DNA of 64,000 nucleotides from an uncultured Planctomycetales bacterium (lineage in GTDB: Bacteria; Omnitrophota; Gorgyraeia; Zapsychrales; Fredricksoniimonadaceae): positions 155,709 to 219,708 of the forward strand of contig CAZOXU010000002.1 in assembly GCA_964583975.1 (NCBI GenBank), given 5' to 3'. The position numbers were made by a program, and so were the translations under genes. Shown one piece after another: positions 1 through 64,000 of the stretch (positions within the stretch are counted from its first letter, which is position 1; each line of letters starts with the position of its first letter). The notes below the pieces were generated by a model. It was given only the letters and a program-made list of their open reading frames with translations, ran no database searches and was not told where the DNA came from.

Positions 1-723
1 ACCCCCACCACTGCCTCCGCCTCCAAAGCCGCCAAAACCTCCTCCACCACTTGAACCACCACCAAAACCATCTCTTCCACCGCCCGAATAACCATACCAG
101 CCTACACCAGGACGAACAAATGAGGAAGAATAAAATACAAAAATAATAATAAAAATGAAGATTATGACCCAAATTGCTGATGAATCCTGATGCAATTGAT
201 TATAAACAGCCTGTTCTTTACCTGTAATCTCAATTCCAGAATCTTTAGCAATAAGAGCTATAATCGCTTTTGAACCTTCTAAAACACCTTTTGATATCTG
301 TCCTTGTTTAAAAAGAGGGACTACGATTTGATTGATAATTCCTGAACAAGTGGCATCGGTCAACACTCCTTCTAAACCATATCCCACCTCAATACGTACG
401 GTACGATCATTCTTTGCAATCAAAAACAGTACGCCATTATCCTTCCCCTTTTGTCCAATTCCCCATTGCTTAAAAAGCCTAACCGCATATTGTTCGATCG
501 TTTCTGGCTGGGTTGTATTTATTGTAACGACAGAAATCTGAGCTGTGGTTTTTGTTTCTAGTTCTCTAGCAAAATTATTAATAGCATTTTGATCTTGGAC
601 ATCTACCATCCCTACCGTATCATTAAGATACCCTGAGGCCACCGGCAAGGCTTGATCTTTAGCTAAAGCAAAAACACTGCTTAATAGCAGTGTTAAGAAT
701 ACAAAAAAAGAGAACCTTTTCAT
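1..723 (-). CDS. TPM-domain (YgcG/TLP18.3-like) membrane protein, C-terminus outside window
   Basis: Manual reverse-complement translation from the ATG at 721-723 gives MKRFSFFVFLTLLLSSVFALA (signal), then GYLNDTVGMVD..ELE..AQISVVTI..IEQYAVRLFKQWGIGQKGKDNGVLFLIAKNDRTVRIEVGYGLEG. This is the classic TPM/YgcG fold. It is followed by a TM helix and a Gly-rich tail (GGGSGGGGFGGFGGGG) that runs off the left edge. Not in the ORF track because it is edge-truncated. Confidence 0.8.
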   Translation of the reverse strand, partial: MKRFSFFVFLTLLLSSVFALAKDQALPVASGYLNDTVGMVDVQDQNAINNFARELETKTTAQISVVTINTTQPETIEQYAVRLFKQWGIGQKGKDNGVLFLIAKNDRTVRIEVGYGLEGVLTDATCSGIINQIVVPLFKQGQISKGVLEGSKAIIALIAKDSGIEITGKEQAVYNQLHQDSSAIWVIIFIFIIIFVFYSSSFVRPGVGWYGYSGGGRDGFGGGSSGGGGFGGFGGGGSGGG

Positions 724-725
724 TT

Positions 726-995
726 TTAAGACCGTTTTTTCTTTTTAACAGCAGAAACCTTCTTTGGAGCAGTTGTCTTCTGTGAAGATATTTTAAAATG
801 ATACTTAATCCAAGCTGTGGAATGTTTTCTAAGCCAATCCTCAGCCGCAGCTTCAAAACCAATATCATAACCCGCAATTTCACTCTCCAACCATTTGTGG
901 CGATTAATTTCGGCAATGACCTTACGGTTACGTAATAATTTTCTAGCATCCATATTCATAAAAGATATCTTACTTTGCCCGATGAGTTTTCGCAA
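726..995 (-). CDS. conserved hypothetical protein (89 aa)
   Basis: Clean ORF with protein-like composition (KVIAEINRHKWLESEIAGYDIGFEAAAEDWLRKHSTAW). It abuts the TPM gene. Preferred over the overlapping low-complexity ORF 659..949. Family not recognised. Confidence 0.4.
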   Translation of the reverse strand: MRKLIGQSKISFMNMDARKLLRNRKVIAEINRHKWLESEIAGYDIGFEAAAEDWLRKHSTAWIKYHFKISSQKTTAPKKVSAVKKKKRS

Positions 996-1524
996 GAGTT
1001 TCCATGGACTTTAGACGGGAACGTATCTGGTAGGCCATCACACCAAAAGCAACAGCTACATTCAAAGAGTTTTTAATACCTGCCATATCTATTTCCACGG
1101 CAGCATCGCAATATTTAAGCAGATCTTCCGAAACACCTGAAATTTCATTACCAATAACCAAACATATAGGCGCTTGAGGAATAAACTGATCATAGGAACT
1201 TGCTCCTTGGGCCTGCTCAAGTAATACAATCTGATACCCTCTGGATTTTAGTTCCTTCAAAAGGCTTAGGCCATCTTCCCGATATTCCCAAGGAACATGA
1301 TCCTCTGCTCCCAAAGATGTTTTAGCAATTCCTCCCTGCGGTGGGTAGCCTGTGATACCACACAACCAGATCTTTTCTACCCCCGCTCCATCTGCCGTTC
1401 GAAAGATAGAACCTACATTGTGTAAACTGCGAATATTGTTGAGGACTACACAAAACGGTAAGCGCGGATTTGTTAATTGAGAAGACTGGCGAGCGACGAT
1501 CTCGTCATGGGTTAATTTACGCAT
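970..1524 (-). CDS. SpoU/TrmH-family RNA 2'-O-methyltransferase
   Basis: C-terminal SpoU motifs (GNEISGVSEDLL, LNVAVAFGVMAYQIRSRL). Start placed at internal MRKLTHDEI (1524), because a diverged copy of exactly this N-terminus (MRKLTHEEI) is duplicated at 2116-2160. Confidence 0.75.
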   Translation of the reverse strand: MRKLTHDEIVARQSSQLTNPRLPFCVVLNNIRSLHNVGSIFRTADGAGVEKIWLCGITGYPPQGGIAKTSLGAEDHVPWEYREDGLSLLKELKSRGYQIVLLEQAQGASSYDQFIPQAPICLVIGNEISGVSEDLLKYCDAAVEIDMAGIKNSLNVAVAFGVMAYQIRSRLKSMETLAKTHRAK

Positions 1525-1534
1525 AAAAATCAAT

Positions 1535-1975
1535 TTAACCAGGACACAACCCCACAAAAACTCCTTGAGGGTTACATTGGATTATACTGCCATTATGAGA
1601 ATCATATAGAATAATAATTGAATCCGAACTAGTTAGACCATTGGCATCATTACCCGTAGCTCCAACTGCGACAACATTAATTGAAAGAAAATTAACTGCG
1701 AGACTAACATAATTAACACTTTGGCTTGAACCAGGTATCGCACAAAGGTTATTAATTTCAGGCCAAAATACATCTGGATGTGCTAAGACACATAATAACG
1801 ATTTGTCTTTCATGTCCTTTAAAGTCATCAAAACCTCTGCCGCCTTGCTTTTATTAACCATTAAAAAATAATTAGGTACAGCAATAGCCATTAAAACTCC
1901 AAGAATCACCAGAGTGACAATAATTTCAATTAACGTAAAACCTTTTTTTCTGGAAGTTGTTTTCATAAGAAACAT
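1535..1975 (-). CDS. type IV pilin-like protein (prepilin N-terminal methylation domain)
   Basis: N-terminus ..KKG|FTLIEIIVTLVILGVLMAIAVP has a class III signal and Glu+5. The true start may be MKTTSRKKG at 1966. The C-terminus has a Cys pair (QCNPQGVFVGLCPG). It is a paralog of the pilin at 2169..2630. Confidence 0.75.
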   Translation of the reverse strand: MFLMKTTSRKKGFTLIEIIVTLVILGVLMAIAVPNYFLMVNKSKAAEVLMTLKDMKDKSLLCVLAHPDVFWPEINNLCAIPGSSQSVNYVSLAVNFLSINVVAVGATGNDANGLTSSDSIIILYDSHNGSIIQCNPQGVFVGLCPG

Positions 1976-1984
1976 TACTCAACA

Positions 1985-2160
1985 AAAACCCTTAAATACA
2001 TCGTTCGAGTCACAGAAAACTTGAGCACCATTGTAATCAAAGTCCATCCGTATCCCATCATTCGCGGCAAGCCCATTAGTACCTTTACCAGTAGCTAAAA
2101 TTGTATAACATCAAGATGACTGGCAAGCAACTATTTCTTCGTGAGTTAATTTGCGCATTA
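1985..2160 (-). pseudogene. duplication remnants: diverged 5' fragment of the SpoU gene (MRKLTHEEIVACQSS*) followed in-frame by a promoterless pilin C-terminal fragment (ATGKGTNGLAANDGIRMDFDYNGAQVFCDSNDVFKGFC*)
   Basis: Manual translation of the minus strand of 1985-2160. The pilin-like fragment ends one codon before the ATG of pilin 1. About 75% nucleotide identity to 1480-1524 (by eye). Confidence 0.55.
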
Positions 2161-2168
2161 TAATTAAT

Positions 2169-2630
2169 TTAATTCGGACATAGCCCTACAAAAACTCCTT
2201 GGGATAAACATTGATTAACACTACCATCAAAATTATAAAGTATAATAATATTATCCCCACTGGTTAGTCCATTAGAACCATTTCCTGTCGCATCAATTTT
2301 CACAATATTAATCAGCCACCCAAAATCAACAGCCATAGTCGCATAAGTAGCTGAAGCACTCGTACCTACATATCCACATTTAGCCGTCAAGTCCATCCAA
2401 GTACCTTCATGAGCATGAGCTTGAACACAAGGCAATGTTTGATCTTTTATATTTTTTATAGTCAACATTACTTCTGCCGCCTTACTTTTATTAATCATTG
2501 AGAAATAAGCAGGCACAGCAATGGCAGCTAACACACCAAGAATGATCAAGACAACGATCAATTCAATTAAAGTAAAAGCTTTTCGTTGTTTAAAGATTCT
2601 CATCCTGTTCCTTAATTCATCAATTTCCAC
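2169..2630 (-). CDS. type IV pilin-like protein, paralog 2
   Basis: ..RKA|FTLIELIVVLIILGVLAAIAVP prepilin motif (Ala at -1). C-terminus GLTSGDNIIILYNFDGSVNQCLSQGVFVGLCPN is nearly identical in pattern to pilin 1. A possible internal start MRIFKQRKA (2603) would remove the overlap with pepF. Confidence 0.75.
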   Translation of the reverse strand: MEIDELRNRMRIFKQRKAFTLIELIVVLIILGVLAAIAVPAYFSMINKSKAAEVMLTIKNIKDQTLPCVQAHAHEGTWMDLTAKCGYVGTSASATYATMAVDFGWLINIVKIDATGNGSNGLTSGDNIIILYNFDGSVNQCLSQGVFVGLCPN

Positions 2631-4330
2631 TCTTTATACACAGCTTTAATCAAAGGCTCAATGATTTCCTGTGAAAAATCAAATTTAATCCCTGCCTGCT
2701 GGTAAAGCTCTGGTAACGGACGTGATCCACCTAAACTAAGCCCATTTAAATAACCAGACAGAGCCTCTTTAGGATCTTTTTTAGCTTTGAGCCATAATTG
2801 TAGCGCACCTAATTGGGCAATGCCATACTCAATATAATAAAAAGGTACTTCAAAAATATGTAATTGACGATGCCATAAATAGGCGATTTCCTGATCCAGA
2901 TTCTGCCAATTTAGGAACTTGCCACCGTATTTTAAATACAATTCCACCCATTTTTGCTTCCGTTCCTGGGCTGTATGGTTAGGGTGTTCATACATCCAAT
3001 GTTGAAAAGAATCGATATTAGCCACCCAAGCCAAAATATGTACAATGCCTTCTAAATGTTCGCGATTAGAACGCCTTGCATCTTCAGGAGAATAAAATTG
3101 ATCCAAATGTTCACCTGCCAAAAGCTCCATCGCCATCGAGGCAACCTCACAAAATTCCATCGGTGCATGACGATAATCAACCAGCGGATCATTGACAGAA
3201 GCTAACGCATGAAACGCATGCCCAGATTCATGCAACAGGGTCCTGACATCATCATCTACACCTACTGCATTCATAAATATAAATGGTTTACGGGCTTCAT
3301 TAAGAGTATTTTGATACCCCCCCGGAGCCTTGCCCTTTCGGCTTTCTAAGTCCAGTAAGCCAAGATTTTGCATTTCTTGAAATTGAGAACCTAAATTCTT
3401 ATCCAATTTATTGAAAATGGCCTGTGTTTTTTCAATTAGCTGTGGTGCGCGCTCAAAAGGCTTTAAGGAGCTTCGACCTAGAGGATCCACCGCAACATCC
3501 CAAGGACGTAAGCTATCTAATTTCATTTCCTGCTGACGTCGTTGAAGAATTTCTCCATATAAAGGCACTACCAAACGTTCAACAGTTTCATGATACTTCT
3601 TACAATCAGCCGGGGTATAGTCAAAACGATGATAATTACGAAACTGATATTCGATAAAATTATTTAACTTTGCATTAGCTGCAATCTGACAACGTAAAGA
3701 AAAAAGCTGATCAAATATACTGTCTAGCTTATCCTTATCAGCCAGACGCCTTTGGGCTGTGGCACGCCAGGCTTCTTCGCGTTTTTTACGATCTGTTTCT
3801 AATAAGTACTTGCCCATCTGAGGCAAGGTCTGCTCTTTGCCTTCAAAGTTGACCATCATAGCTCCACAAACCGTCTGATATTCCTGGGAAAGCATATCAA
3901 CCTTGGTTTGTAAAGGCACATTAGCCTCCACAAACAGGTCTATGTCCACCTGGGTTGTGCGATTATAAACTTCATAACGCTTCTTATCTAAAGGAAAGGT
4001 TTGCAATAATTTTAAATATTTGTGATTTAATTCATCATTTATTGGCTTAATCGTGGGCGGGATATTCTGGATAAACTGGGTATAGGCTGATGCTTTTTGA
4101 GGATCATCCGTATGGCAAGTCATGGTGATATAAAGGATTGATCCTACCTGATTAAGGGCCGCATCGAGCTCGGAACGGTCCAAAAGCCAAGATTCTAATT
4201 CTTTAGCTGAATTGATGGGCCTATCTAACAGCTTCACATACAGTTCTTTAACAAGCTTAGCATTAGTTAAGTCGATTTGCTGAGGAACGAACATCCTCTT
4301 TGCGTAAGGTGTAATTTGAGTTAAATCCAT
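2612..4330 (-). CDS. pepF: oligoendopeptidase F (M3 family metallopeptidase)
   Basis: 572 aa with the HESGHAFH zinc motif and M3B architecture. Confidence 0.85.
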   Translation of the reverse strand: MDLTQITPYAKRMFVPQQIDLTNAKLVKELYVKLLDRPINSAKELESWLLDRSELDAALNQVGSILYITMTCHTDDPQKASAYTQFIQNIPPTIKPINDELNHKYLKLLQTFPLDKKRYEVYNRTTQVDIDLFVEANVPLQTKVDMLSQEYQTVCGAMMVNFEGKEQTLPQMGKYLLETDRKKREEAWRATAQRRLADKDKLDSIFDQLFSLRCQIAANAKLNNFIEYQFRNYHRFDYTPADCKKYHETVERLVVPLYGEILQRRQQEMKLDSLRPWDVAVDPLGRSSLKPFERAPQLIEKTQAIFNKLDKNLGSQFQEMQNLGLLDLESRKGKAPGGYQNTLNEARKPFIFMNAVGVDDDVRTLLHESGHAFHALASVNDPLVDYRHAPMEFCEVASMAMELLAGEHLDQFYSPEDARRSNREHLEGIVHILAWVANIDSFQHWMYEHPNHTAQERKQKWVELYLKYGGKFLNWQNLDQEIAYLWHRQLHIFEVPFYYIEYGIAQLGALQLWLKAKKDPKEALSGYLNGLSLGGSRPLPELYQQAGIKFDFSQEIIEPLIKAVYKEWKLMN

Positions 4331-4362
4331 AATCTCTCCATAGAGTTAATATAAAATTTGAA

Positions 4363-4390
4363 TTGACATTCCTCATGTTTACAGTATATT
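4363..4390 (+). promoter_or_regulatory. sigma70-like promoter for rpmB (TTGACA - 16 nt - TATATT)
   Basis: TTGACA at 4363-4368, a 16-nt spacer, TATATT at 4385-4390. AGAGG RBS at 4424-4428 and ATG at 4438. Confidence 0.5.
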
Positions 4391-4437
4391 TATGTCTTCA
4401 GTTTTGATGTTAACCATTTAAATTAGAGGTCTTAGAC

Positions 4438-4665
4438 ATGAGAGCTTGTATTATTTGCGACAAAAGCGCAACATCTGGTAGAAAATATAAAAGACGCGGT
4501 ATGGAAAAGAAAAAAGGTGGTGCCGGTTCCAAAGTTGTTGGTAAGTCTTTCCGCGCCGTCATGCCAAATCTTCAACGCATCAAAGTCCTTTTAAACGGAA
4601 CTGTTCAAAGAGCATTAGTCTGCACTAGCTGTATTCAAGCTAACAAAGTTACTCGCGCAGTTTAA
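4438..4665 (+). CDS. rpmB: 50S ribosomal protein L28 (bL28), Zn-ribbon type
   Basis: C-terminal PNLQRIKVLLNGTVQRALVCTSC matches the L28 core (ANLQKVRILVNGK..V.VSARAL). Has a CxxC...CxxC pair. 75 aa. Confidence 0.75.
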   Translation: MRACIICDKSATSGRKYKRRGMEKKKGGAGSKVVGKSFRAVMPNLQRIKVLLNGTVQRALVCTSCIQANKVTRAV

Positions 4666-6331
4666 TATCCTTAATCAATAACTGAACGGTTGGCGCTTTA
4701 TTCCAATCATCGATTCCCAAAGTAAAAGCTAGGTCAATTTGACAACCTAGCTTTACTTGTTTATGCATACTTGCCTGCCCAAAAGCAACCGCTGAAAAAG
4801 ACTTAACACCATCACTGACCCAAAATTTCAAAGTGTCACGCCCCAAAACAGCTGGATTACTTTTAACCGTAAGTTTTCGGGAACAAAACACAGGTGTAGG
4901 ATTACCTTCCCCATGAGGCTCCATAGAATCTATTAATTCCACCAAAGGCAAATCCAAATTCGAAAAAGGTATTTCACAATCGATATCTAAGGTTGGATCT
5001 AAGGGCTGATCTTTAAGTACTTCCTTAGCAAATTCATTAATATCCTGGGTAAATTTCTCGATGTTCTCATGACGTAAACGTAACCCTGCAGCCCTCTTAT
5101 GTCCTCCAAAATTCTCTAAAGAAGCGGCGCAATTGGCAAAAGCTTCATGAAGCGCAAAACCTTCAATAGACCGCGCCGAACCTGTACCCATACCATTTTC
5201 AACCGAAATAACAACTGTAGGCCGATAATATTTTTCAACAATACGCGAGGCTACAATTCCCAACACCCCTTTATGCCAACCTTCCTTGCATACCACAATA
5301 ATCTGCTGATTTTTATAATCACCTTCTTCGATAATACTTAAAGCTTCTTGAATAACTTCATTTTGCATTTTCTGGCGAGTCAGATTATGGTCTTCCAGAC
5401 TCTGAGCCAAGGCTTGAGCCTGCACAAAATCTTCTGATAAAAGAAGGTCTAAGGCCACCGTAGCTGAATCCATACGGCCAGCAGCATTAAGTCTGGGGCC
5501 TAAAATAAAACCAATATAGTAGGGTTTAATTTTCTTACCTGCAATTTTAGCTATCTGCAAAAGAGCTTGTAAGCCAAACTTCTTGGTCTTCTCGATCAAA
5601 GGTAAACCTCTTTTGACAAAAATCCGATTCTCGCTTTGAAGAGCGACCACATCGGCTACCGTACCAATGGCAATCAAATCCAAATCTTCCTCAGGAACTG
5701 ATCCCAAAATGGCCTGAGCTAATTTAGCAACCAATCCTACGGCTGATAAATGTTTAAATGGATAAAGACAATCTGACCTTTTTGGATCAATCACAGCCAA
5801 AGCTTCTGGGATCCTGTCACCTTCAGGCTCATGATGGTCAATCACAATAACATCCATTCCTTCTTGGTTAATAGCCTTGATGGGTTCAAAAGCGGTGATG
5901 CCACAATCCACCGTAATAATCAGATGAATACCTAAACTTTTAGCAAACTCAACGATCCCATGATTCAAACCATATCCTTCATCCATACGGTGAGGAATAT
6001 AATTCACCGCTTCTATATCCAGACGCCTTAATAATCGCCTTAAAAGAGCACTCGATGTAACTCCATCAACGTCATAGTCTCCAAAAATAAGAACCTTCTC
6101 TTTATTATTTTGGGCCACCTTAATACGCTCAACCGCTCGATCCATATCCGTTAAAAGAAATGGATTGTAAAGCATAGCCATATCGGTTGTTAAAAAACGC
6201 CGGGCTTGGTCTACAGTTGTAATTTGACGATTAATAAGAAGTTGAGCAACGATAGGATGAATGTTTAAAGCATCGCTAAGCTCTTGTTGCAGCTTAGGAT
6301 CATAGGATTTGACTATCCAACGTTTGGCCAT
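4649..6331 (-). CDS. recJ: single-stranded-DNA-specific exonuclease RecJ
   Basis: DHH motifs (GDYDVDGVTS, IVIDHHEP), DHHA1 (GGHKRAAG); 560 aa. Confidence 0.9.
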   Translation of the reverse strand: MAKRWIVKSYDPKLQQELSDALNIHPIVAQLLINRQITTVDQARRFLTTDMAMLYNPFLLTDMDRAVERIKVAQNNKEKVLIFGDYDVDGVTSSALLRRLLRRLDIEAVNYIPHRMDEGYGLNHGIVEFAKSLGIHLIITVDCGITAFEPIKAINQEGMDVIVIDHHEPEGDRIPEALAVIDPKRSDCLYPFKHLSAVGLVAKLAQAILGSVPEEDLDLIAIGTVADVVALQSENRIFVKRGLPLIEKTKKFGLQALLQIAKIAGKKIKPYYIGFILGPRLNAAGRMDSATVALDLLLSEDFVQAQALAQSLEDHNLTRQKMQNEVIQEALSIIEEGDYKNQQIIVVCKEGWHKGVLGIVASRIVEKYYRPTVVISVENGMGTGSARSIEGFALHEAFANCAASLENFGGHKRAAGLRLRHENIEKFTQDINEFAKEVLKDQPLDPTLDIDCEIPFSNLDLPLVELIDSMEPHGEGNPTPVFCSRKLTVKSNPAVLGRDTLKFWVSDGVKSFSAVAFGQASMHKQVKLGCQIDLAFTLGIDDWNKAPTVQLLIKDIKLRE

Positions 6332-6332
6332 T

Positions 6333-7997
6333 TTACATTTTCTCAGGCGTGCTTACACCTAAAAGCTTCAATCCACTACCTAAAATGATACGTACAGATT
6401 CAATAAGACTGAGTCTCTCTATAGAAAGCTCTTTATTATCATCCAAAACACGATGAGCATCATAAAACTTATGAAAACATCCTGCTAATTCTTGAAGATA
6501 ACGCACTAAGGCAAACGGATCCAATTGTTTGGCACAGACTACAAGCACTTCAGGATATAAAGCAATCTTACGCATAATATCCATTTCTTCAACTTCTTTA
6601 AGCTGTTTAAAGTCTTTTAATTTAATATTTAACTTAGCCTCTTCTTGGCCTTTACGAATAATACTATGGATCCGTGCATGGGCATATTGAATGTAGTAGA
6701 CAGGATTTTCTGAGCTATTTTTCTTGGCCAATTCCAAATCGAATTCCAGATGAGCATTGGTCTGACGCATTAAAAAGAAAAATCGTCCAGCATCCTTACC
6801 TACCTCATCAATCACCTCACGCAAGGTAATAAACTCTCCGCGGCGTGTAGACATAGATACAGGTTTACCATCTCGATAAATGGTAGCTAATTGAACAATC
6901 ACTACATCTAAATCATCCACCGAATGCCCTAAGGCCGCGGCAGCTGCTTTAATACGTGGAATATAGCCATGATGATCAGGCCCTAAAATATTCACAATAC
7001 GCTTAAAACCACGTTCAAATTTATTTTTATGATAAACAATGTCGGGAGTCAAATAGGTGTACTCGCCACTGCTTTTCTTAACCACCCTGTCTTTATCATC
7101 GCCCCACTGGGTCGATTTAAACCACAATGCCCCTTCAGCTGCATATACATAACCCTTAGCTTGGAAATCTTTCAATAAATCCTCAATCGCTTCATTGGTA
7201 GCAATCCGGCTTTGATAAGACCAGGTATCAAAATGGACGCTAAAATCTTCTAAATCTTTATTAATCACCTTCATTAAATAATCCACCCCAAATTGTCTAA
7301 ATAGGGCTGGATCAAGCTTATTTAAGTCCCCCAAAGATTTAACTGCATTCTTTTGGATAAATTCCTGGGCCATGGTGCGAATATACTCTCCCTGATAATG
7401 ATCTTCAGGAAATTCCACCTTTTCACCCAAACTCTCTTGGGCACGATAATGAATGCTTCGACCTAAAATATTAATCTGATTCCCCTCATCATTAACGTAA
7501 TACTCTTTTTGAGCTTTAAAACCTACTGCATTAAGAATATTGACCAGGGTATCTCCCACAGCTGCTTGGCGGCCATGAGCGACAGTTAAAGGCCCGGTTG
7601 GATTAGCTGAAACAAATTCCAGACAAAAAGGTGTTTTTTGTCCATAATCAGAACAACCATAACTTCCTTGGGTACTCAAGACTGCTTCCAATATGCCATA
7701 AAAACCTTGAGGGGATAAATAAAAATTAATAAATCCAGGCTGTTTGACTTCAATATTGGCAAAAGAATCTTTCAAAGGATGGTGATCTAAATTGCTTTTA
7801 AGCTTTAGAAGGATATCTGCTGCAATAAGCATAGGGTTTTTCTTTAAAACACGGCTTAATTGCAAAGCTACATTACAGGTAAGCTCCCCATGAGCCTTAT
7901 CTGAGGGAATATCAACAATAATGGCAGGCACAGTCTCTAGATTGGGTAGGGACTGTCGGACTAATTCCTGTACTTGATTTCGAATAATTGAAAACAT
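6333..7997 (-). CDS. argS: arginine--tRNA ligase
   Basis: 554 aa. ANPTGPLTVAHGR (HIGH region) and a KMSK-like motif (MSTRRG). Class I ArgRS architecture. Confidence 0.9.
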   Translation of the reverse strand: MFSIIRNQVQELVRQSLPNLETVPAIIVDIPSDKAHGELTCNVALQLSRVLKKNPMLIAADILLKLKSNLDHHPLKDSFANIEVKQPGFINFYLSPQGFYGILEAVLSTQGSYGCSDYGQKTPFCLEFVSANPTGPLTVAHGRQAAVGDTLVNILNAVGFKAQKEYYVNDEGNQINILGRSIHYRAQESLGEKVEFPEDHYQGEYIRTMAQEFIQKNAVKSLGDLNKLDPALFRQFGVDYLMKVINKDLEDFSVHFDTWSYQSRIATNEAIEDLLKDFQAKGYVYAAEGALWFKSTQWGDDKDRVVKKSSGEYTYLTPDIVYHKNKFERGFKRIVNILGPDHHGYIPRIKAAAAALGHSVDDLDVVIVQLATIYRDGKPVSMSTRRGEFITLREVIDEVGKDAGRFFFLMRQTNAHLEFDLELAKKNSSENPVYYIQYAHARIHSIIRKGQEEAKLNIKLKDFKQLKEVEEMDIMRKIALYPEVLVVCAKQLDPFALVRYLQELAGCFHKFYDAHRVLDDNKELSIERLSLIESVRIILGSGLKLLGVSTPEKM

Positions 7998-8056
7998 AAG
8001 AAAAAACCCCTGCCATCATCTTTCAGACAAACAGCAGGGGTTTCATAATCCTTGAA

Positions 8057-8470
8057 TTAACTCGATTTTTTTCTTTGTTTATACTTAACCGTAGGTGCAT
8101 CCTGCCATAAGTGTTCTAAACCATAAAACTCTCTGGCATTGGGTTCAAAAACATGGGCTACCACATCTCCCATATCCAAAAGAATCCAAGCACCCATACC
8201 TTCAGCTGGACTACCTGAATCTAACCCCTTAATGCTACGATTAGAATGAGCTTTTATTCCAAAATCGGTCAATCCTTCAGTTACACCTTCTGCAATAGCC
8301 TTGACCTGCCTATCAGAAGTTCCTGTGGAAAGAACAAAATAATCACAAAAATTGACCAAACCCTTCATATCAAGAATAACAATATCCTGGGCCTTTTTAT
8401 CATTGGCCAATTGAGCAATCTTATTAGCTAATTGTTTGGAAGTTAATGCTTTACTTCGGATAGAAACCAC
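8057..8470 (-). CDS. rsfS: ribosomal silencing factor RsfS (Iojap)
   Basis: 137 aa. Iojap-like core (DIVILDMKGLVNFCDYFVLSTGTSDRQVKAIAEGV). Confidence 0.8.
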   Translation of the reverse strand: MVSIRSKALTSKQLANKIAQLANDKKAQDIVILDMKGLVNFCDYFVLSTGTSDRQVKAIAEGVTEGLTDFGIKAHSNRSIKGLDSGSPAEGMGAWILLDMGDVVAHVFEPNAREFYGLEHLWQDAPTVKYKQRKKSS

Positions 8471-8476
8471 TCCCGC

Positions 8477-8650
8477 TTATTTCTTTTTTAGTTTAGCAGC
8501 TTGATCTTTGCTTAATACGCGCCAGCATTCGTGTGTGCCTTTAGGGGATTTGGCAACAGCAAAAAAACGTCCACTCTTTTCTTTCACTGAATAATCTGCT
8601 GTTTCAAACTTACCTTTAGTTTTAACATCATAAAAAGATAATTTCTCCAT
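8477..8650 (-). CDS. small basic hypothetical protein (57 aa), not in ORF track
   Basis: Strong RBS-ATG context AAGGAGGATTTGATG on the minus strand. Translation is MEKLSFYDVKTKGKFETADYSVKEKSGRFFAVAKSPKGTHECWRVLSKDQAAKLKKK*. It fills the rsfS-yraN gap. Confidence 0.45.
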   Translation of the reverse strand: MEKLSFYDVKTKGKFETADYSVKEKSGRFFAVAKSPKGTHECWRVLSKDQAAKLKKK

Positions 8651-8716
8651 CAAATCCTCCTTAAAAAAGATTGGTTATTAAATTTGAGTTGAGTGTAAAG
8701 GATAAAAAATACTTTG

Positions 8717-9094
8717 TCAATGACTTAAATAGGTTAAATCAAAGGCGCTGATAATATGTTTAAGCTGGGGCTGGTCAACAGAATCAAAATTGATGGAAAC
8801 AACATCAAAACGGGACATAACCTCAATTGTCTTAAATTTATATTTCAAATAACATAAAGCTAGTCTAACCATCCTAAGCTGTTTAGTCGAACCAACAGCT
8901 TCAAAAGGAGCCCCAAACTGGCTAGATTTCCTGGTTTTGACCTCAATAAAGCAAATAACCTTACCTTCCTGAGCTATCAAATCGATTTCGCCTAATTTGT
9001 TGCGAAAATTTCTTTCAAGAATTCTATATCCCTTGCTCTGTAAGTATTTACAGGTAAGCTCTTCTCCTAATCTGCCTAAAGATTGATTATTCAT
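8717..9094 (-). CDS. yraN: YraN/UPF0102 family predicted endonuclease
   Basis: 125 aa. N-terminus GRLGEELTCKYLQSKGYRILERNFRNKLGEIDLIA is the UPF0102 signature. Overlaps the upstream gene by 4 nt. Confidence 0.8.
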   Translation of the reverse strand: MNNQSLGRLGEELTCKYLQSKGYRILERNFRNKLGEIDLIAQEGKVICFIEVKTRKSSQFGAPFEAVGSTKQLRMVRLALCYLKYKFKTIEVMSRFDVVSINFDSVDQPQLKHIISAFDLTYLSH

Positions 9095-10341
9095 GGATTT
9101 AACTTGAAAATCCCTTTCTCTTGTTGGGTTTTGGATTCTTCCACAATCTCAGCTAGCATTTTGAGCCTGCGACTGTCAGCTTCATTAAGAATAGAATGCA
9201 TACTTTGAGCATATTGACTCAAGCGCTCCCTTTCTTCTTTGAGTACTCGTATCTCATTAAAAACATAGTCTTGGGAACCTTTGAGCAAGGTCTTATACCC
9301 AGGCTCAATCGCTGGATGAAGCATCACCTTATCTAACATCTGAGAAGCTTTTAAATACTGATCAATAGTCTTTAAATAAGCTAAACTCGAGGCTATCTTT
9401 TGAACTGCTAAATACCCCGTTGTCTGATCAAACATGGCGATATTCTTCACTTGAGCTTCAGTCAGAGGCACACCAAATACCGAAAACATTGATAGCTGTT
9501 GCGCATTGACTTCTCTATTAATCTTGTAATCATCCACTATTTGAGTCAAAGTTGATCCAAAATCCTGCCGATACTGGGCAATAAGCTCCCTACTTTCTAA
9601 TCGAGGCCCATAGATATTCACTGAATCGTTACTAACTGTCACCTTAGGTATAATTTGATTAATGATGGTTAAATCTTCGGAATTTTGGTTAACACGATTC
9701 AAAACCTTGCCCGTCACATTGACATTGCCAGAAATATTAAAATTACCGTTCTCAGGATCTTCCAAAGAGGCATAAGGAGTGGAAAAACTACCTTCATGTA
9801 GATAGTCCAAACAATATTCAAAAGCTTGATCTATATCCTCTCTGCCAGAAGTCATGGAGTTCTTTAAACAGTCTAAAATAGCTTGTTTACGAAGTTTAAC
9901 TAAAGGGTCATCCACATTTTTTTCTAAATCTTCGCATTGCTGATAGCGCCTGTTTAATTTTAAGTTTCCTACTGTGTTAAGGTGTTTATAAAGATCGGCT
10001 AAGGTTGGAGAACTGTATTGCCAAACTAAAAGTCTGGATGTGGAAAGCTGTGTCATCAAGGTTTCTAATTCCAGATTGTTAAACTCAGGGCGTACCATTA
10101 GATTCTTTAAACTTTCATGAAAATCATACCTATTACAACCCAAAGAAATCCCACTCCTTCTTAATTCATAATTATTCACCGGGGCAGCAAATGCATTGTA
10201 ATCATAACCGTCACGGTAGTAATAACCCCTTTCATCAGCTGATAGAGCTTGATCCATCTGAGTCTGATTCGGAGATTTAGAAAATACATCAGCAAAAGAA
10301 CACGATGGAATAAATAAAATTAGAATTAATAAGAAAATCAC
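9091..10341 (-). CDS. exported TraH-like protein (F-type T4SS pilus-assembly protein family), tentative
   Basis: 416 aa with a signal peptide. The segment RGYYYRDGYDYNAFAAPVNNYELRRSGISLGCNRYD aligns from memory with F TraH AGYATGGSLYARTQVKNVQLISMTLPDINAGCGGID: same 31-aa spacing to GC, then a GC-x3-D motif. C-terminal coiled-coil as in TraH. From recall only; not confirmed by search. Confidence 0.45.
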   Translation of the reverse strand: MIFLLILILFIPSCSFADVFSKSPNQTQMDQALSADERGYYYRDGYDYNAFAAPVNNYELRRSGISLGCNRYDFHESLKNLMVRPEFNNLELETLMTQLSTSRLLVWQYSSPTLADLYKHLNTVGNLKLNRRYQQCEDLEKNVDDPLVKLRKQAILDCLKNSMTSGREDIDQAFEYCLDYLHEGSFSTPYASLEDPENGNFNISGNVNVTGKVLNRVNQNSEDLTIINQIIPKVTVSNDSVNIYGPRLESRELIAQYRQDFGSTLTQIVDDYKINREVNAQQLSMFSVFGVPLTEAQVKNIAMFDQTTGYLAVQKIASSLAYLKTIDQYLKASQMLDKVMLHPAIEPGYKTLLKGSQDYVFNEIRVLKEERERLSQYAQSMHSILNEADSRRLKMLAEIVEESKTQQEKGIFKLNP

Positions 10342-10667
10342 CTAGGCTCCTGTTCCTTCATAACCCGATCAACAGCTTGTTGGGCTTTAATAATCCTGGC
10401 CACCTTTTGTCGTTGCCATAATAAATAAGCCCTAGCATTTTCTGGAGTGGGAGCCTCAAGTAAGGTCAGCATGGCGGAAGGCGGCATATAGTAGGCAACC
10501 TTACCATCGGCTCCTATGGTAGGATCTCTAAAATCAAATTCTTGCTTGGTTTCTGCCTTGGAAGCACCAATCTTACGATCAAAATAATCCAATGAACCCA
10601 TCTTATAGGGGTTGGCAGCATAGCTATTACTGGACATGATCCAAATTAAAATGAAGCAAATCCACAT
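10338..10667 (-). CDS. small exported protein (109 aa), possibly the N-terminal part of a TraF/TrbB-like protein
   Basis: Signal peptide MWICFILIWIMSSNSYA. Overlaps both flanking genes (4 nt and 41 nt). Combined with the next ORF the length is ~260 aa, which is TraF-like. Confidence 0.45.
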   Translation of the reverse strand: MWICFILIWIMSSNSYAANPYKMGSLDYFDRKIGASKAETKQEFDFRDPTIGADGKVAYYMPPSAMLTLLEAPTPENARAYLLWQRQKVARIIKAQQAVDRVMKEQEPR

Positions 10668-11163
10668 AACCCTTTATCCTTTGAGTTTTTCCATGATCCA
10701 TAATGATATAGGTTGGCGTTTGGCCAATTTCATATTTATTGGCCAATGCATTCTTGAAATCTAATGTGTACTCCAGATCTTTAGGAAAACCTCTTCCTTG
10801 GGAGCGGAAATATTCTATAAACTCTTTAACTGTAGACATGACATATACCTGGATAGCCCAATCAGCATGCTTTCTTTTAAGACTTCCTAGATCATGGATG
10901 GCTTTCTTACACCAAGAACATTGCGGATCAATAAACAACAAGATTTTTTTCGTATCAGATTTATTCTGTACGGCACTTACGATAGATTTTTTAGAATTAT
11001 TAGTACAATGTTCGCAGGTCGTCTTTAGAAAAATATCTCTAGAGTTAAAGATGGTTTCTTGGGCCCAGGACAACTCATTTGAGTTCCAATAAACCAAAAT
11101 CCCAAAAATTACCCTAAATACAACAGCTGCGTTGATGCCAGTAAATCCAAACATAATGACCAT
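10627..11163 (-). CDS. thioredoxin-fold thiol:disulfide oxidoreductase (TraF/TrbB/DsbA-like), CxxC active site
   Basis: LLFIDPQCSWCKK is the classic thioredoxin motif. A second CEHC pair lies upstream. N-terminal hydrophobic segment. Confidence 0.6.
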   Translation of the reverse strand: MVIMFGFTGINAAVVFRVIFGILVYWNSNELSWAQETIFNSRDIFLKTTCEHCTNNSKKSIVSAVQNKSDTKKILLFIDPQCSWCKKAIHDLGSLKRKHADWAIQVYVMSTVKEFIEYFRSQGRGFPKDLEYTLDFKNALANKYEIGQTPTYIIMDHGKTQRIKGYVDLLHFNLDHVQ

Positions 11164-12019
11164 CCTTAGATTGCTTACCCTGTTCCAAAAGTGCTGGATT
11201 CTCTCCTATAGGAAAACAAGCAGTCTTTTGGGGAAAAACCATCTGTACCTTATCAATGCGAAGATTGGGCTTGAAATCTAACCTTGATTCAATAACATTA
11301 GCTGAGAAAGTTTCCCCTGCCAGACTTATAGAACGAAGAGCATCTACAATTGAGGCCACAGGCGCACTAGGAGTTATGACAAATCCCTGCCTCGGGTAAA
11401 GCGGCCCCCAATCTTTCATACATTGATCTTCGGCTCCTATAGGTAGATTATGACATTGCCCTCCTATCCGTGCTGCAACTAGACTCTGAGGATGCTTCTT
11501 CTCTATATCTGCTCTTCTCCAGGAAATACTATCTGCTTCGGAAAGATACCGAATCCCCAAGGTCCGATTAGGAATATCTGAGCAAACAGCATCTTCAAAG
11601 ATTTCACCTAATGGATAATCATAAAGGTGGACTTCATTAAATTGCAAATTGCTAGAACTTAAACTTTGAGAAGAACTGCCACTGGTAACCTTTAAATCTT
11701 TAAGACCATTTATCAATTCAAGTTCTTTCTGAGCCACCCGTTTAGTCAGCCCTTCCAAAGGAATCCCATATTCAGCAATGGTGTAATCTCCTGGCATTTT
11801 GACAGTTTCCATAAATAATTCTGGCTGCCAATAACGGATTTTGATCCCAATGGGAAATTCTAGACGTTCTGGTTTGGGACACACCCCTTCAAACCTAATC
11901 TGTAAACATTGAAAGTCTGCTTGGAGGGATAATTCCGTAATACTTTTCTTAAGTGAACTTGTTTCTTCTTGAGCAGCAGCGGGCAATACCAATATAAACA
12001 AAAGAACGAATATTCTCAT
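11114..12019 (-). CDS. exported TraU-like protein (F-type T4SS periplasmic protein family), tentative
   Basis: 301 aa with signal peptide MRIFVLLFILVLPAAAQ and ~9 Cys. From memory, YWQPELFMETVKMPGDY / HLYDYPLGEIF...IRYLSEADSISW / WIYWHQRSCCI align with F TraU GYWEPMALTDVTRSPGCM / HWYKYPLTYWL...IAYLSEIDPTWT / YLMWRKRNCVFL. Not confirmed by search. Confidence 0.5.
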   Translation of the reverse strand: MRIFVLLFILVLPAAAQEETSSLKKSITELSLQADFQCLQIRFEGVCPKPERLEFPIGIKIRYWQPELFMETVKMPGDYTIAEYGIPLEGLTKRVAQKELELINGLKDLKVTSGSSSQSLSSSNLQFNEVHLYDYPLGEIFEDAVCSDIPNRTLGIRYLSEADSISWRRADIEKKHPQSLVAARIGGQCHNLPIGAEDQCMKDWGPLYPRQGFVITPSAPVASIVDALRSISLAGETFSANVIESRLDFKPNLRIDKVQMVFPQKTACFPIGENPALLEQGKQSKDGHYVWIYWHQRSCCI

Positions 12020-12873
12020 AATTTTATAATAAAGGCCAACGCATAAAATGGTGGCACATGGAAATCATTAGATATGGGATGCGAGTGTGGCTGGTCATTG
12101 CCTAAGGTGTTTGTATTCATTGTTCCTGTTAAAGCAGCTTGAGGATCAATTTTGATATAGGTTGGACCACCTGGTTGAAAGGTTGAATCATTAGTATTAA
12201 CTGTAAAATGGTGACTCGGCATTTCAGCAATCGTCAGAATATGGGGACCTGTCTGTCCTCCATGATGATGTGTTACCGAGCCACCTACAGATAGCGGGTT
12301 TCCCATAATATTGCTTTGAGCAATGCCAGCAATATCCTGTCTCGCTCCCACAATAAATTTATCACGAAGATCAGGCGTACCATTACTTCCATCACACAAA
12401 GCCCATCCAGTGGGAATATTAGCAATGGCCCCAGACCAGGCCACAATAACCCCCGAGGCAAGACTTGCTGATCCTAAAGATGAAATTGTACTAGAGACAT
12501 TGCTTCCATTAACTACCGCGGCAGGTAAATGACTAGCTACCAAATTTGCCCATTGTGAAGGAACATCGCTACTTACCGTCATCTGCAGACTGCTACTCGA
12601 AATTAAATACGCATTATGCCAAGGATTAAGCGCGTTCCATTGGGAATTTAAATATCCTTGAGACTGCATAGTTGGAATATCTACAGGCCAAACATGGTGA
12701 TCCACATAATAATTTCTGCCTGCTTCTTGAAGCATGGCCATTTCCAAAGCTGTTTTCTCACCAGCACGAATTTGAACTGAACGAATAGCTACAGGTATTA
12801 TAGAAGATGCTAATACAGCCATAACGCCCATAACAATAGACAGCTCTATAAGAGAAAAAGCACGCTTGTTCAT
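12016..12873 (-). CDS. type IV pilin N-terminal domain fused to a phage tail-collar (MdpB-like) domain
   Basis: N-terminus MNKRA|FSLIELSIVMGVMAVLA (prepilin cleavage/methylation motif, Glu+5). C-terminal half VAWSGAIANIPTGWALCDGSNGTPDLRDKFIVGA ... HHHGG ... PPFYALAFIIKL matches the tail-collar domain signature (G.W..CDG ... PPY.ALAFIMK). Confidence 0.7.
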   Translation of the reverse strand: MNKRAFSLIELSIVMGVMAVLASSIIPVAIRSVQIRAGEKTALEMAMLQEAGRNYYVDHHVWPVDIPTMQSQGYLNSQWNALNPWHNAYLISSSSLQMTVSSDVPSQWANLVASHLPAAVVNGSNVSSTISSLGSASLASGVIVAWSGAIANIPTGWALCDGSNGTPDLRDKFIVGARQDIAGIAQSNIMGNPLSVGGSVTHHHGGQTGPHILTIAEMPSHHFTVNTNDSTFQPGGPTYIKIDPQAALTGTMNTNTLGNDQPHSHPISNDFHVPPFYALAFIIKL

Positions 12874-13012
12874 GGAATTTCTTTCTTAAGGGGGAGATTT
12901 TAAGACTTTATTCGATGGGGAATCGAATGTTTGATGAATAATCAAACTTAATCACATATTACAAATAAAAATAAATTTGTCAACAGCAATTAATTCACAC
13001 ATTGATTTTTAA

Positions 13013-13873
13013 TCAAGCATGTGGATGAGCTTGATCGTAAACCTTCTTGAGCTTATCAGTGGTCAGGTGAGTATAAATCTGTGTTGTAGATAAATTAACA
13101 TGCCCCAAAAGCTCTTGAACTGAGCGCAAATCAGCACCATGATTCAATAAATGAGTAGCAAATGAATGACGAAACATGTGCGGAGTCACATGCTGAACCA
13201 TAGCCTCTTTAAGAACATATTTATTAATAATATTACATACACTTCGTGCTGTTAAACGCGTACCGCTTTTATTGAGAAAAAGTGTCTCTTTTTGATGTGA
13301 TCGCTTTTCTGTATATTCTTTAATGGCTTCAAGAGCTTTATCACCAATGGGAACTAATCTCTCTTTTCTTCCCTTTCCCATGACCCTAATAATATTGCCA
13401 ATAAAATCTACATCTTCAAGATCAAGTCCTACAAGTTCACTAACCCGGATGCCTGTAGAATAAAGCGTTTCAAAAATAGCCTTATCTCTTAGATTACTAA
13501 TTTTATCTGTTGAAGGAGATTCAATAATTTGTGTCGCCTCCTGTTCACTTAAAAAATGTGGCAGGGGTTTGTCTAGCTTGGGTGTTACCAAAAGACTGGC
13601 TGGATTGGTTGAAACAATCTTCTCACGTTGTAAATATCTAAAGAAACTCCTTAAAGAAGAAAGTTTGCGCGCCACCGAACGAGGCTTCAAATTCTTAGTC
13701 CTCATCTGGGCCAAAAATCTTCTTAATGTCGTATAATTTACTTTTTCTAAAGGTACTTCAGTTAAAAAAACTAGGAATTCTTCTAGATCTATTTTGTAAT
13801 TAAGCAAGGTATGCTGGGAATAATTCTTTTCAACTTCTAGATAGGAAAGGAATTTCTCTAGATATTTTTTCAT
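13013..13873 (-). CDS. tyrosine site-specific recombinase XerC/XerD family
   Basis: 286 aa. RHSFATHLLNHGADLRSVQELLGH...TQIYTH catalytic motifs. Confidence 0.85.
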   Translation of the reverse strand: MKKYLEKFLSYLEVEKNYSQHTLLNYKIDLEEFLVFLTEVPLEKVNYTTLRRFLAQMRTKNLKPRSVARKLSSLRSFFRYLQREKIVSTNPASLLVTPKLDKPLPHFLSEQEATQIIESPSTDKISNLRDKAIFETLYSTGIRVSELVGLDLEDVDFIGNIIRVMGKGRKERLVPIGDKALEAIKEYTEKRSHQKETLFLNKSGTRLTARSVCNIINKYVLKEAMVQHVTPHMFRHSFATHLLNHGADLRSVQELLGHVNLSTTQIYTHLTTDKLKKVYDQAHPHA

Positions 13874-15837
13874 TGATTAACAACAGGAAGTTTATTAGCT
13901 ATAAATTTACATTCTGGAAAACGGCTACAACCATAAAAGGTATTACCTCTCATCGCACGACGCTCAACCAATTTTCCCGTACAACCAGGTTGTTGGCAAG
14001 GAACATCTGTGGTAAATGGTTCAGCATGTTTGCAATCCGGAAATCCAGTACAGCTAATAAATCTTCCGCGACGTCCCCATTTAATAGCTAAGGGTTTGCC
14101 GCATAATGGACAATTACGATCAATGGTAGCATGGGTCTTTTGGATATTAGCATCTGCATGTTCTAATTCCTCCTTAAACGGCCCATAAAATTCTTTAAGA
14201 ACAATCTCATATTTTGTACTACCTTCTTCAATTAAATCCAGCTCTTCTTCCATATGGGAAGTAAAACTAATATCCATAATCTTTTTAAAATATTCCATCA
14301 AAAGAGTACAAATCTTAATCCCCAAATCAGTAGCATCAAAATACCCACGATCACGCAACACATAGTTACGAGCCACCAAGGTCCCGATAATAGAAGCATA
14401 GGTACTTGGACGGCCAATCCCATTTTCTTCTAACGCCTTAACTAAACTAGCTTCGGAATACCTGGCAGGTGGTTTAGTAAAATGCTGAGTTGCCTTAACT
14501 TCTTTTAAATCTAAATTATCCCCTTTAGTATATAAAGAAGGATCGAGCTTGCCTTCTTCTTGTTCGTCAGCATCTTTATACACAGACAAATACCCTGCAA
14601 AACTTAAGATTGACCCCGAAGCTCCAAAGGTAAATCGACCAGCCCCCACTTCAATCTTAGTCTGGTCAAAAATGGCTTGGGTCATCTGACAGGCAATGAA
14701 TCGCTTATGGATCAAATCATAAAGACGGAATTGATCTTCGGTTAAATACTTTTTAACATCCTCAGGCTTTCGATGGACATCGGTTGGGCGAATAGCTTCG
14801 TGAGCTTCCTGAGCATTCTTTTTGGATTTAAATTTATTAGGCTCTTCTGGTAGAAATTTAGCTCCATACTCTTTTTTAATATAAGACCGCACTTTTTCTA
14901 AAGCTTCATTGGCGATATTAACTGAATCCGTACGCATATAGGTAATAAGACCAACCGCCTCCTCATCACCTATTTCCACACCTTCATAAAGAGTTTGAGC
15001 AACCGACATTGTGCGGTTCGTGTTGAAGCCTAATTTACCAAAAGCTTCCTGCTGCAAAGTACTAGTAATAAATGGTGGCGGAGCATTACGTTTAACTTGC
15101 TTCTTATTAATAGCATCAACTTTAAATGACTGCGCTTTAATTTCTTTGACAGTATCTTGAGTCTGACTCTCTGTATTTAAATCAATTTTCTTGCCATCAA
15201 TTTTCTCTAGAGCGGCTGTAAGAATATCCTTAATCCCCTTTTTCTGAAGATCGACAGCGATCTGCCAATATTCTTGAGGGACAAAGTTCTTGATCTGCGC
15301 ATCACGCTCAACGATCAAACGTAATGCCACAGACTGCACTCTACCTGCACTCAAACGTGAACCAACCTTTTTCCATAAAACAGGAGAGATCTGATAACCT
15401 ACGATACGATCTAAAACACGACGAGCATTTTGGGCATCAACTTTCTTACGATCAAATTCTCTAGGATGTTCAAAAGCTTTTTTAACGGCTTCCTTAGTAA
15501 TTTCATTAAAAACAACACGTAAGACCTTTTTACCCTTCCCGATATGTTCAATCAAATTCCAGCCGATAGCCTCACCTTCACGGTCAGGATCAGTTGCTAT
15601 ATAAATCTCTTCAACCCCTTTGGCCTCTTCTTTGAGTTTCTTTAAAGTCTTCATCTTATCGCGGACGACAATAAATTGAGGATTAAAATCAGCTTCCAAA
15701 TCGACACCTAATTTAGACTTAGGCAAATCAATTAAATGCCCCATAGAAGCAGTGACTTTAAATTTCGTACCCAGAAATTTATTAATCGTCTTAACTTTGG
15801 CGGGAGACTCTACGATAACTAATGCTTTTGCAGCCAT
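13870..15837 (-). CDS. topA: DNA topoisomerase I with C-terminal Zn-ribbon repeats
   Basis: 655 aa. TOPRIM N-terminus (LVIVESPAKVKTI), type IA core. C-terminal CPLCGK / CTGFPDC / CSRFPEC zinc ribbons. Confidence 0.9.
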   Translation of the reverse strand: MAAKALVIVESPAKVKTINKFLGTKFKVTASMGHLIDLPKSKLGVDLEADFNPQFIVVRDKMKTLKKLKEEAKGVEEIYIATDPDREGEAIGWNLIEHIGKGKKVLRVVFNEITKEAVKKAFEHPREFDRKKVDAQNARRVLDRIVGYQISPVLWKKVGSRLSAGRVQSVALRLIVERDAQIKNFVPQEYWQIAVDLQKKGIKDILTAALEKIDGKKIDLNTESQTQDTVKEIKAQSFKVDAINKKQVKRNAPPPFITSTLQQEAFGKLGFNTNRTMSVAQTLYEGVEIGDEEAVGLITYMRTDSVNIANEALEKVRSYIKKEYGAKFLPEEPNKFKSKKNAQEAHEAIRPTDVHRKPEDVKKYLTEDQFRLYDLIHKRFIACQMTQAIFDQTKIEVGAGRFTFGASGSILSFAGYLSVYKDADEQEEGKLDPSLYTKGDNLDLKEVKATQHFTKPPARYSEASLVKALEENGIGRPSTYASIIGTLVARNYVLRDRGYFDATDLGIKICTLLMEYFKKIMDISFTSHMEEELDLIEEGSTKYEIVLKEFYGPFKEELEHADANIQKTHATIDRNCPLCGKPLAIKWGRRGRFISCTGFPDCKHAEPFTTDVPCQQPGCTGKLVERRAMRGNTFYGCSRFPECKFIANKLPVVNQ

Positions 15838-15843
15838 ATAAAA

Positions 15844-16935
15844 TTATATCCGTATGTAATATTGTCCTGGTAATTGCTTAATTACCCCTTTAAGTTCCAA
15901 GTTTAACATCTGCCCCATCAAACTACCAATATCTTGATCACTGCGAGCAGAAATCAAATCAATATGACTTGGAACACTTTCTATCAGCTCATAAATTTTA
16001 TATTCTTCCACAGATAAAGAAACATGTATTTTCTCTTTTTTTGCCTCAACTTCTAATTCTGACTGGATTATAACGCCAATTTCTTCCAGCACATCTTGTG
16101 CCGATAAGGCAATTTTAGCCCCTTCTTTGATAAGTAAATTGGTTCCTCCAGAAGAAACGCTGTCTATATTGCCTGGTACGACAAAAACATCTTTGTTTTG
16201 TCCTAGCGCATAATCTACCGTAATTAAAGCCCCACTTCTTAATGCTGCTTCGATCACTACGGTGGCCATACTCAGTCCACTGATAATACGATTTCTGCGT
16301 GGAAAATTATAAGTTAAAGGAGCTGTATCCATAGGAAACTCTGAAACAAGTAGCCCCTCTTGTCCGATAGACTCAAATAATTTAGTGTTTTCTTTTGGAT
16401 AGATATGATTTAAACCACATCCCAACACAGCTACCGTTTTCCCCTTACCCTGCAGTGCACCTTGATGACTTGCAGCATCCACACCCAGGGCCAACCCAGA
16501 GACTACTGCAATACCCGCCTTGGCAAATGTGCTAGCAAATTCATGTGACACTTTTAATCCATAGTAACTAGCTTTGCGCGAACCAACCAAAGCAATGGAT
16601 GGAGCAGTTAGAAGACTCGTATCTCCTTTTACGTAAAGAACAATAGGAGCTCCAGAAATTGTTCTTAAAGATTCAGGATATGCTTCATCTAAAATAGTTA
16701 TAAACTTAACCCCTACTTGTTGCATCCGCCTATATTCTTCTTCCAAGAATTTATGTTTTGGAAAATAAACAATATTCATTACTAAATTCTGATTTAGACC
16801 TAATTCCAATAAGGCAGGCTGTTGCTGTAATAATATTTGTTCGGCAGAACCAAAAGTAGAAATAAGTTTCTTTATGCCAGGCCCTGTTAAACCAGGGATG
16901 GCATTTAAAACTAACAACGCTTCTTGTTGTGTCAT
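15844..16935 (-). CDS. dprA: DNA processing protein DprA (Smf)
   Basis: 363 aa. Rossmann-like DprA core (ALVGSRKAS.YG...GLALGVDAASH..AL). Conserved dprA-topA adjacency. Confidence 0.85.
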   Translation of the reverse strand: MTQQEALLVLNAIPGLTGPGIKKLISTFGSAEQILLQQQPALLELGLNQNLVMNIVYFPKHKFLEEEYRRMQQVGVKFITILDEAYPESLRTISGAPIVLYVKGDTSLLTAPSIALVGSRKASYYGLKVSHEFASTFAKAGIAVVSGLALGVDAASHQGALQGKGKTVAVLGCGLNHIYPKENTKLFESIGQEGLLVSEFPMDTAPLTYNFPRRNRIISGLSMATVVIEAALRSGALITVDYALGQNKDVFVVPGNIDSVSSGGTNLLIKEGAKIALSAQDVLEEIGVIIQSELEVEAKKEKIHVSLSVEEYKIYELIESVPSHIDLISARSDQDIGSLMGQMLNLELKGVIKQLPGQYYIRI

Positions 16936-17450
16936 AGAAAAAGTTTCTTGAGTATTTGTGCAACCACGATATCCATTGAAGGATTAGAGGCATTGATCGT
17001 AAAATCAGCCTGGTTGTAGAGGGGAATTCTTTTCTTTAGAATCTCTTTGATCTTATCCTGGGGATTAGGACCGCTGATCAAAGGACGAGTTTTATCACCT
17101 TTAAGACGATTATAAATGATGCGAGGCGTGGTTTTCAAATAAAAAATAATTCCATTAATCTTCAGAAGCTTTATGTTCTTGGGATTAACGACTACTCCTC
17201 CGCCACAATCAATAATCACACCCTTCTTGGTAGCTAGCTTCTTAATTTGAGCATGCTCTAACTGTCGAAAGAAAGACCAACCTTTGGCTTCAACTATTTT
17301 AGCAATCGTCCGTTTTTGTCCAGCTTCAATGAGCTTGTCTGTTGAGTATGACTTAACCTTAAGCTCTTTAGAGAGAGCTTTAGCCACCATTGATTTGCCT
17401 GACCCCATAAAACCAATTAAAACAATATTCTTTATTAACTTTTTCTTCAT
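16932..17450 (-). CDS. aroK: shikimate kinase
   Basis: P-loop GFMGSGKS. Start placed at MKKKLIKNIVLIGFMGSGKS (17450). The N-terminal extension in the ORF track is unlikely. Confidence 0.8.
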   Translation of the reverse strand: MKKKLIKNIVLIGFMGSGKSMVAKALSKELKVKSYSTDKLIEAGQKRTIAKIVEAKGWSFFRQLEHAQIKKLATKKGVIIDCGGGVVVNPKNIKLLKINGIIFYLKTTPRIIYNRLKGDKTRPLISGPNPQDKIKEILKKRIPLYNQADFTINASNPSMDIVVAQILKKLFL

Positions 17451-17641
17451 AAGACTCGAGATCGGGTAGGAATAATAAACCACATAAGGAGATATAATAA
17501 TAAACCAAAGCCACAAAATATAATCCCCAAAGCAAAAGCTATACGAACAAAGGAGGAGTCTATTTTAAAATATTCTGCAACACCACCACATACACCTGCT
17601 ATTTTACGGTCGTTTTCTGATCGATAGAGTTTCTTGTTCAT
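17447..17641 (-). CDS. PspC-domain small membrane protein
   Basis: 64 aa. KIAGVCGGVAEYFKIDSSFVRIAFAL is the PspC signature, followed by a TM helix. Confidence 0.7.
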   Translation of the reverse strand: MNKKLYRSENDRKIAGVCGGVAEYFKIDSSFVRIAFALGIIFCGFGLLLYLLMWFIIPTRSRVL

Positions 17642-18005
17642 TGTTTATCCCCTTTTCTTGGGACGGATTAGGAACATCTAAGCTCGCTATTGCCAACCCA
17701 CCTTCACTTGAAAAAATTTGAATATCCAGATGATCGCCTGGATTTGCAGCATAAGGAATGTTTCCTATAAACTTGCTTGGAGAATACTGGCGCGGAAAAG
17801 TAAAATTCTGAGATTCTTTTTGATTATTTGCTATGATCGTAACCAAACGAACATAATACCGATCCATTCGATCTGTTGGATGATCAGCTTCGATATGAAG
17901 TATTTGCGTATCAGGATTATAATCGACTTGAACATTTGTGGCAGGCGATGCCCAGGAGTTTGTATGAATAAAGATTCCCCATATAAGGATTAGCAAAAAT
18001 CTCAT
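17604..18005 (-). CDS. exported hypothetical protein (133 aa)
   Basis: Signal peptide. Overlaps pilD by 4 nt, so co-transcribed. No recognised family. Confidence 0.45.
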   Translation of the reverse strand: MRFLLILIWGIFIHTNSWASPATNVQVDYNPDTQILHIEADHPTDRMDRYYVRLVTIIANNQKESQNFTFPRQYSPSKFIGNIPYAANPGDHLDIQIFSSEGGLAIASLDVPNPSQEKGINNEQETLSIRKRP

Positions 18006-18994
18006 AAACGGTATATACCACCTTCAAGAATCCACTGTATTATAGCATCTCCCCAAAATAAACTTACTAAGGCACCTAAAACTATAAAAGGTCCGTAGGC
18101 AATGGTACTTTCTTTAGTGCGTATTTTTTCAACAATTCCTACTACCCCTCCAAAGAAAGGCGCTATAAAAAACGATAATAAAGCTACTTTCCAGCCCAAA
18201 AAAGCACCTATCATCGCCATAAGCTTAACATCTCCTCCGCCCATACTTTCTTTACGGAAAATAATGTCCCCGATCAAGCCCATCGCATATATTGTACCAC
18301 CTCCAATAATAAACCCAGCCATGGCAGAAGCTAAACCATGAAGATGAATATTCAATAATTGAGGACCTTTGATCCAATGAGCATTAACGACATAGATAAT
18401 TAACAATGAAGTAAGAATTAATATTTTAAGAGGCTTATCATCATACCCCTGCTCTTCCGCCATTAAATGTTTACAGAAGAAAGGATAAATCCATTCTAAA
18501 AATAAACACAAAAGAACTATGAACCCTGCAATAAATCCACCTACCAACAAATTCTCTGAAGAAGAATGAAGACTAGGGATTAAAGTACTTAAAATAAGCC
18601 CTGCCCACATGCCTCCTATGGAAATTTCATCTGGAATAATACGATGTTCAATATCTACAAAGGTAGCAACGATAAAACAAGAAACCATCACCAAATAGGC
18701 TGGTAATATAGAAATGGCGCCATAATAATTATAAAAAACCATAAAAACAATTCCTGTTAAAAGCTCAACCATCCAGTAGCGAAAAGCAATCTTCCCCTTA
18801 CAATGACGGCAACGCCCCCCAAGAAGCAACCAACTAATTAAAGGAATATTATCGTACCAAGCAATCGGTTTTTGACATTTAGGACAATGAGAAGAAGGAA
18901 AAACAACTGACTTTTCTTTAGGAAGTCTTACTATACATACATTCAAAAAACTGCCAATGATAGAACCTAGAATAAAAAAGAATACTGATCCCAT
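18002..18994 (-). CDS. pilD: prepilin peptidase (A24 family, PilD-like)
   Basis: N-terminal CPKCQKP...CRHCKGKI Zn-binding tetracysteine. Polytopic membrane protein. 330 aa. Confidence 0.8.
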   Translation of the reverse strand: MGSVFFFILGSIIGSFLNVCIVRLPKEKSVVFPSSHCPKCQKPIAWYDNIPLISWLLLGGRCRHCKGKIAFRYWMVELLTGIVFMVFYNYYGAISILPAYLVMVSCFIVATFVDIEHRIIPDEISIGGMWAGLILSTLIPSLHSSSENLLVGGFIAGFIVLLCLFLEWIYPFFCKHLMAEEQGYDDKPLKILILTSLLIIYVVNAHWIKGPQLLNIHLHGLASAMAGFIIGGGTIYAMGLIGDIIFRKESMGGGDVKLMAMIGAFLGWKVALLSFFIAPFFGGVVGIVEKIRTKESTIAYGPFIVLGALVSLFWGDAIIQWILEGGIYRL

Positions 18995-19857
18995 TATTTT
19001 GTCCCCTCTTCCAGAGTCTTACGCATGATTTTCTTATACTTCTCGCCTATTTCCATACCAGCCCAACAATTAAAAGCCAAAACCCCTTGATAATAAAGCA
19101 TAGCTAAACCATTAGCTGTTTTAGCACCCTTAAGCTTAGCTGCTTTAAGCAAAGCCGTTTGTGCTGGATTATAAATGACATCATAAACCAACATGTCCGG
19201 ATGAAAATTTGCAGGATCTACCATAATCGTTTCTTCACCATTTAACCCTACCGAAGTCGTATTAACCAAACAATCAGCTAATTCTATATTTAAATCATCA
19301 ATGCTATCAACAACTTCTATAATGCTTGTGTCCATTCTTTGGCCTAAATCATTGACTAAGGCCATCGCATTACTTAAAGTTCTATTATAAAGCTTAACAC
19401 TTGCCGGTCTGGGATTGATCATACATAGTATGCTCAAGATTGAACGCGTTGTTCCACCAGCCCCCATAATAGCAATACGTTTATCCTTCAAATCAAATTT
19501 TAACTCTACTAGATGACTTAAAAAACCAGCCCCATCAGTATTTAACCCATGAATCTTTCGTTGGTGCGTGATTAGCAGTGTGTTAACAGCTCCTACTTTT
19601 TGGGCAAAGGGATCTAAGGTATCCACATACTTCAACACTTTTTCTTTATATGGAACCGTAATGTTTAGACCAAAGATAGGATTGTTTTCTTCTTTTAAAT
19701 CTTCAAAGAAAAGCTTTAGCTCTTCATCATCTTTAAGTTCAAAAGTTTTATAGACTGCATTAACTTTAAGAGCCTTAAATGCAGCATTATGCATCAGTGG
19801 CGACAATGTGTGTTTTAAAGGAAAACCAACAATACCATAAATAGCTGGAGCAGACAT
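18994..19857 (-). CDS. aroE: shikimate dehydrogenase
   Basis: 287 aa. YGIVGFPLKHTLSPLMHNAAF N-terminus and GAGG.TRS Rossmann motif. Confidence 0.85.
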   Translation of the reverse strand: MSAPAIYGIVGFPLKHTLSPLMHNAAFKALKVNAVYKTFELKDDEELKLFFEDLKEENNPIFGLNITVPYKEKVLKYVDTLDPFAQKVGAVNTLLITHQRKIHGLNTDGAGFLSHLVELKFDLKDKRIAIMGAGGTTRSILSILCMINPRPASVKLYNRTLSNAMALVNDLGQRMDTSIIEVVDSIDDLNIELADCLVNTTSVGLNGEETIMVDPANFHPDMLVYDVIYNPAQTALLKAAKLKGAKTANGLAMLYYQGVLAFNCWAGMEIGEKYKKIMRKTLEEGTK

Positions 19858-19858
19858 A

Positions 19859-21385
19859 TTAAACCTTTGTTTTCTCCAAGGTTAATGCTTTATTAATAGC
19901 ATTGATGTACGCTTTAACCGAAGCTTCGATAATATCTGTACTGGCCCCATGACCAATCACGCTATTATCTCCTATTAAAACCTTTACCATAACCTGCCCC
20001 ATGGCATCTTTACCTGAAGTGACGGATTGAATAGTGTAATCCAATAATTGAGCCTTGATTTTAGTAATTGATTCGACGGCCTTATAACTAGCATCCACCG
20101 GGCCATCACCTGTAGATTCTTGGGTATAATTCTTACCCTTAAACTTTAAAGTAATGGTGACCTGTGGTTTAACATGACTTCCGCTAGTGTAAACTAAATT
20201 ATCTAATAAACAAAAATCCTTAGTCGTGTTATTAGTATCACCTACCAAAGCAATTAAATCTTCATCAAAAACTTCTTTTTTCTTATCAGCCAAATCTTTA
20301 AATTGTTCAAAAGCCTGGTCGATTTGAGACTCAGTCAAAGTGATTCCCAATGCTTTCAAACGATCTTTAAATGCATGGCGGCCTGAATGCTTACCCAAAA
20401 CTAAACCTTCATGTGAAGGCACCCCTACTTCTTCAGGGCTCATGATTTCATAGGTACGCTTTTCTTTTAATACACCATCTTGATGAATACCTGATTCATG
20501 ACGAAAAGCATTAGCTCCAACAATGGCCTTATTGGGTGGGACCAAAAATCCTGTTGCTTTGGAGACCATCCGCGAAGTTTTATAAAACTCTTTCGTATTA
20601 ATATTTGTCTGTAATTTAAAGAAATCAGCACGTGTCTTGATGGCCATGACAAGCTCTTCCATTGAAGCATTACCAGCCCTCTCACCAATACCGTTAATAG
20701 TACACTCGACCTGCCTAGCCCCATTAATGACACCGGCCAAAGAATTAGCAACACCTAAACCCAAATCATCATGGCAATGAGTAGAAATGATAGCTTTATT
20801 GATATTAGGCACATTATTACAAATCCCAGCAATGACAGCTCCATATTCAATAGGTGTCGAATACCCAACCGTATCAGGAATATTAACAGTCTTTGCCCCA
20901 GCTTTGATCACAGCTTCCAAGACCCTATACAAAAACTCTTTTTCGGTTCTAGAAGCATCTTCTGGTGAAAACTCAATATCACCGATCTTCTTGCGGGCAT
21001 ATTTAACCGCCTCGACCGCCATTTTTAATATTTCATCCTGGCTTTTCTTGAATTTATGCTCCAAATGAATCTTGGAAGTAGCCAAAAAAACGTGAATACG
21101 CGGATGCTTAGCCCCTTTAACAGCTTCTGCAGCTGCATCGATGTCCTTAGTCAAACTACGAGCTAATCCACAGACTGTTGAGCGCTTAATGTGCCGAGCC
21201 ACCTCTTTAACAGACTCAAAATCACCCTTAGAAGCGATTGGAAAGCCTGCCTCGATAATATCAACCCCTAAACGTTCCAAAGCATAGGCAATTTCCAATT
21301 TTTCTTGCCTGTTCATGCTGGCCCCTGGGGCTTGCTCACCATCACGCAAGGTTGTATCAAATATGTAAACTCGATCATTTTTCAT
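19859..21385 (-). CDS. leuA: 2-isopropylmalate synthase / citramalate synthase family
   Basis: 508 aa. IFDTTLRDGEQAPG, the HCHDDLGLGVANSLAG motif, and a C-terminal LeuA regulatory domain. Confidence 0.85.
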   Translation of the reverse strand: MKNDRVYIFDTTLRDGEQAPGASMNRQEKLEIAYALERLGVDIIEAGFPIASKGDFESVKEVARHIKRSTVCGLARSLTKDIDAAAEAVKGAKHPRIHVFLATSKIHLEHKFKKSQDEILKMAVEAVKYARKKIGDIEFSPEDASRTEKEFLYRVLEAVIKAGAKTVNIPDTVGYSTPIEYGAVIAGICNNVPNINKAIISTHCHDDLGLGVANSLAGVINGARQVECTINGIGERAGNASMEELVMAIKTRADFFKLQTNINTKEFYKTSRMVSKATGFLVPPNKAIVGANAFRHESGIHQDGVLKEKRTYEIMSPEEVGVPSHEGLVLGKHSGRHAFKDRLKALGITLTESQIDQAFEQFKDLADKKKEVFDEDLIALVGDTNNTTKDFCLLDNLVYTSGSHVKPQVTITLKFKGKNYTQESTGDGPVDASYKAVESITKIKAQLLDYTIQSVTSGKDAMGQVMVKVLIGDNSVIGHGASTDIIEASVKAYINAINKALTLEKTKV

Positions 21386-21394
21386 AGTTTTATC

Positions 21395-21430
21395 CTTATA
21401 AAGAAAAAGGGCGAGATAAACTCGCCCTTT
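21395..21430 (-). terminator. intrinsic terminator (or attenuator) between ilvC and leuA
   Basis: On the minus strand: AAAGGGCGAG-UUUAU-CUCGCCCUUU followed by UUCUUUAU. Confidence 0.5.
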
Positions 21431-21468
21431 AATATTAACATGCTTTTAGAATTTATCCTGTACTTACA

Positions 21469-22461
21469 TTATTTTTTCATCCAACTCATCATAGCACGTA
21501 GTCGAGTTCCAACTTTCTCGATTAGGTGACTATCACCAGCTTTACGCATCTTTAGGAAATTCTTACGACCATTTTTATTTTCAGCCATCCATTCTTTAGC
21601 AAATTTACCAGTTTGGATTTCTTTTAAAATCTTTTGCATTTCAGCACGTGTACGGGCATTCACAATACGTGGACCACGGGTCATATCACCGTATTCTGCC
21701 GTATCAGAAACCTTTTTGCGCATACCCTGAATACCTTCTTCATACATAATATCCACAATCAATTTTAATTCATGCAAACATTCAAAATAGGCAATCTCGG
21801 GCTGGTAACCTGCTTTAACCAAGGTTTCAAATCCAGCTTTAACCAATTCACTAGCGCCACCACACAAAACAGCTTGTTCACCAAATAAATCGGTTTCAGT
21901 CTCTTCTTTAAAGGTGGTTTGGATAATGCCTGCTCTAGAACCGCCAACACCCTTGGCATAGGCTAAGGCAACCTTCAAAGCCTTACCCGTGGCGTTTTGA
22001 TAGATAGCCACTAAACATGGAACGCCTTTACCTTCTTCATATTGACGGCGCACCAAAGAACCCGGTCCTTTAGGAGCAATCATGAATACATCCACATCTT
22101 TAGGTGGAACGATAAACTTAAAATGGATATTAAATCCGTGCGAAAAAGCCAAAGCTTTACCTTTGGTCAAATAAGGCTCAATAGATTCTTTATACAAATC
22201 AGCTTGCAAATGATCTTGGGTTAAAACAATAATAACATCAGCTTTTTGAGTAGCTTCTGCAACCGACATGGGTTTAAAGCCATCTTTAATAGCCTTTTCG
22301 TAATTAGGCCCCCCAGGACGCTGGGCAATAATGACATTCAAACCACTGTCACGTAAGTTCAAAGCCTGACCTCGCCCTTGGATACCATAACCTACCACAG
22401 CGATCGTCTTATTTTTTATATCGTTGATGTTACAATCTTTATCGTAGAAATTTTTAGCCAT
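21469..22461 (-). CDS. ilvC: ketol-acid reductoisomerase (class I)
   Basis: 330 aa. [22 protein letters not shown] motif and KARI core. Confidence 0.9.
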
Positions 22462-22537
22462 TATATTTTCCTTTATCTTTATGGAAATCCCTCATAACGT
22501 TCGGGATAAATTCGTCTTTTTATTTTTAAGGACGAAT

Positions 22538-23860
22538 TTAATCGTCACCTTCCCCATCTAAATGGGCCTGTGTCTCGCGTAAACCAATCTTAACATCAAC
22601 TGGTTTAATGATGCCTGTGACAAAATCCTTAGTATCATTGACATTCAGCTGTTTAAATAGGAATTCAAAATTCTTTTCAATCTCAGCCGCGATACCTTCT
22701 TTGACATTTAACGGCAGGTTCATAATATCTTTCTTAAATTGGCCTAAAGCACGTTTACGGGCTTTATAAACATATTGTTCATCAGTATCGGTAGACTTAC
22801 GTTCACTCTGACAGTTAGCCTTAGTCCATTCAACCATTTTAGAATAAAGATCCTTAGGGAATAATTTACTATCCAAGGTCTTATTCTGAAAATTGGTTGC
22901 CAGGTGAATTTCAATAGTATTGACTTCAGGAAATTTATTAAATGCATCATCAGGCAAGGTTGAAGCACCATGCTGAACCGCACCACCCATCCCATATTGT
23001 TTCTGGGCTGCTAAGGATAAGGCCTTGAGTGTGTCAAAATCAACACTGACCTTAGCCATCGTTCCATCAGGAAGAACAACACCACCATGGGAAGTTCCAG
23101 TTTGAACAGAAATTTTGCTTAAACCAACCAAACCTTTTGGTAAAGATTTGTTATAGCCATCGGTAAAAGCTACCAATTCTTCAACGGTAGAATTCTTATG
23201 ACCAACTTCTCCGATTTCTCCACCAATAGAAACTTCAATACCCTTAGGTTGAATTTTTCGAATAAAGGCTGACATTTCAGCACAAACTTCAAAATTATCG
23301 CGTTGTTGTTCAGTTAAGGTTGGACGATCTAATTTGACTGTAGTCGATGAGTCCACATCAATATTATAGAATCCAGCAGCTACGCAATCAGCCACCATAT
23401 CTTTTAAGGCAGCAACTTCTTTCTTTTGATCTTTAAAATATTCGCCGGCCTTGATTTGGCAATGATCGCCTTGGATGAATACAGGACCACTGTAATTTTC
23501 TTTCAAAGCAGCTCCTAAAATGACTCCGACATATTCGATTGGAGGTTGCCCTGTATAACCCATTTCAGATTTAGCAATTTCAAAAATAAACGCGCCAGCA
23601 TTCAAGCGTTTGGCGGTACGAAAGATGGCACGAGCTAAGTAATAGGTTAATGAACGTAAATTCATAGCAGGAACAGTGAAGTTCTTTCCTTGCCCTTTAC
23701 CACGAGCCATATAGACATCATGAATAGAAGCTAAAAAAGCACCTTTGGCCTTGGCCTGGGCTTGAATTTCTTTGGTAATAGCTTCTTTTTCTTTAATATT
23801 ATCAGTTAGAACTAATTTTTGTACTGCAGCATCAACATCGAATACGGTATTGACTGACAT
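22538..23860 (-). CDS. class II fructose-bisphosphate aldolase family, long form (440 aa)
   Basis: Motifs IQGDHCQ, IGGEIGEVG and AVQHGAST align with E. coli FbaA HTDHCAK / ELGCTGGEEDG / VFHGGSGS. Carries large insertions relative to FbaA. Adjacent to pfkA. Confidence 0.65.
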   Translation of the reverse strand: MSVNTVFDVDAAVQKLVLTDNIKEKEAITKEIQAQAKAKGAFLASIHDVYMARGKGQGKNFTVPAMNLRSLTYYLARAIFRTAKRLNAGAFIFEIAKSEMGYTGQPPIEYVGVILGAALKENYSGPVFIQGDHCQIKAGEYFKDQKKEVAALKDMVADCVAAGFYNIDVDSSTTVKLDRPTLTEQQRDNFEVCAEMSAFIRKIQPKGIEVSIGGEIGEVGHKNSTVEELVAFTDGYNKSLPKGLVGLSKISVQTGTSHGGVVLPDGTMAKVSVDFDTLKALSLAAQKQYGMGGAVQHGASTLPDDAFNKFPEVNTIEIHLATNFQNKTLDSKLFPKDLYSKMVEWTKANCQSERKSTDTDEQYVYKARKRALGQFKKDIMNLPLNVKEGIAAEIEKNFEFLFKQLNVNDTKDFVTGIIKPVDVKIGLRETQAHLDGEGDD

Positions 23861-23976
23861 TTCTGACTCCTTTTTAAATTAAGGTAAAAACCATCCAAAA
23901 TGAAGCGTTAATATAGCAAATTAAGACTTACCTGTAAAGGGCCTCTATTATTCATTTGAAACACGTTCCGGAAGGC

Positions 23977-24945
23977 TTAAGTAAGGACTTTTAGAAGCTC
24001 ATAACGTTGATCCATGTCAGCATGAACACGTCGGGTAGCATCCTTTAAATCAATAACATTGATTCTATCTTGTAAAACACCCACTGCTTTACCAAAGGTT
24101 CCTTTTAAAATTAAATCTACCGCAGCAGCCCCTAATCTCGTTGATAAAATTCGATCTACCCCACTGGGAGTACCGCCCCGTTGTATGTGACCCAAAACAG
24201 CATACCGAGTTTCTAAGTTCGTATAACGGGTAATATTTTCAGAAACAATCTCTGCCATAGCAGCACCCTCAGCAACTACGATGATATAGCTAATTTTACC
24301 TTTCTTATTACCTGCCACGATCTCTTGATGCATATGTTGATAGTCAAATTTTCTTTCTGGAATAATCACATCTTCCGCACCCGCCCCTAAAGCCACTTCC
24401 ATAGCAATATAACCGCTTTTATTACCCATGACCTCAACAACAAAAATACGTTCCATACTCTGGACAGTATCCCGGATCTTATCAATTGCATCCAATGCCG
24501 TGTTGATAGCCGTTGAGCAACCAATGGTTTGATCTGTACCATTTAAATCATTATCAATCGTTCCTGGTAAACCAATGGTTGGAATCCCATGTTGTTCATA
24601 TAATTGTGAAGCCCCACGATAAGAACCATCACCACCAATAACAATCAAAGCATCAATATTATGTTTACGAATAATGGCAGCTGCTTTGGCTTTACCTTCT
24701 TCGGTACCGAATTCTTTAGAACGGGCAGTTTTTAGAATAGTACCCCCACGGTTAATAATATTTGATACTGATCGATGCCCCAAAGGACTGATTTCTTCAT
24801 CCAATAGACCTTGATAGCCCCGCATAATCCCAGCTACTTCAACACCATGATGAAGCGAACAACGTACAGCTGAACGAATAGCAGCATTCATCCCTGGACC
24901 ATCGCCACCTGAAGTTAAAATACCTATTTTCTTAATTTTATTCAT
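23977..24945 (-). CDS. pfkA: ATP-dependent 6-phosphofructokinase
   Basis: 322 aa. GILTSGGDGPGMNAAIR, GGDGS and MGR motifs. Confidence 0.9.
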   Translation of the reverse strand: MNKIKKIGILTSGGDGPGMNAAIRSAVRCSLHHGVEVAGIMRGYQGLLDEEISPLGHRSVSNIINRGGTILKTARSKEFGTEEGKAKAAAIIRKHNIDALIVIGGDGSYRGASQLYEQHGIPTIGLPGTIDNDLNGTDQTIGCSTAINTALDAIDKIRDTVQSMERIFVVEVMGNKSGYIAMEVALGAGAEDVIIPERKFDYQHMHQEIVAGNKKGKISYIIVVAEGAAMAEIVSENITRYTNLETRYAVLGHIQRGGTPSGVDRILSTRLGAAAVDLILKGTFGKAVGVLQDRINVIDLKDATRRVHADMDQRYELLKVLT

Positions 24946-24961
24946 ACATTTTCCCTAATAA

Positions 24962-26398
24962 TTAATATCCATACTTGACTTGAATCTGATAAGTCAAGGT
25001 CACTTCCCCATCCTTAGGAACAGCCACATTAAATTTAATAGTTGAAACATCTTGTTTTTCAAAAGGAATTGATGAAGAAAGCACCCGCCACTGGCCATAA
25101 GAAGCCAAAGATTCTATGACAGCCACAGTAACATCTTCCTTTTTATGATTGCGCAAGGTAACCTCCCATGAAGATTCATAAACATTACGAGAAACTACAC
25201 GAAAATCAGTTTGTTTGCGTTCAGCAACGATATCAAAGGCTTCGCCTATTTTAAGATGAATATTTTCATCCTTAGGGGTATGTTCAATATTATCTTCCCC
25301 TATAAACTGCAAACTTTCGCTATTATCTGCCTTATAAAGACGCATAATACCTGAAGGTAAAGGCATCCCTAAATTATTTTCTTTAGAGTTCTTGAATGAA
25401 ACTGAAACATTAACAGGCACCTTGTTATCACCTGATCGGTAATCTTGAAAGAAATAACTCGAATTTCCAGCAACCGTAAATTCTTTAACAGTCTTTATAT
25501 CCTTACCCTCTAAGAGAAGCACTTGTTTAACTTGATTATCTTTAATGGTGGTCGGGCGTTGAAGATCATAAATATGATATTCAAAAAAAGACTGTTCCAC
25601 AAAAGCTGGTGCAGCAGATCCACCCAAAGTGGCCTTCTCTGCATACATCATATCAGTTTGCCTTGATTGGGCTTGGACACGATTAACCTTACCAGCAATC
25701 AACTTCAATTTGGCATTCTTATAAGTTGTGCCGCTTTGATTATTAAGCGTAACCCATCCGGAAAGGCCAGCTTTCCTATCTTCACTATCTAAAACAAGCA
25801 CATAATCAGACTTCCAATTAATATTGTTAGTTAAATAAGAAACTTCAACAGCCTGCTTTCCATCTGTAGGGGTTTCGTAATTCCATGTTAATGTAGGTTG
25901 AGCAATTAAATTTTCTGGGATCTCAGGCAGTATTTTCTGTCCTGGAAATCCAAGATAGATCTCTTTGCCGACTTGGTAGACTTGACCATTATTATTGCTT
26001 ATAAGAGTAGCTTCAACGGTTTCTTTTTGACTATTGTAAGGATTTTCTTTGAGTAGTTTAATTTTCTTACCAACATATTTATCTAACAGCTTGGTCTCGT
26101 TGATAAGATCATATTCAAAATTTTGTTCTAAGACGGAAAGTCCCTCTGTTTTATTTAAGGATTTAATATGAACCGTTTCCGGCATGATGGCAGAGGCCAC
26201 ATCCATAAAATGCAACTGTCCAGCGCCTTTGGTAAGAGTAATGTTGCGGGTATCTTTGACTAAACCTAAATTACTATTATAAACCGTCACTTCAATCGAA
26301 CTTTGATCATCTAAGGTGCTTTTCATTACGTTTTGGGCTAAAGCAACACTTGAAACCAAACCGAACAATACAGGCGTAATAAAAAGCAATCTTTTCAT
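24962..26398 (-). CDS. DUF4140/DUF4139 (TIGR02231-like) exported protein
   Basis: 478 aa with a signal peptide. N-terminus VTVYNSNLGLVKDTRNITLTKGAGQLHFMDVASAIMPETVHIKS is typical of the DUF4140 N-terminal domain. Overall length and β-rich C-terminus fit DUF4139. Confidence 0.6.
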   Translation of the reverse strand: MKRLLFITPVLFGLVSSVALAQNVMKSTLDDQSSIEVTVYNSNLGLVKDTRNITLTKGAGQLHFMDVASAIMPETVHIKSLNKTEGLSVLEQNFEYDLINETKLLDKYVGKKIKLLKENPYNSQKETVEATLISNNNGQVYQVGKEIYLGFPGQKILPEIPENLIAQPTLTWNYETPTDGKQAVEVSYLTNNINWKSDYVLVLDSEDRKAGLSGWVTLNNQSGTTYKNAKLKLIAGKVNRVQAQSRQTDMMYAEKATLGGSAAPAFVEQSFFEYHIYDLQRPTTIKDNQVKQVLLLEGKDIKTVKEFTVAGNSSYFFQDYRSGDNKVPVNVSVSFKNSKENNLGMPLPSGIMRLYKADNSESLQFIGEDNIEHTPKDENIHLKIGEAFDIVAERKQTDFRVVSRNVYESSWEVTLRNHKKEDVTVAVIESLASYGQWRVLSSSIPFEKQDVSTIKFNVAVPKDGEVTLTYQIQVKYGY

Positions 26399-26414
26399 AA
26401 TGGCCTTTCAGTGT

Positions 26415-27770
26415 TTAATAACGGTAATGATCTGGTTTAAATGGACCTTCGACCTTCACACCTAAATATTTAGCTTGAGCGGAAGATAAAGTATCTAATT
26501 TTGCGCCAACTTTTTCTAAATGAAGACGAGCTACTTTTTCATCGAGTTGTTTAGGTAGCGTATAAACCTTATTCTCATAGTTCTGGCCATTTTGCCATAA
26601 CTCGATTTGTGCTAAAACCTGATTGGTAAACGAATTACTCATAACAAAAGAAGGATGGCCCATGGCACATCCTAAATTAACCAATCTTCCCTCAGCCAAA
26701 ACAATGATCTTTTTGCCATTAGGATAGGTGTATTCATCAACTTGGGGTTTAATTTGTACCTTTTTAACATCTTTACGATTATTAAGGTATGCAATATTGA
26801 TCTCAGCATCAAAGTGTCCGATATTACAGACAATCGCTCCACTTTTCATAAGATCCAAGTGTTTACCAGTAATAACATCCACACATCCTGTTGCTGTAAC
26901 AAAAATGTCACCTATTTTAGCTGCTTCATCCATGGGCATAACTTGATAACCTTCCATAGAGGCTTGTAAGGCACAAATAGGATCAATTTCAGTCACAACA
27001 ACTCTACCACCTAAACCTTTAAATGACTGAACACTACCCTTACCCACATCACCGTAACCAGCAACTACACAAACCTTACCAGCAATCATGCGATCAGTGG
27101 CACGCTTAATACCATCAACTAAAGATTCACGACATCCATAAAGATTGTCAAATTTGGATTTGGTCACTGAATCATTGATGTTAATAGCAGGAACTTTTAA
27201 TGTCCCTTTTTTAACCATGTCATATAAACGATGTACGCCTGTGGTCGTTTCTTCAGACAAACCTTTAATACCTTTTAAGAAATGCGGAAATTTCTCATGA
27301 ACCATGGTGGTCAAATCTCCACCATCATCCAAGAGCATATTAGGACCTTGTCCATTACCCCAATCAATGGTTTGCTCGATACACCAATCAGCTTCAGCTA
27401 AGGTTTCACCTTTCCAGGCAAACACAGGAATTCCAGCGGCAGCAATGGCAGCTGCAGCATGATCTTGGGTCGAAAAAATATTACAAGAGGACCAGCGAAC
27501 CTGAGCTCCTAAATGAACCAAGGTTTCAATTAAAACAGCTGTTTCGATTGTCATGTGGATACATCCAGCAATCCTTGCACCCTTAAGTGGTTTCTGAGCA
27601 CCAAATTCCTGACGAATAGCCATTAAACCTGGCATTTCAGTCTCAGCAATTGTAATTTCCTTACGCCCCCACGAGGCCAAAGAGATATCTTTGACCTTAT
27701 AATCTGATGATTTAGCTGTAGTTTTATTCATAACTTTTTTTGAACCTTTAAGCATAGTTGCAGTTGGCAT
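26415..27770 (-). CDS. ahcY: adenosylhomocysteinase
   Basis: 451 aa. [29 protein letters not shown]-terminus and NAD-binding GYGDVGKG. Confidence 0.9.
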
Positions 27771-27771
27771 A

Positions 27772-28938
27772 TTAAGCTTCCTTTTTCAAAATATTAGCTT
27801 TATCTGTTTTTTCCCAAGTGAATCCCGGACGACCAAAGTGACCATAACTGGCTGTTTTAAGATAGACAGGTTTACGAAGATCTAACGTCTTGATAATCCC
27901 TCGTGGAGATAAATCAAAATGTTTACGGACAAGCTCAACTAAACGTTGTTCACTTACTTTTCCTGTTCCATAAGTATCCACCATCACTGAAACTGGTTGA
28001 GGATAACCGATAGCATAACCTACCTGCAATAAACATCTATCAGCTAAACCAGCAGCCACAATATTCTTTGCAATGTAACGGCACATATAAGCAGCTGATC
28101 GATCCACCTTGGTTGGATCTTTTCCTGAAAAAGCACCACCCCCATGAGGAACAGCACCACCATAGGTGTCTACAATGATTTTACGACCTGTAACACCGGT
28201 ATCAGATTGAGGACCACCAACCACAAATTTCCCAGTTTCATTAACTAAAAACTTGGTATTTTTGTCAATTAATTTACCAACGACAGGTATGGCAATTTCT
28301 TTGATCATTTGTTGTTTAGATTTTTCTGTAATGCGCTTACCTGTTTTATCCAAGATTTCTTCTGTATGTTGGCAAGCTAAAACAACCGCATCCACACGCA
28401 AGGGTGTATTGCCATCGTATTCAACCGTAACTTGTGATTTACAATCTGGGCCTAGATATTTTCCAATACCTAATTTCTTTTTACGAATTTCTTCTACACG
28501 CTCGACCAACCGATGAGATAACATAATAGGAAGCGGCATTAGTTCTGGTGTTTCATTACAAGCATACCCGAACATGATGCCTTGATCACCAGCTCCTCCA
28601 GTATCAACCCCCTGAGCAATATCGGGAGATTGTTTATTAATCGCATTTAAAATAGCGCAAACGTTGGCATCAAAACCATATTTAGGATGATCATATCCGA
28701 TATCTAATAGCACTTTACGTACTAATTTATGAACGTCGACATAGGTCGTTGTTGTAATTTCACCACCAACAATAACCTGCCCCATCGAACAAAATGTTTC
28801 ACAGGCCACGCGACCCATGGGATCGTCTTTTAAGACCGCATCTAAAACAGCATCAGAGATTTGATCGCAAACCTTGTCTGGATGGCCATTACCTACTGAT
28901 TCTGAAGTAAATAAATAACGTCCTTTCACACATACCAC
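27772..28938 (-). CDS. metK: S-adenosylmethionine synthase
   Basis: 388 aa. [28 protein letters not shown] and [16 protein letters not shown] motifs. Confidence 0.9.
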
Positions 28939-28962
28939 CTTTCTTAATGTTTGAATTATTAT

Positions 28963-29694
28963 CTATTTAAAATGTTTTTGGGCTTCATTAAGAGATTCAA
29001 TGCTGCCGATATCATACCATTTACCATTAAATTGAAAACCATAAACATTTTTCTTTTCAGAAAGCCATTGGATATAACTGCCCGCTGCATCCAAAGCTTT
29101 CGATTGGCTTGCATATTCTGGCAAATAGCCCAAAGTTTCCTTTGGAAAATAATAAAGACACATAGTAATTAAACTATATTTGGGAGCAGGAGGTTTTTCC
29201 TCAAACGATACCACGCGATTATTTTGATCTAACCCTATAACGCCAAACTTAGTGGCTGCTGATTTATCATGGATATCGTAAACACCAATTGTTACAGCTG
29301 GTGATTTTGAGAAAGCAAAATTCATATAATCCTTCAAACTTTGATCAAATAAATTATCTCCCCCAATAATCAACCAATCACTTTCTTGCTTCTCTTTATT
29401 CCATACAAAGTCAATATCTCCAACTGACCCTAAGCGCTCTTCGGGGGTATTAGTACCATCATTAATCACTCTGATTTTACGATCTGTGTGTGTTAAAGCC
29501 CATCGTTCGAAATGAGTATGAAATTTATTGTTGGTTACAACTACGATTTCTTCCAGGGAAGGAATTTCCTTCAAACTCGAAACAATATAATCAATCAAAG
29601 GACGATTATTTACTGGAATTAAAGGTTTTGGGGTGTCTTTAATAACTGAAGCTAATCGTGTACCATAACCACCTGCTAAAATTAAAACTTTCAT
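28963..29694 (-). CDS. sugar-phosphate nucleotidyltransferase (G1P thymidylyl/uridylyl-transferase-like)
   Basis: MKVLILAGGYGTRL..PKPLIPV signature. Start moved to the internal Met at 29694, giving a 4-nt ATGA overlap with the ptsI stop. The upstream extension in the track overlaps ptsI. Confidence 0.75.
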   Translation of the reverse strand: MKVLILAGGYGTRLASVIKDTPKPLIPVNNRPLIDYIVSSLKEIPSLEEIVVVTNNKFHTHFERWALTHTDRKIRVINDGTNTPEERLGSVGDIDFVWNKEKQESDWLIIGGDNLFDQSLKDYMNFAFSKSPAVTIGVYDIHDKSAATKFGVIGLDQNNRVVSFEEKPPAPKYSLITMCLYYFPKETLGYLPEYASQSKALDAAGSYIQWLSEKKNVYGFQFNGKWYDIGSIESLNEAQKHFK

Positions 29695-31433
29695 AAAACT
29701 CCTGACTTTTGCATTTGCAAAGCGACAAACTCTTCTATTTCCTGGCCCGTGCCTAATTGCATAGCCTGTGCACAAATTCTTTGAATATCGCTAAGGCGTA
29801 ACGAACGCACCATTTTCTTTATTGTTAAAATACTTGATGAAGACATGCTTAACTCATCGATCCCCATTCCAACTAAAAGCAAAGCCATTAATGGATCTGA
29901 AGCTATTTCGCCGCAAACGCCCACATGAATACCTTCATTATGAGCCGCATCTATCGTTCTTTGAATCATTTTTAAAATACCTGGATGAGATGGTTCATAC
30001 AAATGAGCTGTTTTTTCATTAACCCGATCTACAGCTAAAGCATATTGAATTAAATCATTGGTTCCTATACTAAAAAAATCAGATTCTTTAGCCAAACTAT
30101 CGGCGATCATGACGGCAGACGGAACTTCAATCATAACCCCTACTTTAAGCTTAGAATCAAAAGCAATTTTATCATTGATTAAGCCTTGCTTAACTTCCTC
30201 TAAAATAGCATTAGCCTGACGTAATTCTCCAAGTCCAGAAATCATAGGATACATTAATTGAATCTTACCATGGACCGATGCTCTCAAAATAGCCCTTAAT
30301 TGTGTCTTAAAAATATCCGGCCGTTCTAAACAAAAACGAATCGCCCGTGAACCTAAAAAAGGCGTCATGTCATTAGGAATTTGTACGCTAGAGATGAATT
30401 TATCACCTCCAATATCTAAAGTGCGGATCGTTACAACATTGGGATTTATAGCTTCGGCCACTTGTTTATAAGCTTGGTATTGTTCTTCCTCGGAAGGCAA
30501 ATCGACACGATTCATATATAAAAACTCTGTACGATACAGACCTATGCCCTGCGCTCCGTGTTTTTTAGCATTAGGGATTTCATTAATCAACTCGAGATTA
30601 GCATGCAAAGCAATCTTTTTACCGTCAATAGTTTGAGCTGGAAGATCTTTTAAATCATCTAATTTATCCATTTTGGCATGGATCTGACTTTGCTCTTTCG
30701 CATACATCTCACGCGTCGACTGATCAGGGTTAATAATTAAAAGCCCTTTTTGCCCATCGACAATCAAAAAATCCCGGTTGTTAATCTTTAATGTAGCATT
30801 TTTCAAACCTACAACCGCAGGAACCCCCAAAGATTTGGCAATGATTGCCGTATGAGAAGTCTTTCCTCCAATATCAGTCGCAAATGCCAATATCTTTTTA
30901 TTGTAAAGACTTACCGCATCAGAGGGAGAAAGATCATGGACAACAATGATCAAATCATTTTTGATATTATCTAAACTATGGAGCTTATCTTCATCCATCA
31001 GATAGTTCAGAACTCTTCTAGAAATACCATTAATATCCGATGCGCGTTCTTTGAAATATTCATCGGGAATTTTTAAAAAGCTTTGGATATACTTCTTGAT
31101 CACCTTGGAAAACACATACTCAGCAGATTCTTTGTCTTGGCGAATGCCTTTACTAACTTGTTCAAGGAGAATAGGGTCTTGTAAGACTAAAAGATGTGCA
31201 TCGAAAATTTCAGCCTTATTTGATTCTAAATCCCGGCTGACCTTTTCCTTCAACATATAAATCTCTCGTCGGGAGAAATCTAAGGCTTCTTGAAAACGGG
31301 CAATCTCTGAATCTATCTCATGGGCTAAAATGCTGCGGGCAGGAACAACAAATTCCCCTTTGTCTAAAATAAATGCTGGCCCATAAGCAATGCCACTGGC
31401 AGCTGGGATACCTTTTAAAACTGTTTCTTTCAT
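29691..31433 (-). CDS. ptsI: phosphoenolpyruvate-protein phosphotransferase (PTS enzyme I)
   Basis: 580 aa. GGKTSHTAIIAKSLGVPAVVG (phospho-His) and a PEP-utilising C-terminal domain. Confidence 0.9.
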   Translation of the reverse strand: MKETVLKGIPAASGIAYGPAFILDKGEFVVPARSILAHEIDSEIARFQEALDFSRREIYMLKEKVSRDLESNKAEIFDAHLLVLQDPILLEQVSKGIRQDKESAEYVFSKVIKKYIQSFLKIPDEYFKERASDINGISRRVLNYLMDEDKLHSLDNIKNDLIIVVHDLSPSDAVSLYNKKILAFATDIGGKTSHTAIIAKSLGVPAVVGLKNATLKINNRDFLIVDGQKGLLIINPDQSTREMYAKEQSQIHAKMDKLDDLKDLPAQTIDGKKIALHANLELINEIPNAKKHGAQGIGLYRTEFLYMNRVDLPSEEEQYQAYKQVAEAINPNVVTIRTLDIGGDKFISSVQIPNDMTPFLGSRAIRFCLERPDIFKTQLRAILRASVHGKIQLMYPMISGLGELRQANAILEEVKQGLINDKIAFDSKLKVGVMIEVPSAVMIADSLAKESDFFSIGTNDLIQYALAVDRVNEKTAHLYEPSHPGILKMIQRTIDAAHNEGIHVGVCGEIASDPLMALLLVGMGIDELSMSSSSILTIKKMVRSLRLSDIQRICAQAMQLGTGQEIEEFVALQMQKSGVL

Positions 31434-31708
31434 GAGTTTAGCTCTTCTTCTTGTTGCCCTAAAAATATTTCAATCTTTCGCATGGCTTCTTGCGCCCCTA
31501 CTCCCTCAACGGTCAACTTTAAGACTGTTCCGCACTGAGCACCTAAGGTTAGAATTCCCATAATAGATTTTCCATTGACCTTTTCTTGGTCTTTTTGAAC
31601 AAGAACAGTGACACCAAGCTTATCGATTAACTGAACAAAGGCTGCAGCAGGCCTAGCATGAATACCTTTTTTATTAGCTACAACAATATCTTTAACAATA
31701 CGTTCCAT
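31430..31708 (-). CDS. ptsH: phosphocarrier protein HPr
   Basis: GIHARPAA active-site His. Start placed at MERIVKDI (31708), abutting the upstream stop. Confidence 0.8.
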   Translation of the reverse strand: MERIVKDIVVANKKGIHARPAAAFVQLIDKLGVTVLVQKDQEKVNGKSIMGILTLGAQCGTVLKLTVEGVGAQEAMRKIEIFLGQQEEELNS

Positions 31709-31709
31709 A

Positions 31710-32951
31710 TTAACGCTTGATAACCCTCTTGGATTCAATTAATTTGATAAGTGCCTCAGTTAATTTTTTCGAATCATGTCGGACATAATTATTAATTCCT
31801 AAAAGATCCGTAGCCACTACCTTATAACCCATTTCTTTAATCTTTTCCGTGTCGGGGGCAACTGGGTAAGATTTCTCTAGCCTATACTTTTGTAAAGCAT
31901 GTTCTGGAACATTCGCGTTATTGATCACACAGGCATTAATAATTTGTGGCAAAGAATGTTCAACCAATGCACGTGCATGATCACTAGCAGAAAATCCATC
32001 TGTCTCACCAGGTTGGGTCATAACATTACAAACATAAATTTTATAAGCCGAAGATTTGGCAATAGCTTCGGGTATTCCTTTAATGATCAAATTTGGAATA
32101 ATACTCGTATAAACACTCCCAGGCCCTAATACAATAATATCGGCTTCTTCAATAGCTGTTAAAGCTTCCTGGGTGGGTTTTGCATCTACGTCTGTCAAAG
32201 ACAGGCGCTTAATAGGGACATTAGTCTTAGGAATTTTAGCTTCCCCTTCCGTACGAGTACCATCAATATATTCAGCAACCAAATGAATATTGTGAATGGT
32301 TGATGGAATAACCTTACCCCTGATAGCTAGAACCTTACTGCTTTCTTCAACAGCTTTTTGAAAATCACCTTTGGTGATTTGCACCATGGCGGTCAAAAAT
32401 AAATTTCCAAAATTATGTCCTTGGAGTTGTGAGGTTTCAGCAAAACGATATTGAAATAATTCTCCCATCAACGCAGGAGCATCGGCCAAAGCCACTAAAC
32501 AATTTCTAATATCCCCAGGGGCCACTATATTAAATTCTTCGCGTAAACGACCTGATGAACCTCCACTATCAGCTACTGTTACAATAGCAGTCAAATTAGC
32601 CGTATACTCTTTTAACCCTAAAAGCAAATGTGATAAACCATGCCCCCCACCTATCGTCACAATCTTGGGTCCACGTTCTAAATATCGACGTTGGTATAAA
32701 ATATTAACAATATCTCGTTCTCTTTGGGGCAAAAATAAAGTCAGTAAGGAAACAATAATCTTTCCCATTCCATAAATAATAAATATGATGCCGCAAAGAA
32801 TAATAATCGTAGAGAAGATACGAACGAAGGTATAGGAAGAGACAAAAAAGACGGCTCCAACGCCGACGACAAGAACACCAAATAAAGACGTCAGCATCCA
32901 GCGTTTTACTTTAATTCCTGGATAAAGCCACTTTAAAAGATTATTGGACAT
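31710..32951 (-). CDS. YvcK/UPF0052 (CofD-like) gluconeogenesis-factor family protein with N-terminal TM anchor
   Basis: IVTIGGGHGLSHLLLGLK and the VADSGGSSGRLR motif. Two N-terminal TM helices precede the conserved domain. Confidence 0.75.
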   Translation of the reverse strand: MSNNLLKWLYPGIKVKRWMLTSLFGVLVVGVGAVFFVSSYTFVRIFSTIIILCGIIFIIYGMGKIIVSLLTLFLPQRERDIVNILYQRRYLERGPKIVTIGGGHGLSHLLLGLKEYTANLTAIVTVADSGGSSGRLREEFNIVAPGDIRNCLVALADAPALMGELFQYRFAETSQLQGHNFGNLFLTAMVQITKGDFQKAVEESSKVLAIRGKVIPSTIHNIHLVAEYIDGTRTEGEAKIPKTNVPIKRLSLTDVDAKPTQEALTAIEEADIIVLGPGSVYTSIIPNLIIKGIPEAIAKSSAYKIYVCNVMTQPGETDGFSASDHARALVEHSLPQIINACVINNANVPEHALQKYRLEKSYPVAPDTEKIKEMGYKVVATDLLGINNYVRHDSKKLTEALIKLIESKRVIKR

Positions 32952-32980
32952 AATCTTTCATCGATCATTTGGATAGCTTT

Positions 32981-33451
32981 TTAATTAACTCGCACATCTT
33001 CATGCGCAAGCAATTCAAGCATTTCCTTGGTTGATTTTGAATTCTTGAGACTATCTCGAAAGAATTTATCTTTTAATAGACGGGAAACTCTCGCAAGAGC
33101 TTTTAAATGAGGACCAGCAGAATCAACAGGAGCCACGAGCAAAAAGAAAATATAAGCAAGTTCCCCATCAAGAGAATCAAAATTAATTCCCTTTTTACTG
33201 ATCGCCAAAGCTGCCACTAGTTTATCAGTACTGTCAGACTTGCCATGGGGAATAGCTATTCCTTGCCCTATAGCAGTGGAACCTAACGCCTCTCGAGCTA
33301 AAAGAATATCTACAATTTTATTCTTATGCTTCTTTTCAAGCGCTCCTGCTTCAATCAAAGATTGAACCATTTCAGTAATAACTTCAGTTTTAGTTGTTGC
33401 TTGCAAATCACTAATCAAAGCTTCTTTACATAAAAATTCAGCAATCTTCAT
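32981..33451 (-). CDS. ptsN: PTS IIA-Ntr-like regulatory protein
   Basis: 156 aa. GQGIAIPHGKS active-site His. Fructose/Ntr-type IIA fold. Confidence 0.8.
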   Translation of the reverse strand: MKIAEFLCKEALISDLQATTKTEVITEMVQSLIEAGALEKKHKNKIVDILLAREALGSTAIGQGIAIPHGKSDSTDKLVAALAISKKGINFDSLDGELAYIFFLLVAPVDSAGPHLKALARVSRLLKDKFFRDSLKNSKSTKEMLELLAHEDVRVN

Positions 33452-33492
33452 AAAACCTCCAAAAAGCTTTTAATTTAAATTAGTAAAATTAA

Positions 33493-33565
33493 AGCGGCGA
33501 ATGGGATTCGAACCCATGGCATCCACCTTGGCAAGGTGGCATTCTACCAACTGAATTATCGCCGC
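33493..33565 (-). tRNA. tRNA-Gly (anticodon GCC)
   Basis: Manual fold: GCGGCGA acceptor, anticodon arm CCACC-TTGCCAA-GGTGG, T-arm GGGTTCGAATCCC. Confidence 0.8.
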
Positions 33566-33580
33566 ATATCAAACTAAAAC

Positions 33581-33666
33581 TGGTGGGCGGAAGAGGACTT
33601 GAACCTCCACGAGTCTCCCCACATGCTCCTAAGGCATGCGCGTCTACCAATTCCGCCATCCGCCCG
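33581..33666 (-). tRNA. tRNA-Leu (anticodon TAG), long variable arm, CCA encoded
   Basis: Anticodon arm CATGC-CTTAGGA-GCATG. 86 nt with a long extra arm. T-arm GGTTCAAGTCC. Confidence 0.8.
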
Positions 33667-33705
33667 TGTCACTCTGATACCGATCACAAGGCTTTTAAAA
33701 AACTA

Positions 33706-33783
33706 TGGTGACCCACCCGCGACTCGAACGCGGCACAACTACATTAAAAGTGTAGTGCTCTACCTGATGAGCTAGTGGGTCAC
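33706..33783 (-). tRNA. tRNA-Lys (anticodon TTT), CCA encoded
   Basis: Anticodon arm CTACA-CTTTTAA-TGTAG. T-arm GCGTTCGAGTCGC. Confidence 0.8.
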
Positions 33784-33805
33784 AATCCTTTGATCACACT
33801 AAGGA

Positions 33806-34366
33806 CTAAACTTCACGAAGATCCTTGCTCTTTTTCTCAAGCAAGCTATCAATTTCTTTAATAAAACGATCCGTCATTTTTTGAACTTCATCTTCAGACT
33901 TAAACTTATCGTCTTCGCTCATGTGACCATCACTTTGAATCTTTTTGATCTTTTCATTAGCATCTCGACGTATAGATCGCAAAGTTACTCGACCACGTTC
34001 AGCCATATCTTTAATAACCTTAATAAACTCTTCTCTTCGTTCAGCAGATAACGGAGGAAAACTCAAACGCATTGTTTTACCATCATTCGATGGCGTGATT
34101 CCTAATTTTGAATTTAATATAGTTTTCTCAATCTCTATAATGGCTGTCGCATCCCATGGTTGAATTAAAATCATACGCGGATCAGGTGATGAAACCGCAG
34201 CGATCTGTTTAATCGGAGTCGATGTTCCGTAATAATCAATATGCATATCTTCAATTAATGCTGGCTGGGCGCGTCCTGTACGGACTTCCCCAAATTCACG
34301 CAAAAGAGTTTCCATACATTTTTTCATCTTACCATCAGTATCTTTAAGGATCTCTTTAGCAGTCAT
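33806..34366 (-). CDS. frr: ribosome recycling factor
   Basis: 186 aa in the conserved frr-pyrH-tsf-rpsB cluster. The VRTGRA motif. Confidence 0.9.
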   Translation of the reverse strand: MTAKEILKDTDGKMKKCMETLLREFGEVRTGRAQPALIEDMHIDYYGTSTPIKQIAAVSSPDPRMILIQPWDATAIIEIEKTILNSKLGITPSNDGKTMRLSFPPLSAERREEFIKVIKDMAERGRVTLRSIRRDANEKIKKIQSDGHMSEDDKFKSEDEVQKMTDRFIKEIDSLLEKKSKDLREV

Positions 34367-34381
34367 ATTGCCTCCCTGAAA

Positions 34382-35101
34382 TTAATGCACCAAGGTTCCA
34401 ATTTTTTCACCGTAAACAGCTTTTTTGATATTACCTTTTTTCAATAAGTTGAAGACGATGATTGGTAAATTATTTTCCATGCACATGCTAATAGCTGTTG
34501 CATCCATCACTTTCAAATTCTTCTTAAGAACATCAATAAACCTAACTTCATCATACTTCTTGGCTGATTTGTCTTTGACAGGATCTGCGGTGTAGACACC
34601 ATCGACCTTGGTTGCCTTCATAATAACATCACAATTAATTTCAGTCGCACGTAATGTGGCGGCTGTGTCAGTTGTGAAATAAGGATTTCCTGTTCCAGCC
34701 ACAAAGATAACGACACGGCGTTTTTCTAAGTGACGTATCGCACGGCGTAAAATATAAGGTTCTGCTACCGCTTGTATTTGAATGGCAGTCATTACACGTG
34801 TTGCGATCCCTACTTGTTCGAGGGCATTTTGTAAGGCCATACCATTCATGACCGTAGCTAACATACCCATGTAATCAGCAACTGCGCGATCTAAACCAAA
34901 GCGCTTACTTTCAACCTGTCCACGAAATATGTTTCCACCACCAACAACTAAAGCCATCTGTACACCTGCATCATGGATTTGTTTGATTTCATCTGCTAAA
35001 GATGCACACATTTCCGCATCAATACCATGCGACAAACGACCTAAAAGAGCTTCTCCACTAATTTTTAAAAGAACTCTTTTATAGGCTGGCTTTTTATTCA
35101 T
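34382..35101 (-). CDS. pyrH: UMP kinase
   Basis: 239 aa. LLKISGEAL and GGGNIFRG motifs. Confidence 0.9.
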
Positions 35102-35625
35102 TATTCACCCACTTTATATCGCACAAATCGACCTATTTGGATGTTTTCTCCAATTTTGGCAACCAACTCATTTAAATAATCAGCAATAGTTTTGCTGGGA
35201 TCTTTAACATAATTTTGACTTAAAAGACAATTAGCTTTGGCATAAGCTTCTTTGTCTAATTCTTTAATCAAAACATCAGCAGGGATATCTTCCTTTTTAA
35301 CATATAAAGGAGATAACGCGGCAATATGCATTGCTAAATTACGACTAAAAGTTATAAAATCCTCATTACGGGCAACGAAATCAGTTTCACAATTAACTTC
35401 CACAACCACACCAATTTTATTCCCATTATGAATATAAGCTTCTACGCGTCCTTCTTTAGCTACGCGATCTGCCTTTTTAGCAGCCATTTCCAGACCACGT
35501 TTTCTTAAGATTTCTTTGGCTTTTTGAAAATCACCTTTAGATTCTTCTAAAGCTTTTTTACATTCAATAACACCACAAGAGGTTTCCTCTCTCAATTGCT
35601 TAATACTATCCACTGTACTTGCCAT
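35101..35625 (-). CDS. tsf: elongation factor Ts (short form)
   Basis: 174 aa. [32 protein letters not shown]-like N-terminus. Confidence 0.85.
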
Positions 35626-35643
35626 ATAAGTTCCTTTTTATAT

Positions 35644-36384
35644 TTAAGCAGCGACAACTTCTTTAACTGCAGATTGTTCATGAGCTTTTTTACCAGCCAA
35701 ATATTCTTTACGGCCTTCAATAATGCTATCGGTAATCAAACTTGCAACAAATTTGATAGATTTAACAGCATCATCATTACCAGGGATAGGATATTGGATA
35801 AGATCTGGATCAGAATTGGTATCAATTAAACCAACAACTGGAATACCTAAACGATTAGCTTCTGCGACACCTATTTCTTCTTTTTTGGTATCCACCATGA
35901 AAATAACCTGTGGAAGAGTGGCCATATTACGAATACCACCTAAATCTCGTAAAAGACGATCCTTCTCTTTCATCAAAAGAGAATTTTCTTTCTTAGTCAA
36001 ACGGCCAGTGATACCACTGGATTCCATTTTCTCAATATCTTCTAGTTTTCGAATTGATTTTTTGACCGTTTCCAGGTTGGTCATGAGTCCACCCATCCAA
36101 CGATAACGGACATAAGGCATTTCTGCGCGGGTTGCTTCTTCTTGAATTACATCTTGGGCTTGTTTCTTGGTTCCTACGAAAAGAACCTTGCCACCTTTTG
36201 CTGCGGCATCACGCATAAAATCACGAGCTGCATTTAATTTTTCAACGGTTTTCTCTAAATCAATAATATAGATACCGCCTCTTTCACCAAAAATAAACTT
36301 CTTCATTTTAGGATTCCATCTACGGCTTTGGTGTCCGAAATGAACCCCTGCTTCTAATAACTGCTTAATTAATTCTGTTGCCAT
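35644..36384 (-). CDS. rpsB: 30S ribosomal protein S2
   Basis: 246 aa. LLEAGVHFGHQSRRWNPKM N-terminus. Confidence 0.9.
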   Translation of the reverse strand: MATELIKQLLEAGVHFGHQSRRWNPKMKKFIFGERGGIYIIDLEKTVEKLNAARDFMRDAAAKGGKVLFVGTKKQAQDVIQEEATRAEMPYVRYRWMGGLMTNLETVKKSIRKLEDIEKMESSGITGRLTKKENSLLMKEKDRLLRDLGGIRNMATLPQVIFMVDTKKEEIGVAEANRLGIPVVGLIDTNSDPDLIQYPIPGNDDAVKSIKFVASLITDSIIEGRKEYLAGKKAHEQSAVKEVVAA

Positions 36385-36579
36385 ACTTTACTTTCTCCTT
36401 TGTCTTGTTTCGTCGGTGGACACTACCACAGTTAGGTTGGGACAAAACGTTATTGTTTAAGGCCTTGCCTATCCAATCCTCATACCCTAGGCACAGACCT
36501 TTTAATGACGGAAACGTTTCCGCCATTAAATGAAGCGCTAGTATATCCAAAGACCTCTTGTTTTGCAATAAAATTTTAT

Positions 36580-39500
36580 TTAAATCGTCACCCGAAAATA
36601 CTCGGAACCAACCAAAGATTTGACCTCTTCCATGAGGACTTCTGAAGGCGTGACAAACAAGTCTTCTCCCACTAAAATTTGCACACTTTTATAATTTTTA
36701 GTATCAAGTTCTAAAAAAACTGGCACCTTACCAGGGAATCGTTTTAGCCTCTCTTTGAGCTTCTCAAACCCAAGTTTGCCAGCCTTAGACACATTAATAT
36801 GAATGTTCTTAATTAGCCCATAGACCTCCTCAATACCAGCCATTTCCTGGGCCACCATTTTAGGCAAACCATCGCGAAAATTCACCTTTCCTTTAACCAC
36901 TACAACTGTTCCCTCTTTCAGATAACTAGCCATACTCTGGTAACTCGAAGGAAAAATAACCAATTCCATAGCCCCATCCATATCTTCTAAGCCTACAATT
37001 GCCATCCGTTCATTGGTCTTCTTAGTTGTCGTTAACTTAACCATTTGGATTAACCCTATCATGCGGGCATCTTGCCCATCGCGGGCATTGCGAAGCGAAG
37101 CAGTGGTAAAATCCGAGAATTCCTTGATCTCAGCTTGGTATCTTTGTAAGGGGTGTCCGCTTAAATAAAACCCTAACAACGCCTTTTCATTAGCCAATAG
37201 CTGGGCCGTGGGCCACTCTGGAATATCAGGCAAATGTTCATCACCAGCCCCAAAACTACCCTCCTCATCTTGGGTATTGAAAAAAGAAAACTGGCCTGTC
37301 TGTATTTCCCTTTGGGCCTTGGTTCCTGCATCCAACGCTTTATCTAAAACAGCCATCAATTGGGCTCTACGAACACGAAAGCTATCCATCGAGCCAGACT
37401 TAATAAGACTTTCTAACACCTTGCGATTATTCAAACGCAAATCTACACGATGACAAAAATCAAAAATGGATTTAAAAACGCCATCTTTCTGCCTGCGAGT
37501 GACCATCGACTCAATAGCTGATGATCCAATATTCTTAACTGCCAGAAGACCGTAACAAATAGTCTTATCATCTACCACCGAAAATTGTGCTAAGGAAGTA
37601 TTAATATCTGGTGGCAGCACTTTCAAACCCATAGCCTCAGCCTCTTTAACGTAATCAACCACCTTATCAGTATTATCACGTTCCGAGGTAAGCAAGGCAC
37701 ACATAAATTCAACCGGATAGTTAGCTTTCAAATAAGCAGTTCTGTAGGTAATCAAGGCATAGGCTGCCGAATGACTACGGTTAAAGCCGTAGCCTGCAAA
37801 ATAATCGATTAAATCAAATAAACGGTTCGCCTCAGTCTCACTAATGCCGCTTTCCTTTGCACAACCATCAATAAAGAATTGACGCATTTTCTGCATTTCG
37901 GCTGGGATCTTTTTTCCCATAGCTTTACGTAAATCATCGGCCTGCGTCATATTAAAACCTGCCAATACTGAAGAAATCTGCATAACCTGCTCTTGATAAA
38001 CAATAATCCCATAGGTCGGCTTTAAGACTTCCTCAAGCTTAGGATGAGGGTAACTCACGGGATTTTCTTTACGTTTACGTTTGATAAAGTCCTCGAGCAT
38101 GCCACTTCCCATAGGTCCCGGGCGATAAAGTGCTAGAATTGCAATCAAATCCTCAAACTCTGATGGCTTAGACTTCTTTAACAAATCCCGCATACCCGCA
38201 CTTTCCAGCTGAAACACCCCTGAAGCATTGGCTGCAGAAAGCATGGCATATGTTTTAGCATCATCCAGCTTCAAATTATCAATATCAATCTTGATACCCT
38301 TATGCTTTTTAATTAATTTCAAAGCATCTTCAATAACCGTTAAGGTGCGAAGCCCAAGAAAGTCCATCTTAAGCAGACCCATCTTGGAAATTCCATCCAT
38401 ATCAAAGCCTGTAGTGACCTGCCCGTCGGTACTTTTAAACAACGGCACATGATCGGTTAAAGGCTTATCTGAAATAACAACTCCGGCGGCATGAATAGAA
38501 GCATGCCGGTTTAAACCTTCTAAAACCTTAGCGGTATTAAGTAAATCGCGAGCCGATTTATCTGACTCCATTAATTCTTTTAATTGCGGTTCGACATGGA
38601 TAGCATCATCGAGGGTAATTCCAATCTCATTGGGAATAAGCTTGGCAATACGATCCACATCAGCATAACTTAAGGCCATAGCTCGACCCACATCGCGCAC
38701 AGCCGCCTTAGCTTGCATACTACCAAAAGTAATAATCTGGGCTACTTTATCTCGACCATACTTTTGCGTCACATAATCAATAATTTCCCCTCGGCGTTCA
38801 TAACAAAAGTCGATATCAATATCAGGCATGCTACGGCGTCCTGGATTCAAGAATCTCTCGAACAGCAAACCATATTTTATGGGATCTAAATCAGTGATGC
38901 CTAATAGATAGCTAACCAAACTTCCTGCTGCAGAACCTCGGCCGGGTCCAACAGGAACACCACGTTTTTTAGCATGTTCAATAAAATCCCAAACAATCAA
39001 AAAGTAACTAACAAACCCCATGTTTTCAATAGTCAGCAATTCATGTTCCAAGCGATGACGCAATTGCTCGTTGACAACACTACCATAACGACGCTTTAGT
39101 CCTTCATCACAAAGTTGGCGTAAGTAAACTTGAGCATCTAAATTATTAGGGGTTTCATAACGAGGCAAATGATAGTGATCAAAATCAAGCTTTACATTGA
39201 TTTTCTCAGCAATTTCAACGGTATTGGTCAGAAGCCTAGGATCCCAAGAAAAAACTTGTTCCATTTCCTGAGCTGTTTTTAAATAAAACTGTGGGGTGGC
39301 AAAACACATGTGATTTGGATCATTTAAGGTGGTCTGTGTTTGTATACACAACAAGGTTTCATGTGCGTGAGCCTGGTCGTGATTAAGATAATGCACGTCA
39401 TTACTTGCAATCATCTTAAGGTTTAATTCCTGGGCGATTTTAATTAATCCCTCATTAACCTTGACCTGTTCCTTTAAACCATGATCCATCAATTCAATAT

Positions 39501-40014
39501 AAAAATTATCCTTACCAAAAATGGCTGCCATAGCATCAGCACATTTAAGGGCCGAATTGTAATCTCCTTTTAATAAATAGTTGGAAACCTCTCCCTTCAA
39601 ACATCCTGAGGTACAAATAAGTCCTTTGGCGTGCTGGGCCAGCAGTTCTTTATCTATACGAGGTTTATAATAAAAACCTTCCATATAGCCTGCTGAGACG
39701 AGTTTTATAAGATTGGCATAACCTTCGTTATCTTGGGCTAGCAATCCTAGGTGGGCAATATTTCTTTGGTCAGAATTCTTTTCAAACCGACCATTAGGAG
39801 CAATGTAGGCTTCGCAACCAATAAGAGGCTTGATCCCTGCTTTTTTAGCTGCTTGATAAAAATGAACAGCCCCAAACATGTTGCCATGGTCTGTCATTCC
39901 CAAAGCCTTCATCCCTAAATCAGCAGCTTTGTTAACTAAACTTTGAACATGGCAAGCACCATCTAAAAGACTGTACTGAGTGTGGACGTGTAAGTGGACG
40001 AATTCGCTGGACAT
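36580..40014 (-). CDS. dnaE: DNA polymerase III alpha subunit
   Basis: 1144 aa. PHP N-terminus (FVHLHVHTQYSLLDGA), polymerase core, OB domain. Confidence 0.9.
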   Translation of the reverse strand: MSSEFVHLHVHTQYSLLDGACHVQSLVNKAADLGMKALGMTDHGNMFGAVHFYQAAKKAGIKPLIGCEAYIAPNGRFEKNSDQRNIAHLGLLAQDNEGYANLIKLVSAGYMEGFYYKPRIDKELLAQHAKGLICTSGCLKGEVSNYLLKGDYNSALKCADAMAAIFGKDNFYIELMDHGLKEQVKVNEGLIKIAQELNLKMIASNDVHYLNHDQAHAHETLLCIQTQTTLNDPNHMCFATPQFYLKTAQEMEQVFSWDPRLLTNTVEIAEKINVKLDFDHYHLPRYETPNNLDAQVYLRQLCDEGLKRRYGSVVNEQLRHRLEHELLTIENMGFVSYFLIVWDFIEHAKKRGVPVGPGRGSAAGSLVSYLLGITDLDPIKYGLLFERFLNPGRRSMPDIDIDFCYERRGEIIDYVTQKYGRDKVAQIITFGSMQAKAAVRDVGRAMALSYADVDRIAKLIPNEIGITLDDAIHVEPQLKELMESDKSARDLLNTAKVLEGLNRHASIHAAGVVISDKPLTDHVPLFKSTDGQVTTGFDMDGISKMGLLKMDFLGLRTLTVIEDALKLIKKHKGIKIDIDNLKLDDAKTYAMLSAANASGVFQLESAGMRDLLKKSKPSEFEDLIAILALYRPGPMGSGMLEDFIKRKRKENPVSYPHPKLEEVLKPTYGIIVYQEQVMQISSVLAGFNMTQADDLRKAMGKKIPAEMQKMRQFFIDGCAKESGISETEANRLFDLIDYFAGYGFNRSHSAAYALITYRTAYLKANYPVEFMCALLTSERDNTDKVVDYVKEAEAMGLKVLPPDINTSLAQFSVVDDKTICYGLLAVKNIGSSAIESMVTRRQKDGVFKSIFDFCHRVDLRLNNRKVLESLIKSGSMDSFRVRRAQLMAVLDKALDAGTKAQREIQTGQFSFFNTQDEEGSFGAGDEHLPDIPEWPTAQLLANEKALLGFYLSGHPLQRYQAEIKEFSDFTTASLRNARDGQDARMIGLIQMVKLTTTKKTNERMAIVGLEDMDGAMELVIFPSSYQSMASYLKEGTVVVVKGKVNFRDGLPKMVAQEMAGIEEVYGLIKNIHINVSKAGKLGFEKLKERLKRFPGKVPVFLELDTKNYKSVQILVGEDLFVTPSEVLMEEVKSLVGSEYFRVTI

Positions 40015-40074
40015 AACCTAATAAAAAAACAATAACCTTTTTGGAAGGTATTATACAACAACAAAGGTTATTGT

Positions 40075-41790
40075 CTATTCCCACTCAATGGTAGCTGGCG
40101 GCTTGGAAGAAATATCGTAAACAACGCGGTTAACACCTTTAACCTCATTGATAATACGATTCGAAATTTTTCCTAATAGATCATGTGGAAGATGAGCCCA
40201 ATCTGCTGTCATCCCATCAATGCTATTGACACAACGAACGGCGATAACATTTTCATAGGTACGATTATCACCCATGACACCGACCGTTTTAATGGGAAGC
40301 AATACAGCAAAAGATTGCCAAAGCTCATGATAAAGACCTGCTTTTTTAATTTCATCAAGGACACGCTCATCAGCTTCGCGTAATAATTCAACTCTTTCCT
40401 TAGTAACTTCTCCGATGACACGAATGGCTAAGCCCGGCCCAGGAAATGGCTGTCTTTTTAAAATGGATTCTGGCATTAACAGGGCCTTACCAATTAAACG
40501 GACCTCATCCTTAAACAATTCACGTAAAGGTTCAACCAACTTAAACTTCATGTCCTTAGGTAAACCACCAACATTATGATGACTCTTAATAACAGCGGTT
40601 GGGCCACCATGAGCGGCTACTGATTCGATGACATCAGGATATAAAGTCCCTTGACCCAAAAATTCTACATTTTTAATTCTCTTAGCTGAATCTTGAAAGA
40701 CCCTCACAAATTCATCACCAATAATCTTACGTTTTTGTTCTGGATCTTCAACACCCTTTAAACGATCTAAAAATCGTTTTTGAGCATCAACGACAGCTAA
40801 ATTCATTTTAAAGTTACCTTTAAAAGTTCTTTGTACGGAAGAAGCTTCGTTATGACGTAAAAGCCCATTATCAACAAAGATACAATACAATTTATTACCA
40901 ATAGCTTTATGAAGTAAAAGAGCTGCCACGGAAGAATCAACCCCACCGCTTAAGCCTAATACAACCTTTTTACCACCAACTAATTCTTTAATTTGTTTAA
41001 CCGATGCATCAATAAAACGATCCATGGTCCATCGAGGCAAACAACCGCAGATGGTATAAGCAAAGTTCTGTAAAATCTGTAACCCTCTTTGGGTATGAAC
41101 AACTTCAGGATGAAATTGCACGCCCCAGATTCTTTTAGCGCGATTACCAATTGCAGCGTTAGCCGCATTTAATGTATGTGCATTACGAGTAAATCCTGGT
41201 GGTGGAGTTGTAATTTCATCTCCATGACTCATCCAGCATGTCAAATTGGTCGAAAGATTAGCAAAAAGATCTCTATTGTTATCAATAAAGAGTTCTGCCT
41301 TACCATATTCACGGTCCTTAGCCTTACCCACCTTACCACCCAACATATGGGTTAAAACCTGCATTCCATAACAAACACCTAAAATAGGAATACCTAACTT
41401 AAAGATTTCTGCTGATGGTAATGGAGCATTTTTATCATAAACACTTAACGGTCCACCCGAAAGAATTATTCCTTTAGGTTGGATGGCTTGAATTTCTTGA
41501 GCTGAAATATTATAAGGAACGATTTGGCTAAAAACCTTGCTTTCTCGTATACGGCGAGCTATCAACTGAGTATATTGAGAACCAAAATCAAAAATTAAAA
41601 TAATATCTCTACTTTTTTGTTTTTTGATTTCAATAGGGATAATTTTGGAAGACGAACGAAGCTTAATAGGCTTCATAAGACCATGAACAGATTTCTTCTT
41701 TATGGTCTTTTTATTGTTTCTATTCTTGAAAACCTTTTTAACAGCTTTATTTGCTGGTTTCTGTTTAAGAACCTTCTTAGCCATGAACAA
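40075..41790 (-). CDS. guaA: GMP synthase (glutamine-hydrolysing) with ~55-aa lysine-rich N-terminal extension
   Basis: Class I glutamine amidotransferase (GAT) domain and ATP-PPase domain (SGGVDSSV, C-terminal dimerisation). The canonical N-terminus [20 protein letters not shown] begins ~55 aa into the ORF. An alternative start MKPIKL lies at 41676. Confidence 0.85.
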
Positions 41791-41812
41791 TCGTCTCCTT
41801 TTACCCTACCTG

Positions 41813-42982
41813 TTATTTACCCATTCCAACTCGTTGACCAATTTGAAAGACTTTTCCTTCAGTTTGGATGGAAGGGGCTAAAATCATTTCTACATCATGC
41901 ATTTCACTGATGTTTCTGGCTCCCAAAGAACCCATAGACGTTTTTAAAGCGCCAACCAAATTTTGAGATCCATCATCAACCTTTGCAGGACCCAACAAAA
42001 TTTCCTTAAGTGTACCACTTACACCAACACGAATTCTTGTTCCTCGAGGTAAATTAGAATGTGAAGTTGCCATTCCCCAGTGATAACCATGACCAGGAGC
42101 TTCTTGGGCTTTAGCAAAGGCAGAACCGACCATGACCGCATCAGAACCCGCTGCAAAAGCTTTACAAATCTCTCCTCCAATGCGCATCCCACCATCTGTA
42201 ATAATAGAAACATACTTACCACGACGTTTGAAATAGTAATCACGAGCAGCAGCACAATCCACTGTTGCTGTTATTTGAGGAACACCTATTCCTAAAACCC
42301 CGCGTGAAGTACAGGCTGCTCCGGGGCCAATTCCAACTAAGATGGCTGAAGCTCCAACTTCCATAATTTCAAGGGCCATGTCATAGGTAACTACATTACC
42401 CACAATAATAGGGATCTTGGCTTTACTACAGAATTTCTCTACATCTAAAATTTTATATTCTTTGGCAATGTGACGGACCGTAGCAACGGTTGATTGAACG
42501 ATAAAGAAATCCACCCCCGCTTCTTTAGCTACATTATAGAAATGTTCAGCATTTTGAGGGATGCAGCTGACAATAGCAGGAACCTTGCCCTTTTTAATCT
42601 CTTCAATACGTCGGGCAATTAATTTATCTTTAACTGGAAACTTCTTTCCATCGTATAGACTTTGAACGAGTTTTGTAGCCTCCTCAGGTGAGGCGCTAGC
42701 GATTTGATTGAGGATTTCTTTAGGATTATCGTAGCGTGTTTGAATACCATCTAAATTAAGGACAGCTAAACCACCTAATTTTCCCATGGCAATAGCAAAA
42801 TCGACATCCACAACACCATCCATCGAAGCTGCCACAATGGGTACATCAAATGTATGTTTACCTAGGGTAAAACTAGTATCTACTTCATTGGGATTAACAG
42901 TTACCGTGCCTGGAACCAGTGCTACTTCATCAAAACCGTAACATCTGCGAGCTCTGCGGCCAATTCCAATCCAGTCAGCCAT
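41813..42982 (-). CDS. guaB: IMP dehydrogenase family protein lacking CBS subdomain
   Basis: 389 aa. Catalytic-loop GIGPGAACTSR (compare GIGPGSICTTR) and GG.RIGGEI phosphate-binding motif. Adjacent to guaA. Confidence 0.7.
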   Translation of the reverse strand: MADWIGIGRRARRCYGFDEVALVPGTVTVNPNEVDTSFTLGKHTFDVPIVAASMDGVVDVDFAIAMGKLGGLAVLNLDGIQTRYDNPKEILNQIASASPEEATKLVQSLYDGKKFPVKDKLIARRIEEIKKGKVPAIVSCIPQNAEHFYNVAKEAGVDFFIVQSTVATVRHIAKEYKILDVEKFCSKAKIPIIVGNVVTYDMALEIMEVGASAILVGIGPGAACTSRGVLGIGVPQITATVDCAAARDYYFKRRGKYVSIITDGGMRIGGEICKAFAAGSDAVMVGSAFAKAQEAPGHGYHWGMATSHSNLPRGTRIRVGVSGTLKEILLGPAKVDDGSQNLVGALKTSMGSLGARNISEMHDVEMILAPSIQTEGKVFQIGQRVGMGK

Positions 42983-43105
42983 GTTCGCAACCTCCGTTTT
43001 TTCAATAGTTTATGACTTAAATACGAGTAGTTACAACTAAATTTGAAGCGCGATTATACCAAATCCTGAGCTTCATTGTCAATACAAATATTAGTTGCGA
43101 GAGAT

Positions 43106-43519
43106 TTACTTCTGAGGACAAGAAAGAATATTGTTACAACGATTCTTCATAGAGTCGGATGGTTTATTTAAAATATTTTCAATCTTTTTCAAAAACTCTT
43201 CTCTTTGGATCGGCTTAAGAATAACTCCGTCTACAGGAAGATTTGCAAATGTTAATTCCAAGTCCATACGGCCAGTAACCACCAATACCGGATACCTAGG
43301 TTTTCCTCGAAGAGTACAAATTTCTTCATAGAACCCAACTCCACTCATGCGAGGCATACTGACATCCATTATAATTAAATCTGGCTCCATATCCTTTAAT
43401 TTCTCTAACCCTTCTATACCATCACGAGCAAGTATGACATCATAACCTTTTGATATGAGAAATCGTGTATATAAGATTCCTACTTCGTCATCTTCTAGAA
43501 TTAGTATTTTCTTCTTCAT
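43106..43519 (-). CDS. single-domain response regulator (CheY-like receiver)
   Basis: 137 aa. D-D-x(n)-D-x(n)-K pattern (ILILEDDE ... IIMDVSMPRMSG ... ILKP). Confidence 0.75.
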   Translation of the reverse strand: MKKKILILEDDEVGILYTRFLISKGYDVILARDGIEGLEKLKDMEPDLIIMDVSMPRMSGVGFYEEICTLRGKPRYPVLVVTGRMDLELTFANLPVDGVILKPIQREEFLKKIENILNKPSDSMKNRCNNILSCPQK

Positions 43520-43720
43520 ATCTTCTTTCTCCTATACTCCCAGGAGCTTCCTGCCCCTATGTTTCAAGTATGTCATGTGTCAAAGAAAATATCAGCCTAT
43601 TTTGACCAAAATGAGAAAACGCTATTCTACTAAAGAACGTATTTTACATAAGTTATTTGATATCAATATCTTATATAAATAGAAGAAAGGATGGAAAATT
43701 TTTATTTAGGAAAATAATGC

Positions 43721-43760
43721 AAAAAAAATTACCCCCACGACTTGACAGTCGTGAGGGTAA
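43721..43760 (-). terminator. intrinsic terminator downstream of groEL
   Basis: Minus-strand hairpin UUACCCUCACGAC-UGUCAA-GUCGUGGGGGUAA followed by U8. Confidence 0.75.
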
Positions 43761-43790
43761 TTTCTTAAATCGCCTACTTTGCGAAACGGA

Positions 43791-45449
<1,659 letters not shown>

Positions 45450-45463
45450 TTAAATTTCAAATG

Positions 45464-45754
45464 TTATTTAACGATAGCTAGAATATCTTCTTCTTTCATA
45501 ATCAAAAGCTCTTCACCATCTTTTGTTGTGATCTCGGTACCAGAATACTTACCATATAATACGCGATCACCAACCTTAACTTCCGGAGCTTGAACGCTAC
45601 CGCCATCTAAAACTTTTCCTTTACCAACAGCTACAACCTTGCCTTCTTGGGGCTTTTCTTTGGCTGTATCAGGCAGAACGATTCCACCCTTGGTTACTTC
45701 TTGCGCTTCAAGCGCCTTGACCACAATGCGGTCACCTAATGGTTGTATTGCCAT
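45464..45754 (-). CDS. groES: co-chaperonin GroES
   Basis: 96 aa. [11 protein letters not shown] ... [13 protein letters not shown]. Confidence 0.95.
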
Positions 45755-45793
45755 AACTTCCCTCCTTGTTTATATAAGTTTGTTAAGTTAAAA

Positions 45794-45820
45794 TTAGCAG
45801 TTATAAATCTAGAGTGCTAA
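45794..45820 (-). promoter_or_regulatory. CIRCE element 1 (HrcA operator) in groES leader
   Basis: TTAGCAGTT-N9-GAGTGCTAA. Right half is a perfect CIRCE consensus, left half has 2 mismatches. Sits between the putative TTGACA promoter and the AAGGAGG RBS. Confidence 0.75.
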
Positions 45821-45854
45821 CTTTACACAAAGAAAAAAAATTGTCAAGAAAAAA

Positions 45855-45881
45855 TTAGCGGTCTTAAACTTAGAGTGCTAA
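45855..45881 (-). promoter_or_regulatory. CIRCE element 2 (HrcA operator), overlapping the coaX stop
   Basis: TTAGCGGTC-N9-GAGTGCTAA. Perfect right half. Lies upstream of the -35-like TTGACA (minus strand, 45842-45847). Confidence 0.7.
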
Positions 45882-46619
45882 TAGATATAGTCCTTTAAAG
45901 ATCAAATCTTCGTCGATAATGCGGATTTTAGGAGAGACAAATTTTTTCATCAACTGAGTATGCCCACCAGTCATAACCACCTTAGGAGCAGCCTTGATTT
46001 GATGAGCTAAAAGATCGATAAACCCCTGACACAAGACTCCGTAGCCATAAAAAATGCCGCTTAAAATACTTTCTTGGGTTGTCTTGCCTATAGGATTTTT
46101 AGGAGCTTTAATATTAATCTCTGGCAGCAAAGCTGTTTTCAAGAACAACGATTCTGCTGACAGCCGGATTCCTGGAACGATAGCCCCTCCTAAATATTCT
46201 CCTTTTTTGGAGACCACATCAAAAGTAATGGCTGTTCCCAAATCCACCACAATCAAAGGCTTACCATAAAGTTTTAAAGCAGCGTAAGCGCCGACCAATC
46301 TGTCCTGCCCTACCTGTGAAGGCTTGGTGTAACAATTCTTCATGGGGACAATAATGTCACGACCGATCACCAGACACTCAATCTTAAGAATCTTCTCGAT
46401 TAGATGTTCAATTAATTTTGTAGTTTGAGGAACAACCGAACAGATCACCACCTTTTTACAGTCATACTCCTTCTTTAATAGCCGATTCAAATTCTTAATG
46501 AAGAAAGGTTTCAACAAACTCAAGCTATCAGTTGTATCCATCCTAAGAGACTCAATAACCTTCCCCTTTTTAACAATACCCATCGCAATGGTTGTATTTC
46601 CTATATCAATGGTTAACAT
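45870..46619 (-). CDS. coaX: type III pantothenate kinase
   Basis: 249 aa. MLTIDIGNTTIAMGIV N-terminus and the ASKHA fold. Confidence 0.85.
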   Translation of the reverse strand: MLTIDIGNTTIAMGIVKKGKVIESLRMDTTDSLSLLKPFFIKNLNRLLKKEYDCKKVVICSVVPQTTKLIEHLIEKILKIECLVIGRDIIVPMKNCYTKPSQVGQDRLVGAYAALKLYGKPLIVVDLGTAITFDVVSKKGEYLGGAIVPGIRLSAESLFLKTALLPEINIKAPKNPIGKTTQESILSGIFYGYGVLCQGFIDLLAHQIKAAPKVVMTGGHTQLMKKFVSPKIRIIDEDLIFKGLYLLAL

Positions 46620-48616
46620 GACCCATCTCCTTCCGCCAAAGGCGGATCAGCCTTTGGCTGACGAAGTTCCTGAATTTTATCCCTGATCTTAGCTGCTTTT
46701 TCAAATTCTAAGTTTCTGGCTGCTAAATCCATTTGTCGCTCTAACTCATCAACATAATTAGTCAATTCGTATTCTTCTTCAGACTGACCTGTGACTGCTC
46801 GTGCAAGGTCTTGGGCTTCTGCAAACTCTTCAATTCCAGTCTTAATTGCTCTTTCAATCGTCTTAGGCGTTATCCCATGCTTGGTGTTATATTCAATCTG
46901 AATCTTACGGCGACGATCGGATTCTGACATCATGGCCTTCATGGCTGGTGAAATCGTATCGGCATACATAATAACACGACCATTCACATTACGAGCCGCC
47001 CGCCCAGATGTTTGGATCAAAGAAGATTGGGAACGTAAAAATCCCTGCTTATCCGCGTCGAATATAGCAACTAAACTCACCTCAGGCAAGTCCAAACCTT
47101 CGCGTAACAGATTGACCCCTACTAGACAATCAAATTTCTTCAGACGTAAATCTTGTAAAATCTTTGTCCGATCAAAAGTTTCAATGTCCGAATGTAAATA
47201 TTTCACAGCGAGTCCAGCTGCCTGCAAATAATCAGTCAAATCTTCTGACATACGTTTGGTTAAGGTTGTGACCAATACACGTTCTTGAATGGCTGCTCTT
47301 TTCTGAGCTTCTTTAATAAGATCGTCAACTTGCCCTTTAGTCGCTCTTACTTCAATAGGCGGATCAATAATTCCTGTTGGACGGATGATTTGCTCAACAA
47401 TATGGCCTTGGGCTTCTTTTCGCTCATAAGGACTCGGTGTTGCGGAGACATAAATCTTTTGTCCTACAAGGCTTTTAAACTCATGAAACTTTAAAGGCCT
47501 ATTATCTAAACAAGACGGCAAACGAAAACCATGACGAACCAACATATCCTTACGAGAACGATCCCCCTCATACATTCCATTAAGTTGCGGAACCGTAACA
47601 TGACTTTCATCAATAATAGTCACAAAATCCTTTGGAAAGTAATCAATCAAACACGATGGTTTGGATCCTGGTGCGCGGCCAGAAAGAATTCGTGAATAAT
47701 TCTCAACTCCTTTGCATATACCAATTTCTTTAAGCATTTCCATATCGTAACGTGTACGTGATTTCAAACGTTGAGCTTCAACCAACTTACCCTCAGATTC
47801 TAATTGAGCCAATCTTTCATTTAATTCCCTATCAATCTCCACCAATGCTTGAGCTAAAAGTGGCGGAGAAACCAAAAAATGTTTAGCAGGATAAATAAAG
47901 GTTTTTTCAAGCTCAGCAATGACTTCTCCAGAAACTGGGTTAATCTGACGGATTCTTTCAACATCTTGATCAAAAAACTCAATACGAAGCGCATCTTGTC
48001 GATAGGCAGGATAAACCTCAAGAACATCCCCCCGCACCCGCATCTTTCCTCTACTAAATTCATAATCATTACGTTCATATTGAATACCAATTAGTTGCTG
48101 TAAAACTTCATCACGTTCAATACGTTGACCTTTTTTTAACTGGACCATGTAATTTTGATAATCTTCTGGAGAACCCAGATTGTAAATACAAGAAACACTG
48201 GCCACAATGATGACATCACGCCTTGACATTAACGAAGTTGTTGCAGCTAAACGTAAACGATCGAGACGATCGTTAATCGAAGAATCTTTTTCAATATAAA
48301 CATCAGTCGATGGAATATACGCTTCTGGCTGGTAGTAATCATAGTAACTAACGAAATACTCAACAGCATTTTGAGGAAAGAACTCTTTTAATTCGCTATA
48401 GAGTTGGGCCGCTAAAGTTTTGTTATGAGAAATCACTAATGTAGGACGATTGACAGCTGCAATCACATTGGCAACAGTAAAGGTTTTTCCACTTCCCGTA
48501 ACACCTAATAGCACTTGCGCATCAACACCATCATTGAGCCCTTTGGTTAGAACTGCGATGGCATTTTGCTGGTCTGAAACAGGCTTAAATGAACTTTTAA
48601 GATTAAAATTTTCCAC
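46613..48616 (-). CDS. uvrB: excinuclease ABC subunit B
   Basis: 667 aa. GVTGSGKTFT Walker A, helicase motifs, C-terminal UVR domain. Confidence 0.95.
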   Translation of the reverse strand: MENFNLKSSFKPVSDQQNAIAVLTKGLNDGVDAQVLLGVTGSGKTFTVANVIAAVNRPTLVISHNKTLAAQLYSELKEFFPQNAVEYFVSYYDYYQPEAYIPSTDVYIEKDSSINDRLDRLRLAATTSLMSRRDVIIVASVSCIYNLGSPEDYQNYMVQLKKGQRIERDEVLQQLIGIQYERNDYEFSRGKMRVRGDVLEVYPAYRQDALRIEFFDQDVERIRQINPVSGEVIAELEKTFIYPAKHFLVSPPLLAQALVEIDRELNERLAQLESEGKLVEAQRLKSRTRYDMEMLKEIGICKGVENYSRILSGRAPGSKPSCLIDYFPKDFVTIIDESHVTVPQLNGMYEGDRSRKDMLVRHGFRLPSCLDNRPLKFHEFKSLVGQKIYVSATPSPYERKEAQGHIVEQIIRPTGIIDPPIEVRATKGQVDDLIKEAQKRAAIQERVLVTTLTKRMSEDLTDYLQAAGLAVKYLHSDIETFDRTKILQDLRLKKFDCLVGVNLLREGLDLPEVSLVAIFDADKQGFLRSQSSLIQTSGRAARNVNGRVIMYADTISPAMKAMMSESDRRRKIQIEYNTKHGITPKTIERAIKTGIEEFAEAQDLARAVTGQSEEEYELTNYVDELERQMDLAARNLEFEKAAKIRDKIQELRQPKADPPLAEGDGSC

Positions 48617-48620
48617 AAAA

Positions 48621-49070
48621 TTATTTGTTTTCTAACTCTTTTTGAATTTTGTCTAAAACTCGATTGGCAAGTTTGTCATTACGCAGACCTGTTGTTGCTG
48701 GCGAAACAGCCTCATAGCGGATTTCAATTTCTGCCCCATCAGCCAGCGGATGAATAAATACATTTAGATGGGTATAGGTAGAGTAAATAATCTTTGAATC
48801 ACGTTTAGGCTTGATCACAAAAAGAATATCATTGCTTTGATCTTCGCCCCCTGAGCGACGTTCATAAACAGAAGGGTTAACCTGGGATTGAACTTCCCAA
48901 CCTTCTTCTGATAAAACCAACTTAGTAGCTTCAATAATCCTGCCGTATTCTCCAGGAATTTTCCTAGTATAAGGATGACTTGCTTTAATGTAGTCTGGAA
49001 GATGTCCTGATGCACATCCACCAAGCAAACATAAAATAATTCCCAAGCATAATATTTGAATTTTTAGCAT
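48621..49070 (-). CDS. lipoprotein, hypothetical
   Basis: Lipobox LLGGC after the signal peptide. 149 aa, no family recognised. Confidence 0.55.
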   Translation of the reverse strand: MLKIQILCLGIILCLLGGCASGHLPDYIKASHPYTRKIPGEYGRIIEATKLVLSEEGWEVQSQVNPSVYERRSGGEDQSNDILFVIKPKRDSKIIYSTYTHLNVFIHPLADGAEIEIRYEAVSPATTGLRNDKLANRVLDKIQKELENK

Positions 49071-49366
49071 ATTTTGCCGTGCATATATGGACGACTCTTG
49101 TTTTTTTCTGCTTTTTTAGCAATTTCTGCTTCGATATCAATTCCCAATCCACCGCAAAGATCAAATAAACGAATAAATGTATCAGCTAATTCTTCCCTGA
49201 AATTAGCATCATCTTTATGACGATATCCTTCCATAGCTTCTGCAAGCTCAGTCACGATCAACATCAAAGCTTCTCCAACATTACGTTCCTTGTTCCAAAA
49301 ACCTTTTTCCTTAGCAATACTATGACAAAGTTCACACCACTGTTGAATTGTTAAATCCTTACTCAT
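49064..49366 (-). CDS. MazG-like nucleotide pyrophosphohydrolase domain protein
   Basis: 100 aa. EALMLIVTELAEAMEGYR ... ELADTFIRLFDL is the all-alpha MazG/HisE EExxE pattern. Confidence 0.6.
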   Translation of the reverse strand: MSKDLTIQQWCELCHSIAKEKGFWNKERNVGEALMLIVTELAEAMEGYRHKDDANFREELADTFIRLFDLCGGLGIDIEAEIAKKAEKNKSRPYMHGKIC

Positions 49367-49393
49367 TGTTCTCTCCTAAATGAGTCCCGTTAC

Positions 49394-50320
49394 TTAACGG
49401 GACGAATTTACTCCGAGGCCTTTTGCCGAGGAGCTTCCATTAATAATTGCATCTGAAATGTTGATTACATCCTTCATAGCTGCCACATCGTGAACTCTAA
49501 CTATATCTGCCCCGGCCGCAATAGCCAAGCTCACTGCTGCTGCAGTTCCCATCAACCTTTCTTCAACAGGTTTATCCGTAATTTTACCAATGAAAGATTT
49601 ACGAGAAGGTCCTATCAGAATAGGACAAGCCAAACTATTTAACTGATTTAAATTCTTTAGGATTACTAAATTCTGATCAGCTGTCTTGGCAAAACCAAGC
49701 CCTGGATCGATGATGATTCTATTCTTTTTTATGCCCATTTCCAAACATTTTTCTATGGAAGGCTTCAACTCCTGCATAATCTCTTTTAAAATATTCTTAT
49801 AATGAATTTTCTTTTGCATGGTTTTTGAATCACCGCGCATATGCATCAAGACAATGGCAGCATCGCAGTCTCGCACCATTTTCAATAAAGATTTATCTAG
49901 CTGAGCGCCATGAATATTATTAATAATAGATGCTCCTGCATCCAAAGCAGCTTGAGCGACTTGTGGCTTATAAGTATCTACCGAAATAGGAACTTTCACT
50001 TTTTCAACCAACCTTTTTAAGGTTGGTATCAAACGATTAAGCTCTTCTTTTACAGAAATAGAGACAGCACCAGGCCGTGAAGATTCAGCTCCTAGATCAA
50101 GAATATCAGCTCCTTGAGCAATTAACTGTTGGGCAAAACGAATATGATGAATAATTTTATTACTGGAAGACAAACGTCCGTCTCGACTGAACGAATCAGG
50201 GGTTAAATTAACAATTCCCATTAAAAGCGTCGTCGCCCCCAACTTCAGAGTGTGTTGACGAGCTTTAAGAATCCTTCTAGGACGTTGGATTGACAGTGCC
50301 GTTAGTGGCCGGCTTATCAT
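49394..50320 (-). CDS. folP: dihydropteroate synthase
   Basis: MGIVNLTPDSFSRDG pterin-binding signature. The start is uncertain and may be a non-ATG codon downstream. The annotated ATG overlaps ftsH by 44 nt. Confidence 0.8.
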   Translation of the reverse strand: MISRPLTALSIQRPRRILKARQHTLKLGATTLLMGIVNLTPDSFSRDGRLSSSNKIIHHIRFAQQLIAQGADILDLGAESSRPGAVSISVKEELNRLIPTLKRLVEKVKVPISVDTYKPQVAQAALDAGASIINNIHGAQLDKSLLKMVRDCDAAIVLMHMRGDSKTMQKKIHYKNILKEIMQELKPSIEKCLEMGIKKNRIIIDPGLGFAKTADQNLVILKNLNQLNSLACPILIGPSRKSFIGKITDKPVEERLMGTAAAVSLAIAAGADIVRVHDVAAMKDVINISDAIINGSSSAKGLGVNSSR

Positions 50321-52241
50321 GATGCAAGTCGATTTTATGTTCTGGGATATTTAAAAACTGACGCACTTCATCAATATCCAGAGTTTCTTTTTCAATTAAT
50401 CGTTTAGCTAAAAAATCTAATTTGTCTTTATTATCTAACAAAAGCTTCTTGGCCCGAGCATAACATCCATGCACAATATTATGGACTTCTTCATCTATTT
50501 TACGAGCTGTTTCCTCACTATAGTTCTTTTCTTCAAACAAATCACGCCCCAAAAACATTTGCTGACCTTGCTTACCAAAAGCTAATTTATCAAGCTTATC
50601 ACTCATCCCGTAGGCACAGACCATATTTCGGGCAATTTGAGAAACCTTCTGCAAATCATTAGAAACACCGGTGGTGGTGTCATCCATATAAATTTCTTCT
50701 CCCACCATACCGCCTAAAAGGACAACCATAATTCCTTTGAGTTCTTTTTTAGACATATAGTGCTTGTCTTCTTTGGGAGGAGTTAAAGTGTACCCACCAG
50801 CCATACCTCGAGGAATAATCGAAACCTTGGTAAAAGTATCAACCTCTTCAATCAGCATTGATAACAAAGCATGGCCTGCTTCATGATAAGCTGTCATTTC
50901 TTTTTCTTTTTTGGAGGTGACATGACTTTTCTTTTCAGGCCCCATCGTCACCCGTTCAACAGCAGCTAGCATTTCTTCCATACCAACAGTTTCTTTATTG
51001 CGTCGTGCAGCTAAAAGAGCTGCTTCGTTACACACATTAGCCAAATCTGCACCTGAAAAATACACTGTCTGCTGAGCTACCTTACGAAGATTAACATCAG
51101 GACCGATCTTAATTTTTCTAGTATGAACTTTAAGAATCCCTTCACGCCCATTAAGATCAGGTAATCCCACAATGACCTGACGATCAAAACGACCGGGCCG
51201 TAAAAGAGCTGGATCAAGCGTATCTGGACGATTGGTTGCAGCAATCAGAATTAAACCACTAACAGTATTAAAACCATCCATCTCAACTAAAAGCGCATTG
51301 AGAGTCTGTTCACGTTCGTCATTTCCGCCACCAATGCCAGCAAAACGCTGACGACCAACTGCATCAATTTCATCAATAAAAATAATACAGCCTTTACCTG
51401 AAGTTTTAGCGGCTTTACGTCCCTGCTCAAATAAATCACGCACACGTGAAGCCCCAACCCCTACAAACATTTCCACGAAATCTGAACCACTCAAAGAGAA
51501 AAATGGAACTCCCGCCTCACCAGCCACAGCCTTAGCTAAAAGAGTCTTTCCTGTTCCCGGAGGCCCCACCAATAAAACACCTTTAGGGATTTTTCCCCCT
51601 AAACGTTCAAATTTCTTAGGGTCTTTAAGGAATTCAATAACTTCCTGCAATTCTTCTTTGGCTTCATCCACACCAGCCACATCTGTAAACATGACCTGAC
51701 CACCGCCACCCAATTGAGCGCGAGACTTTCCGAAAGAAAAAAGCTTATTTCCCATCTGGCTTCCACGATTCGAAACAAACCAAATCAAAGCAAAAATAGC
51801 CAAAAATGGAATCAAAGAAGAAAGCAACTGCCCCCAGAAAAGCTCTGGAGGTACAACTTTAAAATCTACAACATTTTCTCGTATAGTTTTGACTAATTCT
51901 TCATCATGTTGAGGAATATTGAGATGAAATTCAGTTTGATCAGCATTGACACCCCTAATTGAATTTTCTGGCCCTTCAGTTAGCTCAATCTTTTTGATTC
52001 GATGGGTTGTGGCATTATCTTTAATAATATTGAAGAATTCACTGTAAGTGATTTCTTTTTGATTTTTAAGCGTATATTTACTGTCTTGGATAGCCAGAAA
52101 AACAAAAACCAAAACTAAAATAATCCAAAACCAAAAATTTCCAGCGGGTTTATTACCTCGGGGTGCTTTTTTACCTGTTAAATTTTGCTGCGGCATCAGT
52201 CGCTCCTGCTTTTTATGGATTGAATTTAAAATTATAACCAA
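50277..52241 (-). CDS. ftsH: ATP-dependent zinc metalloprotease FtsH
   Basis: TM N-terminus, AAA module (GPPGTGKT), HEAGHA zinc site. Alternative start MPQQNL at 52196. Confidence 0.95.
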
Positions 52242-52254
52242 AGTAAAAATTAAA

Positions 52255-53244
52255 TCAAGGTAACATTTGCTTTATACCTAGATCATCTTTGGTTTTTCGC
52301 ACAATGATCGCCTTTGGCCAAGCCACCTCTGCGCCTATAGGCCGACTTGAGATTAAATTCTCAACCTCTTGAATATGCTTAAAACTCAGTTGATTTAAAT
52401 CACCAACCAAATATTCAAAAGATAGTCTTAAAAACATTCTTCTCATACTCAGAGGCCACTTAGAAAAAACTTCCAATGACACTCTCACATTCGCCTTGCT
52501 TATTTTAGCATGAGATTGAAACAATTGTTTAGCTTCGCAATAAATATAATCATAATCAGCCTGCGAATTATGTGCGAGATCAATCAGAATCTCCGGAAGA
52601 TTCGAATTATATTCTTTGATCAGAGACGGCAACAACTTAAGTCGAATTTTATTACGCAAATAATGTGTTTGCAAATTAGTTTCATCGACACAAAATTCTA
52701 ACTTTTGCAGCTTTAAATACTGCTCAATCTCTCTACGAGAAATCGATAAAAACGGACGAAGAAATTTGATCCCTTTCATCTCATTTTCTAAGACTATTCC
52801 TCTTAATCCCGAAAGTCCTGTTCCTCTTAAAAGTCTCATAAGCACGGTCTCCGCCAAATCGTTTTGTGTATGAGCCAACACAATAGCAGCGGCCTTCACT
52901 TTTTTGGCAACCTTCAAAAAACACTCAAATCTCCATTGACGAGCTGCATCTTCTGAAACAGATTCAGATGTGGAAAAAAACTTTCGGTGATAAACATACA
53001 GTGGCAAGTTAAGCTTTTTAACAAATTTCCTTACCAACAATTCATCTTTATCAGAATTAGTACGCAAATGATGGTTGCAGTGTACCACACAGATCTTAAT
53101 TCCTAACGCATGCCTGAGTTCATGAAGAACATCTAGTAAGGTTATTGAATCTGCACCTCCAGAGACGCCCACCACCAGAACATCGCCTGTTTTAATTAAA
53201 TGTACTTTATGAATGCTTTGAAGAATTTTCTTGGTTAAATCCAT
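52255..53244 (-). CDS. tilS: tRNA(Ile)-lysidine synthetase
   Basis: PP-loop VGVSGGADS. 329 aa. Confidence 0.85.
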   Translation of the reverse strand: MDLTKKILQSIHKVHLIKTGDVLVVGVSGGADSITLLDVLHELRHALGIKICVVHCNHHLRTNSDKDELLVRKFVKKLNLPLYVYHRKFFSTSESVSEDAARQWRFECFLKVAKKVKAAAIVLAHTQNDLAETVLMRLLRGTGLSGLRGIVLENEMKGIKFLRPFLSISRREIEQYLKLQKLEFCVDETNLQTHYLRNKIRLKLLPSLIKEYNSNLPEILIDLAHNSQADYDYIYCEAKQLFQSHAKISKANVRVSLEVFSKWPLSMRRMFLRLSFEYLVGDLNQLSFKHIQEVENLISSRPIGAEVAWPKAIIVRKTKDDLGIKQMLP

Positions 53245-53252
53245 AGGAAGAA

Positions 53253-53834
53253 TTAATCACTTAAAAAACCACGCTGCTCTTTGCGGGCTTCTTGATATGC
53301 TTTTCTTAACAAATCTTCATACTTAACATTCGGAGGACGGATTCTTAAACGAACAAATCCTTGACGCAGCAGTTCAACATTAGCCATAAGACCATCAGGC
53401 AAGTATACATAAGCTACTTTTTTGCCATTTTCATCCCTAGAATCTAAATCAAACTCAAGCCGAATCTTCTTACCCTCCATCAAATTCTGAGCATAAGCAA
53501 TTGCTTGTTCTTGCAAAGAAATCGTTGGTTCGACTTTTTCTTCTATAGGGCGCCCCTTACTATCGAATTTGACAATACGTCGAGGTGGCGGACCAAAAGA
53601 GTCAATACCAAGCAATTTAATTCTTTGCCCATTTTCCAAAACAATGGTATCGCTCGCTATAACCTTCAAAACCAGAGCTTCTTCTTGTTTAGTATGCGAA
53701 CCAAATAATTCCGCATCTTCATGGGCAGCAAAAACCAACTCAGTATGCCAAGCACAAAAGACAAAACAAATACAAACCAACCAATCTTTGATTATTTTAT
53801 AATGAGGTGATCTTAAGAACATAGTTCGGTCCAA
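53253..53834 (-). CDS. exported staphylococcal-nuclease (SNase/thermonuclease)-like OB-fold protein
   Basis: Signal peptide. VIASDTIVLENGQRIKLLGID ... KKVAYVYLPDGLMANVELLRQG resembles the SNase fold. Confidence 0.6.
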   Translation of the reverse strand: MDRTMFLRSPHYKIIKDWLVCICFVFCAWHTELVFAAHEDAELFGSHTKQEEALVLKVIASDTIVLENGQRIKLLGIDSFGPPPRRIVKFDSKGRPIEEKVEPTISLQEQAIAYAQNLMEGKKIRLEFDLDSRDENGKKVAYVYLPDGLMANVELLRQGFVRLRIRPPNVKYEDLLRKAYQEARKEQRGFLSD

Positions 53835-55434
53835 CTATTTTTACGATATCTATCTGAATTTTCTCGAAATTCTTACTCTTCAGACTTTCATAATGTTTCT
53901 TTCTTAATACAGCAAATGTGGTGGATTGATTCTTTAAAAACTCCAAAAGCTTTTCTGGCGTATTTAAAATAGGTATGGGGTGCGGGCTGAAATAATTCTC
54001 ACCACCTAGATTTAAAACAGCCACCTCTTGCCCTGTGTAATAACTAATGCCTCTGGCATAGGGTTTACTGACTAAAATAGTAGTCTTTTGTAAACTTGTA
54101 GGCAAATAAGCCGAAACTTCCATCATAGAAACATGAGGTTCTATATCAGCCGTAATCATAAATGCCGTTAAAAATATTGGCATTAAACAAAATCCCATCA
54201 AGATGATCCCCTCTCTGACTCTTTCTTTAAACATCAAGGTTAAACTAATACCACCTATGGTCAACAATCCAGCAGACAAAAAATAAGCTGGTAATTTAGA
54301 TGGAACATAAGTTTGGTAGTAAGGATAGGCTAACAAAGAGACAACCCCAAGAATCGTTATAAAACCTATGACAACATAACTCAATCTCTTAAGGATTCGG
54401 TGCCGAAACTCCTCTAGCCTCTCATCAACATAATTAGCTACGATAAGAGCCAGGGCTGGGAACATCGGCAAAATATAGCTAGCCAACTTAGAATGGGCAA
54501 CTTGAAAAACGATAAAAACAACCAAAACCCAACTCAACAAGAAATATTCAAAAGGCTTAAGGGAAAACTTTAATCGCTTGTAAAAATCACTAAAAGCAGC
54601 CAGCACAAATAAACTCCAAGGAAAAAGCCCTGCCACCATAGTTAAAGGATAGAAAAACCAATGATCATTGCCTTTATGTTCGGCTTCCATGAGTCGACGC
54701 CAATGGTCGTTATAAAAAAATTCTTTTATAAAATCTTGTCCATATTTTAATATTTCATACCAATACCAAGGAAGCGCAATCAGCCCCCAAATGACAAAAC
54801 CTATCAATACCCAAATATTATTAAGAAACGATATTTGACGTCGATAGGCCAAGAAAAGAAGCACCGTCAACATTGGGATCGCAAGCCCTAAAGGCCCTTT
54901 AGTCAAGGTTGCAAAGGCAGCAAAAACGTAAAAAAATAAAATTCCAAACCGTTTTGAATTCGAATGCACATATCCCGAATAAAAAGATAAAAGTGAAAAA
55001 AGGATAAAGACACTAAAAATCATGTCCGTAAATACGGTCTTGGCCATTCCTAAATAAAATGCTGACGTACAAAGTACTAGGGCTGCTAAAAAGGCTCGTT
55101 TCTCATTAATAAACCCTAGTAGCCCCAGAGAATAAACCCCTAATACACCAAAGGTCGCAAATAAAGCAGGAAAAAACCGGGCTGCAAAAGCATTTTGACC
55201 AAAAATAATAAAGCCAATTTCTATAAACCAGTATGTTGCAATAGGCTTCTCAAACTGCGGCTGATCAAAAATGTATGGAGTTAACCATTCATTTCGATTA
55301 AGCATTTCTTTAGCTGTCAGGGAATAAAAAACTTCATCCGGATCTGTTAAACTCAATAGATTATTCCCAAAAAAGAAAAGGACAATGGAAAGTAACAATA
55401 AGGTGGCAAAACGTCTGAGGATATATTGATTCAT
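53797..55434 (-). CDS. GT39/ArnT-like polyprenol-phosphate-dependent glycosyltransferase (PMT_2 family)
   Basis: 545 aa polytopic membrane protein. N-terminal DPDEVFYSLTAKEM loop motif (the DE motif of GT-C enzymes). Followed by a large periplasmic C-terminal domain. Confidence 0.7.
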   Translation of the reverse strand: MNQYILRRFATLLLLSIVLFFFGNNLLSLTDPDEVFYSLTAKEMLNRNEWLTPYIFDQPQFEKPIATYWFIEIGFIIFGQNAFAARFFPALFATFGVLGVYSLGLLGFINEKRAFLAALVLCTSAFYLGMAKTVFTDMIFSVFILFSLLSFYSGYVHSNSKRFGILFFYVFAAFATLTKGPLGLAIPMLTVLLFLAYRRQISFLNNIWVLIGFVIWGLIALPWYWYEILKYGQDFIKEFFYNDHWRRLMEAEHKGNDHWFFYPLTMVAGLFPWSLFVLAAFSDFYKRLKFSLKPFEYFLLSWVLVVFIVFQVAHSKLASYILPMFPALALIVANYVDERLEEFRHRILKRLSYVVIGFITILGVVSLLAYPYYQTYVPSKLPAYFLSAGLLTIGGISLTLMFKERVREGIILMGFCLMPIFLTAFMITADIEPHVSMMEVSAYLPTSLQKTTILVSKPYARGISYYTGQEVAVLNLGGENYFSPHPIPILNTPEKLLEFLKNQSTTFAVLRKKHYESLKSKNFEKIQIDIVKIVGPNYVLKITSL

Positions 55435-55494
55435 AAAGAGGATATTCTACAAGAAAGCCACTAGAGTGCAAAGTAAAATCAAGCTAAGAATATT

Positions 55495-56181
55495 TCAAAT
55501 TTGAAAATAGAGTTTAAGCATAAAAATCAAATGACGAAAGCCATCGCGCCAGGTTCTGATATGTGCCTTTCTTTCTTGGGGAGGAACATATAAGGTACAA
55601 GGAATTTCAACGATTTTAAGCTTCAAAATTCCTGCTTTTGCGATCAATTCTGAGGCAAACTCCATTCCTGTAGCCGTACATTGCATTTGATCGTAAGCTT
55701 TTTTAGTAAAACAACGCATGCCACAGTTCACATCGCCAACTTTAACCCTAAACAATTGGCTACAGATCCAAGATAAGACAGGAGTTCCTAGATAACGATG
55801 AAGAAATGGCATATTATGAGCGATTCGCTCACCTTGAAAACGATTACCTACGACAAAGTCGTACCCTTCTTGCAATTTTGCAATAAAGGGTCCCATTTGA
55901 CCTAAATCATAGCTTGTATCTGCATCGGCAAAAATAATCCAATCTCCCTGAGCGGATGCTATTCCCCCTCGAATAGCACTGCCATAGCCTTTAGGCTCTA
56001 TGTGTACCACCCTTACCCCTGCTTGCTTAGCAATTTTAACAGTTTCATCGTGTGATCCATTGTCAGCCACAATAATCTCGCCTTGAATCTTTAGGTTTCG
56101 CAAACCTTCTTGCGCCCTTGATATAACAGTAGCTATGGTTAGTTTTTCATTTAAAGCAGGAATAATAACAGAAAGGAACAT
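55495..56181 (-). CDS. GT2 polyprenol-phosphate glycosyltransferase (ArnC/GtrB/DPM1-like)
   Basis: SVIIPALNE ... ADNGSHDET ... FADADTSY motifs (DXD). 228 aa. Confidence 0.8.
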   Translation of the reverse strand: MFLSVIIPALNEKLTIATVISRAQEGLRNLKIQGEIIVADNGSHDETVKIAKQAGVRVVHIEPKGYGSAIRGGIASAQGDWIIFADADTSYDLGQMGPFIAKLQEGYDFVVGNRFQGERIAHNMPFLHRYLGTPVLSWICSQLFRVKVGDVNCGMRCFTKKAYDQMQCTATGMEFASELIAKAGILKLKIVEIPCTLYVPPQERKAHIRTWRDGFRHLIFMLKLYFQI

Positions 56182-56211
56182 TACCTCAGCAGCTCCACCA
56201 AACGAAGAAAT

Positions 56212-56287
56212 TGGTGGCGGGGAGAGGATTTAAACCTCCGACCTGTCGGGTATGAACCGAATGCTCTATCAGCTGAGCTACCCCGCC
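56212..56287 (-). tRNA. tRNA with CAT anticodon (elongator Met or lysidine-modified Ile2), CCA encoded
   Basis: GGCGGGG acceptor, anticodon arm TTCGG-TTCATAC-CCGAC. G1-C72 pair, so not an initiator. Unusual T-loop TTTAAAT. Confidence 0.7.
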
Positions 56288-56370
56288 ATAAATCACGAAG
56301 AAGTTAGAAATTATATTCGAGAAGAATGCAATATTCAAGCGATTTTCTAAAAGCCCTTTTTAGCTTAAAA

Positions 56371-57753
56371 TTATTTTGAACCGTTAGATTCTTTCAACAT
56401 CTTTTGTCGATCCAAACCTATTTTAAGCATGGCTGCGGCAGGATTTTCCGTGTAGTAACGACAAAACGTAGAGACTTCTTTGATCGTATGGATTTTTCGC
56501 TCATGCAAATTCTTAAGCACATTAGCGCGCATCCATGTTTCCATCATGATATCTCTGGGTGTTTGGCCAATTTCAGCTGCTAAACGATCGCGATAAATGG
56601 TACTTGGCGAATTCGCTATCACTCTTTTTTGCTCATAATTATATTTAAAAATTGGAGACAATAAAACCTTAGCATTCTCCATACCGCTTGTCTCTGAGAC
56701 TTCATCAACCACTCTGAAGATCTTTCCATCAATATGGTAGCGTTTTAAAATAACAAACACATCAATCAGATTAATTAGCATATCAGGCACATTCATGGGT
56801 TCATTGCCTAAACGGATGATCGCTTCCCTAGCGCTTAAAGCATGTATGGTCCCCATACAATATTTACCAATATTCACCGCTGTCATCATATCGCGCGCTT
56901 CTTCCCCACGAACTTCCCCTACAATCACTCTTTCAGGACGCATACGCAAACTATTTTTAACCAAATCAGACAGGCTCAAACTTTCATCAGTTTCAAGGCG
57001 TGAAGTGCTATCATCAAGAAAAGTATTTAATTCAAGGGTATCTTCAATAACAACCAAACGGTCCTTGGCGGGAATAAATCCTAACAAAGCATTCAGCAGG
57101 GTTGTCTTACCTGTTCCTGGACCGCCAGCAATGATTAGGTTTGCCGGCCGGATAGATAAACCTTCCATATATAACCACAGCTGGGCTGCCACCTCATAGC
57201 TCATACTGCCGCCTTGAATTAAATCTATAATACTTAACGGATCAACCTTGGCCTTGGTAATGGTCAATTGAGGACCTAAAGGAGTATCTATGATATTGAC
57301 TCGACCAGTCAAATTGGGAAGCTCAATATTGATGATTTTGTCATAACTACGACGGCCTGAGAATACAATTAATTTGTGAATAAAATTATCTAGCTCTTGT
57401 CGCGAGGTGAATTGTTTATTCGTACAAATAAATCCTTTTTGGGAATGATGAACATAAATGGGCTTGAGCGAATTAATAATAATGTCTTCGATTTCATAAT
57501 CGCACAGCAGCTCTTCAACCACTCCGTAGGAAAGGAAATTTTCAACAAAACGTGATTTATCTAATTCAGCCGAAGAATGTTCCTTTAAAACTTCTTCCAA
57601 AGCACCCATAACCAGAGCTCGCCTGTCAGGATCAGGCAAAAGCAAGGTCATACAACCTCTTAATTTATCTAATACCAATCTTTCTAATTCTAAGTTTTTT
57701 GTCCGCTGCATGATCTTATTATAGCTAATTATTCTTAGGCCGCCATTGATCAA
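56371..57753 (-). CDS. TadA/CpaF/VirB11-superfamily secretion ATPase
   Basis: Walker A IIAGGPGTGKTTLLNALLGFIP, Asp box RLVVIEDTLEL, Walker B/His box RMRPERVIVGEVRGEEA. ~180-aa N-terminal domain. Alternative start MQRTKNLE at 57711. Confidence 0.75.
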   Translation of the reverse strand: MINGGLRIISYNKIMQRTKNLELERLVLDKLRGCMTLLLPDPDRRALVMGALEEVLKEHSSAELDKSRFVENFLSYGVVEELLCDYEIEDIIINSLKPIYVHHSQKGFICTNKQFTSRQELDNFIHKLIVFSGRRSYDKIINIELPNLTGRVNIIDTPLGPQLTITKAKVDPLSIIDLIQGGSMSYEVAAQLWLYMEGLSIRPANLIIAGGPGTGKTTLLNALLGFIPAKDRLVVIEDTLELNTFLDDSTSRLETDESLSLSDLVKNSLRMRPERVIVGEVRGEEARDMMTAVNIGKYCMGTIHALSAREAIIRLGNEPMNVPDMLINLIDVFVILKRYHIDGKIFRVVDEVSETSGMENAKVLLSPIFKYNYEQKRVIANSPSTIYRDRLAAEIGQTPRDIMMETWMRANVLKNLHERKIHTIKEVSTFCRYYTENPAAAMLKIGLDRQKMLKESNGSK

Positions 57754-58264
57754 CGATTTTCTTTATATCTGTGGAAGAATTCCTGGCAATCTGCCCACAG
57801 ATAAAAATTAGTAAAGAAAATGGCCAAACATCCTCTGGAGCAACCAACAAACCTGCTGAAGTGTTTTCCTGTTCTTGTAAATGGCTACCATAGTACTTGA
57901 TGGCTTCATCTAATTTACCTTCAAACACATCCAAAGATGATGTTTTATTATTATATTTCAAAGAAGGCAAACCTACCCCTCTAACTAATAAGAAATTAAT
58001 CATGGAGTCACTGTCTAAATCTAGATGACCATCTGTTTGAAAACCTTTAAATTGAGGAATATTGGGAGGCAAAATCAATGAGGGTTTCTGAACCAACACC
58101 TCACCTTTTCTAACTACGGTATCACCCTCATTAATAGATGAGACTGACAAAAGAATATAAGGAACATGCGTATCAGCAAAAGTCTGTAAAGACATGATGC
58201 GGCTACGAATAATTTGGGTTTCTTTCAAAGCTTTATCAAAAGCTTCTTGAATATCCATAGGCAT
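57725..58264 (-). CDS. hypothetical protein (179 aa) immediately upstream of the secretion ATPase
   Basis: Clean ORF, no recognised motifs. Probably co-transcribed with the ATPase. Confidence 0.4.
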   Translation of the reverse strand: MPMDIQEAFDKALKETQIIRSRIMSLQTFADTHVPYILLSVSSINEGDTVVRKGEVLVQKPSLILPPNIPQFKGFQTDGHLDLDSDSMINFLLVRGVGLPSLKYNNKTSSLDVFEGKLDEAIKYYGSHLQEQENTSAGLLVAPEDVWPFSLLIFICGQIARNSSTDIKKIVDQWRPKNN

Positions 58265-58271
58265 AAAAAAA

Positions 58272-58358
58272 CGGAGAGGCAGAGATTCGAACTCTGGAAG
58301 GGCCTAAACCCTCAACGGTTTTCAAGACCGCCGCTTTCAACCACTCAGCCACCTCTCC
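58272..58358 (-). tRNA. tRNA-Ser (anticodon TGA), long variable arm
   Basis: GGAGAGGTGGCTGAGTGGTTGAAAGC 5' half (Ser-type D-arm). Anticodon arm GCGGT-CTTGAAA-ACCGT. 87 nt, no encoded CCA. Confidence 0.8.
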
Positions 58359-58377
58359 AAAATTGCTTTGTAAGGCG

Positions 58378-59022
58378 TTAATTATACACATCTTCCCTTT
58401 TTAAGGGAATGAAATTTGACCAAAACATTATTTGAGCCACATCTTTAAGTTGAAGGATTTTACATATCTTTTCAAGCCTCACACCCTGACTAAATAAATC
58501 TTTAGCCCTCTCTAAACGTCGCCCTCCTCTGATTACACGTGGCGGCAACATTAACAAAACAATATGCAAAGTCGGATTATCATTTATAAAGCCTATTTTA
58601 ATGCCATATTCTAGTACTTCTCTAAGCAATACAATACTCAAATTAACAACTTTTGGCTTAACGTCTTTAACCAATTCAGCTTTATATCCTTCAATAACAG
58701 CTGGTGTCACTTCAGATAATTTCTTAACCTGAGGATATACTCTAAGCAAGAAATTAGAAAAATGTTGGCAAGTTAATGCGAAGCGCTTGAGACTTTTAGG
58801 TGAAAACTCTCCCTTTGCGTACTCTAGAAATTGCTGAAAAAAGACTCTTACTTCTATTTCACGAACAACTGTTAAAGCTTCTCCCTTAGAAATCTTGGCT
58901 TCAATCTCTTGGAGCATTTTATGCGCTTGTTGTTCATCGCTACCTGCCAACTGAGAATACATTAGGCCACGTGCAAAGAATTCAATGTAATAAACATCAT
59001 CTATTTTACGTATTTGTCCCAT
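58378..59022 (-). pseudogene. truncated tyrosine integrase (arm-binding and SAM-like core-binding domains only; catalytic domain missing)
   Basis: 214 aa. N-terminus IRKIDDVYYIEFFARG (arm-type DNA-binding), then a SAM-like core-binding region (FFQQFLEYAKGEFSPKSLKRFALTCQHFSNFL...VTPAVIEGYKAEL). No RHRY catalytic domain. Sits 20 nt from tRNA-Ser. Confidence 0.55.
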
Positions 59023-59107
59023 AACTTTTACCTTTAAAAGTTGGTTATTATATCAAAATAGAAATAAAATAGTCTAGAAAACTGCTCGCCATGGGATATT
59101 ATTAATC

Positions 59108-60538
59108 ATGCTTTTTAACTCATTTGAATTCCTGGTATTTTTTGTCCTGGTTTACGGACTTTATCTGTGCCTTAAACACCGAGCTCAAAATTGGCTTTTA
59201 ATCATTGCTAGTTGCCTCTTTTATGCCGCCTGGAGCTGGAAATTCCTTTTTTTGATGTTCGCTTCTATAAGCACGGATTTTTGGTGTAGTCATTGGATTG
59301 CCCGCACCCAGGATGTTCGAAGAAGACGCCTCTACTTAGGCATAAGTATCGGTGTTAATTTAGGCATCCTCGGATTCTTTAAATACTTTAATTTCTTTAT
59401 TAGCAATTTCCAAGACCTTCTTTTGGGGATGGGATTCCTATCTTCTTCAACCCGCTGGATGATTGATATTATTCTTCCTTTAGGCATTTCATTTTATACG
59501 TTTGAAGCAATTTCCTATGTGGTGGATGTGTACAAAAGAAAAGTTAAGCCTGCCGATAATTATTGGGATTATGTGCTTTTTGTGATCTATTTCCCCCATT
59601 TAATTGCTGGACCCATTATGCGGGCTAAGAATTTTATTCCTCAGGTGGCCCTTCCTAGAAAAATTACTCTAACTGGATTCTATGAAGGATGTTTTCTCTT
59701 TTTCTGGGGACTGTTTGAGAAAATATTTATTGCAGATAATTTAGCCAAATTTGTAGATCCTATTTTTGCTGCTAACGCTCCTTACAATGGAGAAAAAGTC
59801 CTTTTGGCCCTTTATGCATTTGCTTTTCAAATCCTTTGTGATTTTGATGGGTATTCCAACATGGCCCGTGGTATGGGCAAATGCATGGGCTTTGATATAG
59901 CTGTTAACTTTAGGCAACCTTATTTTTCGACAAATCCACGGGAATTTTGGCAAAGATGGCATATCACTCTTTCTTCATGGCTAAGAGATTATGTGTACAT
60001 CCCTTTAGGAGGAAATCGTCAAAATACAATCCGAACCTATCTCAATCTCTTTTTGACCATGCTCATAGGAGGCTTGTGGCATGGAGCTTCTTGGACATTT
60101 GTTCTTTGGGGCGCCTACCAAGGAACCCTATTGGTAATACATAGACTTTTAGAACCCTTTCTACAACGATCCCGACCAACCCTTCCCTTACTGGTTGAAA
60201 AGGCTTGGAAAGCAGTCAAAATCCTTTTCTTTTTTCAATTCATTTGTTTAGGTTGGCTACTGTTTCGTTGCACTTCTCTACGACAAGCCAGCGAAATGTT
60301 GGCAGCCATTGGTCATTTTTTAAGTTTTCCTACATGGACACCCGTAGACTTCTGGCTTCCTGCTCTGGGAATTTTCCTCGCTATGTTTGTGGGATTCTTT
60401 CAATACAAAACCGACAATCCAACAGCTCTTTTGCAATGGCCATGGTGGCTAAGAACAATATTCTATATTACATGCTATTTTCTAATTATTTTCTTGGGGT
60501 GCGAAGGTGGAAAAGAATTCATTTATTTCCAATTTTAA
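59108..60538 (+). CDS. MBOAT-family membrane O-acyltransferase (AlgI/DltB/PatA-like)
   Basis: 476 aa. [12 protein letters not shown] N-terminus and the conserved His region ([22 protein letters not shown]) typical of AlgI/DltB. Confidence 0.85.
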   Translation: [476 protein letters not shown]

Positions 60539-61520
60539 AAAGATACCTTTAGCAGCGACAGCTGCACTATTGTTCGTATTGCTGTTTGAAGCTTTTAATG
60601 TGGCTTTTGACCGCCGCATGGATGAATTTCCTTATGATGGCCTCTTTATTACAATCAAAAATAAAATCTCCCAGACAAAAGATACAAATTTTGATGTGTT
60701 GATCATGGGAGACTGCTTTAATCTAGAAGGTGTTAATGCCCGACTCATTGAAAATGCTACTGGTCTTAAAACATTTAATTATGCTACCTTCTCCAATCAT
60801 ACCGTTGTCTCATCCTATCTTCTTCTCAAGAACCATTTACAGCACAATAGTAAAAAACCTCGCTACATTGTCATGAATTTTATCCCTGAACCAACAGCCA
60901 TATCAGAGAAGAATTTCTATCAAAAACATTTGCCATTTATGTTTCATATGAAAGATGGAAACTTTATTTCTTTTACCAATGAGCTAGGGTTTAATAAAGC
61001 CGTTCAATTACAAATTCCTTCCTTAAAGAATAGGGATTTCTTTCTTAAAGGAAGATTTACAAAGGGTTTGGCTACGAGTCAAGAAATTAAAGATTTTGAA
61101 AATAATCTAATAGTGAACCGAGGACAATATACTCGCCATCAAACAGAAAGCTATCTTAACTGCCTGCCTCCTACCAGCCTTGTTTTTAATTATCAACCAA
61201 GCCTGTTTTTTTTAAAGTACTTACATAAAATCTTGGATTTAGCCAAGGCCAACAATATCATTGTCTTGTTTCCAATGTTTAGCGCACCTGAGGATATGTA
61301 TAACAATCTCTATGCCACCTCCCATATCCCAGAAATATACTTTAATCTCTTGGTTGAACTTAAGAAACAATACCCCAATCTTGTGTTCTGGGGATGGCAG
61401 GACGACTTTTCAGATCGTGGATTATATCGGGATTGTATTCATTTGAATCAGAAAGGGTCTACGATGATGAGTCAAAAACTTGCTGATATTATTCTAACTA
61501 TTAATAACAAAACGCATTAA
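60507..61520 (+). CDS. membrane-anchored partner of MBOAT (AlgJ/DltD/PatB-like SGNH-type), with GDC in place of GDS
   Basis: 337 aa with an N-terminal TM anchor. Block I VLIMGDCFN (Cys where SGNH enzymes have the Ser nucleophile). C-terminal DCIHLN (DxxH block V). Overlaps the MBOAT gene by 32 nt. Confidence 0.55.
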   Translation: MEKNSFISNFKKIPLAATAALLFVLLFEAFNVAFDRRMDEFPYDGLFITIKNKISQTKDTNFDVLIMGDCFNLEGVNARLIENATGLKTFNYATFSNHTVVSSYLLLKNHLQHNSKKPRYIVMNFIPEPTAISEKNFYQKHLPFMFHMKDGNFISFTNELGFNKAVQLQIPSLKNRDFFLKGRFTKGLATSQEIKDFENNLIVNRGQYTRHQTESYLNCLPPTSLVFNYQPSLFFLKYLHKILDLAKANNIIVLFPMFSAPEDMYNNLYATSHIPEIYFNLLVELKKQYPNLVFWGWQDDFSDRGLYRDCIHLNQKGSTMMSQKLADIILTINNKTH

Positions 61521-61599
61521 TGGCGCTCTGCTTCGCTAAAGCTTCGCAGAACCTGTTCCTACGAAGCTCAAATGTAAAAAACATTTGAGCGAAGTAGAA

Positions 61600-61688
61600 C
61601 GGAGAGGGTGAGATTTGAACTCACGGTCCGACTTACGCCGGACAACGGTTTTCGAGACCGCCCTATTCAACCACTCTAGCACCTCTCC
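61600..61688 (-). tRNA. tRNA-Ser (anticodon CGA), long variable arm
   Basis: GGAGAGGTGCTAGAGTGGTTGAATAGGGC 5' half. Anticodon arm GCGGT-CTCGAAA-ACCGT. 89 nt, no encoded CCA. Confidence 0.8.
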
Positions 61689-61722
61689 AAAAAACGAATG
61701 TTTTTTGGATTCCGAGCCTAAC

Positions 61723-61998
61723 TTAAGGCGAGGAATCAAATCTATTAATTTGCACTAAGCTTAAGGATAACTTTTTCTCTCTAGAAAATCTCTTTACTTC
61801 CTTCTCCCGTTTACGTGCTTCATTATAACTACCACAAATCTCTTGATACATCAGCTGCACTGGTCCTCTAAACTTTGTATATCTGCACGCACGTCCTTTA
61901 TTATGCAAACCTACTCGTTTATCTACATCTACAGCTATACCCACATATAAATCACCTGTTCGGCATTCAATGATATAAAGTGACCATTGTTCTTCCAT
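61723..61998 (-). CDS. small GIY-YIG nuclease family protein (YhbQ/UPF0213-like)
   Basis: WSLYIIECRTGDLYVGIAVDVDKRVGLHNKG ... YNEARKREKEVKRFSREKK fits the GIY-YIG core. Start placed at MEEQW (61998). The ORF-track extension to 62070 runs into a GC-rich repeat. Confidence 0.65.
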   Translation of the reverse strand: MEEQWSLYIIECRTGDLYVGIAVDVDKRVGLHNKGRACRYTKFRGPVQLMYQEICGSYNEARKREKEVKRFSREKKLSLSLVQINRFDSSP

Positions 61999-62127
61999 AA
62001 CAGATTTCTCACCAGTTAGATCTCTCGCTTCGCTCGAGACCTTCGCGCCTTCGGCGCTCGGCTCTGCCACCTCTCCAATCCGCCTAAGGCGGATTGGATC
62101 CCGAGCTCAACCTAAAGCGAGGGATCC

Positions 62128-63405
62128 TTAAGTATTTTTCTTAATAATATCCACCCCACCCATATATGGGCGAAGGACCTCAGGGACAATAACATTCCCT
62201 TCCTTGGTCTGATAGTTTTCTAGGATGGCAATCATGGTACGAGGCAGGGCAACGCCAGAACCGTTGAGGGTATGGACAAAACCTTTTTTCTTACCGTCTT
62301 TACCTTTATAAGAAATATTGGCCCGACGGGCTTGAAAATCTTCAAAATTAGAACAGCTAGAAGCTTCTAACCATTTATCAAGGCCTGCTGCATAAACTTC
62401 AATGTCATAACATTTAGCAGCTGCAAAGCTTAAATCACCACTCGCCAATAAAAGAACACGATACGGGATATTAAGCAACTCAAAAACCTTGGTGGCATTA
62501 GCAAGCAAGGCCTCTAATTCATTATAGGAATTCTCGGGACGGACAAATTTGACTAATTCGACCTTATCAAACTGATGGACTCTTACTAGCCCCCTTGTAT
62601 CCTTACCATAAGACCCTGCTTCACGACGAAAACACGTTGTGTATGCTGTGTAATAGATAGGCAATTCTTCTTCGGTTAGAGTTTCATCACGATGAATATT
62701 AGTCACAGGAACTTCTGCAGTTGGAATTAAGTATAAATCATCATCTTGCAGATGATACATATCTTCCTTCATCTTGGGCAACTGACCAGTGCCGGTCATA
62801 GAAGCTGTATTAACCAAGACTGGCGGAGCCATTTCCTTATAACCATGCTTCGAAGTATGCAGATCCAACATAAAGTTATATAAAGCACGCTCCAGGCGAG
62901 CACCTAGCCCCTTATATAAAATAAAGTTAGAACCACTCAATTTCGTACCTCGTTTAAAATCAATAATATCTAGTTCTTCAGCAATTTCGATATGGGTTTT
63001 AGGCTTAAAGTCTAAACTGGGTTTCTTTCCCCAAATGTTCACTTCTTTATTAAGTTCAGGACTTCCTACCGGGACTGACGAATGAGGCAGATTTGGAATC
63101 ATTAAAAGAACATGACTCATCTCTTCTTCGATCTTCTTTATAACAGGATCTATAGCATCAATTTGCGAGGCTATAGCCTTCATGGAAGCAATTTTCATCT
63201 TAGGATCAAGCTTATCTTTAACCATGCGGCCAATCTCTTCATTCGCAGCATTTTTCTGGGCTTTTAATTCATCAAGCTCCATAATCAGGCTACGGCGATC
63301 GCCATCCAATTTTAAAAGACGCCCTAAATCAAGCTGGACCCTTTTTGCTTCTAGGCCGGCTTTAACTTTATCTGTATTTTCGCGGATATATTTGAGATCT
63401 AACAT
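62128..63405 (-). CDS. serS: serine--tRNA ligase
   Basis: 425 aa. N-terminal coiled-coil arm and class II motifs (FRREAGS, GSGVALPRTMIAILENYQ). Confidence 0.9.
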   Translation of the reverse strand: MLDLKYIRENTDKVKAGLEAKRVQLDLGRLLKLDGDRRSLIMELDELKAQKNAANEEIGRMVKDKLDPKMKIASMKAIASQIDAIDPVIKKIEEEMSHVLLMIPNLPHSSVPVGSPELNKEVNIWGKKPSLDFKPKTHIEIAEELDIIDFKRGTKLSGSNFILYKGLGARLERALYNFMLDLHTSKHGYKEMAPPVLVNTASMTGTGQLPKMKEDMYHLQDDDLYLIPTAEVPVTNIHRDETLTEEELPIYYTAYTTCFRREAGSYGKDTRGLVRVHQFDKVELVKFVRPENSYNELEALLANATKVFELLNIPYRVLLLASGDLSFAAAKCYDIEVYAAGLDKWLEASSCSNFEDFQARRANISYKGKDGKKKGFVHTLNGSGVALPRTMIAILENYQTKEGNVIVPEVLRPYMGGVDIIKKNT

Positions 63406-63438
63406 AAGCGGATATAGTATCTTAACCGACGAGGGCTG

Positions 63439-64000
63439 TCAATTTATTCTGTGTCCTGGAAGAGATGTGCTTCCTGTCTTTGTAGCATAAGGATTTGAGG
63501 AGCGAGTACTTAAAGAACCACAATTTACATCTGATGGATTCAAACAAGTTTCAAGAGTAACTTTAAATAAGGCCTCTTGCTGACCAGATTGCTGTGCATT
63601 AATTCTTAATTCTGTTACTGGTTTCACTTTTAGAGCGCCCACCAACCTATAATTAGTATCTGTTGAACTACAAGCTCCAGGCTGACTACTCGTTTGATAA
63701 CATGAACTATTAGGAAGACATGTGGCATCAAAGCTTTTTACACAAGAATAAAGATTGCTACTTATGAATGTATAGCAAACCCAACGATGATTTGAATCTG
63801 GAAAAGCTTCATCAAAAGTACCATCAGTTTTCAAATTCTGATGAATACAGAAAGTGTTAGGATCACCCGATGGCAAATCAGCAATGGATATATTCCCAGA
63901 ATTCCAGCTTGCTATGGAGGCCCCTGTTGAATCTATATTTGTTATACTACTAATACCTACAAAACCAGGATTATCTGGTGTCCCATAAGCTTGAAAAGCA
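63439..64000 (-). CDS. Cys-rich exported/surface protein, C-terminal part (N-terminus beyond window)
   Basis: The frame stays open upstream of the track's TTG start all the way to the window edge (manual translation ...AFQAYGTPDNPGFVGISSITNIDSTGASIASWNSGNISIADLPSGDPNTF...). About 12 Cys, Ser/Thr/Asn-rich. Confidence 0.45.
   Translation of the reverse strand, partial: AFQAYGTPDNPGFVGISSITNIDSTGASIASWNSGNISIADLPSGDPNTFCIHQNLKTDGTFDEAFPDSNHRWVCYTFISSNLYSCVKSFDATCLPNSSCYQTSSQPGACSSTDTNYRLVGALKVKPVTELRINAQQSGQQEALFKVTLETCLNPSDVNCGSLSTRSSNPYATKTGSTSLPGHRIN

Follow-up and report, generated by a model that had tools for sequence, protein, structure and literature searches.

The interval between two tRNA-Ser genes of an Omnitrophota bacterium raises the question of whether an integrase-like gene lying there delivered the two genes next to it, and whether these genes form an acyl-transfer system with a cysteine as its nucleophile. 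Peptidoglycan, teichoic acids, alginate, and cellulose are all modified by pairs of an MBOAT acyltransferase and an SGNH-fold protein, and these pairs are antivirulence targets; how they act, with an acyl-Tyr shuttle passing the group on to an acyl-Ser, was established only recently. To our knowledge, the studied relatives of the outer enzyme all use Ser. We consider it likely that the two-gene cassette described here O-acylates an extracytoplasmic glycan and that it was inserted in reverse between tRNA-Ser(CGA) and a conserved integrase-like gene, int214, which did not deliver it. The reading draws on the observed homologies, motif positions, gene coupling, Ser/Cys alternation, and insertion boundaries.

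The interval and its insertion

The window, i.e., the whole stretch of 64,000 nucleotides that was analysed, carries 48 ORFs of at least 150 aa. The cassette is orientated opposite to 46 of them, which lie on the minus strand, and the remaining two (59108-60538 and 60507-61520) encode the MBOAT and its partner. An earlier note on this DNA had described two tRNA-Ser genes bracketing the only plus-strand genes, and both the ORF count and the tRNA calls bear this out. The features of the interval are as follows:

58271..58359, minus strand: tRNA-Ser(TGA) (ARAGORN; Rfam RF00005, 61.2 bits)
58378..59022, minus strand: int214, 214 aa (profile matches, alignment to integrases)
59023..61526: lineage-specific insertion, 2,504 bp (flank alignment to the empty site in the relative L037)
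59023..59107: leader, 85 nt, between the divergent int214 and MBOAT genes
59108..60538, plus strand: MBOAT acyltransferase, 476 aa (PF03062, 84.8 bits)
60507..61520, plus strand: membrane-anchored SGNH-fold partner, 337 aa, DUF1574-like
60507..60538, plus strand: dual-coding overlap of the MBOAT and partner genes, 32 nt
61527..61598, minus strand: ancestral, hairpin-rich trailer of tRNA-Ser(cga), ending in AGCGAAGCAGA (alignment to L037)
61599..61689, minus strand: tRNA-Ser(CGA) (ARAGORN; Rfam tRNA, 55.1 bits)

The tRNA-Ser(TGA) gene, which starts 19 nt 3' of the int214 stop codon, is a member of a conserved core arrangement with the order SerRS, tRNA-Ser, int214, tRNA-Ser, hyp179, T2SSE. The adjacency of int214 and tRNA-Ser was also seen in L001, L008, L009, L013, L016, L022, and L025. 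The other tRNA gene, tRNA-Ser(CGA), has its 3' end pointing toward the insertion.

The insertion was delimited by comparison with the closest relative, L037 (int214 74% identical), in which SerRS and tRNA-Ser(cga) are followed by 104 nt and then int214, with no cassette. The homology between the window and L037 continues across the junction, up to the insertion point, and in L037 AGCGAAGCAGA directly adjoins the ATG of int214. In the window, the leader, the MBOAT gene, the partner gene, and 6 nt (59023-61526) separate the trailer of tRNA-Ser(cga) from the start codon of int214. The 85-nt leader has no homology to the L037 region upstream of int214. It contains promoter-like hexamers on the minus strand (59076->59047, 10/12 matches with TG) and on the plus strand (59075-59102, 9/12), which are consensus matches only, and the counts of the promoter/terminator scan were not above those of shuffled sequences. 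Compact sites are also present in L002, L004, and L013, while the L009 site holds 685 nt with one small ORF; in other genomes the MBOAT pair is located elsewhere. The two-gene cassette is acquired cargo, inserted recently beside tRNA-Ser(CGA) in reverse orientation. The earlier note had suggested the acquisition and had proposed to look for an empty site in related genomes. The conserved core arrangement that it named as evidence against mobility is found for the surroundings, from SerRS to T2SSE; the MBOAT pair itself was inserted.

Among the usual marks of a tRNA-linked island, absence from a close relative was found, while att repeats, a functional integrase of its own, and a deviant composition were not. 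The att-like direct repeats looked for between 56000 and 64000 were absent there, and mutual similarity was seen only between the two tRNAs. No partial tRNA copy was found inside 59023-61598, and the GC content showed no anomaly (0.34-0.42 inside versus 0.36-0.45 outside). PADLOC gave 0 matches among the five proteins tested, and int214 was the sole protein of the interval with a PHROGs match (integrase).

Envelope-glycan genes have been inserted repeatedly at the junction beside int214. In L001 the junction holds a gene for a GT-C-like membrane protein, in L005 a 2393-aa multi-glycosyltransferase together with another MBOAT and a Ser-type partner, and in L007 and L009 unrelated small genes; it is empty in L002, L004, L013, and L037. 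An active int214-dependent hotspot, in which int214 would bind DNA as a targeting or architectural factor and a full-length integrase acting in trans would swap glycan-modification cassettes, agrees with this change of cargo from genome to genome and with the retention of both DNA-binding domains by int214. We nevertheless regard such a hotspot as unlikely. The junction in the window has neither repeats nor recombination scars, no recombinase was found in the interval, and the cargo varies as well at the far side of int214 and in the SerRS-tRNA interval, which may simply mean that intergenic regions near tRNA genes are permissive.

The MBOAT and its SGNH-fold partner

The MBOAT matches PF03062 far above the gathering threshold (84.8 bits versus 27). 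Its histidines were placed by alignment to the DltB structures 6bug and 8jem: His285 (59960-59962, in RWH) corresponds to DltB H289, and His325 (60080-60082, in GLWHG) to DltB H336 in GFWHG, the universally conserved catalytic position (H315 in CjPatA). The protein ends in F471-IYFQ-F476 (60518-60535), with Tyr473 in the place of the invariant Tyr of FXYXXF, the acyl-Tyr shuttle motif defined and experimentally shown for PatA (PMC12148441). This FIYFQF ending was present in 7/7 MBOATs examined that pair with this partner family, including the window protein. Meanwhile, the score for the DltB equivalog TIGR04091 was below its cutoff (171.4 versus 375 bits), and none of dltA, dltC, and dltX was found in the interval.

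The partner gene directly followed an MBOAT gene in all seven cases examined, usually with an overlap of 26-32 nt (32 nt in L032 and L038, 26 nt in L039). Within the 32-nt overlap of the window, the partner frame reads MEKNSFISNFK and the MBOAT frame encodes 10 residues. The earlier assignment of the two genes to an O-acylation module is supported. The homologous pairs neighbour PMT_2, YfhO, GT2, NeuB, and sulfatase genes. On the contig of P0003, the MBOAT pair is found in yet another context.

We assign the partner to the DUF1574 group of SGNH-fold proteins. Its best and only Pfam match is DUF1574 (PF07611), just below the cutoff (27.9 versus 29.1 bits), yet 37 of 65 relatives match this family (E<=0.01) and 9 match Lipase_GDSL_2; we therefore place it at the edge of the family, with borderline membership. 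The NCBI name of a Cys-type relative, P0162, is 'DUF1574 family protein'. The family belongs to the SGNH clan and has no biochemically characterised member (PMC9487903). Since it has no known function or structure, it offers no mechanistic explanation. The number of homologues depended on the search method, with only 5 found by a k-mer protein search and 2212 by an exhaustive profile search. The PDB sequence search gave no match and NCBIfam nothing meaningful; no partner relatives were found in viral contigs, and the partner profile had no match in metagenome contigs.

The structure model of the partner (medium confidence, pLDDT 75) has the SGNH alpha/beta/alpha fold. An N-terminal helix (residues 15-33, 60549-60605) forms the transmembrane anchor, and a large helical insertion spans about residues 127-250. 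The block I region DVLIMGDCFNLE contains G68-D69-C70 (60708-60716, Cys codon TGC at 60714-60716), i.e., Gly-Asp-Cys in place of the classic Gly-Asp-Ser, and the block V region RDCIHLNQ contains the canonical D-x-x-H as D309-C-I-H312 (61431-61442). In the family profile, LGD[S/C] aligns with the GDS of 7ddy and 8ik1, and D-x-x-H-L-N aligns with ADTIHL of DltD, DGIHL of OatA, and RDRVHLN of the GDSL esterase 7ddy, which agrees with the earlier placement of the Cys in the nucleophile block. N91, after strand 2, is at least 90% conserved; there is no clear GxND block, and the oxyanion residues of block II (Gly) and block III (Asn) were not clearly located.

Position 70 was occupied by Ser in 97 and by Cys in 52 of the 155 aligned sequences (6 had a gap), with no other residue. 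G68 was present in 149/149 covering sequences, H312 in 146/146, and the block V Asp in 116; the family has no conserved Ser at any other position. Of its 150 nearest representatives, about a third have Cys at position 70. On the neighbour-joining tree the root state is Ser, with at least 12 Ser/Cys changes versus about 39 for shuffled states. As the column alternates between Ser and Cys only, the His is invariant, and the switch occurred at least 12 times, the Cys can be regarded as a recurrent natural nucleophile variant of this DUF1574-like family. Cys70, in the exact block I position of SGNH enzymes, is thus the predicted nucleophile of the partner. A lipobox role of this Cys was ruled out by its position at residue 70, by the Gly-Asp before it, and by its location downstream of the transmembrane helix. 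The earlier note had called a thiol nucleophile unusual. This is true for MBOAT partners, but the SGNH superfamily has a precedent in TviD, which uses Cys18 and His253 (PMC8760489). Nor is the Cys restricted to this gene, as 52 of the 149 relatives covering the position have it.

In the mechanism that we propose, the MBOAT, via His325 and His285, would take an acyl group, most likely acetyl from acyl-CoA, and load it on Tyr473 of its own FIYFQF shuttle. The partner would be held by its single N-terminal helix, with the SGNH-fold domain outside the cytoplasmic membrane. There, Cys70, activated by His312 and Asp309, would accept the acyl group as a thioester, and the partner would then acylate a hydroxyl group on a glycan outside the cytoplasm. 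Analogy and gene neighbourhood suggest the acyl group and the acceptor: the genes next to homologous pairs make a surface polysaccharide or a glycoconjugate a more likely substrate than peptidoglycan.

It is improbable that the partner acts instead as an esterase (de-O-acylase) or serves as a scaffold without enzymatic activity, with Cys70 playing no part in catalysis. SGNH proteins are mostly hydrolases, DUF1574 is uncharacterised, and the model is only of medium confidence, but the translational coupling to an MBOAT bearing an acyl-shuttle motif is tight and conserved, a Ser/Cys-only column with an invariant His is unexpected in a pseudoenzyme, and the membrane anchor and extra helical insertion resemble those of the transferase DltD. 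If the partner is a transferase, as we propose, the natural Cys clade offers a ready test of the second acyl-enzyme step (thioester versus oxyester, transfer versus hydrolysis), a handle for covalent trapping, and a first hypothesis on the function of DUF1574.

The integrase-like gene

The earlier note had read int214 as integrase-derived DNA-binding domains without a catalytic domain, and the profiles support this description. The protein matches a PHROG integrase (E=3e-8) and, weakly, the SAM-like PF13102 (21.4 bits versus a cutoff of 22.3), with no match to the tyrosine recombinase catalytic domain PF00589. Its first ~160 residues are 45-53% identical to 323-359-aa proteins that pass PF00589. 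The arm-type N-domain and the core-binding (SAM-like) domain are both present, together with a ~45-aa C-terminal remnant of the catalytic domain. Relative to the full-length proteins, a deletion of ~110-130 aa takes out Arg-I and Lys, and the position of the catalytic Tyr is W, Y, or F in the family. On these alignments, int214 lost its catalytic core by internal deletion, not by simple truncation.

The further claim that int214 is the decayed integrase of an element finds no support. The family comprises about 95 clusters in Omnitrophota with a constant length of 213-217 aa at identities down to 45%; the copies were intact in 17/17 sequenced examples examined, with no stops or frameshifts, and dN/dS was about 0.07-0.15. 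The position beside SerRS/tRNA-Ser is kept in genomes without any cargo. As a length-constant family with the same deletion occupies the same position even without cargo, int214 must be far older than the insertion. This protein descends from tyrosine integrases, has long been catalytically dead, and is conserved under purifying selection; it is not the carrier of the MBOAT cassette. Judging by fold and conservation, it is probably a sequence-specific DNA-binding protein; an integrase fragment beside a tRNA is not automatically debris. No int214 relatives were found in the viral contigs searched. The GCGAAGC heptamer, enriched in the window (12 copies versus 3.9 expected), was considered as a binding site and dropped because the copies are scattered.

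That a single integrative element left this interval as its fixed remnant, its integrase having decayed after delivering the MBOAT pair, is very improbable: the integrase ancestry of int214, its classical location next to tRNA-Ser genes, the more distant integrase genes that directly follow other tRNA-Ser genes of L002 and L012, and the lack of the pair at this site in relatives all fit such a remnant, but it is largely refuted by the retention of int214 at the empty L037 site, with the intact, constrained family, the lost catalytic residues, and the lack of att repeats and of a GC anomaly also against it.

The insertion beside a conserved int214 remains our preferred reading. A broader proposal joins a sizeable clade of extracytoplasmic Cys-for-Ser MBOAT partners, through which cell-envelope acylation would run from Tyr-ester to Cys-thioester to sugar-ester, with a domesticated int214, conserved in many Omnitrophota genomes, that would mark or service a tRNA-Ser-linked hotspot for the exchange of surface-glycan modification cassettes; we regard this combination as unlikely. 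If it were true, an anaerobic life such as that of Omnitrophota may permit or favour the Cys variant.

Comparison with known systems

The pair resembles the peptidoglycan O-acetyltransferase PatA/PatB (PMC12148441) in that its MBOAT is a separate protein, has the catalytic His, and carries a Tyr shuttle of the FXYXXF type at the C-terminus (FIYFQF versus FIYANF in PatA of N. gonorrhoeae), and in the lack of a carrier protein and of a DltX-like microprotein. In contrast to PatB, the partner lies outside the DUF459 family by sequence, has Cys rather than Ser, and contains the large helical insertion.

With the D-alanylation system (DltB/DltD, with DltX and DltC), the pair shares an MBOAT whose best alignment is to DltB (E 1e-27) and which retains both His, and a partner with a type II anchor. 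The earlier note had named AlgJ, AlgX, DltD, and PatB for comparison. The profiles of DltD (PF04914), PatB (DUF459), and AlgX (PF16822) did not match the window partner, and only 1/65 relatives matched DltD and 1/65 ALGX, but the longest structural alignments of the partner (229 and 223 residues) were to DltD. DltB, however, has no shuttle motif of its own, whereas the MBOAT here carries one and scores far below the DltB equivalog cutoff. No dltA, dltC, or dltX adjoins it, and the putative nucleophile is Cys.

The alginate (AlgI/AlgJ/AlgX) and cellulose (WssH/WssI) systems follow the same logic of an MBOAT with a periplasmic SGNH-like transferase acting on an exopolysaccharide, and the homologues of our pair have a similar glycan-locus context. 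AlgJ and AlgX rely on a DxH block, and their Ser lies at another place (PMC9487903), whereas the partner here has the classical order of a block I nucleophile and then a block V DxxH, and no AlgF-like gene is present.

TviD, the O-acetyltransferase of the Vi antigen (PMC8760489), was the one SGNH transferase with a documented use of Cys that we found in the literature. Like the partner here, this SGNH-family O-acetyltransferase has a block I Cys and a block V His, both of which it needs. It differs in having Gly-Ser-Cys instead of Gly-Asp-Cys, a TPR domain, a GT4 polymerase partner, and no MBOAT pairing, and the two proteins have no detectable sequence relationship.

For int214, the nearest parallels are MrpR (YopR) of phage SPbeta and SroF of Phi3T, DNA-binding proteins with the tyrosine recombinase fold but no recombinase activity (PMC10516654). 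MrpR is a prophage repressor with the full catalytic-domain fold. In int214, most of this domain is deleted, and this conserved chromosomal gene of Omnitrophota genomes is linked to tRNA-Ser.

The MBOAT islet and its junction

The ARAGORN and Rfam predictions and the survey of ORFs bore out the earlier note's description of two tRNA-Ser genes bracketing the only plus-strand genes. Among the window's 48 ORFs of 150 aa or more, only the MBOAT gene and that of its partner, a membrane-anchored SGNH-fold protein, are on the plus strand. The features of the interval are as follows.

58271-58359, minus strand: tRNA-Ser(tga) (ARAGORN; Rfam, 61.2 bits)
58378-59022, minus strand: int214, integrase-like ORF of 214 aa between the two tRNA-Ser genes (ORF call)
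59023-61526: insertion of 2,504 bp comprising an 85-nt leader, MBOAT, partner and 6 nt (L037 flank alignment)
59108-60538, plus strand: MBOAT, ORF of 476 aa between the two tRNA-Ser genes (ORF call)
60507-61520, plus strand: partner, ORF of 337 aa overlapping MBOAT by 32 nt (ORF call)
61599-61689, minus strand: tRNA-Ser(cga) (ARAGORN; Rfam, 55.1 bits)

The strand bias of the window is extreme, with 46 of these 48 ORFs on the minus strand. The window contains 12 copies of the heptamer GCGAAGC, where 3.9 would be expected, and three of them lie at 61530-62033. The DNA is that of an Omnitrophota bacterium: the nearest homologues of every gene examined came from Omnitrophota MAGs, and the SerRS was 80–85% identical to its homologues there.

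Related loci from other genomes (numbered L001 to L039) were compared with the window. The closest relative with DNA, L037, whose int214 is 74% identical, provided the empty site: SerRS is followed after 78 nt by tRNA-Ser(cga) and after a further 104 nt by int214, with neither MBOAT nor partner. When L037 was aligned to the window flanks, the tRNA and its trailer were homologous as far as AGCGAAGCAGA (window 61537-61527), which in L037 abuts the int214 ATG, and the homology started again at that ATG (59022). As the flank homology ends at 61527 and resumes at 59022, the insertion spans 59023-61526. Att-like direct repeats, a check suggested in the earlier note, were looked for at the insertion together with target-site repeats, and none were found; the composition profile revealed no GC shift there, and a search for viral relatives returned none.

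The nearest MBOAT–partner pair (67% and 55% identical, respectively) lies elsewhere in its genome, between H+-PPase and PEBP genes. The tRNA-Ser/int214 interval holds other cargo in other loci: a GT-C-like membrane protein in L001; a 2393-aa multi-glycosyltransferase, another MBOAT and a Ser-type DUF1574-like partner in L005; and unrelated small genes in L007 and L009. Judging from the sequences compared, the islet is real as a recent insertion, and the junction is one that is used recurrently. Of the acquired integrative islet proposed earlier, the recent insertion thus stands, with its empty site in L037, but int214 is not the vehicle that delivered the MBOAT pair.

A small GIY-YIG ORF (61723-62070, minus strand; PF01541, E=2e-14), whose true start is probably at 61998, was also seen between SerRS and tRNA-Ser(cga), and it is absent from L037 and all 31 loci of the synteny scan described below. 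It is flanked by a direct repeat of ~75 nt (61673-61748 and 62057-62131). Each copy combines a hairpin, which carries compensatory changes relative to the other copy, with the initial ~15 nt of the tRNA; the tRNA 5' end reads GGCAGAG (L037-type) in the upstream remnant and GCTAGAG in the live tRNA. A second insertion, independent of the first, seems to have taken place here and to have duplicated or replaced the tRNA 5' region.

Conservation and synteny of int214

The search with int214 returned 110 proteins, of which about 95 clusters have lengths of 213–217 aa and align over their full length at 45–100% identity; other matches include proteins of 323–359 aa passing PF00589. The alignment shows that the short family corresponds to the long one with an internal block of ~110–130 residues deleted, Arg-I and the beta-hairpin Lys included. 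The C-terminal ~45 residues are kept, with W, Y or F at the position of the nucleophile Tyr. The int214 model (pLDDT 78) shows a three-stranded sheet and a helix followed by the core-binding domain, and its structure matches also include MrpR (8a0a; PMC10516654) and SroF (9rd5), two proteins with a recombinase fold but no catalytic activity. All 17 DNA copies examined were intact, and dN/dS for the closest pairs (Nei-Gojobori) was 0.07–0.15. Therefore, the "decayed integrase" of the earlier note is not supported by this family of constant length. We consider int214 a conserved, domesticated integrase derivative, under selection and catalytically dead.

The synteny scan, for which one genome per species was used, found 31 loci. 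A tRNA-Ser gene on the same strand as the int214/integrase gene was present within 200 nt in 14 of them and within 10 kb in 22. The order SerRS, tRNA-Ser, int214, tRNA-Ser, hyp179 (an ORF of 179 aa), T2SSE-type ATPase gene was found in L001, L002, L004, L007, L009, L013, L016 and L031. In the compact versions, int214 begins 8–17 nt past one tRNA-Ser (L002, L004, L013) and stops 12–30 nt short of another (L002, L009, L013). The SerRS/tRNA-Ser/int214 arrangement is core. It plausibly descended from a very old integration at tRNA-Ser, because related and more distant integrases directly follow other tRNA-Ser genes in L002 and L012.

These integrase-like genes (L002 16482-16952; L012 14088-14573) are 25–28% identical to int214 and lie directly 3' of tRNA-Ser(gct) and tRNA-Ser(tga); in these genomes, which carry int214 too, they probably represent classical tRNA-Ser islands. 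The window and L001 have the isoacceptors in the order cga-int214-tga, and L002, L007, L008, L009 and L013 have tga-int214-cga; the two anticodons are one base apart. The hyp179 ORF (57725-58264, minus strand) is 56–81% conserved, overlaps the start of the T2SSE-type ATPase gene in the window and stays beside the tRNA-Ser/int214 block in L001, L002, L013, L016 and L031. It had no match in Pfam, NCBIfam, PHROG or PADLOC.

MBOAT and its coupled partner

MBOAT passes PF03062 with 84.8 bits. It resembles DltB best, yet it reaches only 171 bits against the DltB equivalog cutoff of 375. The alignment to the DltB structures 6bug and 8jem (E about 1e-27) showed that both functional histidines are kept, His285 (RWH) corresponding to DltB H289 and His325 (GLWHG) to H336. 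The C-terminus is FIYFQF, as in 7/7 MBOATs found paired with the partner family. A C-terminal FXYXXF "acyl shuttle" motif occurs on bacterial polymer-acylating MBOATs apart from DltB; its invariant Tyr takes an acetyl group from acetyl-CoA by auto-acetylation and subsequently hands it on to the SGNH partner (PatAB study, JBC 2025, PMC12148441). MBOAT is therefore classed as a PatA/AlgI-type enzyme that contains its own shuttle and probably has acyl-CoA as donor, and not as a Dlt component.

The partner directly follows MBOAT in all seven pairs examined (window, L032, L033, the P0003 contig, L005, L038 and L039), usually with an overlap of 26–32 nt. In the window, the 32-nt overlap (60507-60538) encodes the acyl-shuttle C-terminus in one frame and the partner MEKNSFISNFK in the other, and this overlap is conserved in L032, L038 and L039. 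The partner N-terminus (MEKNSF..NFK) is so conserved because the same nucleotides encode the shuttle motif. Since the genes around homologous pairs encode PMT_2, YfhO, GT2, NeuB, methyltransferase and sulfatase-family proteins, the neighbourhood points to a surface glycan as the substrate. The O-acylation module proposed earlier is thereby narrowed: the surface polysaccharide is favoured and peptidoglycan not specifically. In L033 (2089-4503) and L038 (7054-9498), the gene directly after that of the Cys-type partner encodes an unannotated protein, of 804 and 814 aa, respectively; the two share no BLASTP similarity, and neither has a homologue in the window.

The only Pfam match of the partner is DUF1574 (27.9 bits, slightly below the threshold of 29.1), an SGNH-clan family listed without known activity or structure (PMC9487903). 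The k-mer-based search gave only five homologues, all with GDC, and the exhaustive profile search 2212 relatives (E<=1e-3). Among 65 relatives, 37 matched DUF1574 and nine Lipase_GDSL_2. In the AlphaFold model (pLDDT 75, pTM 0.79), residues 15–33 form an N-terminal helix, and an alpha/beta domain comes after it. Pro14 (60546-60548), before this anchor, and Glu28 (60588-60590), inside it, are conserved at 90% or more among 65 diverse members, which suggests a specific contact of the helix, perhaps with MBOAT.

Cys70 and the proposed acyl relay

The motifs quoted earlier are present in the partner, DVLIMGDCFNLE with C70 and RDCIHLNQ with D309 and H312. The profile comparison proposed earlier was made with a 65-member family profile: LGD[S/C] aligned with the GDS of GDSL esterases 7ddy and 8ik1, and D-x-x-H-L-N with the Asp and His that are catalytic in DltD (ADTIHL), OatA (DGIHL) and 7ddy. 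When the query was aligned with 154 relatives, 97 sequences had Ser at position 70 and 52 had Cys, and no other residue occurred there; G68 is present in 149/149 covering sequences, H312 in 146/146 and D309 in 116. No second family-wide conserved Ser was found. In the NJ tree, Ser is the root state and the Cys forms are grouped around the query, yet no fewer than 12 Ser/Cys interconversions have to be assumed, versus about 39 with shuffled states. The named Cys-type relatives are from Omnitrophota, one annotated "DUF1574 family protein". A column of only Ser or Cys, the invariant G68 and H312 and the repeated switches would be expected of an interchangeable catalytic nucleophile, not of a dead site.

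We propose a three-step relay. An acyl-CoA, probably acetyl-CoA, would acylate Tyr473 of FIYFQF in a His325-dependent step; the acyl group would next be taken over as a thioester by the partner's Cys70, for which His312 and Asp309 would serve as the base pair, and would finally reach a glycan hydroxyl. Of the residue assignments, the first two rest on homology to experimentally studied systems, and we infer the thioester step from the Ser/Cys alternation.

The cassette is a member of the known MBOAT–SGNH class, and its partner belongs to an uncharacterised family in which, on sequence grounds, a recurrent Cys-for-Ser nucleophile variant is well supported. The Cys clade offers a clean, testable enzymology lead, and int214 with its hotspot is an unexplained but well-documented genomic feature of Omnitrophota. 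The window MBOAT shares both histidines with DltB, which lacks the FXYXXF shuttle, and its FIYFQF has a counterpart in the FIYANF C-terminus of N. gonorrhoeae PatA (PMC12148441). Our literature search found no report of a Cys-type MBOAT partner, and only TviD among SGNH-family transferases with a required block I Cys. The thiol nucleophile called unusual in the earlier note does occupy the block I position, but its recurrence in the family and the TviD precedent temper the novelty. TviD uses Cys18 of block I with His253, and the Cys is required (PMC8760489); it thus parallels the partner family in its nucleophile, although the architectures are unrelated.

Follow-up and report, generated by a model that had tools for sequence, protein, structure and literature searches.

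A hairpin-bracketed GIY-YIG nuclease gene at tRNA-Ser genes of Candidatus Omnitrophota as a candidate miniature selfish cassette

The window, by which we mean the whole 64-kb stretch of DNA that was analyzed, carries on its minus strand a GIY-YIG nuclease gene that lies between a 15-nt stump of a tRNA-Ser gene and an intact tRNA-Ser(CGA) gene. Read along this strand, the order of elements is serS, the hairpins H1-B and H2-B, the tRNA-Ser 5' fragment, the hairpins H3 and X, the GIY-YIG gene, the hairpins H1-A and H2-A, and tRNA-Ser(CGA). Four hairpins of conserved structure flank the nuclease gene, namely H3 and X on its upstream side and H1 and H2 on its downstream side, and a second H1-H2 pair precedes the stump. 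The upstream neighbor serS (62128..63405, minus strand, as are all features below; Pfam Seryl_tRNA_N and tRNA-synt_2b) encodes seryl-tRNA synthetase, and its stop codon abuts H1-B. Synteny of serS with tRNA-Ser genes that follow it is widespread.

In H1-B (62096..62127), an outer stem of 7 bp is followed by a tandem TC/TC mismatch, which reads GA/GA on the plus strand, and then by an inner stem. The adjoining H2-B (62074..62098) is a perfect 12-bp hairpin with 100% complementarity, at whose base the TCC of the H1 end pairs with the GGA formed by nucleotides 1-3 of the tRNA fragment. This fragment, GGAGAGGTGGCAGAG (62062..62076), ends in the D-loop region. It is followed by H3 (62045..62057), a GC-rich hairpin of the form gcgcc-gaag-gcgc that occupies the same position as an AT-rich H3 hairpin at other loci, and by X (62019..62041), a hairpin of the form GGTCTC-GA-GC-gaa-GC-GA-GAGATC with a tandem GA/GA mismatch, the arms of which are the reverse complement of the H1 arms. 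The GIY-YIG gene (61723..61998) encodes a single domain of 91 residues, and its last codons and stop codon lie inside the 5' arm of H1-A (61708..61737), the downstream copy of the TC/TC hairpin identified by repeat alignment and pattern search. H2-A (61686..61709), an A/T hairpin, abuts nucleotide +1 of the tRNA and again pairs TCC at its base with GGA of the tRNA. The intact tRNA-Ser(CGA) itself (61600..61688) matches Rfam RF00005 with 55.1 bits; ARAGORN gives one base more.

An initial sequence-only reading had proposed that the GIY-YIG gene is flanked by direct repeats, and this held: the two copies align over ∼64 nt (61674-61737 versus 62062-62127) with a mean column identity of 78%. The start of the downstream copy, placed at 61681 in that reading, was corrected to 61680, and the ∼11 nt of tRNA that it had seen in the upstream copy were extended to a tRNA-derived part of 15-17 nt (62062-76) with two mismatches to the adjacent tRNA-Ser(CGA), at nucleotides 10-11. 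Hairpin X had not been singled out. A degenerate 31-nt H1 pattern yielded exactly two matches in the 64-kb window, compared with 0.00 expected from shuffles, and H1-A and H1-B differ by two compensatory base-pair changes while the tandem mismatch is unchanged in both. The repeat is real, and a chance match is ruled out. ARAGORN shows a complete downstream tRNA, and no 3' partner exists for the upstream tRNA piece. A tRNA-like fold of the 5' module was rejected by inspection, because the fragment does not contain the partner strands of the D and acceptor stems. A group I intron in the tRNA gene was likewise rejected, given the absence of an Rfam intron match at E-values up to 10 and of a continuous split tRNA.

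The GIY-YIG assignment is solid, as Pfam PF01541 matches residues 28-99 of the long ORF with an E-value of 1.9e-14. Residues Y8, Y18, R28, N33 and E65 do not vary across 27 homologs, and H32 varies hardly at all; GIY, YIG, Arg, His/Asn and Glu are all kept. A phmmer search against the PDB returned 1zg2 (UPF0213 protein BH0048; E 7.6e-14) and 1ywl (EF2693; E 2.9e-07), with which the protein shares family, size and a single GIY-YIG domain. It is a stand-alone member, of the typical size of ∼90-100 residues, of the UPF0213/bacterial Slx1-like subfamily of GIY-YIG nucleases. The public annotation starts the gene at GTG 62070, which would make it read through the tRNA fragment and the hairpins; the true start is ATG 61998, giving 91 residues up to the stop codon at 61723-25. 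Searches with NCBIfam, PADLOC and PHROG gave no matches, and no match to the protein was found in T-even phages. The dN/dS ratios of 0.08-0.15 indicate strong purifying selection, with synonymous sites saturated between all copies; near-identical copies at different loci, which were looked for as a sign of recent movement, were not seen.

The serS-linked tRNA-Ser(CGA) locus was found in three states among relatives. In L172, whose SerS is 85% identical, serS is followed by 36 nt and tRNA-Ser(CGA) without any cassette, representing an empty site of the kind that the sequence-only reading had suggested looking for. The closer relatives L176 and L177 carry a solo H1-H2 without an ORF (29 of 32 positions of H1-B are identical to the solo H1 of L176), and the window represents the full state. 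The 15-nt fragment of the window is the exact 5' end of tRNA-Ser(CGA) in L172, L174 and L177. The relatives compared are 85-90% identical in SerS and not very close, the closest one by SerS (P0029, 93%) not being included; since the empty-site relative shares only 85% of SerS, insertion is inferred across considerable divergence. The further proposal of a target duplication proved too simple. The upstream H1-H2 also occurs in relatives without the ORF, and the fragment was not freshly copied from the tRNA beside it, which makes a transposase-style target-site duplication an improbable source of the repeat.

The arrangement is not confined to this locus. All homologs with at least 56% identity and room downstream, 21 distinct sequences, have a tRNA gene downstream on the same strand, namely tRNA-Ser in 18 (anticodons TGA, GGA, GCT and CGA) and tRNA-Glu in three. 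The distance from ORF to tRNA is ∼40-180 nt, except at two nested loci, and the fragment-and-hairpin layout is common to most of the 21. At least 12 loci contain a 15-33-nt copy of the tRNA 5' end located 71-150 nt before the ATG; loci at tRNA-Glu bear a tRNA-Glu fragment in place of the tRNA-Ser fragment. The same grammar is present at many tRNA-Ser genes, with relatives in empty, ORF-less and full states. In the protein phylogeny the Glu-linked copies form one clade, and the Ser anticodons are scattered among close neighbors, which implies movement among tRNA-Ser genes. Between genomes, the identity of the GIY-YIG proteins (64-71%) exceeds that of SerS (50-56%), a hint of horizontal spread, and homologs with 60-67% identity occur across phyla. 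Contigs with full copies (L086, L081, L100 and L110) also have ORF-less units of X, H1 and H2 in front of other tRNA-Ser genes, and at L081 and L162 two unrelated GIY-YIG subfamilies are stacked before one tRNA. Similarity of the tRNAs and of further repeats blurs the boundaries between the paralogs L110 and L106. The GIY-YIG gene is co-located with serS in several lineages (the window, L086, L102/L106, L078 and L069), with tadA nearby.

Comparison of the hairpins across homologous loci revealed conservation of structure. H1 is 98% paired, double changes occur at eight of its ten pairs and the TC/TC mismatch is invariant; in the outer stem of X all six pairs covary and GA/GA is invariant. The 3' arm of X holds a Shine-Dalgarno-like GAGAGG in most of these loci. 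A wobble-pair test found both G-U and A-C pairs in the H1 and X stems and did not identify the folding strand. At the tRNA-Glu loci, X and H1 have the same design and a different sequence, and H1 occurs in tandem at L105, L110 and L131. An Rfam scan of the region at E-values up to 10 returned only the tRNA and noise, and a scan of three homologous loci at the gathering threshold returned tRNAs only, indicating that the hairpin modules are not a described RNA family, intron or riboswitch. Copies away from tRNA genes were not seen, except for one possible solo hairpin in L112.

These data bear on the simplest alternative, in which a generic REP-like repeat or terminator, together with a chance tRNA match, surrounds an ordinary YhbQ-like gene. 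In its favor, H2 is an A/T hairpin followed by T's, and H1-H2 occurs without the ORF in some relatives. Against it, the window contains three such hairpins, all at the GIY-YIG/tRNA-Ser locus apart from chance-level matches, and in 690 kb of serS-centered and viral loci such hairpins precede tRNA-Ser only twice, both times in Omnitrophota. Within GIY-YIG loci they cluster at the ORF ends. The features that would mark a REP-like repeat or intrinsic terminator (many dispersed copies, or a GC stem with a T-run) are missing, and a plain terminator was dropped as a candidate because a promoter/terminator scan called no site at the locus. Finally, the recurrence of the fragment at no fewer than a dozen loci, and its switch to tRNA-Glu where the downstream tRNA is tRNA-Glu, speak against coincidence. 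This alternative is all but excluded; both outcomes that would have refuted the sequence-only reading, a generic repeat and a chance tRNA match, failed to materialize.

We slightly favor the interpretation that the locus represents a single member of a family of miniature selfish cassettes that occupy the 5' flank of tRNA-Ser genes in Candidatus Omnitrophota. The earlier suggestion of a small mobile or selfish GIY-YIG cassette at the tRNA 5' side, as opposed to a housekeeping YhbQ gene, is supported by the comparative data; cleavage and mobility are inferred. According to this model, the nuclease would nick or cut the DNA of a tRNA-Ser gene, probably at the end point of the stump in the D-loop-coding region, and repair of the break would use an occupied tRNA-Ser gene as template. 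Portable homology arms would come from the tRNA sequence, the left arm being the stump and the right arm the entire tRNA, which would allow the cassette to move among the four to five similar tRNA-Ser genes per genome and between genomes. We propose that a functional tRNA is restored every time, without harm to the host, since the last portion of the cassette is a complete tRNA 5' part. The cassette would probably be co-transcribed with the tRNA; X may mask the ribosome-binding site and keep the nuclease level low, and H1 and H2 may separate or stabilize the mRNA at the point of tRNA release by RNase P. The tandem debris and ORF-less remnants would be products of recurrent cutting and repair. 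Several observations do not fit readily. A bare 91-residue catalytic domain without a DNA-binding domain leaves site specificity unexplained. The presumed target, an intact tRNA-Ser, adjoins the nuclease gene, and the model does not account for its escape from cleavage. The H1-H2 upstream of the stump and the solo H1-H2 in relatives are not explained by simple homing, and saturated synonymous sites under strong selection point to long-term maintenance, which also fits a host function.

We accordingly considered a host or domesticated gene, i.e. a cellular enzyme tied to tRNA-Ser and kept beside its substrate gene like serS and tadA, for example an RNA or DNA nuclease for tRNA metabolism or for the repair of highly transcribed tRNA loci. 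The hairpins would then be RNA-level regulatory or processing signals of a shared transcript, and the fragments by-products of local duplication. Besides the selection regime, this reading is supported by the co-location with serS in several lineages, with tadA nearby, and by the Shine-Dalgarno-like sequence in the 3' arm of X. Moreover, Dunin-Horkawicz et al. suggested a role in RNA metabolism from the fusion of prokaryotic Slx1-like GIY-YIG domains with methyltransferases, or their presence in the same operons; a homolog of TrmH (tRNA Gm18) is among these methyltransferases (PMC1564403). We nevertheless regard a host gene as unlikely in view of the patchy presence at the same locus among close relatives, the differing tRNA-Ser anticodons on neighboring branches of the protein tree, the ORF-less remnants and tandem debris, the stacking of unrelated GIY-YIG subfamilies before one tRNA, the cross-phylum homologs, and the sister clade that switched to tRNA-Glu with a matching fragment.

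By analogy, the closest known counterpart of the putative selfish cassette is SegB of phage T4, a GIY-YIG homing endonuclease encoded in a tRNA cluster, which recognizes a tRNA T-loop motif and drives tRNA-segB amplification (PMC2330249, PMC13096335). SegB of T4 and T6 likewise is a free-standing GIY-YIG gene among tRNA genes with presence/absence polymorphism among relatives; its recognition site contains the conserved T-psi-C stem-loop, tandem amplification of tRNA and nuclease proceeds via short homologies, and it is widely tRNA-associated (PMC2330249, PMC13096335). Two hallmarks of a Seg-type gene are met here, as the nuclease gene lies between genes without an intron or intein and is polymorphic in presence at the same locus among relatives. 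A third is not: characterized GIY-YIG homing endonucleases have two domains, with a C-terminal DNA-binding domain (PMC3664794), as in I-TevI and SegB, and the 91 residues comprise only the catalytic domain. In contrast to SegB, a phage protein of the two-domain type, the cassette protein is a bare UPF0213/Slx1-like domain on a bacterial chromosome, and the cassette is specific for one tRNA isotype, with a stereotyped partial tRNA duplication and four structure-conserved hairpins. Among UPF0213/YhbQ/Slx1-like proteins, tRNA nesting is limited to the Omnitrophota subfamily and some relatives. In the literature searched we found no description of such proteins as tRNA-gene-linked or repeat-flanked, nor of tRNA-nested bacterial GIY-YIG cassettes in the full texts searched, whose coverage was incomplete, so that novelty is unproven.

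Tyrosine-integrase islands and prophages, which integrate at tRNA genes, resemble the cassette in using the tRNA as a safe, conserved landing site, in carrying part of the tRNA and regenerating an intact gene, and in leaving a tRNA fragment at the other junction. Their length is in the kilobases, they carry an integrase gene, and the part of the tRNA that they duplicate is usually the 3' end. The cassette, by comparison, spans ∼0.4 kb and has a single 91-residue ORF; an integrase-type element was rejected, as there is no tyrosine or serine integrase and the duplicated part is the 5' end of the tRNA, not the 3' end. Structure-recognized systems, such as REP/BIME with RAYT, the ends of IS200/IS605 and integron attC sites, share imperfect hairpins with variable stems in which the fold and specific unpaired bases are kept, and they too have ORF-less derivatives. 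These systems use HUH or tyrosine recombinases and have many dispersed copies, whereas the sole protein of the cassette is a GIY-YIG nuclease and its hairpins are confined to the fronts of tRNA-Ser and tRNA-Glu genes.

In other GIY-YIG lineages, too, a partial tRNA-Ser copy is followed by an ORF and then by an intact tRNA-Ser. Such nesting was found in at least five phyla (Desulfobacterota, Planctomycetes, Elusimicrobia, Patescibacteria and Omnitrophota), and three types of element have their breakpoints within the D, anticodon and T loops. A further alternative is a hairpin-ended, transposon-like element with X and H1 as its terminal inverted repeats, folded in single-stranded or cruciform DNA. 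The GIY-YIG protein would recognize the folded ends and folded tRNA-gene DNA and insert at loop-coding positions, with ORF-less X-H1 units as non-autonomous (MITE-like) derivatives. The reverse complementarity of the X and H1 arms agrees with this scheme, as do the ORF-less X+H1(+H2) units, the tandem H1 and the loop breakpoints; covarying stems around an invariant 2x2 mismatch are what structure-specific recognition predicts, and a DNA-binding domain would not be needed if structure is read. However, there is neither a target-site duplication of fixed length nor a known transposase fold, GIY-YIG enzymes are not known to catalyze strand transfer, and copies away from tRNA genes are unseen, the possible solo hairpin in L112 aside. 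X and H1 at tRNA-Glu loci share design and not sequence, and the wobble-pair test singles out no strand. We consider this alternative unlikely, somewhat more so than a host gene. A bolder reading, put forward as a single claim and no more than possible, is that of a new class of ∼0.4 kb chromosomal mobile elements, in which a bare GIY-YIG nuclease would be guided by mismatch hairpins and a folded, cloverleaf-like tRNA-gene strand and would insert at D, anticodon or T loop-coding positions of tRNA-Ser; the tRNA would be regenerated, ORF-less units would be non-autonomous progeny, and the class would span several GIY-YIG lineages and at least five phyla.

Returning to the proposed selfish cassette, the recurrence of its layout at many tRNA-Ser genes in other genomes suggests, with the balance tilting only modestly in favor, a small and apparently undescribed selfish element of bacterial chromosomes. 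If this is true, one branch of UPF0213/bacterial Slx1-like proteins, a large family without an assigned function, would gain a concrete role, and the SegB principle of a GIY-YIG nuclease tied to tRNA genes would extend from phages to the chromosomes of uncultured phyla. A minimal selfish element would then consist of one 91-residue domain and four hairpins, with the tRNA as portable homology. Should the nuclease read structure and not sequence, a use as a very small nuclease, programmable or specific for structure, is conceivable. For annotation, the arrangement accounts for stray tRNA fragments and pseudo-tRNAs with hairpin insertions in metagenome-assembled genomes, and for spurious N-terminal extensions of genes called 'GIY-YIG nuclease family protein'.

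Among viral sequences, distant homologs are limited to 25 phage records and seven IMG/VR loci. The 3' flank of the tRNA in the window (61521..61598) is also structured, with hairpins containing TTC/TTC and GAA/GAA internal loops (-37.3 kcal/mol, z -6.4); it is missing in L172 and L176 and may conceivably be part of the cassette.

On the minus strand, serS (63405..62128) is followed by the hairpins H1-B (62127..62096) and H2-B (62098..62074), a 15-nt fragment of the tRNA-Ser 5' end (GGAGAGGTGGCAGAG, 62076..62062), the GC hairpin H3 (62057..62045) and hairpin X (62041..62019). The 91-codon GIY-YIG ORF comes next (ATG at 61998, stop at 61725..61723), then the downstream hairpin copies H1-A (61737..61708), which overlaps the final codons of the ORF, and H2-A (61709..61686), and finally the intact tRNA-Ser(CGA) gene (61688..61600). 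The direct repeat described in the sequence-only reading held, its two copies aligning with 78% column identity, and a degenerate H1 pattern gave 2 matches against 0.00 expected. The duplicated part of the tRNA, put there at ~11 nt, was corrected to 15-17 nt. Two compensatory base-pair changes separate H1-A from H1-B, which have a tandem mismatch in common; H2-A and H2-B are entirely different in sequence and both retain the hairpin. Hairpin X, which the sequence-only reading had not singled out, follows the design of H1 with GA/GA replacing TC/TC. Because the arms of X and those of H1 are reverse complements of each other, the stretch spanning H1-B to X can alternatively fold as one long imperfect palindrome, near the centre of which lies the tRNA fragment.

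In 19 H1-H2 modules, 98% of H1 cells were paired, both-side changes were seen in 8 of 10 pairs, and the TC/TC internal loop was invariant. The outer stem of X showed covariation at all 6 pairs around an invariant GA/GA. Selection and trimming of the hairpin sequences were done by eye, which biases the pairing percentages in favour of the proposed structure; the argument for it rests on covariation and on slid-partner controls rather than on these percentages. G-U and A-C pairs are both present, so neither the folding strand nor the choice between an RNA and a DNA fold can be decided. A structure-guided, hairpin-ended element is a bolder alternative that remains possible. A blind structural scan of the window found such hairpins at this locus only, apart from chance-level matches, and in the GIY-YIG loci they were concentrated at the ORF ends. 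In serS-centred loci of many phyla and viral loci, 690 kb in all, only two such hairpins preceded a tRNA-Ser gene, both in Omnitrophota, and no such leader was seen at the tRNA-Ser genes of other phyla. On these scans the module was rejected as a generic REP element or a terminator, and a promoter/terminator scan made no call at the locus.

The window is assigned to a Candidatus Omnitrophota genome, since the serS loci closest to its own all belong to Omnitrophota MAGs; SerS homologs reach 93% identity, and the public proteins P0001 and P0028 are 100% identical matches. In the relative L172 (SerS 85%), serS and tRNA-Ser(CGA) are separated by a plain 36-nt spacer with neither hairpins nor ORF, which identifies it as an empty site. 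In L174 (SerS 85%) the tRNA gene is located elsewhere, and its AT-rich upstream region carries no modules. L176 (SerS 90%), the closest relative compared at the DNA level, carries H1-H2 immediately in front of an intact tRNA-Ser(CGA) and lacks the fragment, H3, X and the ORF; L177 (SerS 86%) reads serS, H1, H2, tRNA, with the ORF missing. Empty, occupied and degenerate states, the three expected of a selfish element, thus all occur within the window's clade. The H1 of L176 is identical to H1-B of the window at 29/32 positions, and its H2 resembles H2-A. This arrangement may be a pre-insertion state, or a deletion between the direct repeats may just as well have produced it; neither is favoured, and a B-like H1 next to an A-like H2 would fit a crossover between the repeats. 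The window's fragment matches the tRNA-Ser(CGA) 5' end of L172, L174 and L177 at 15/15 positions, and the D-stem of the window's intact tRNA differs in a compensated manner (CUA/UAG vs GCA/UGC). It is consistent with these data that the fragment is the old resident 5' end and that the present 5' part was supplied or converted, although ordinary divergence could also explain the difference.

In L177 (3950-4780) and L172 (3916-4560), tRNA-Ser(CGA) is followed directly by a ~215-aa gene with a weak integrase N-terminal SAM-like match and then by tRNA-Ser(TGA); in the window (58380-61520 compared), MBOAT/AlgI-like and DUF1574-like genes (59108-61520, plus strand) lie between these two tRNAs. The 78 nt from the tRNA-Ser(CGA) 3' end to the convergent DUF1574-like gene (61521-61598, minus strand) fold into a three-way structure of very high stability (-37.3 kcal/mol, z -6.4), missing in L172 and L176. 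Its hairpins have TTC/TTC and GAA/GAA as internal loops, reminiscent of H1 and X.

By exact-protein look-ups and a metagenome scan, 91 loci were collected. All 21 distinct homologs with ≥56% identity and downstream room on the contig have a same-strand downstream tRNA, 40-180 nt away except in the nested loci L081 and L115. It is tRNA-Ser in 18 (anticodons TGA, GGA, GCT and CGA) and tRNA-Glu in three. The order in most loci is H1, H2, tRNA 5' fragment, H3, X, ORF, H1, H2, tRNA; the fragment measures 15-33 nt, stops within the D-loop region or just past it and is usually an exact match to the downstream tRNA, being a tRNA-Glu 5' end at tRNA-Glu loci. The Glu-linked proteins group into a single clade of a neighbour-joining tree, and close neighbours within the Ser clade sit at different anticodons; the target class therefore follows the protein, unlike the choice of an individual tRNA-Ser gene. 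Units that lack the ORF (X+H1+H2, or just H1-H2) stand in front of further tRNA-Ser genes and often share a contig with a full copy (L086, L081, L100, L110). The observation behind the earlier proposal of a small mobile or selfish GIY-YIG cassette is confirmed, and the main point of the proposal is supported.

Two orthologous serS-GIY-tRNA-Ser(TGA) loci, L102 (118-319) and L106 (2350-2420), are 96-99% identical and differ by a replacement just 5' of the tRNA fragment: in place of the H1-H1-H2 of one, the other contains ~190 nt of unrelated, hairpin-rich sequence beginning inside H1. Among L001-L080, a conserved gene cluster downstream of serS in Nitrospirota, Desulfobacterota and other phyla comprises tRNA-Ser(TGA), tRNA-Ser(GCT), tRNA-Arg(ACG), tRNA-Ser(CGA) and tRNA-Ser(GGA); tadA, the tRNA-Arg(ACG) deaminase gene, is often nearby in Omnitrophota loci. 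Distant homologs without an adjoining tRNA-Ser (L137, L165, L168, L149, L142, L138) have an X-type hairpin, ATCCTGAGCG..CGAAGGAT, just upstream, and in L138 a full tRNA-Tyr lies upstream of the ORF and a tRNA-Tyr 3' fragment downstream. This hairpin resembles a repeat that may be translated as '..SEATKDL..' in MAG annotations.

The ORF encodes one GIY-YIG domain (Pfam, E 1.9e-14) of the UPF0213/bacterial Slx1-like branch (PDB 1zg2, E 7.6e-14), with no match in NCBIfam, PADLOC or PHROG. Among the 27 homologs found, those with a source name are Omnitrophota/Omnitrophica proteins, and the catalytic Tyr, Tyr, Arg, His/Asn and Glu are retained across all 27. Nonsynonymous divergence is low with synonymous sites saturated (dN/dS 0.08-0.15 where calculable), from which we infer a functional protein kept over a long time. 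The public 115-aa annotation begins at a GTG and would translate the tRNA fragment and hairpins; several homologs have similar N-terminal extensions, which are likely annotation artefacts of the hairpins. Public calls extending 5' through X and the fragment (window 61999-62070, P0015, P0017, P0019, P0020, P0023, P0026) give tails such as '..EEQSDERSD..'.

The nearest characterised system is SegB of phages T4/T6, a GIY-YIG enzyme encoded within a tRNA cluster. SegB targets a T-loop motif conserved in tRNAs, propagates by homing and causes tRNA-segB segments to be amplified in tandem (PMC2330249, PMC13096335). Unlike SegB, the cassette resides on a bacterial chromosome, is isotype-specific, encodes a bare 91-aa domain from a different GIY-YIG branch, and combines a stereotyped, partial duplication of the tRNA with four hairpins of conserved structure. 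No description of tRNA-nested bacterial GIY-YIG cassettes was found in the searchable literature. The tRNA may serve as both homology arms, which would account for the multi-copy, highly conserved target family and for a stump that always matches the target class. Cleavage, its site and recombination-dependent copying are all inferred. Also inferred are a transcript shared with the tRNA, a Shine-Dalgarno sequence masked by X and the functions given to H1 and H2. Several points speak against a selfish cassette: the protein lacks a DNA-binding domain, copies have long been maintained under selection with no recently moved ones among those compared, an apparently cleavable intact tRNA survives beside a nuclease gene, and the model leaves unexplained why an H1-H2 pair stands upstream of the stump. 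A possible host function tied to tRNA-Ser must be taken seriously as an alternative; in its favour are the selection pattern and published methyltransferase fusions of this GIY-YIG branch, including one with a homolog of TrmH (tRNA Gm18) (PMC1564403).

Other GIY-YIG lineages follow the same principle with different breakpoints. Loci of the second lineage are L078 (2350-2780), L069 (3296-3735), L187 (1100-1550), L189 (925-1555) and L188 (1080-1640). In the Desulfobacterota loci L078 and L069, serS is followed by nt 1-36 of tRNA-Ser(TGA) with two GC hairpins in the anticodon loop, the remaining anticodon stem, the GIY-YIG ORF, and an intact tRNA-Ser(TGA) whose D-loop contains the ORF stop codon. 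Homologs of this protein (60-67% identity) occur in Planctomycetes, Elusimicrobia and Patescibacteria, where all three examined loci have tRNA-Ser(TGA) and a disrupted partial copy with small GC hairpins in the D and anticodon loops; the Patescibacteria locus is reversed in polarity (intact tRNA, ORF, 3' partial copy). These hairpins (CCCGCC-N4-GGCGGG and TCCGCC-N4-GGCGGA), placed exactly in the two loops, echo the anticodon-stem sequence, which suggests that they are fold-back repair scars. The third lineage (L081 3461-3856; L162 399-767) follows a tRNA-Ser copy whose break lies past the T arm and whose T loop holds two inserted hairpins (GGTTC|...|GAATCC), and its unit is stacked directly behind a window-type cassette, before the same tRNA. 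Some of these tRNA-Ser genes are followed by ~105-nt tandem repeats (L106 2890-3100; L162 840-1400), in which every unit is the 3' part of a tRNA whose T loop carries an insert of two hairpins.
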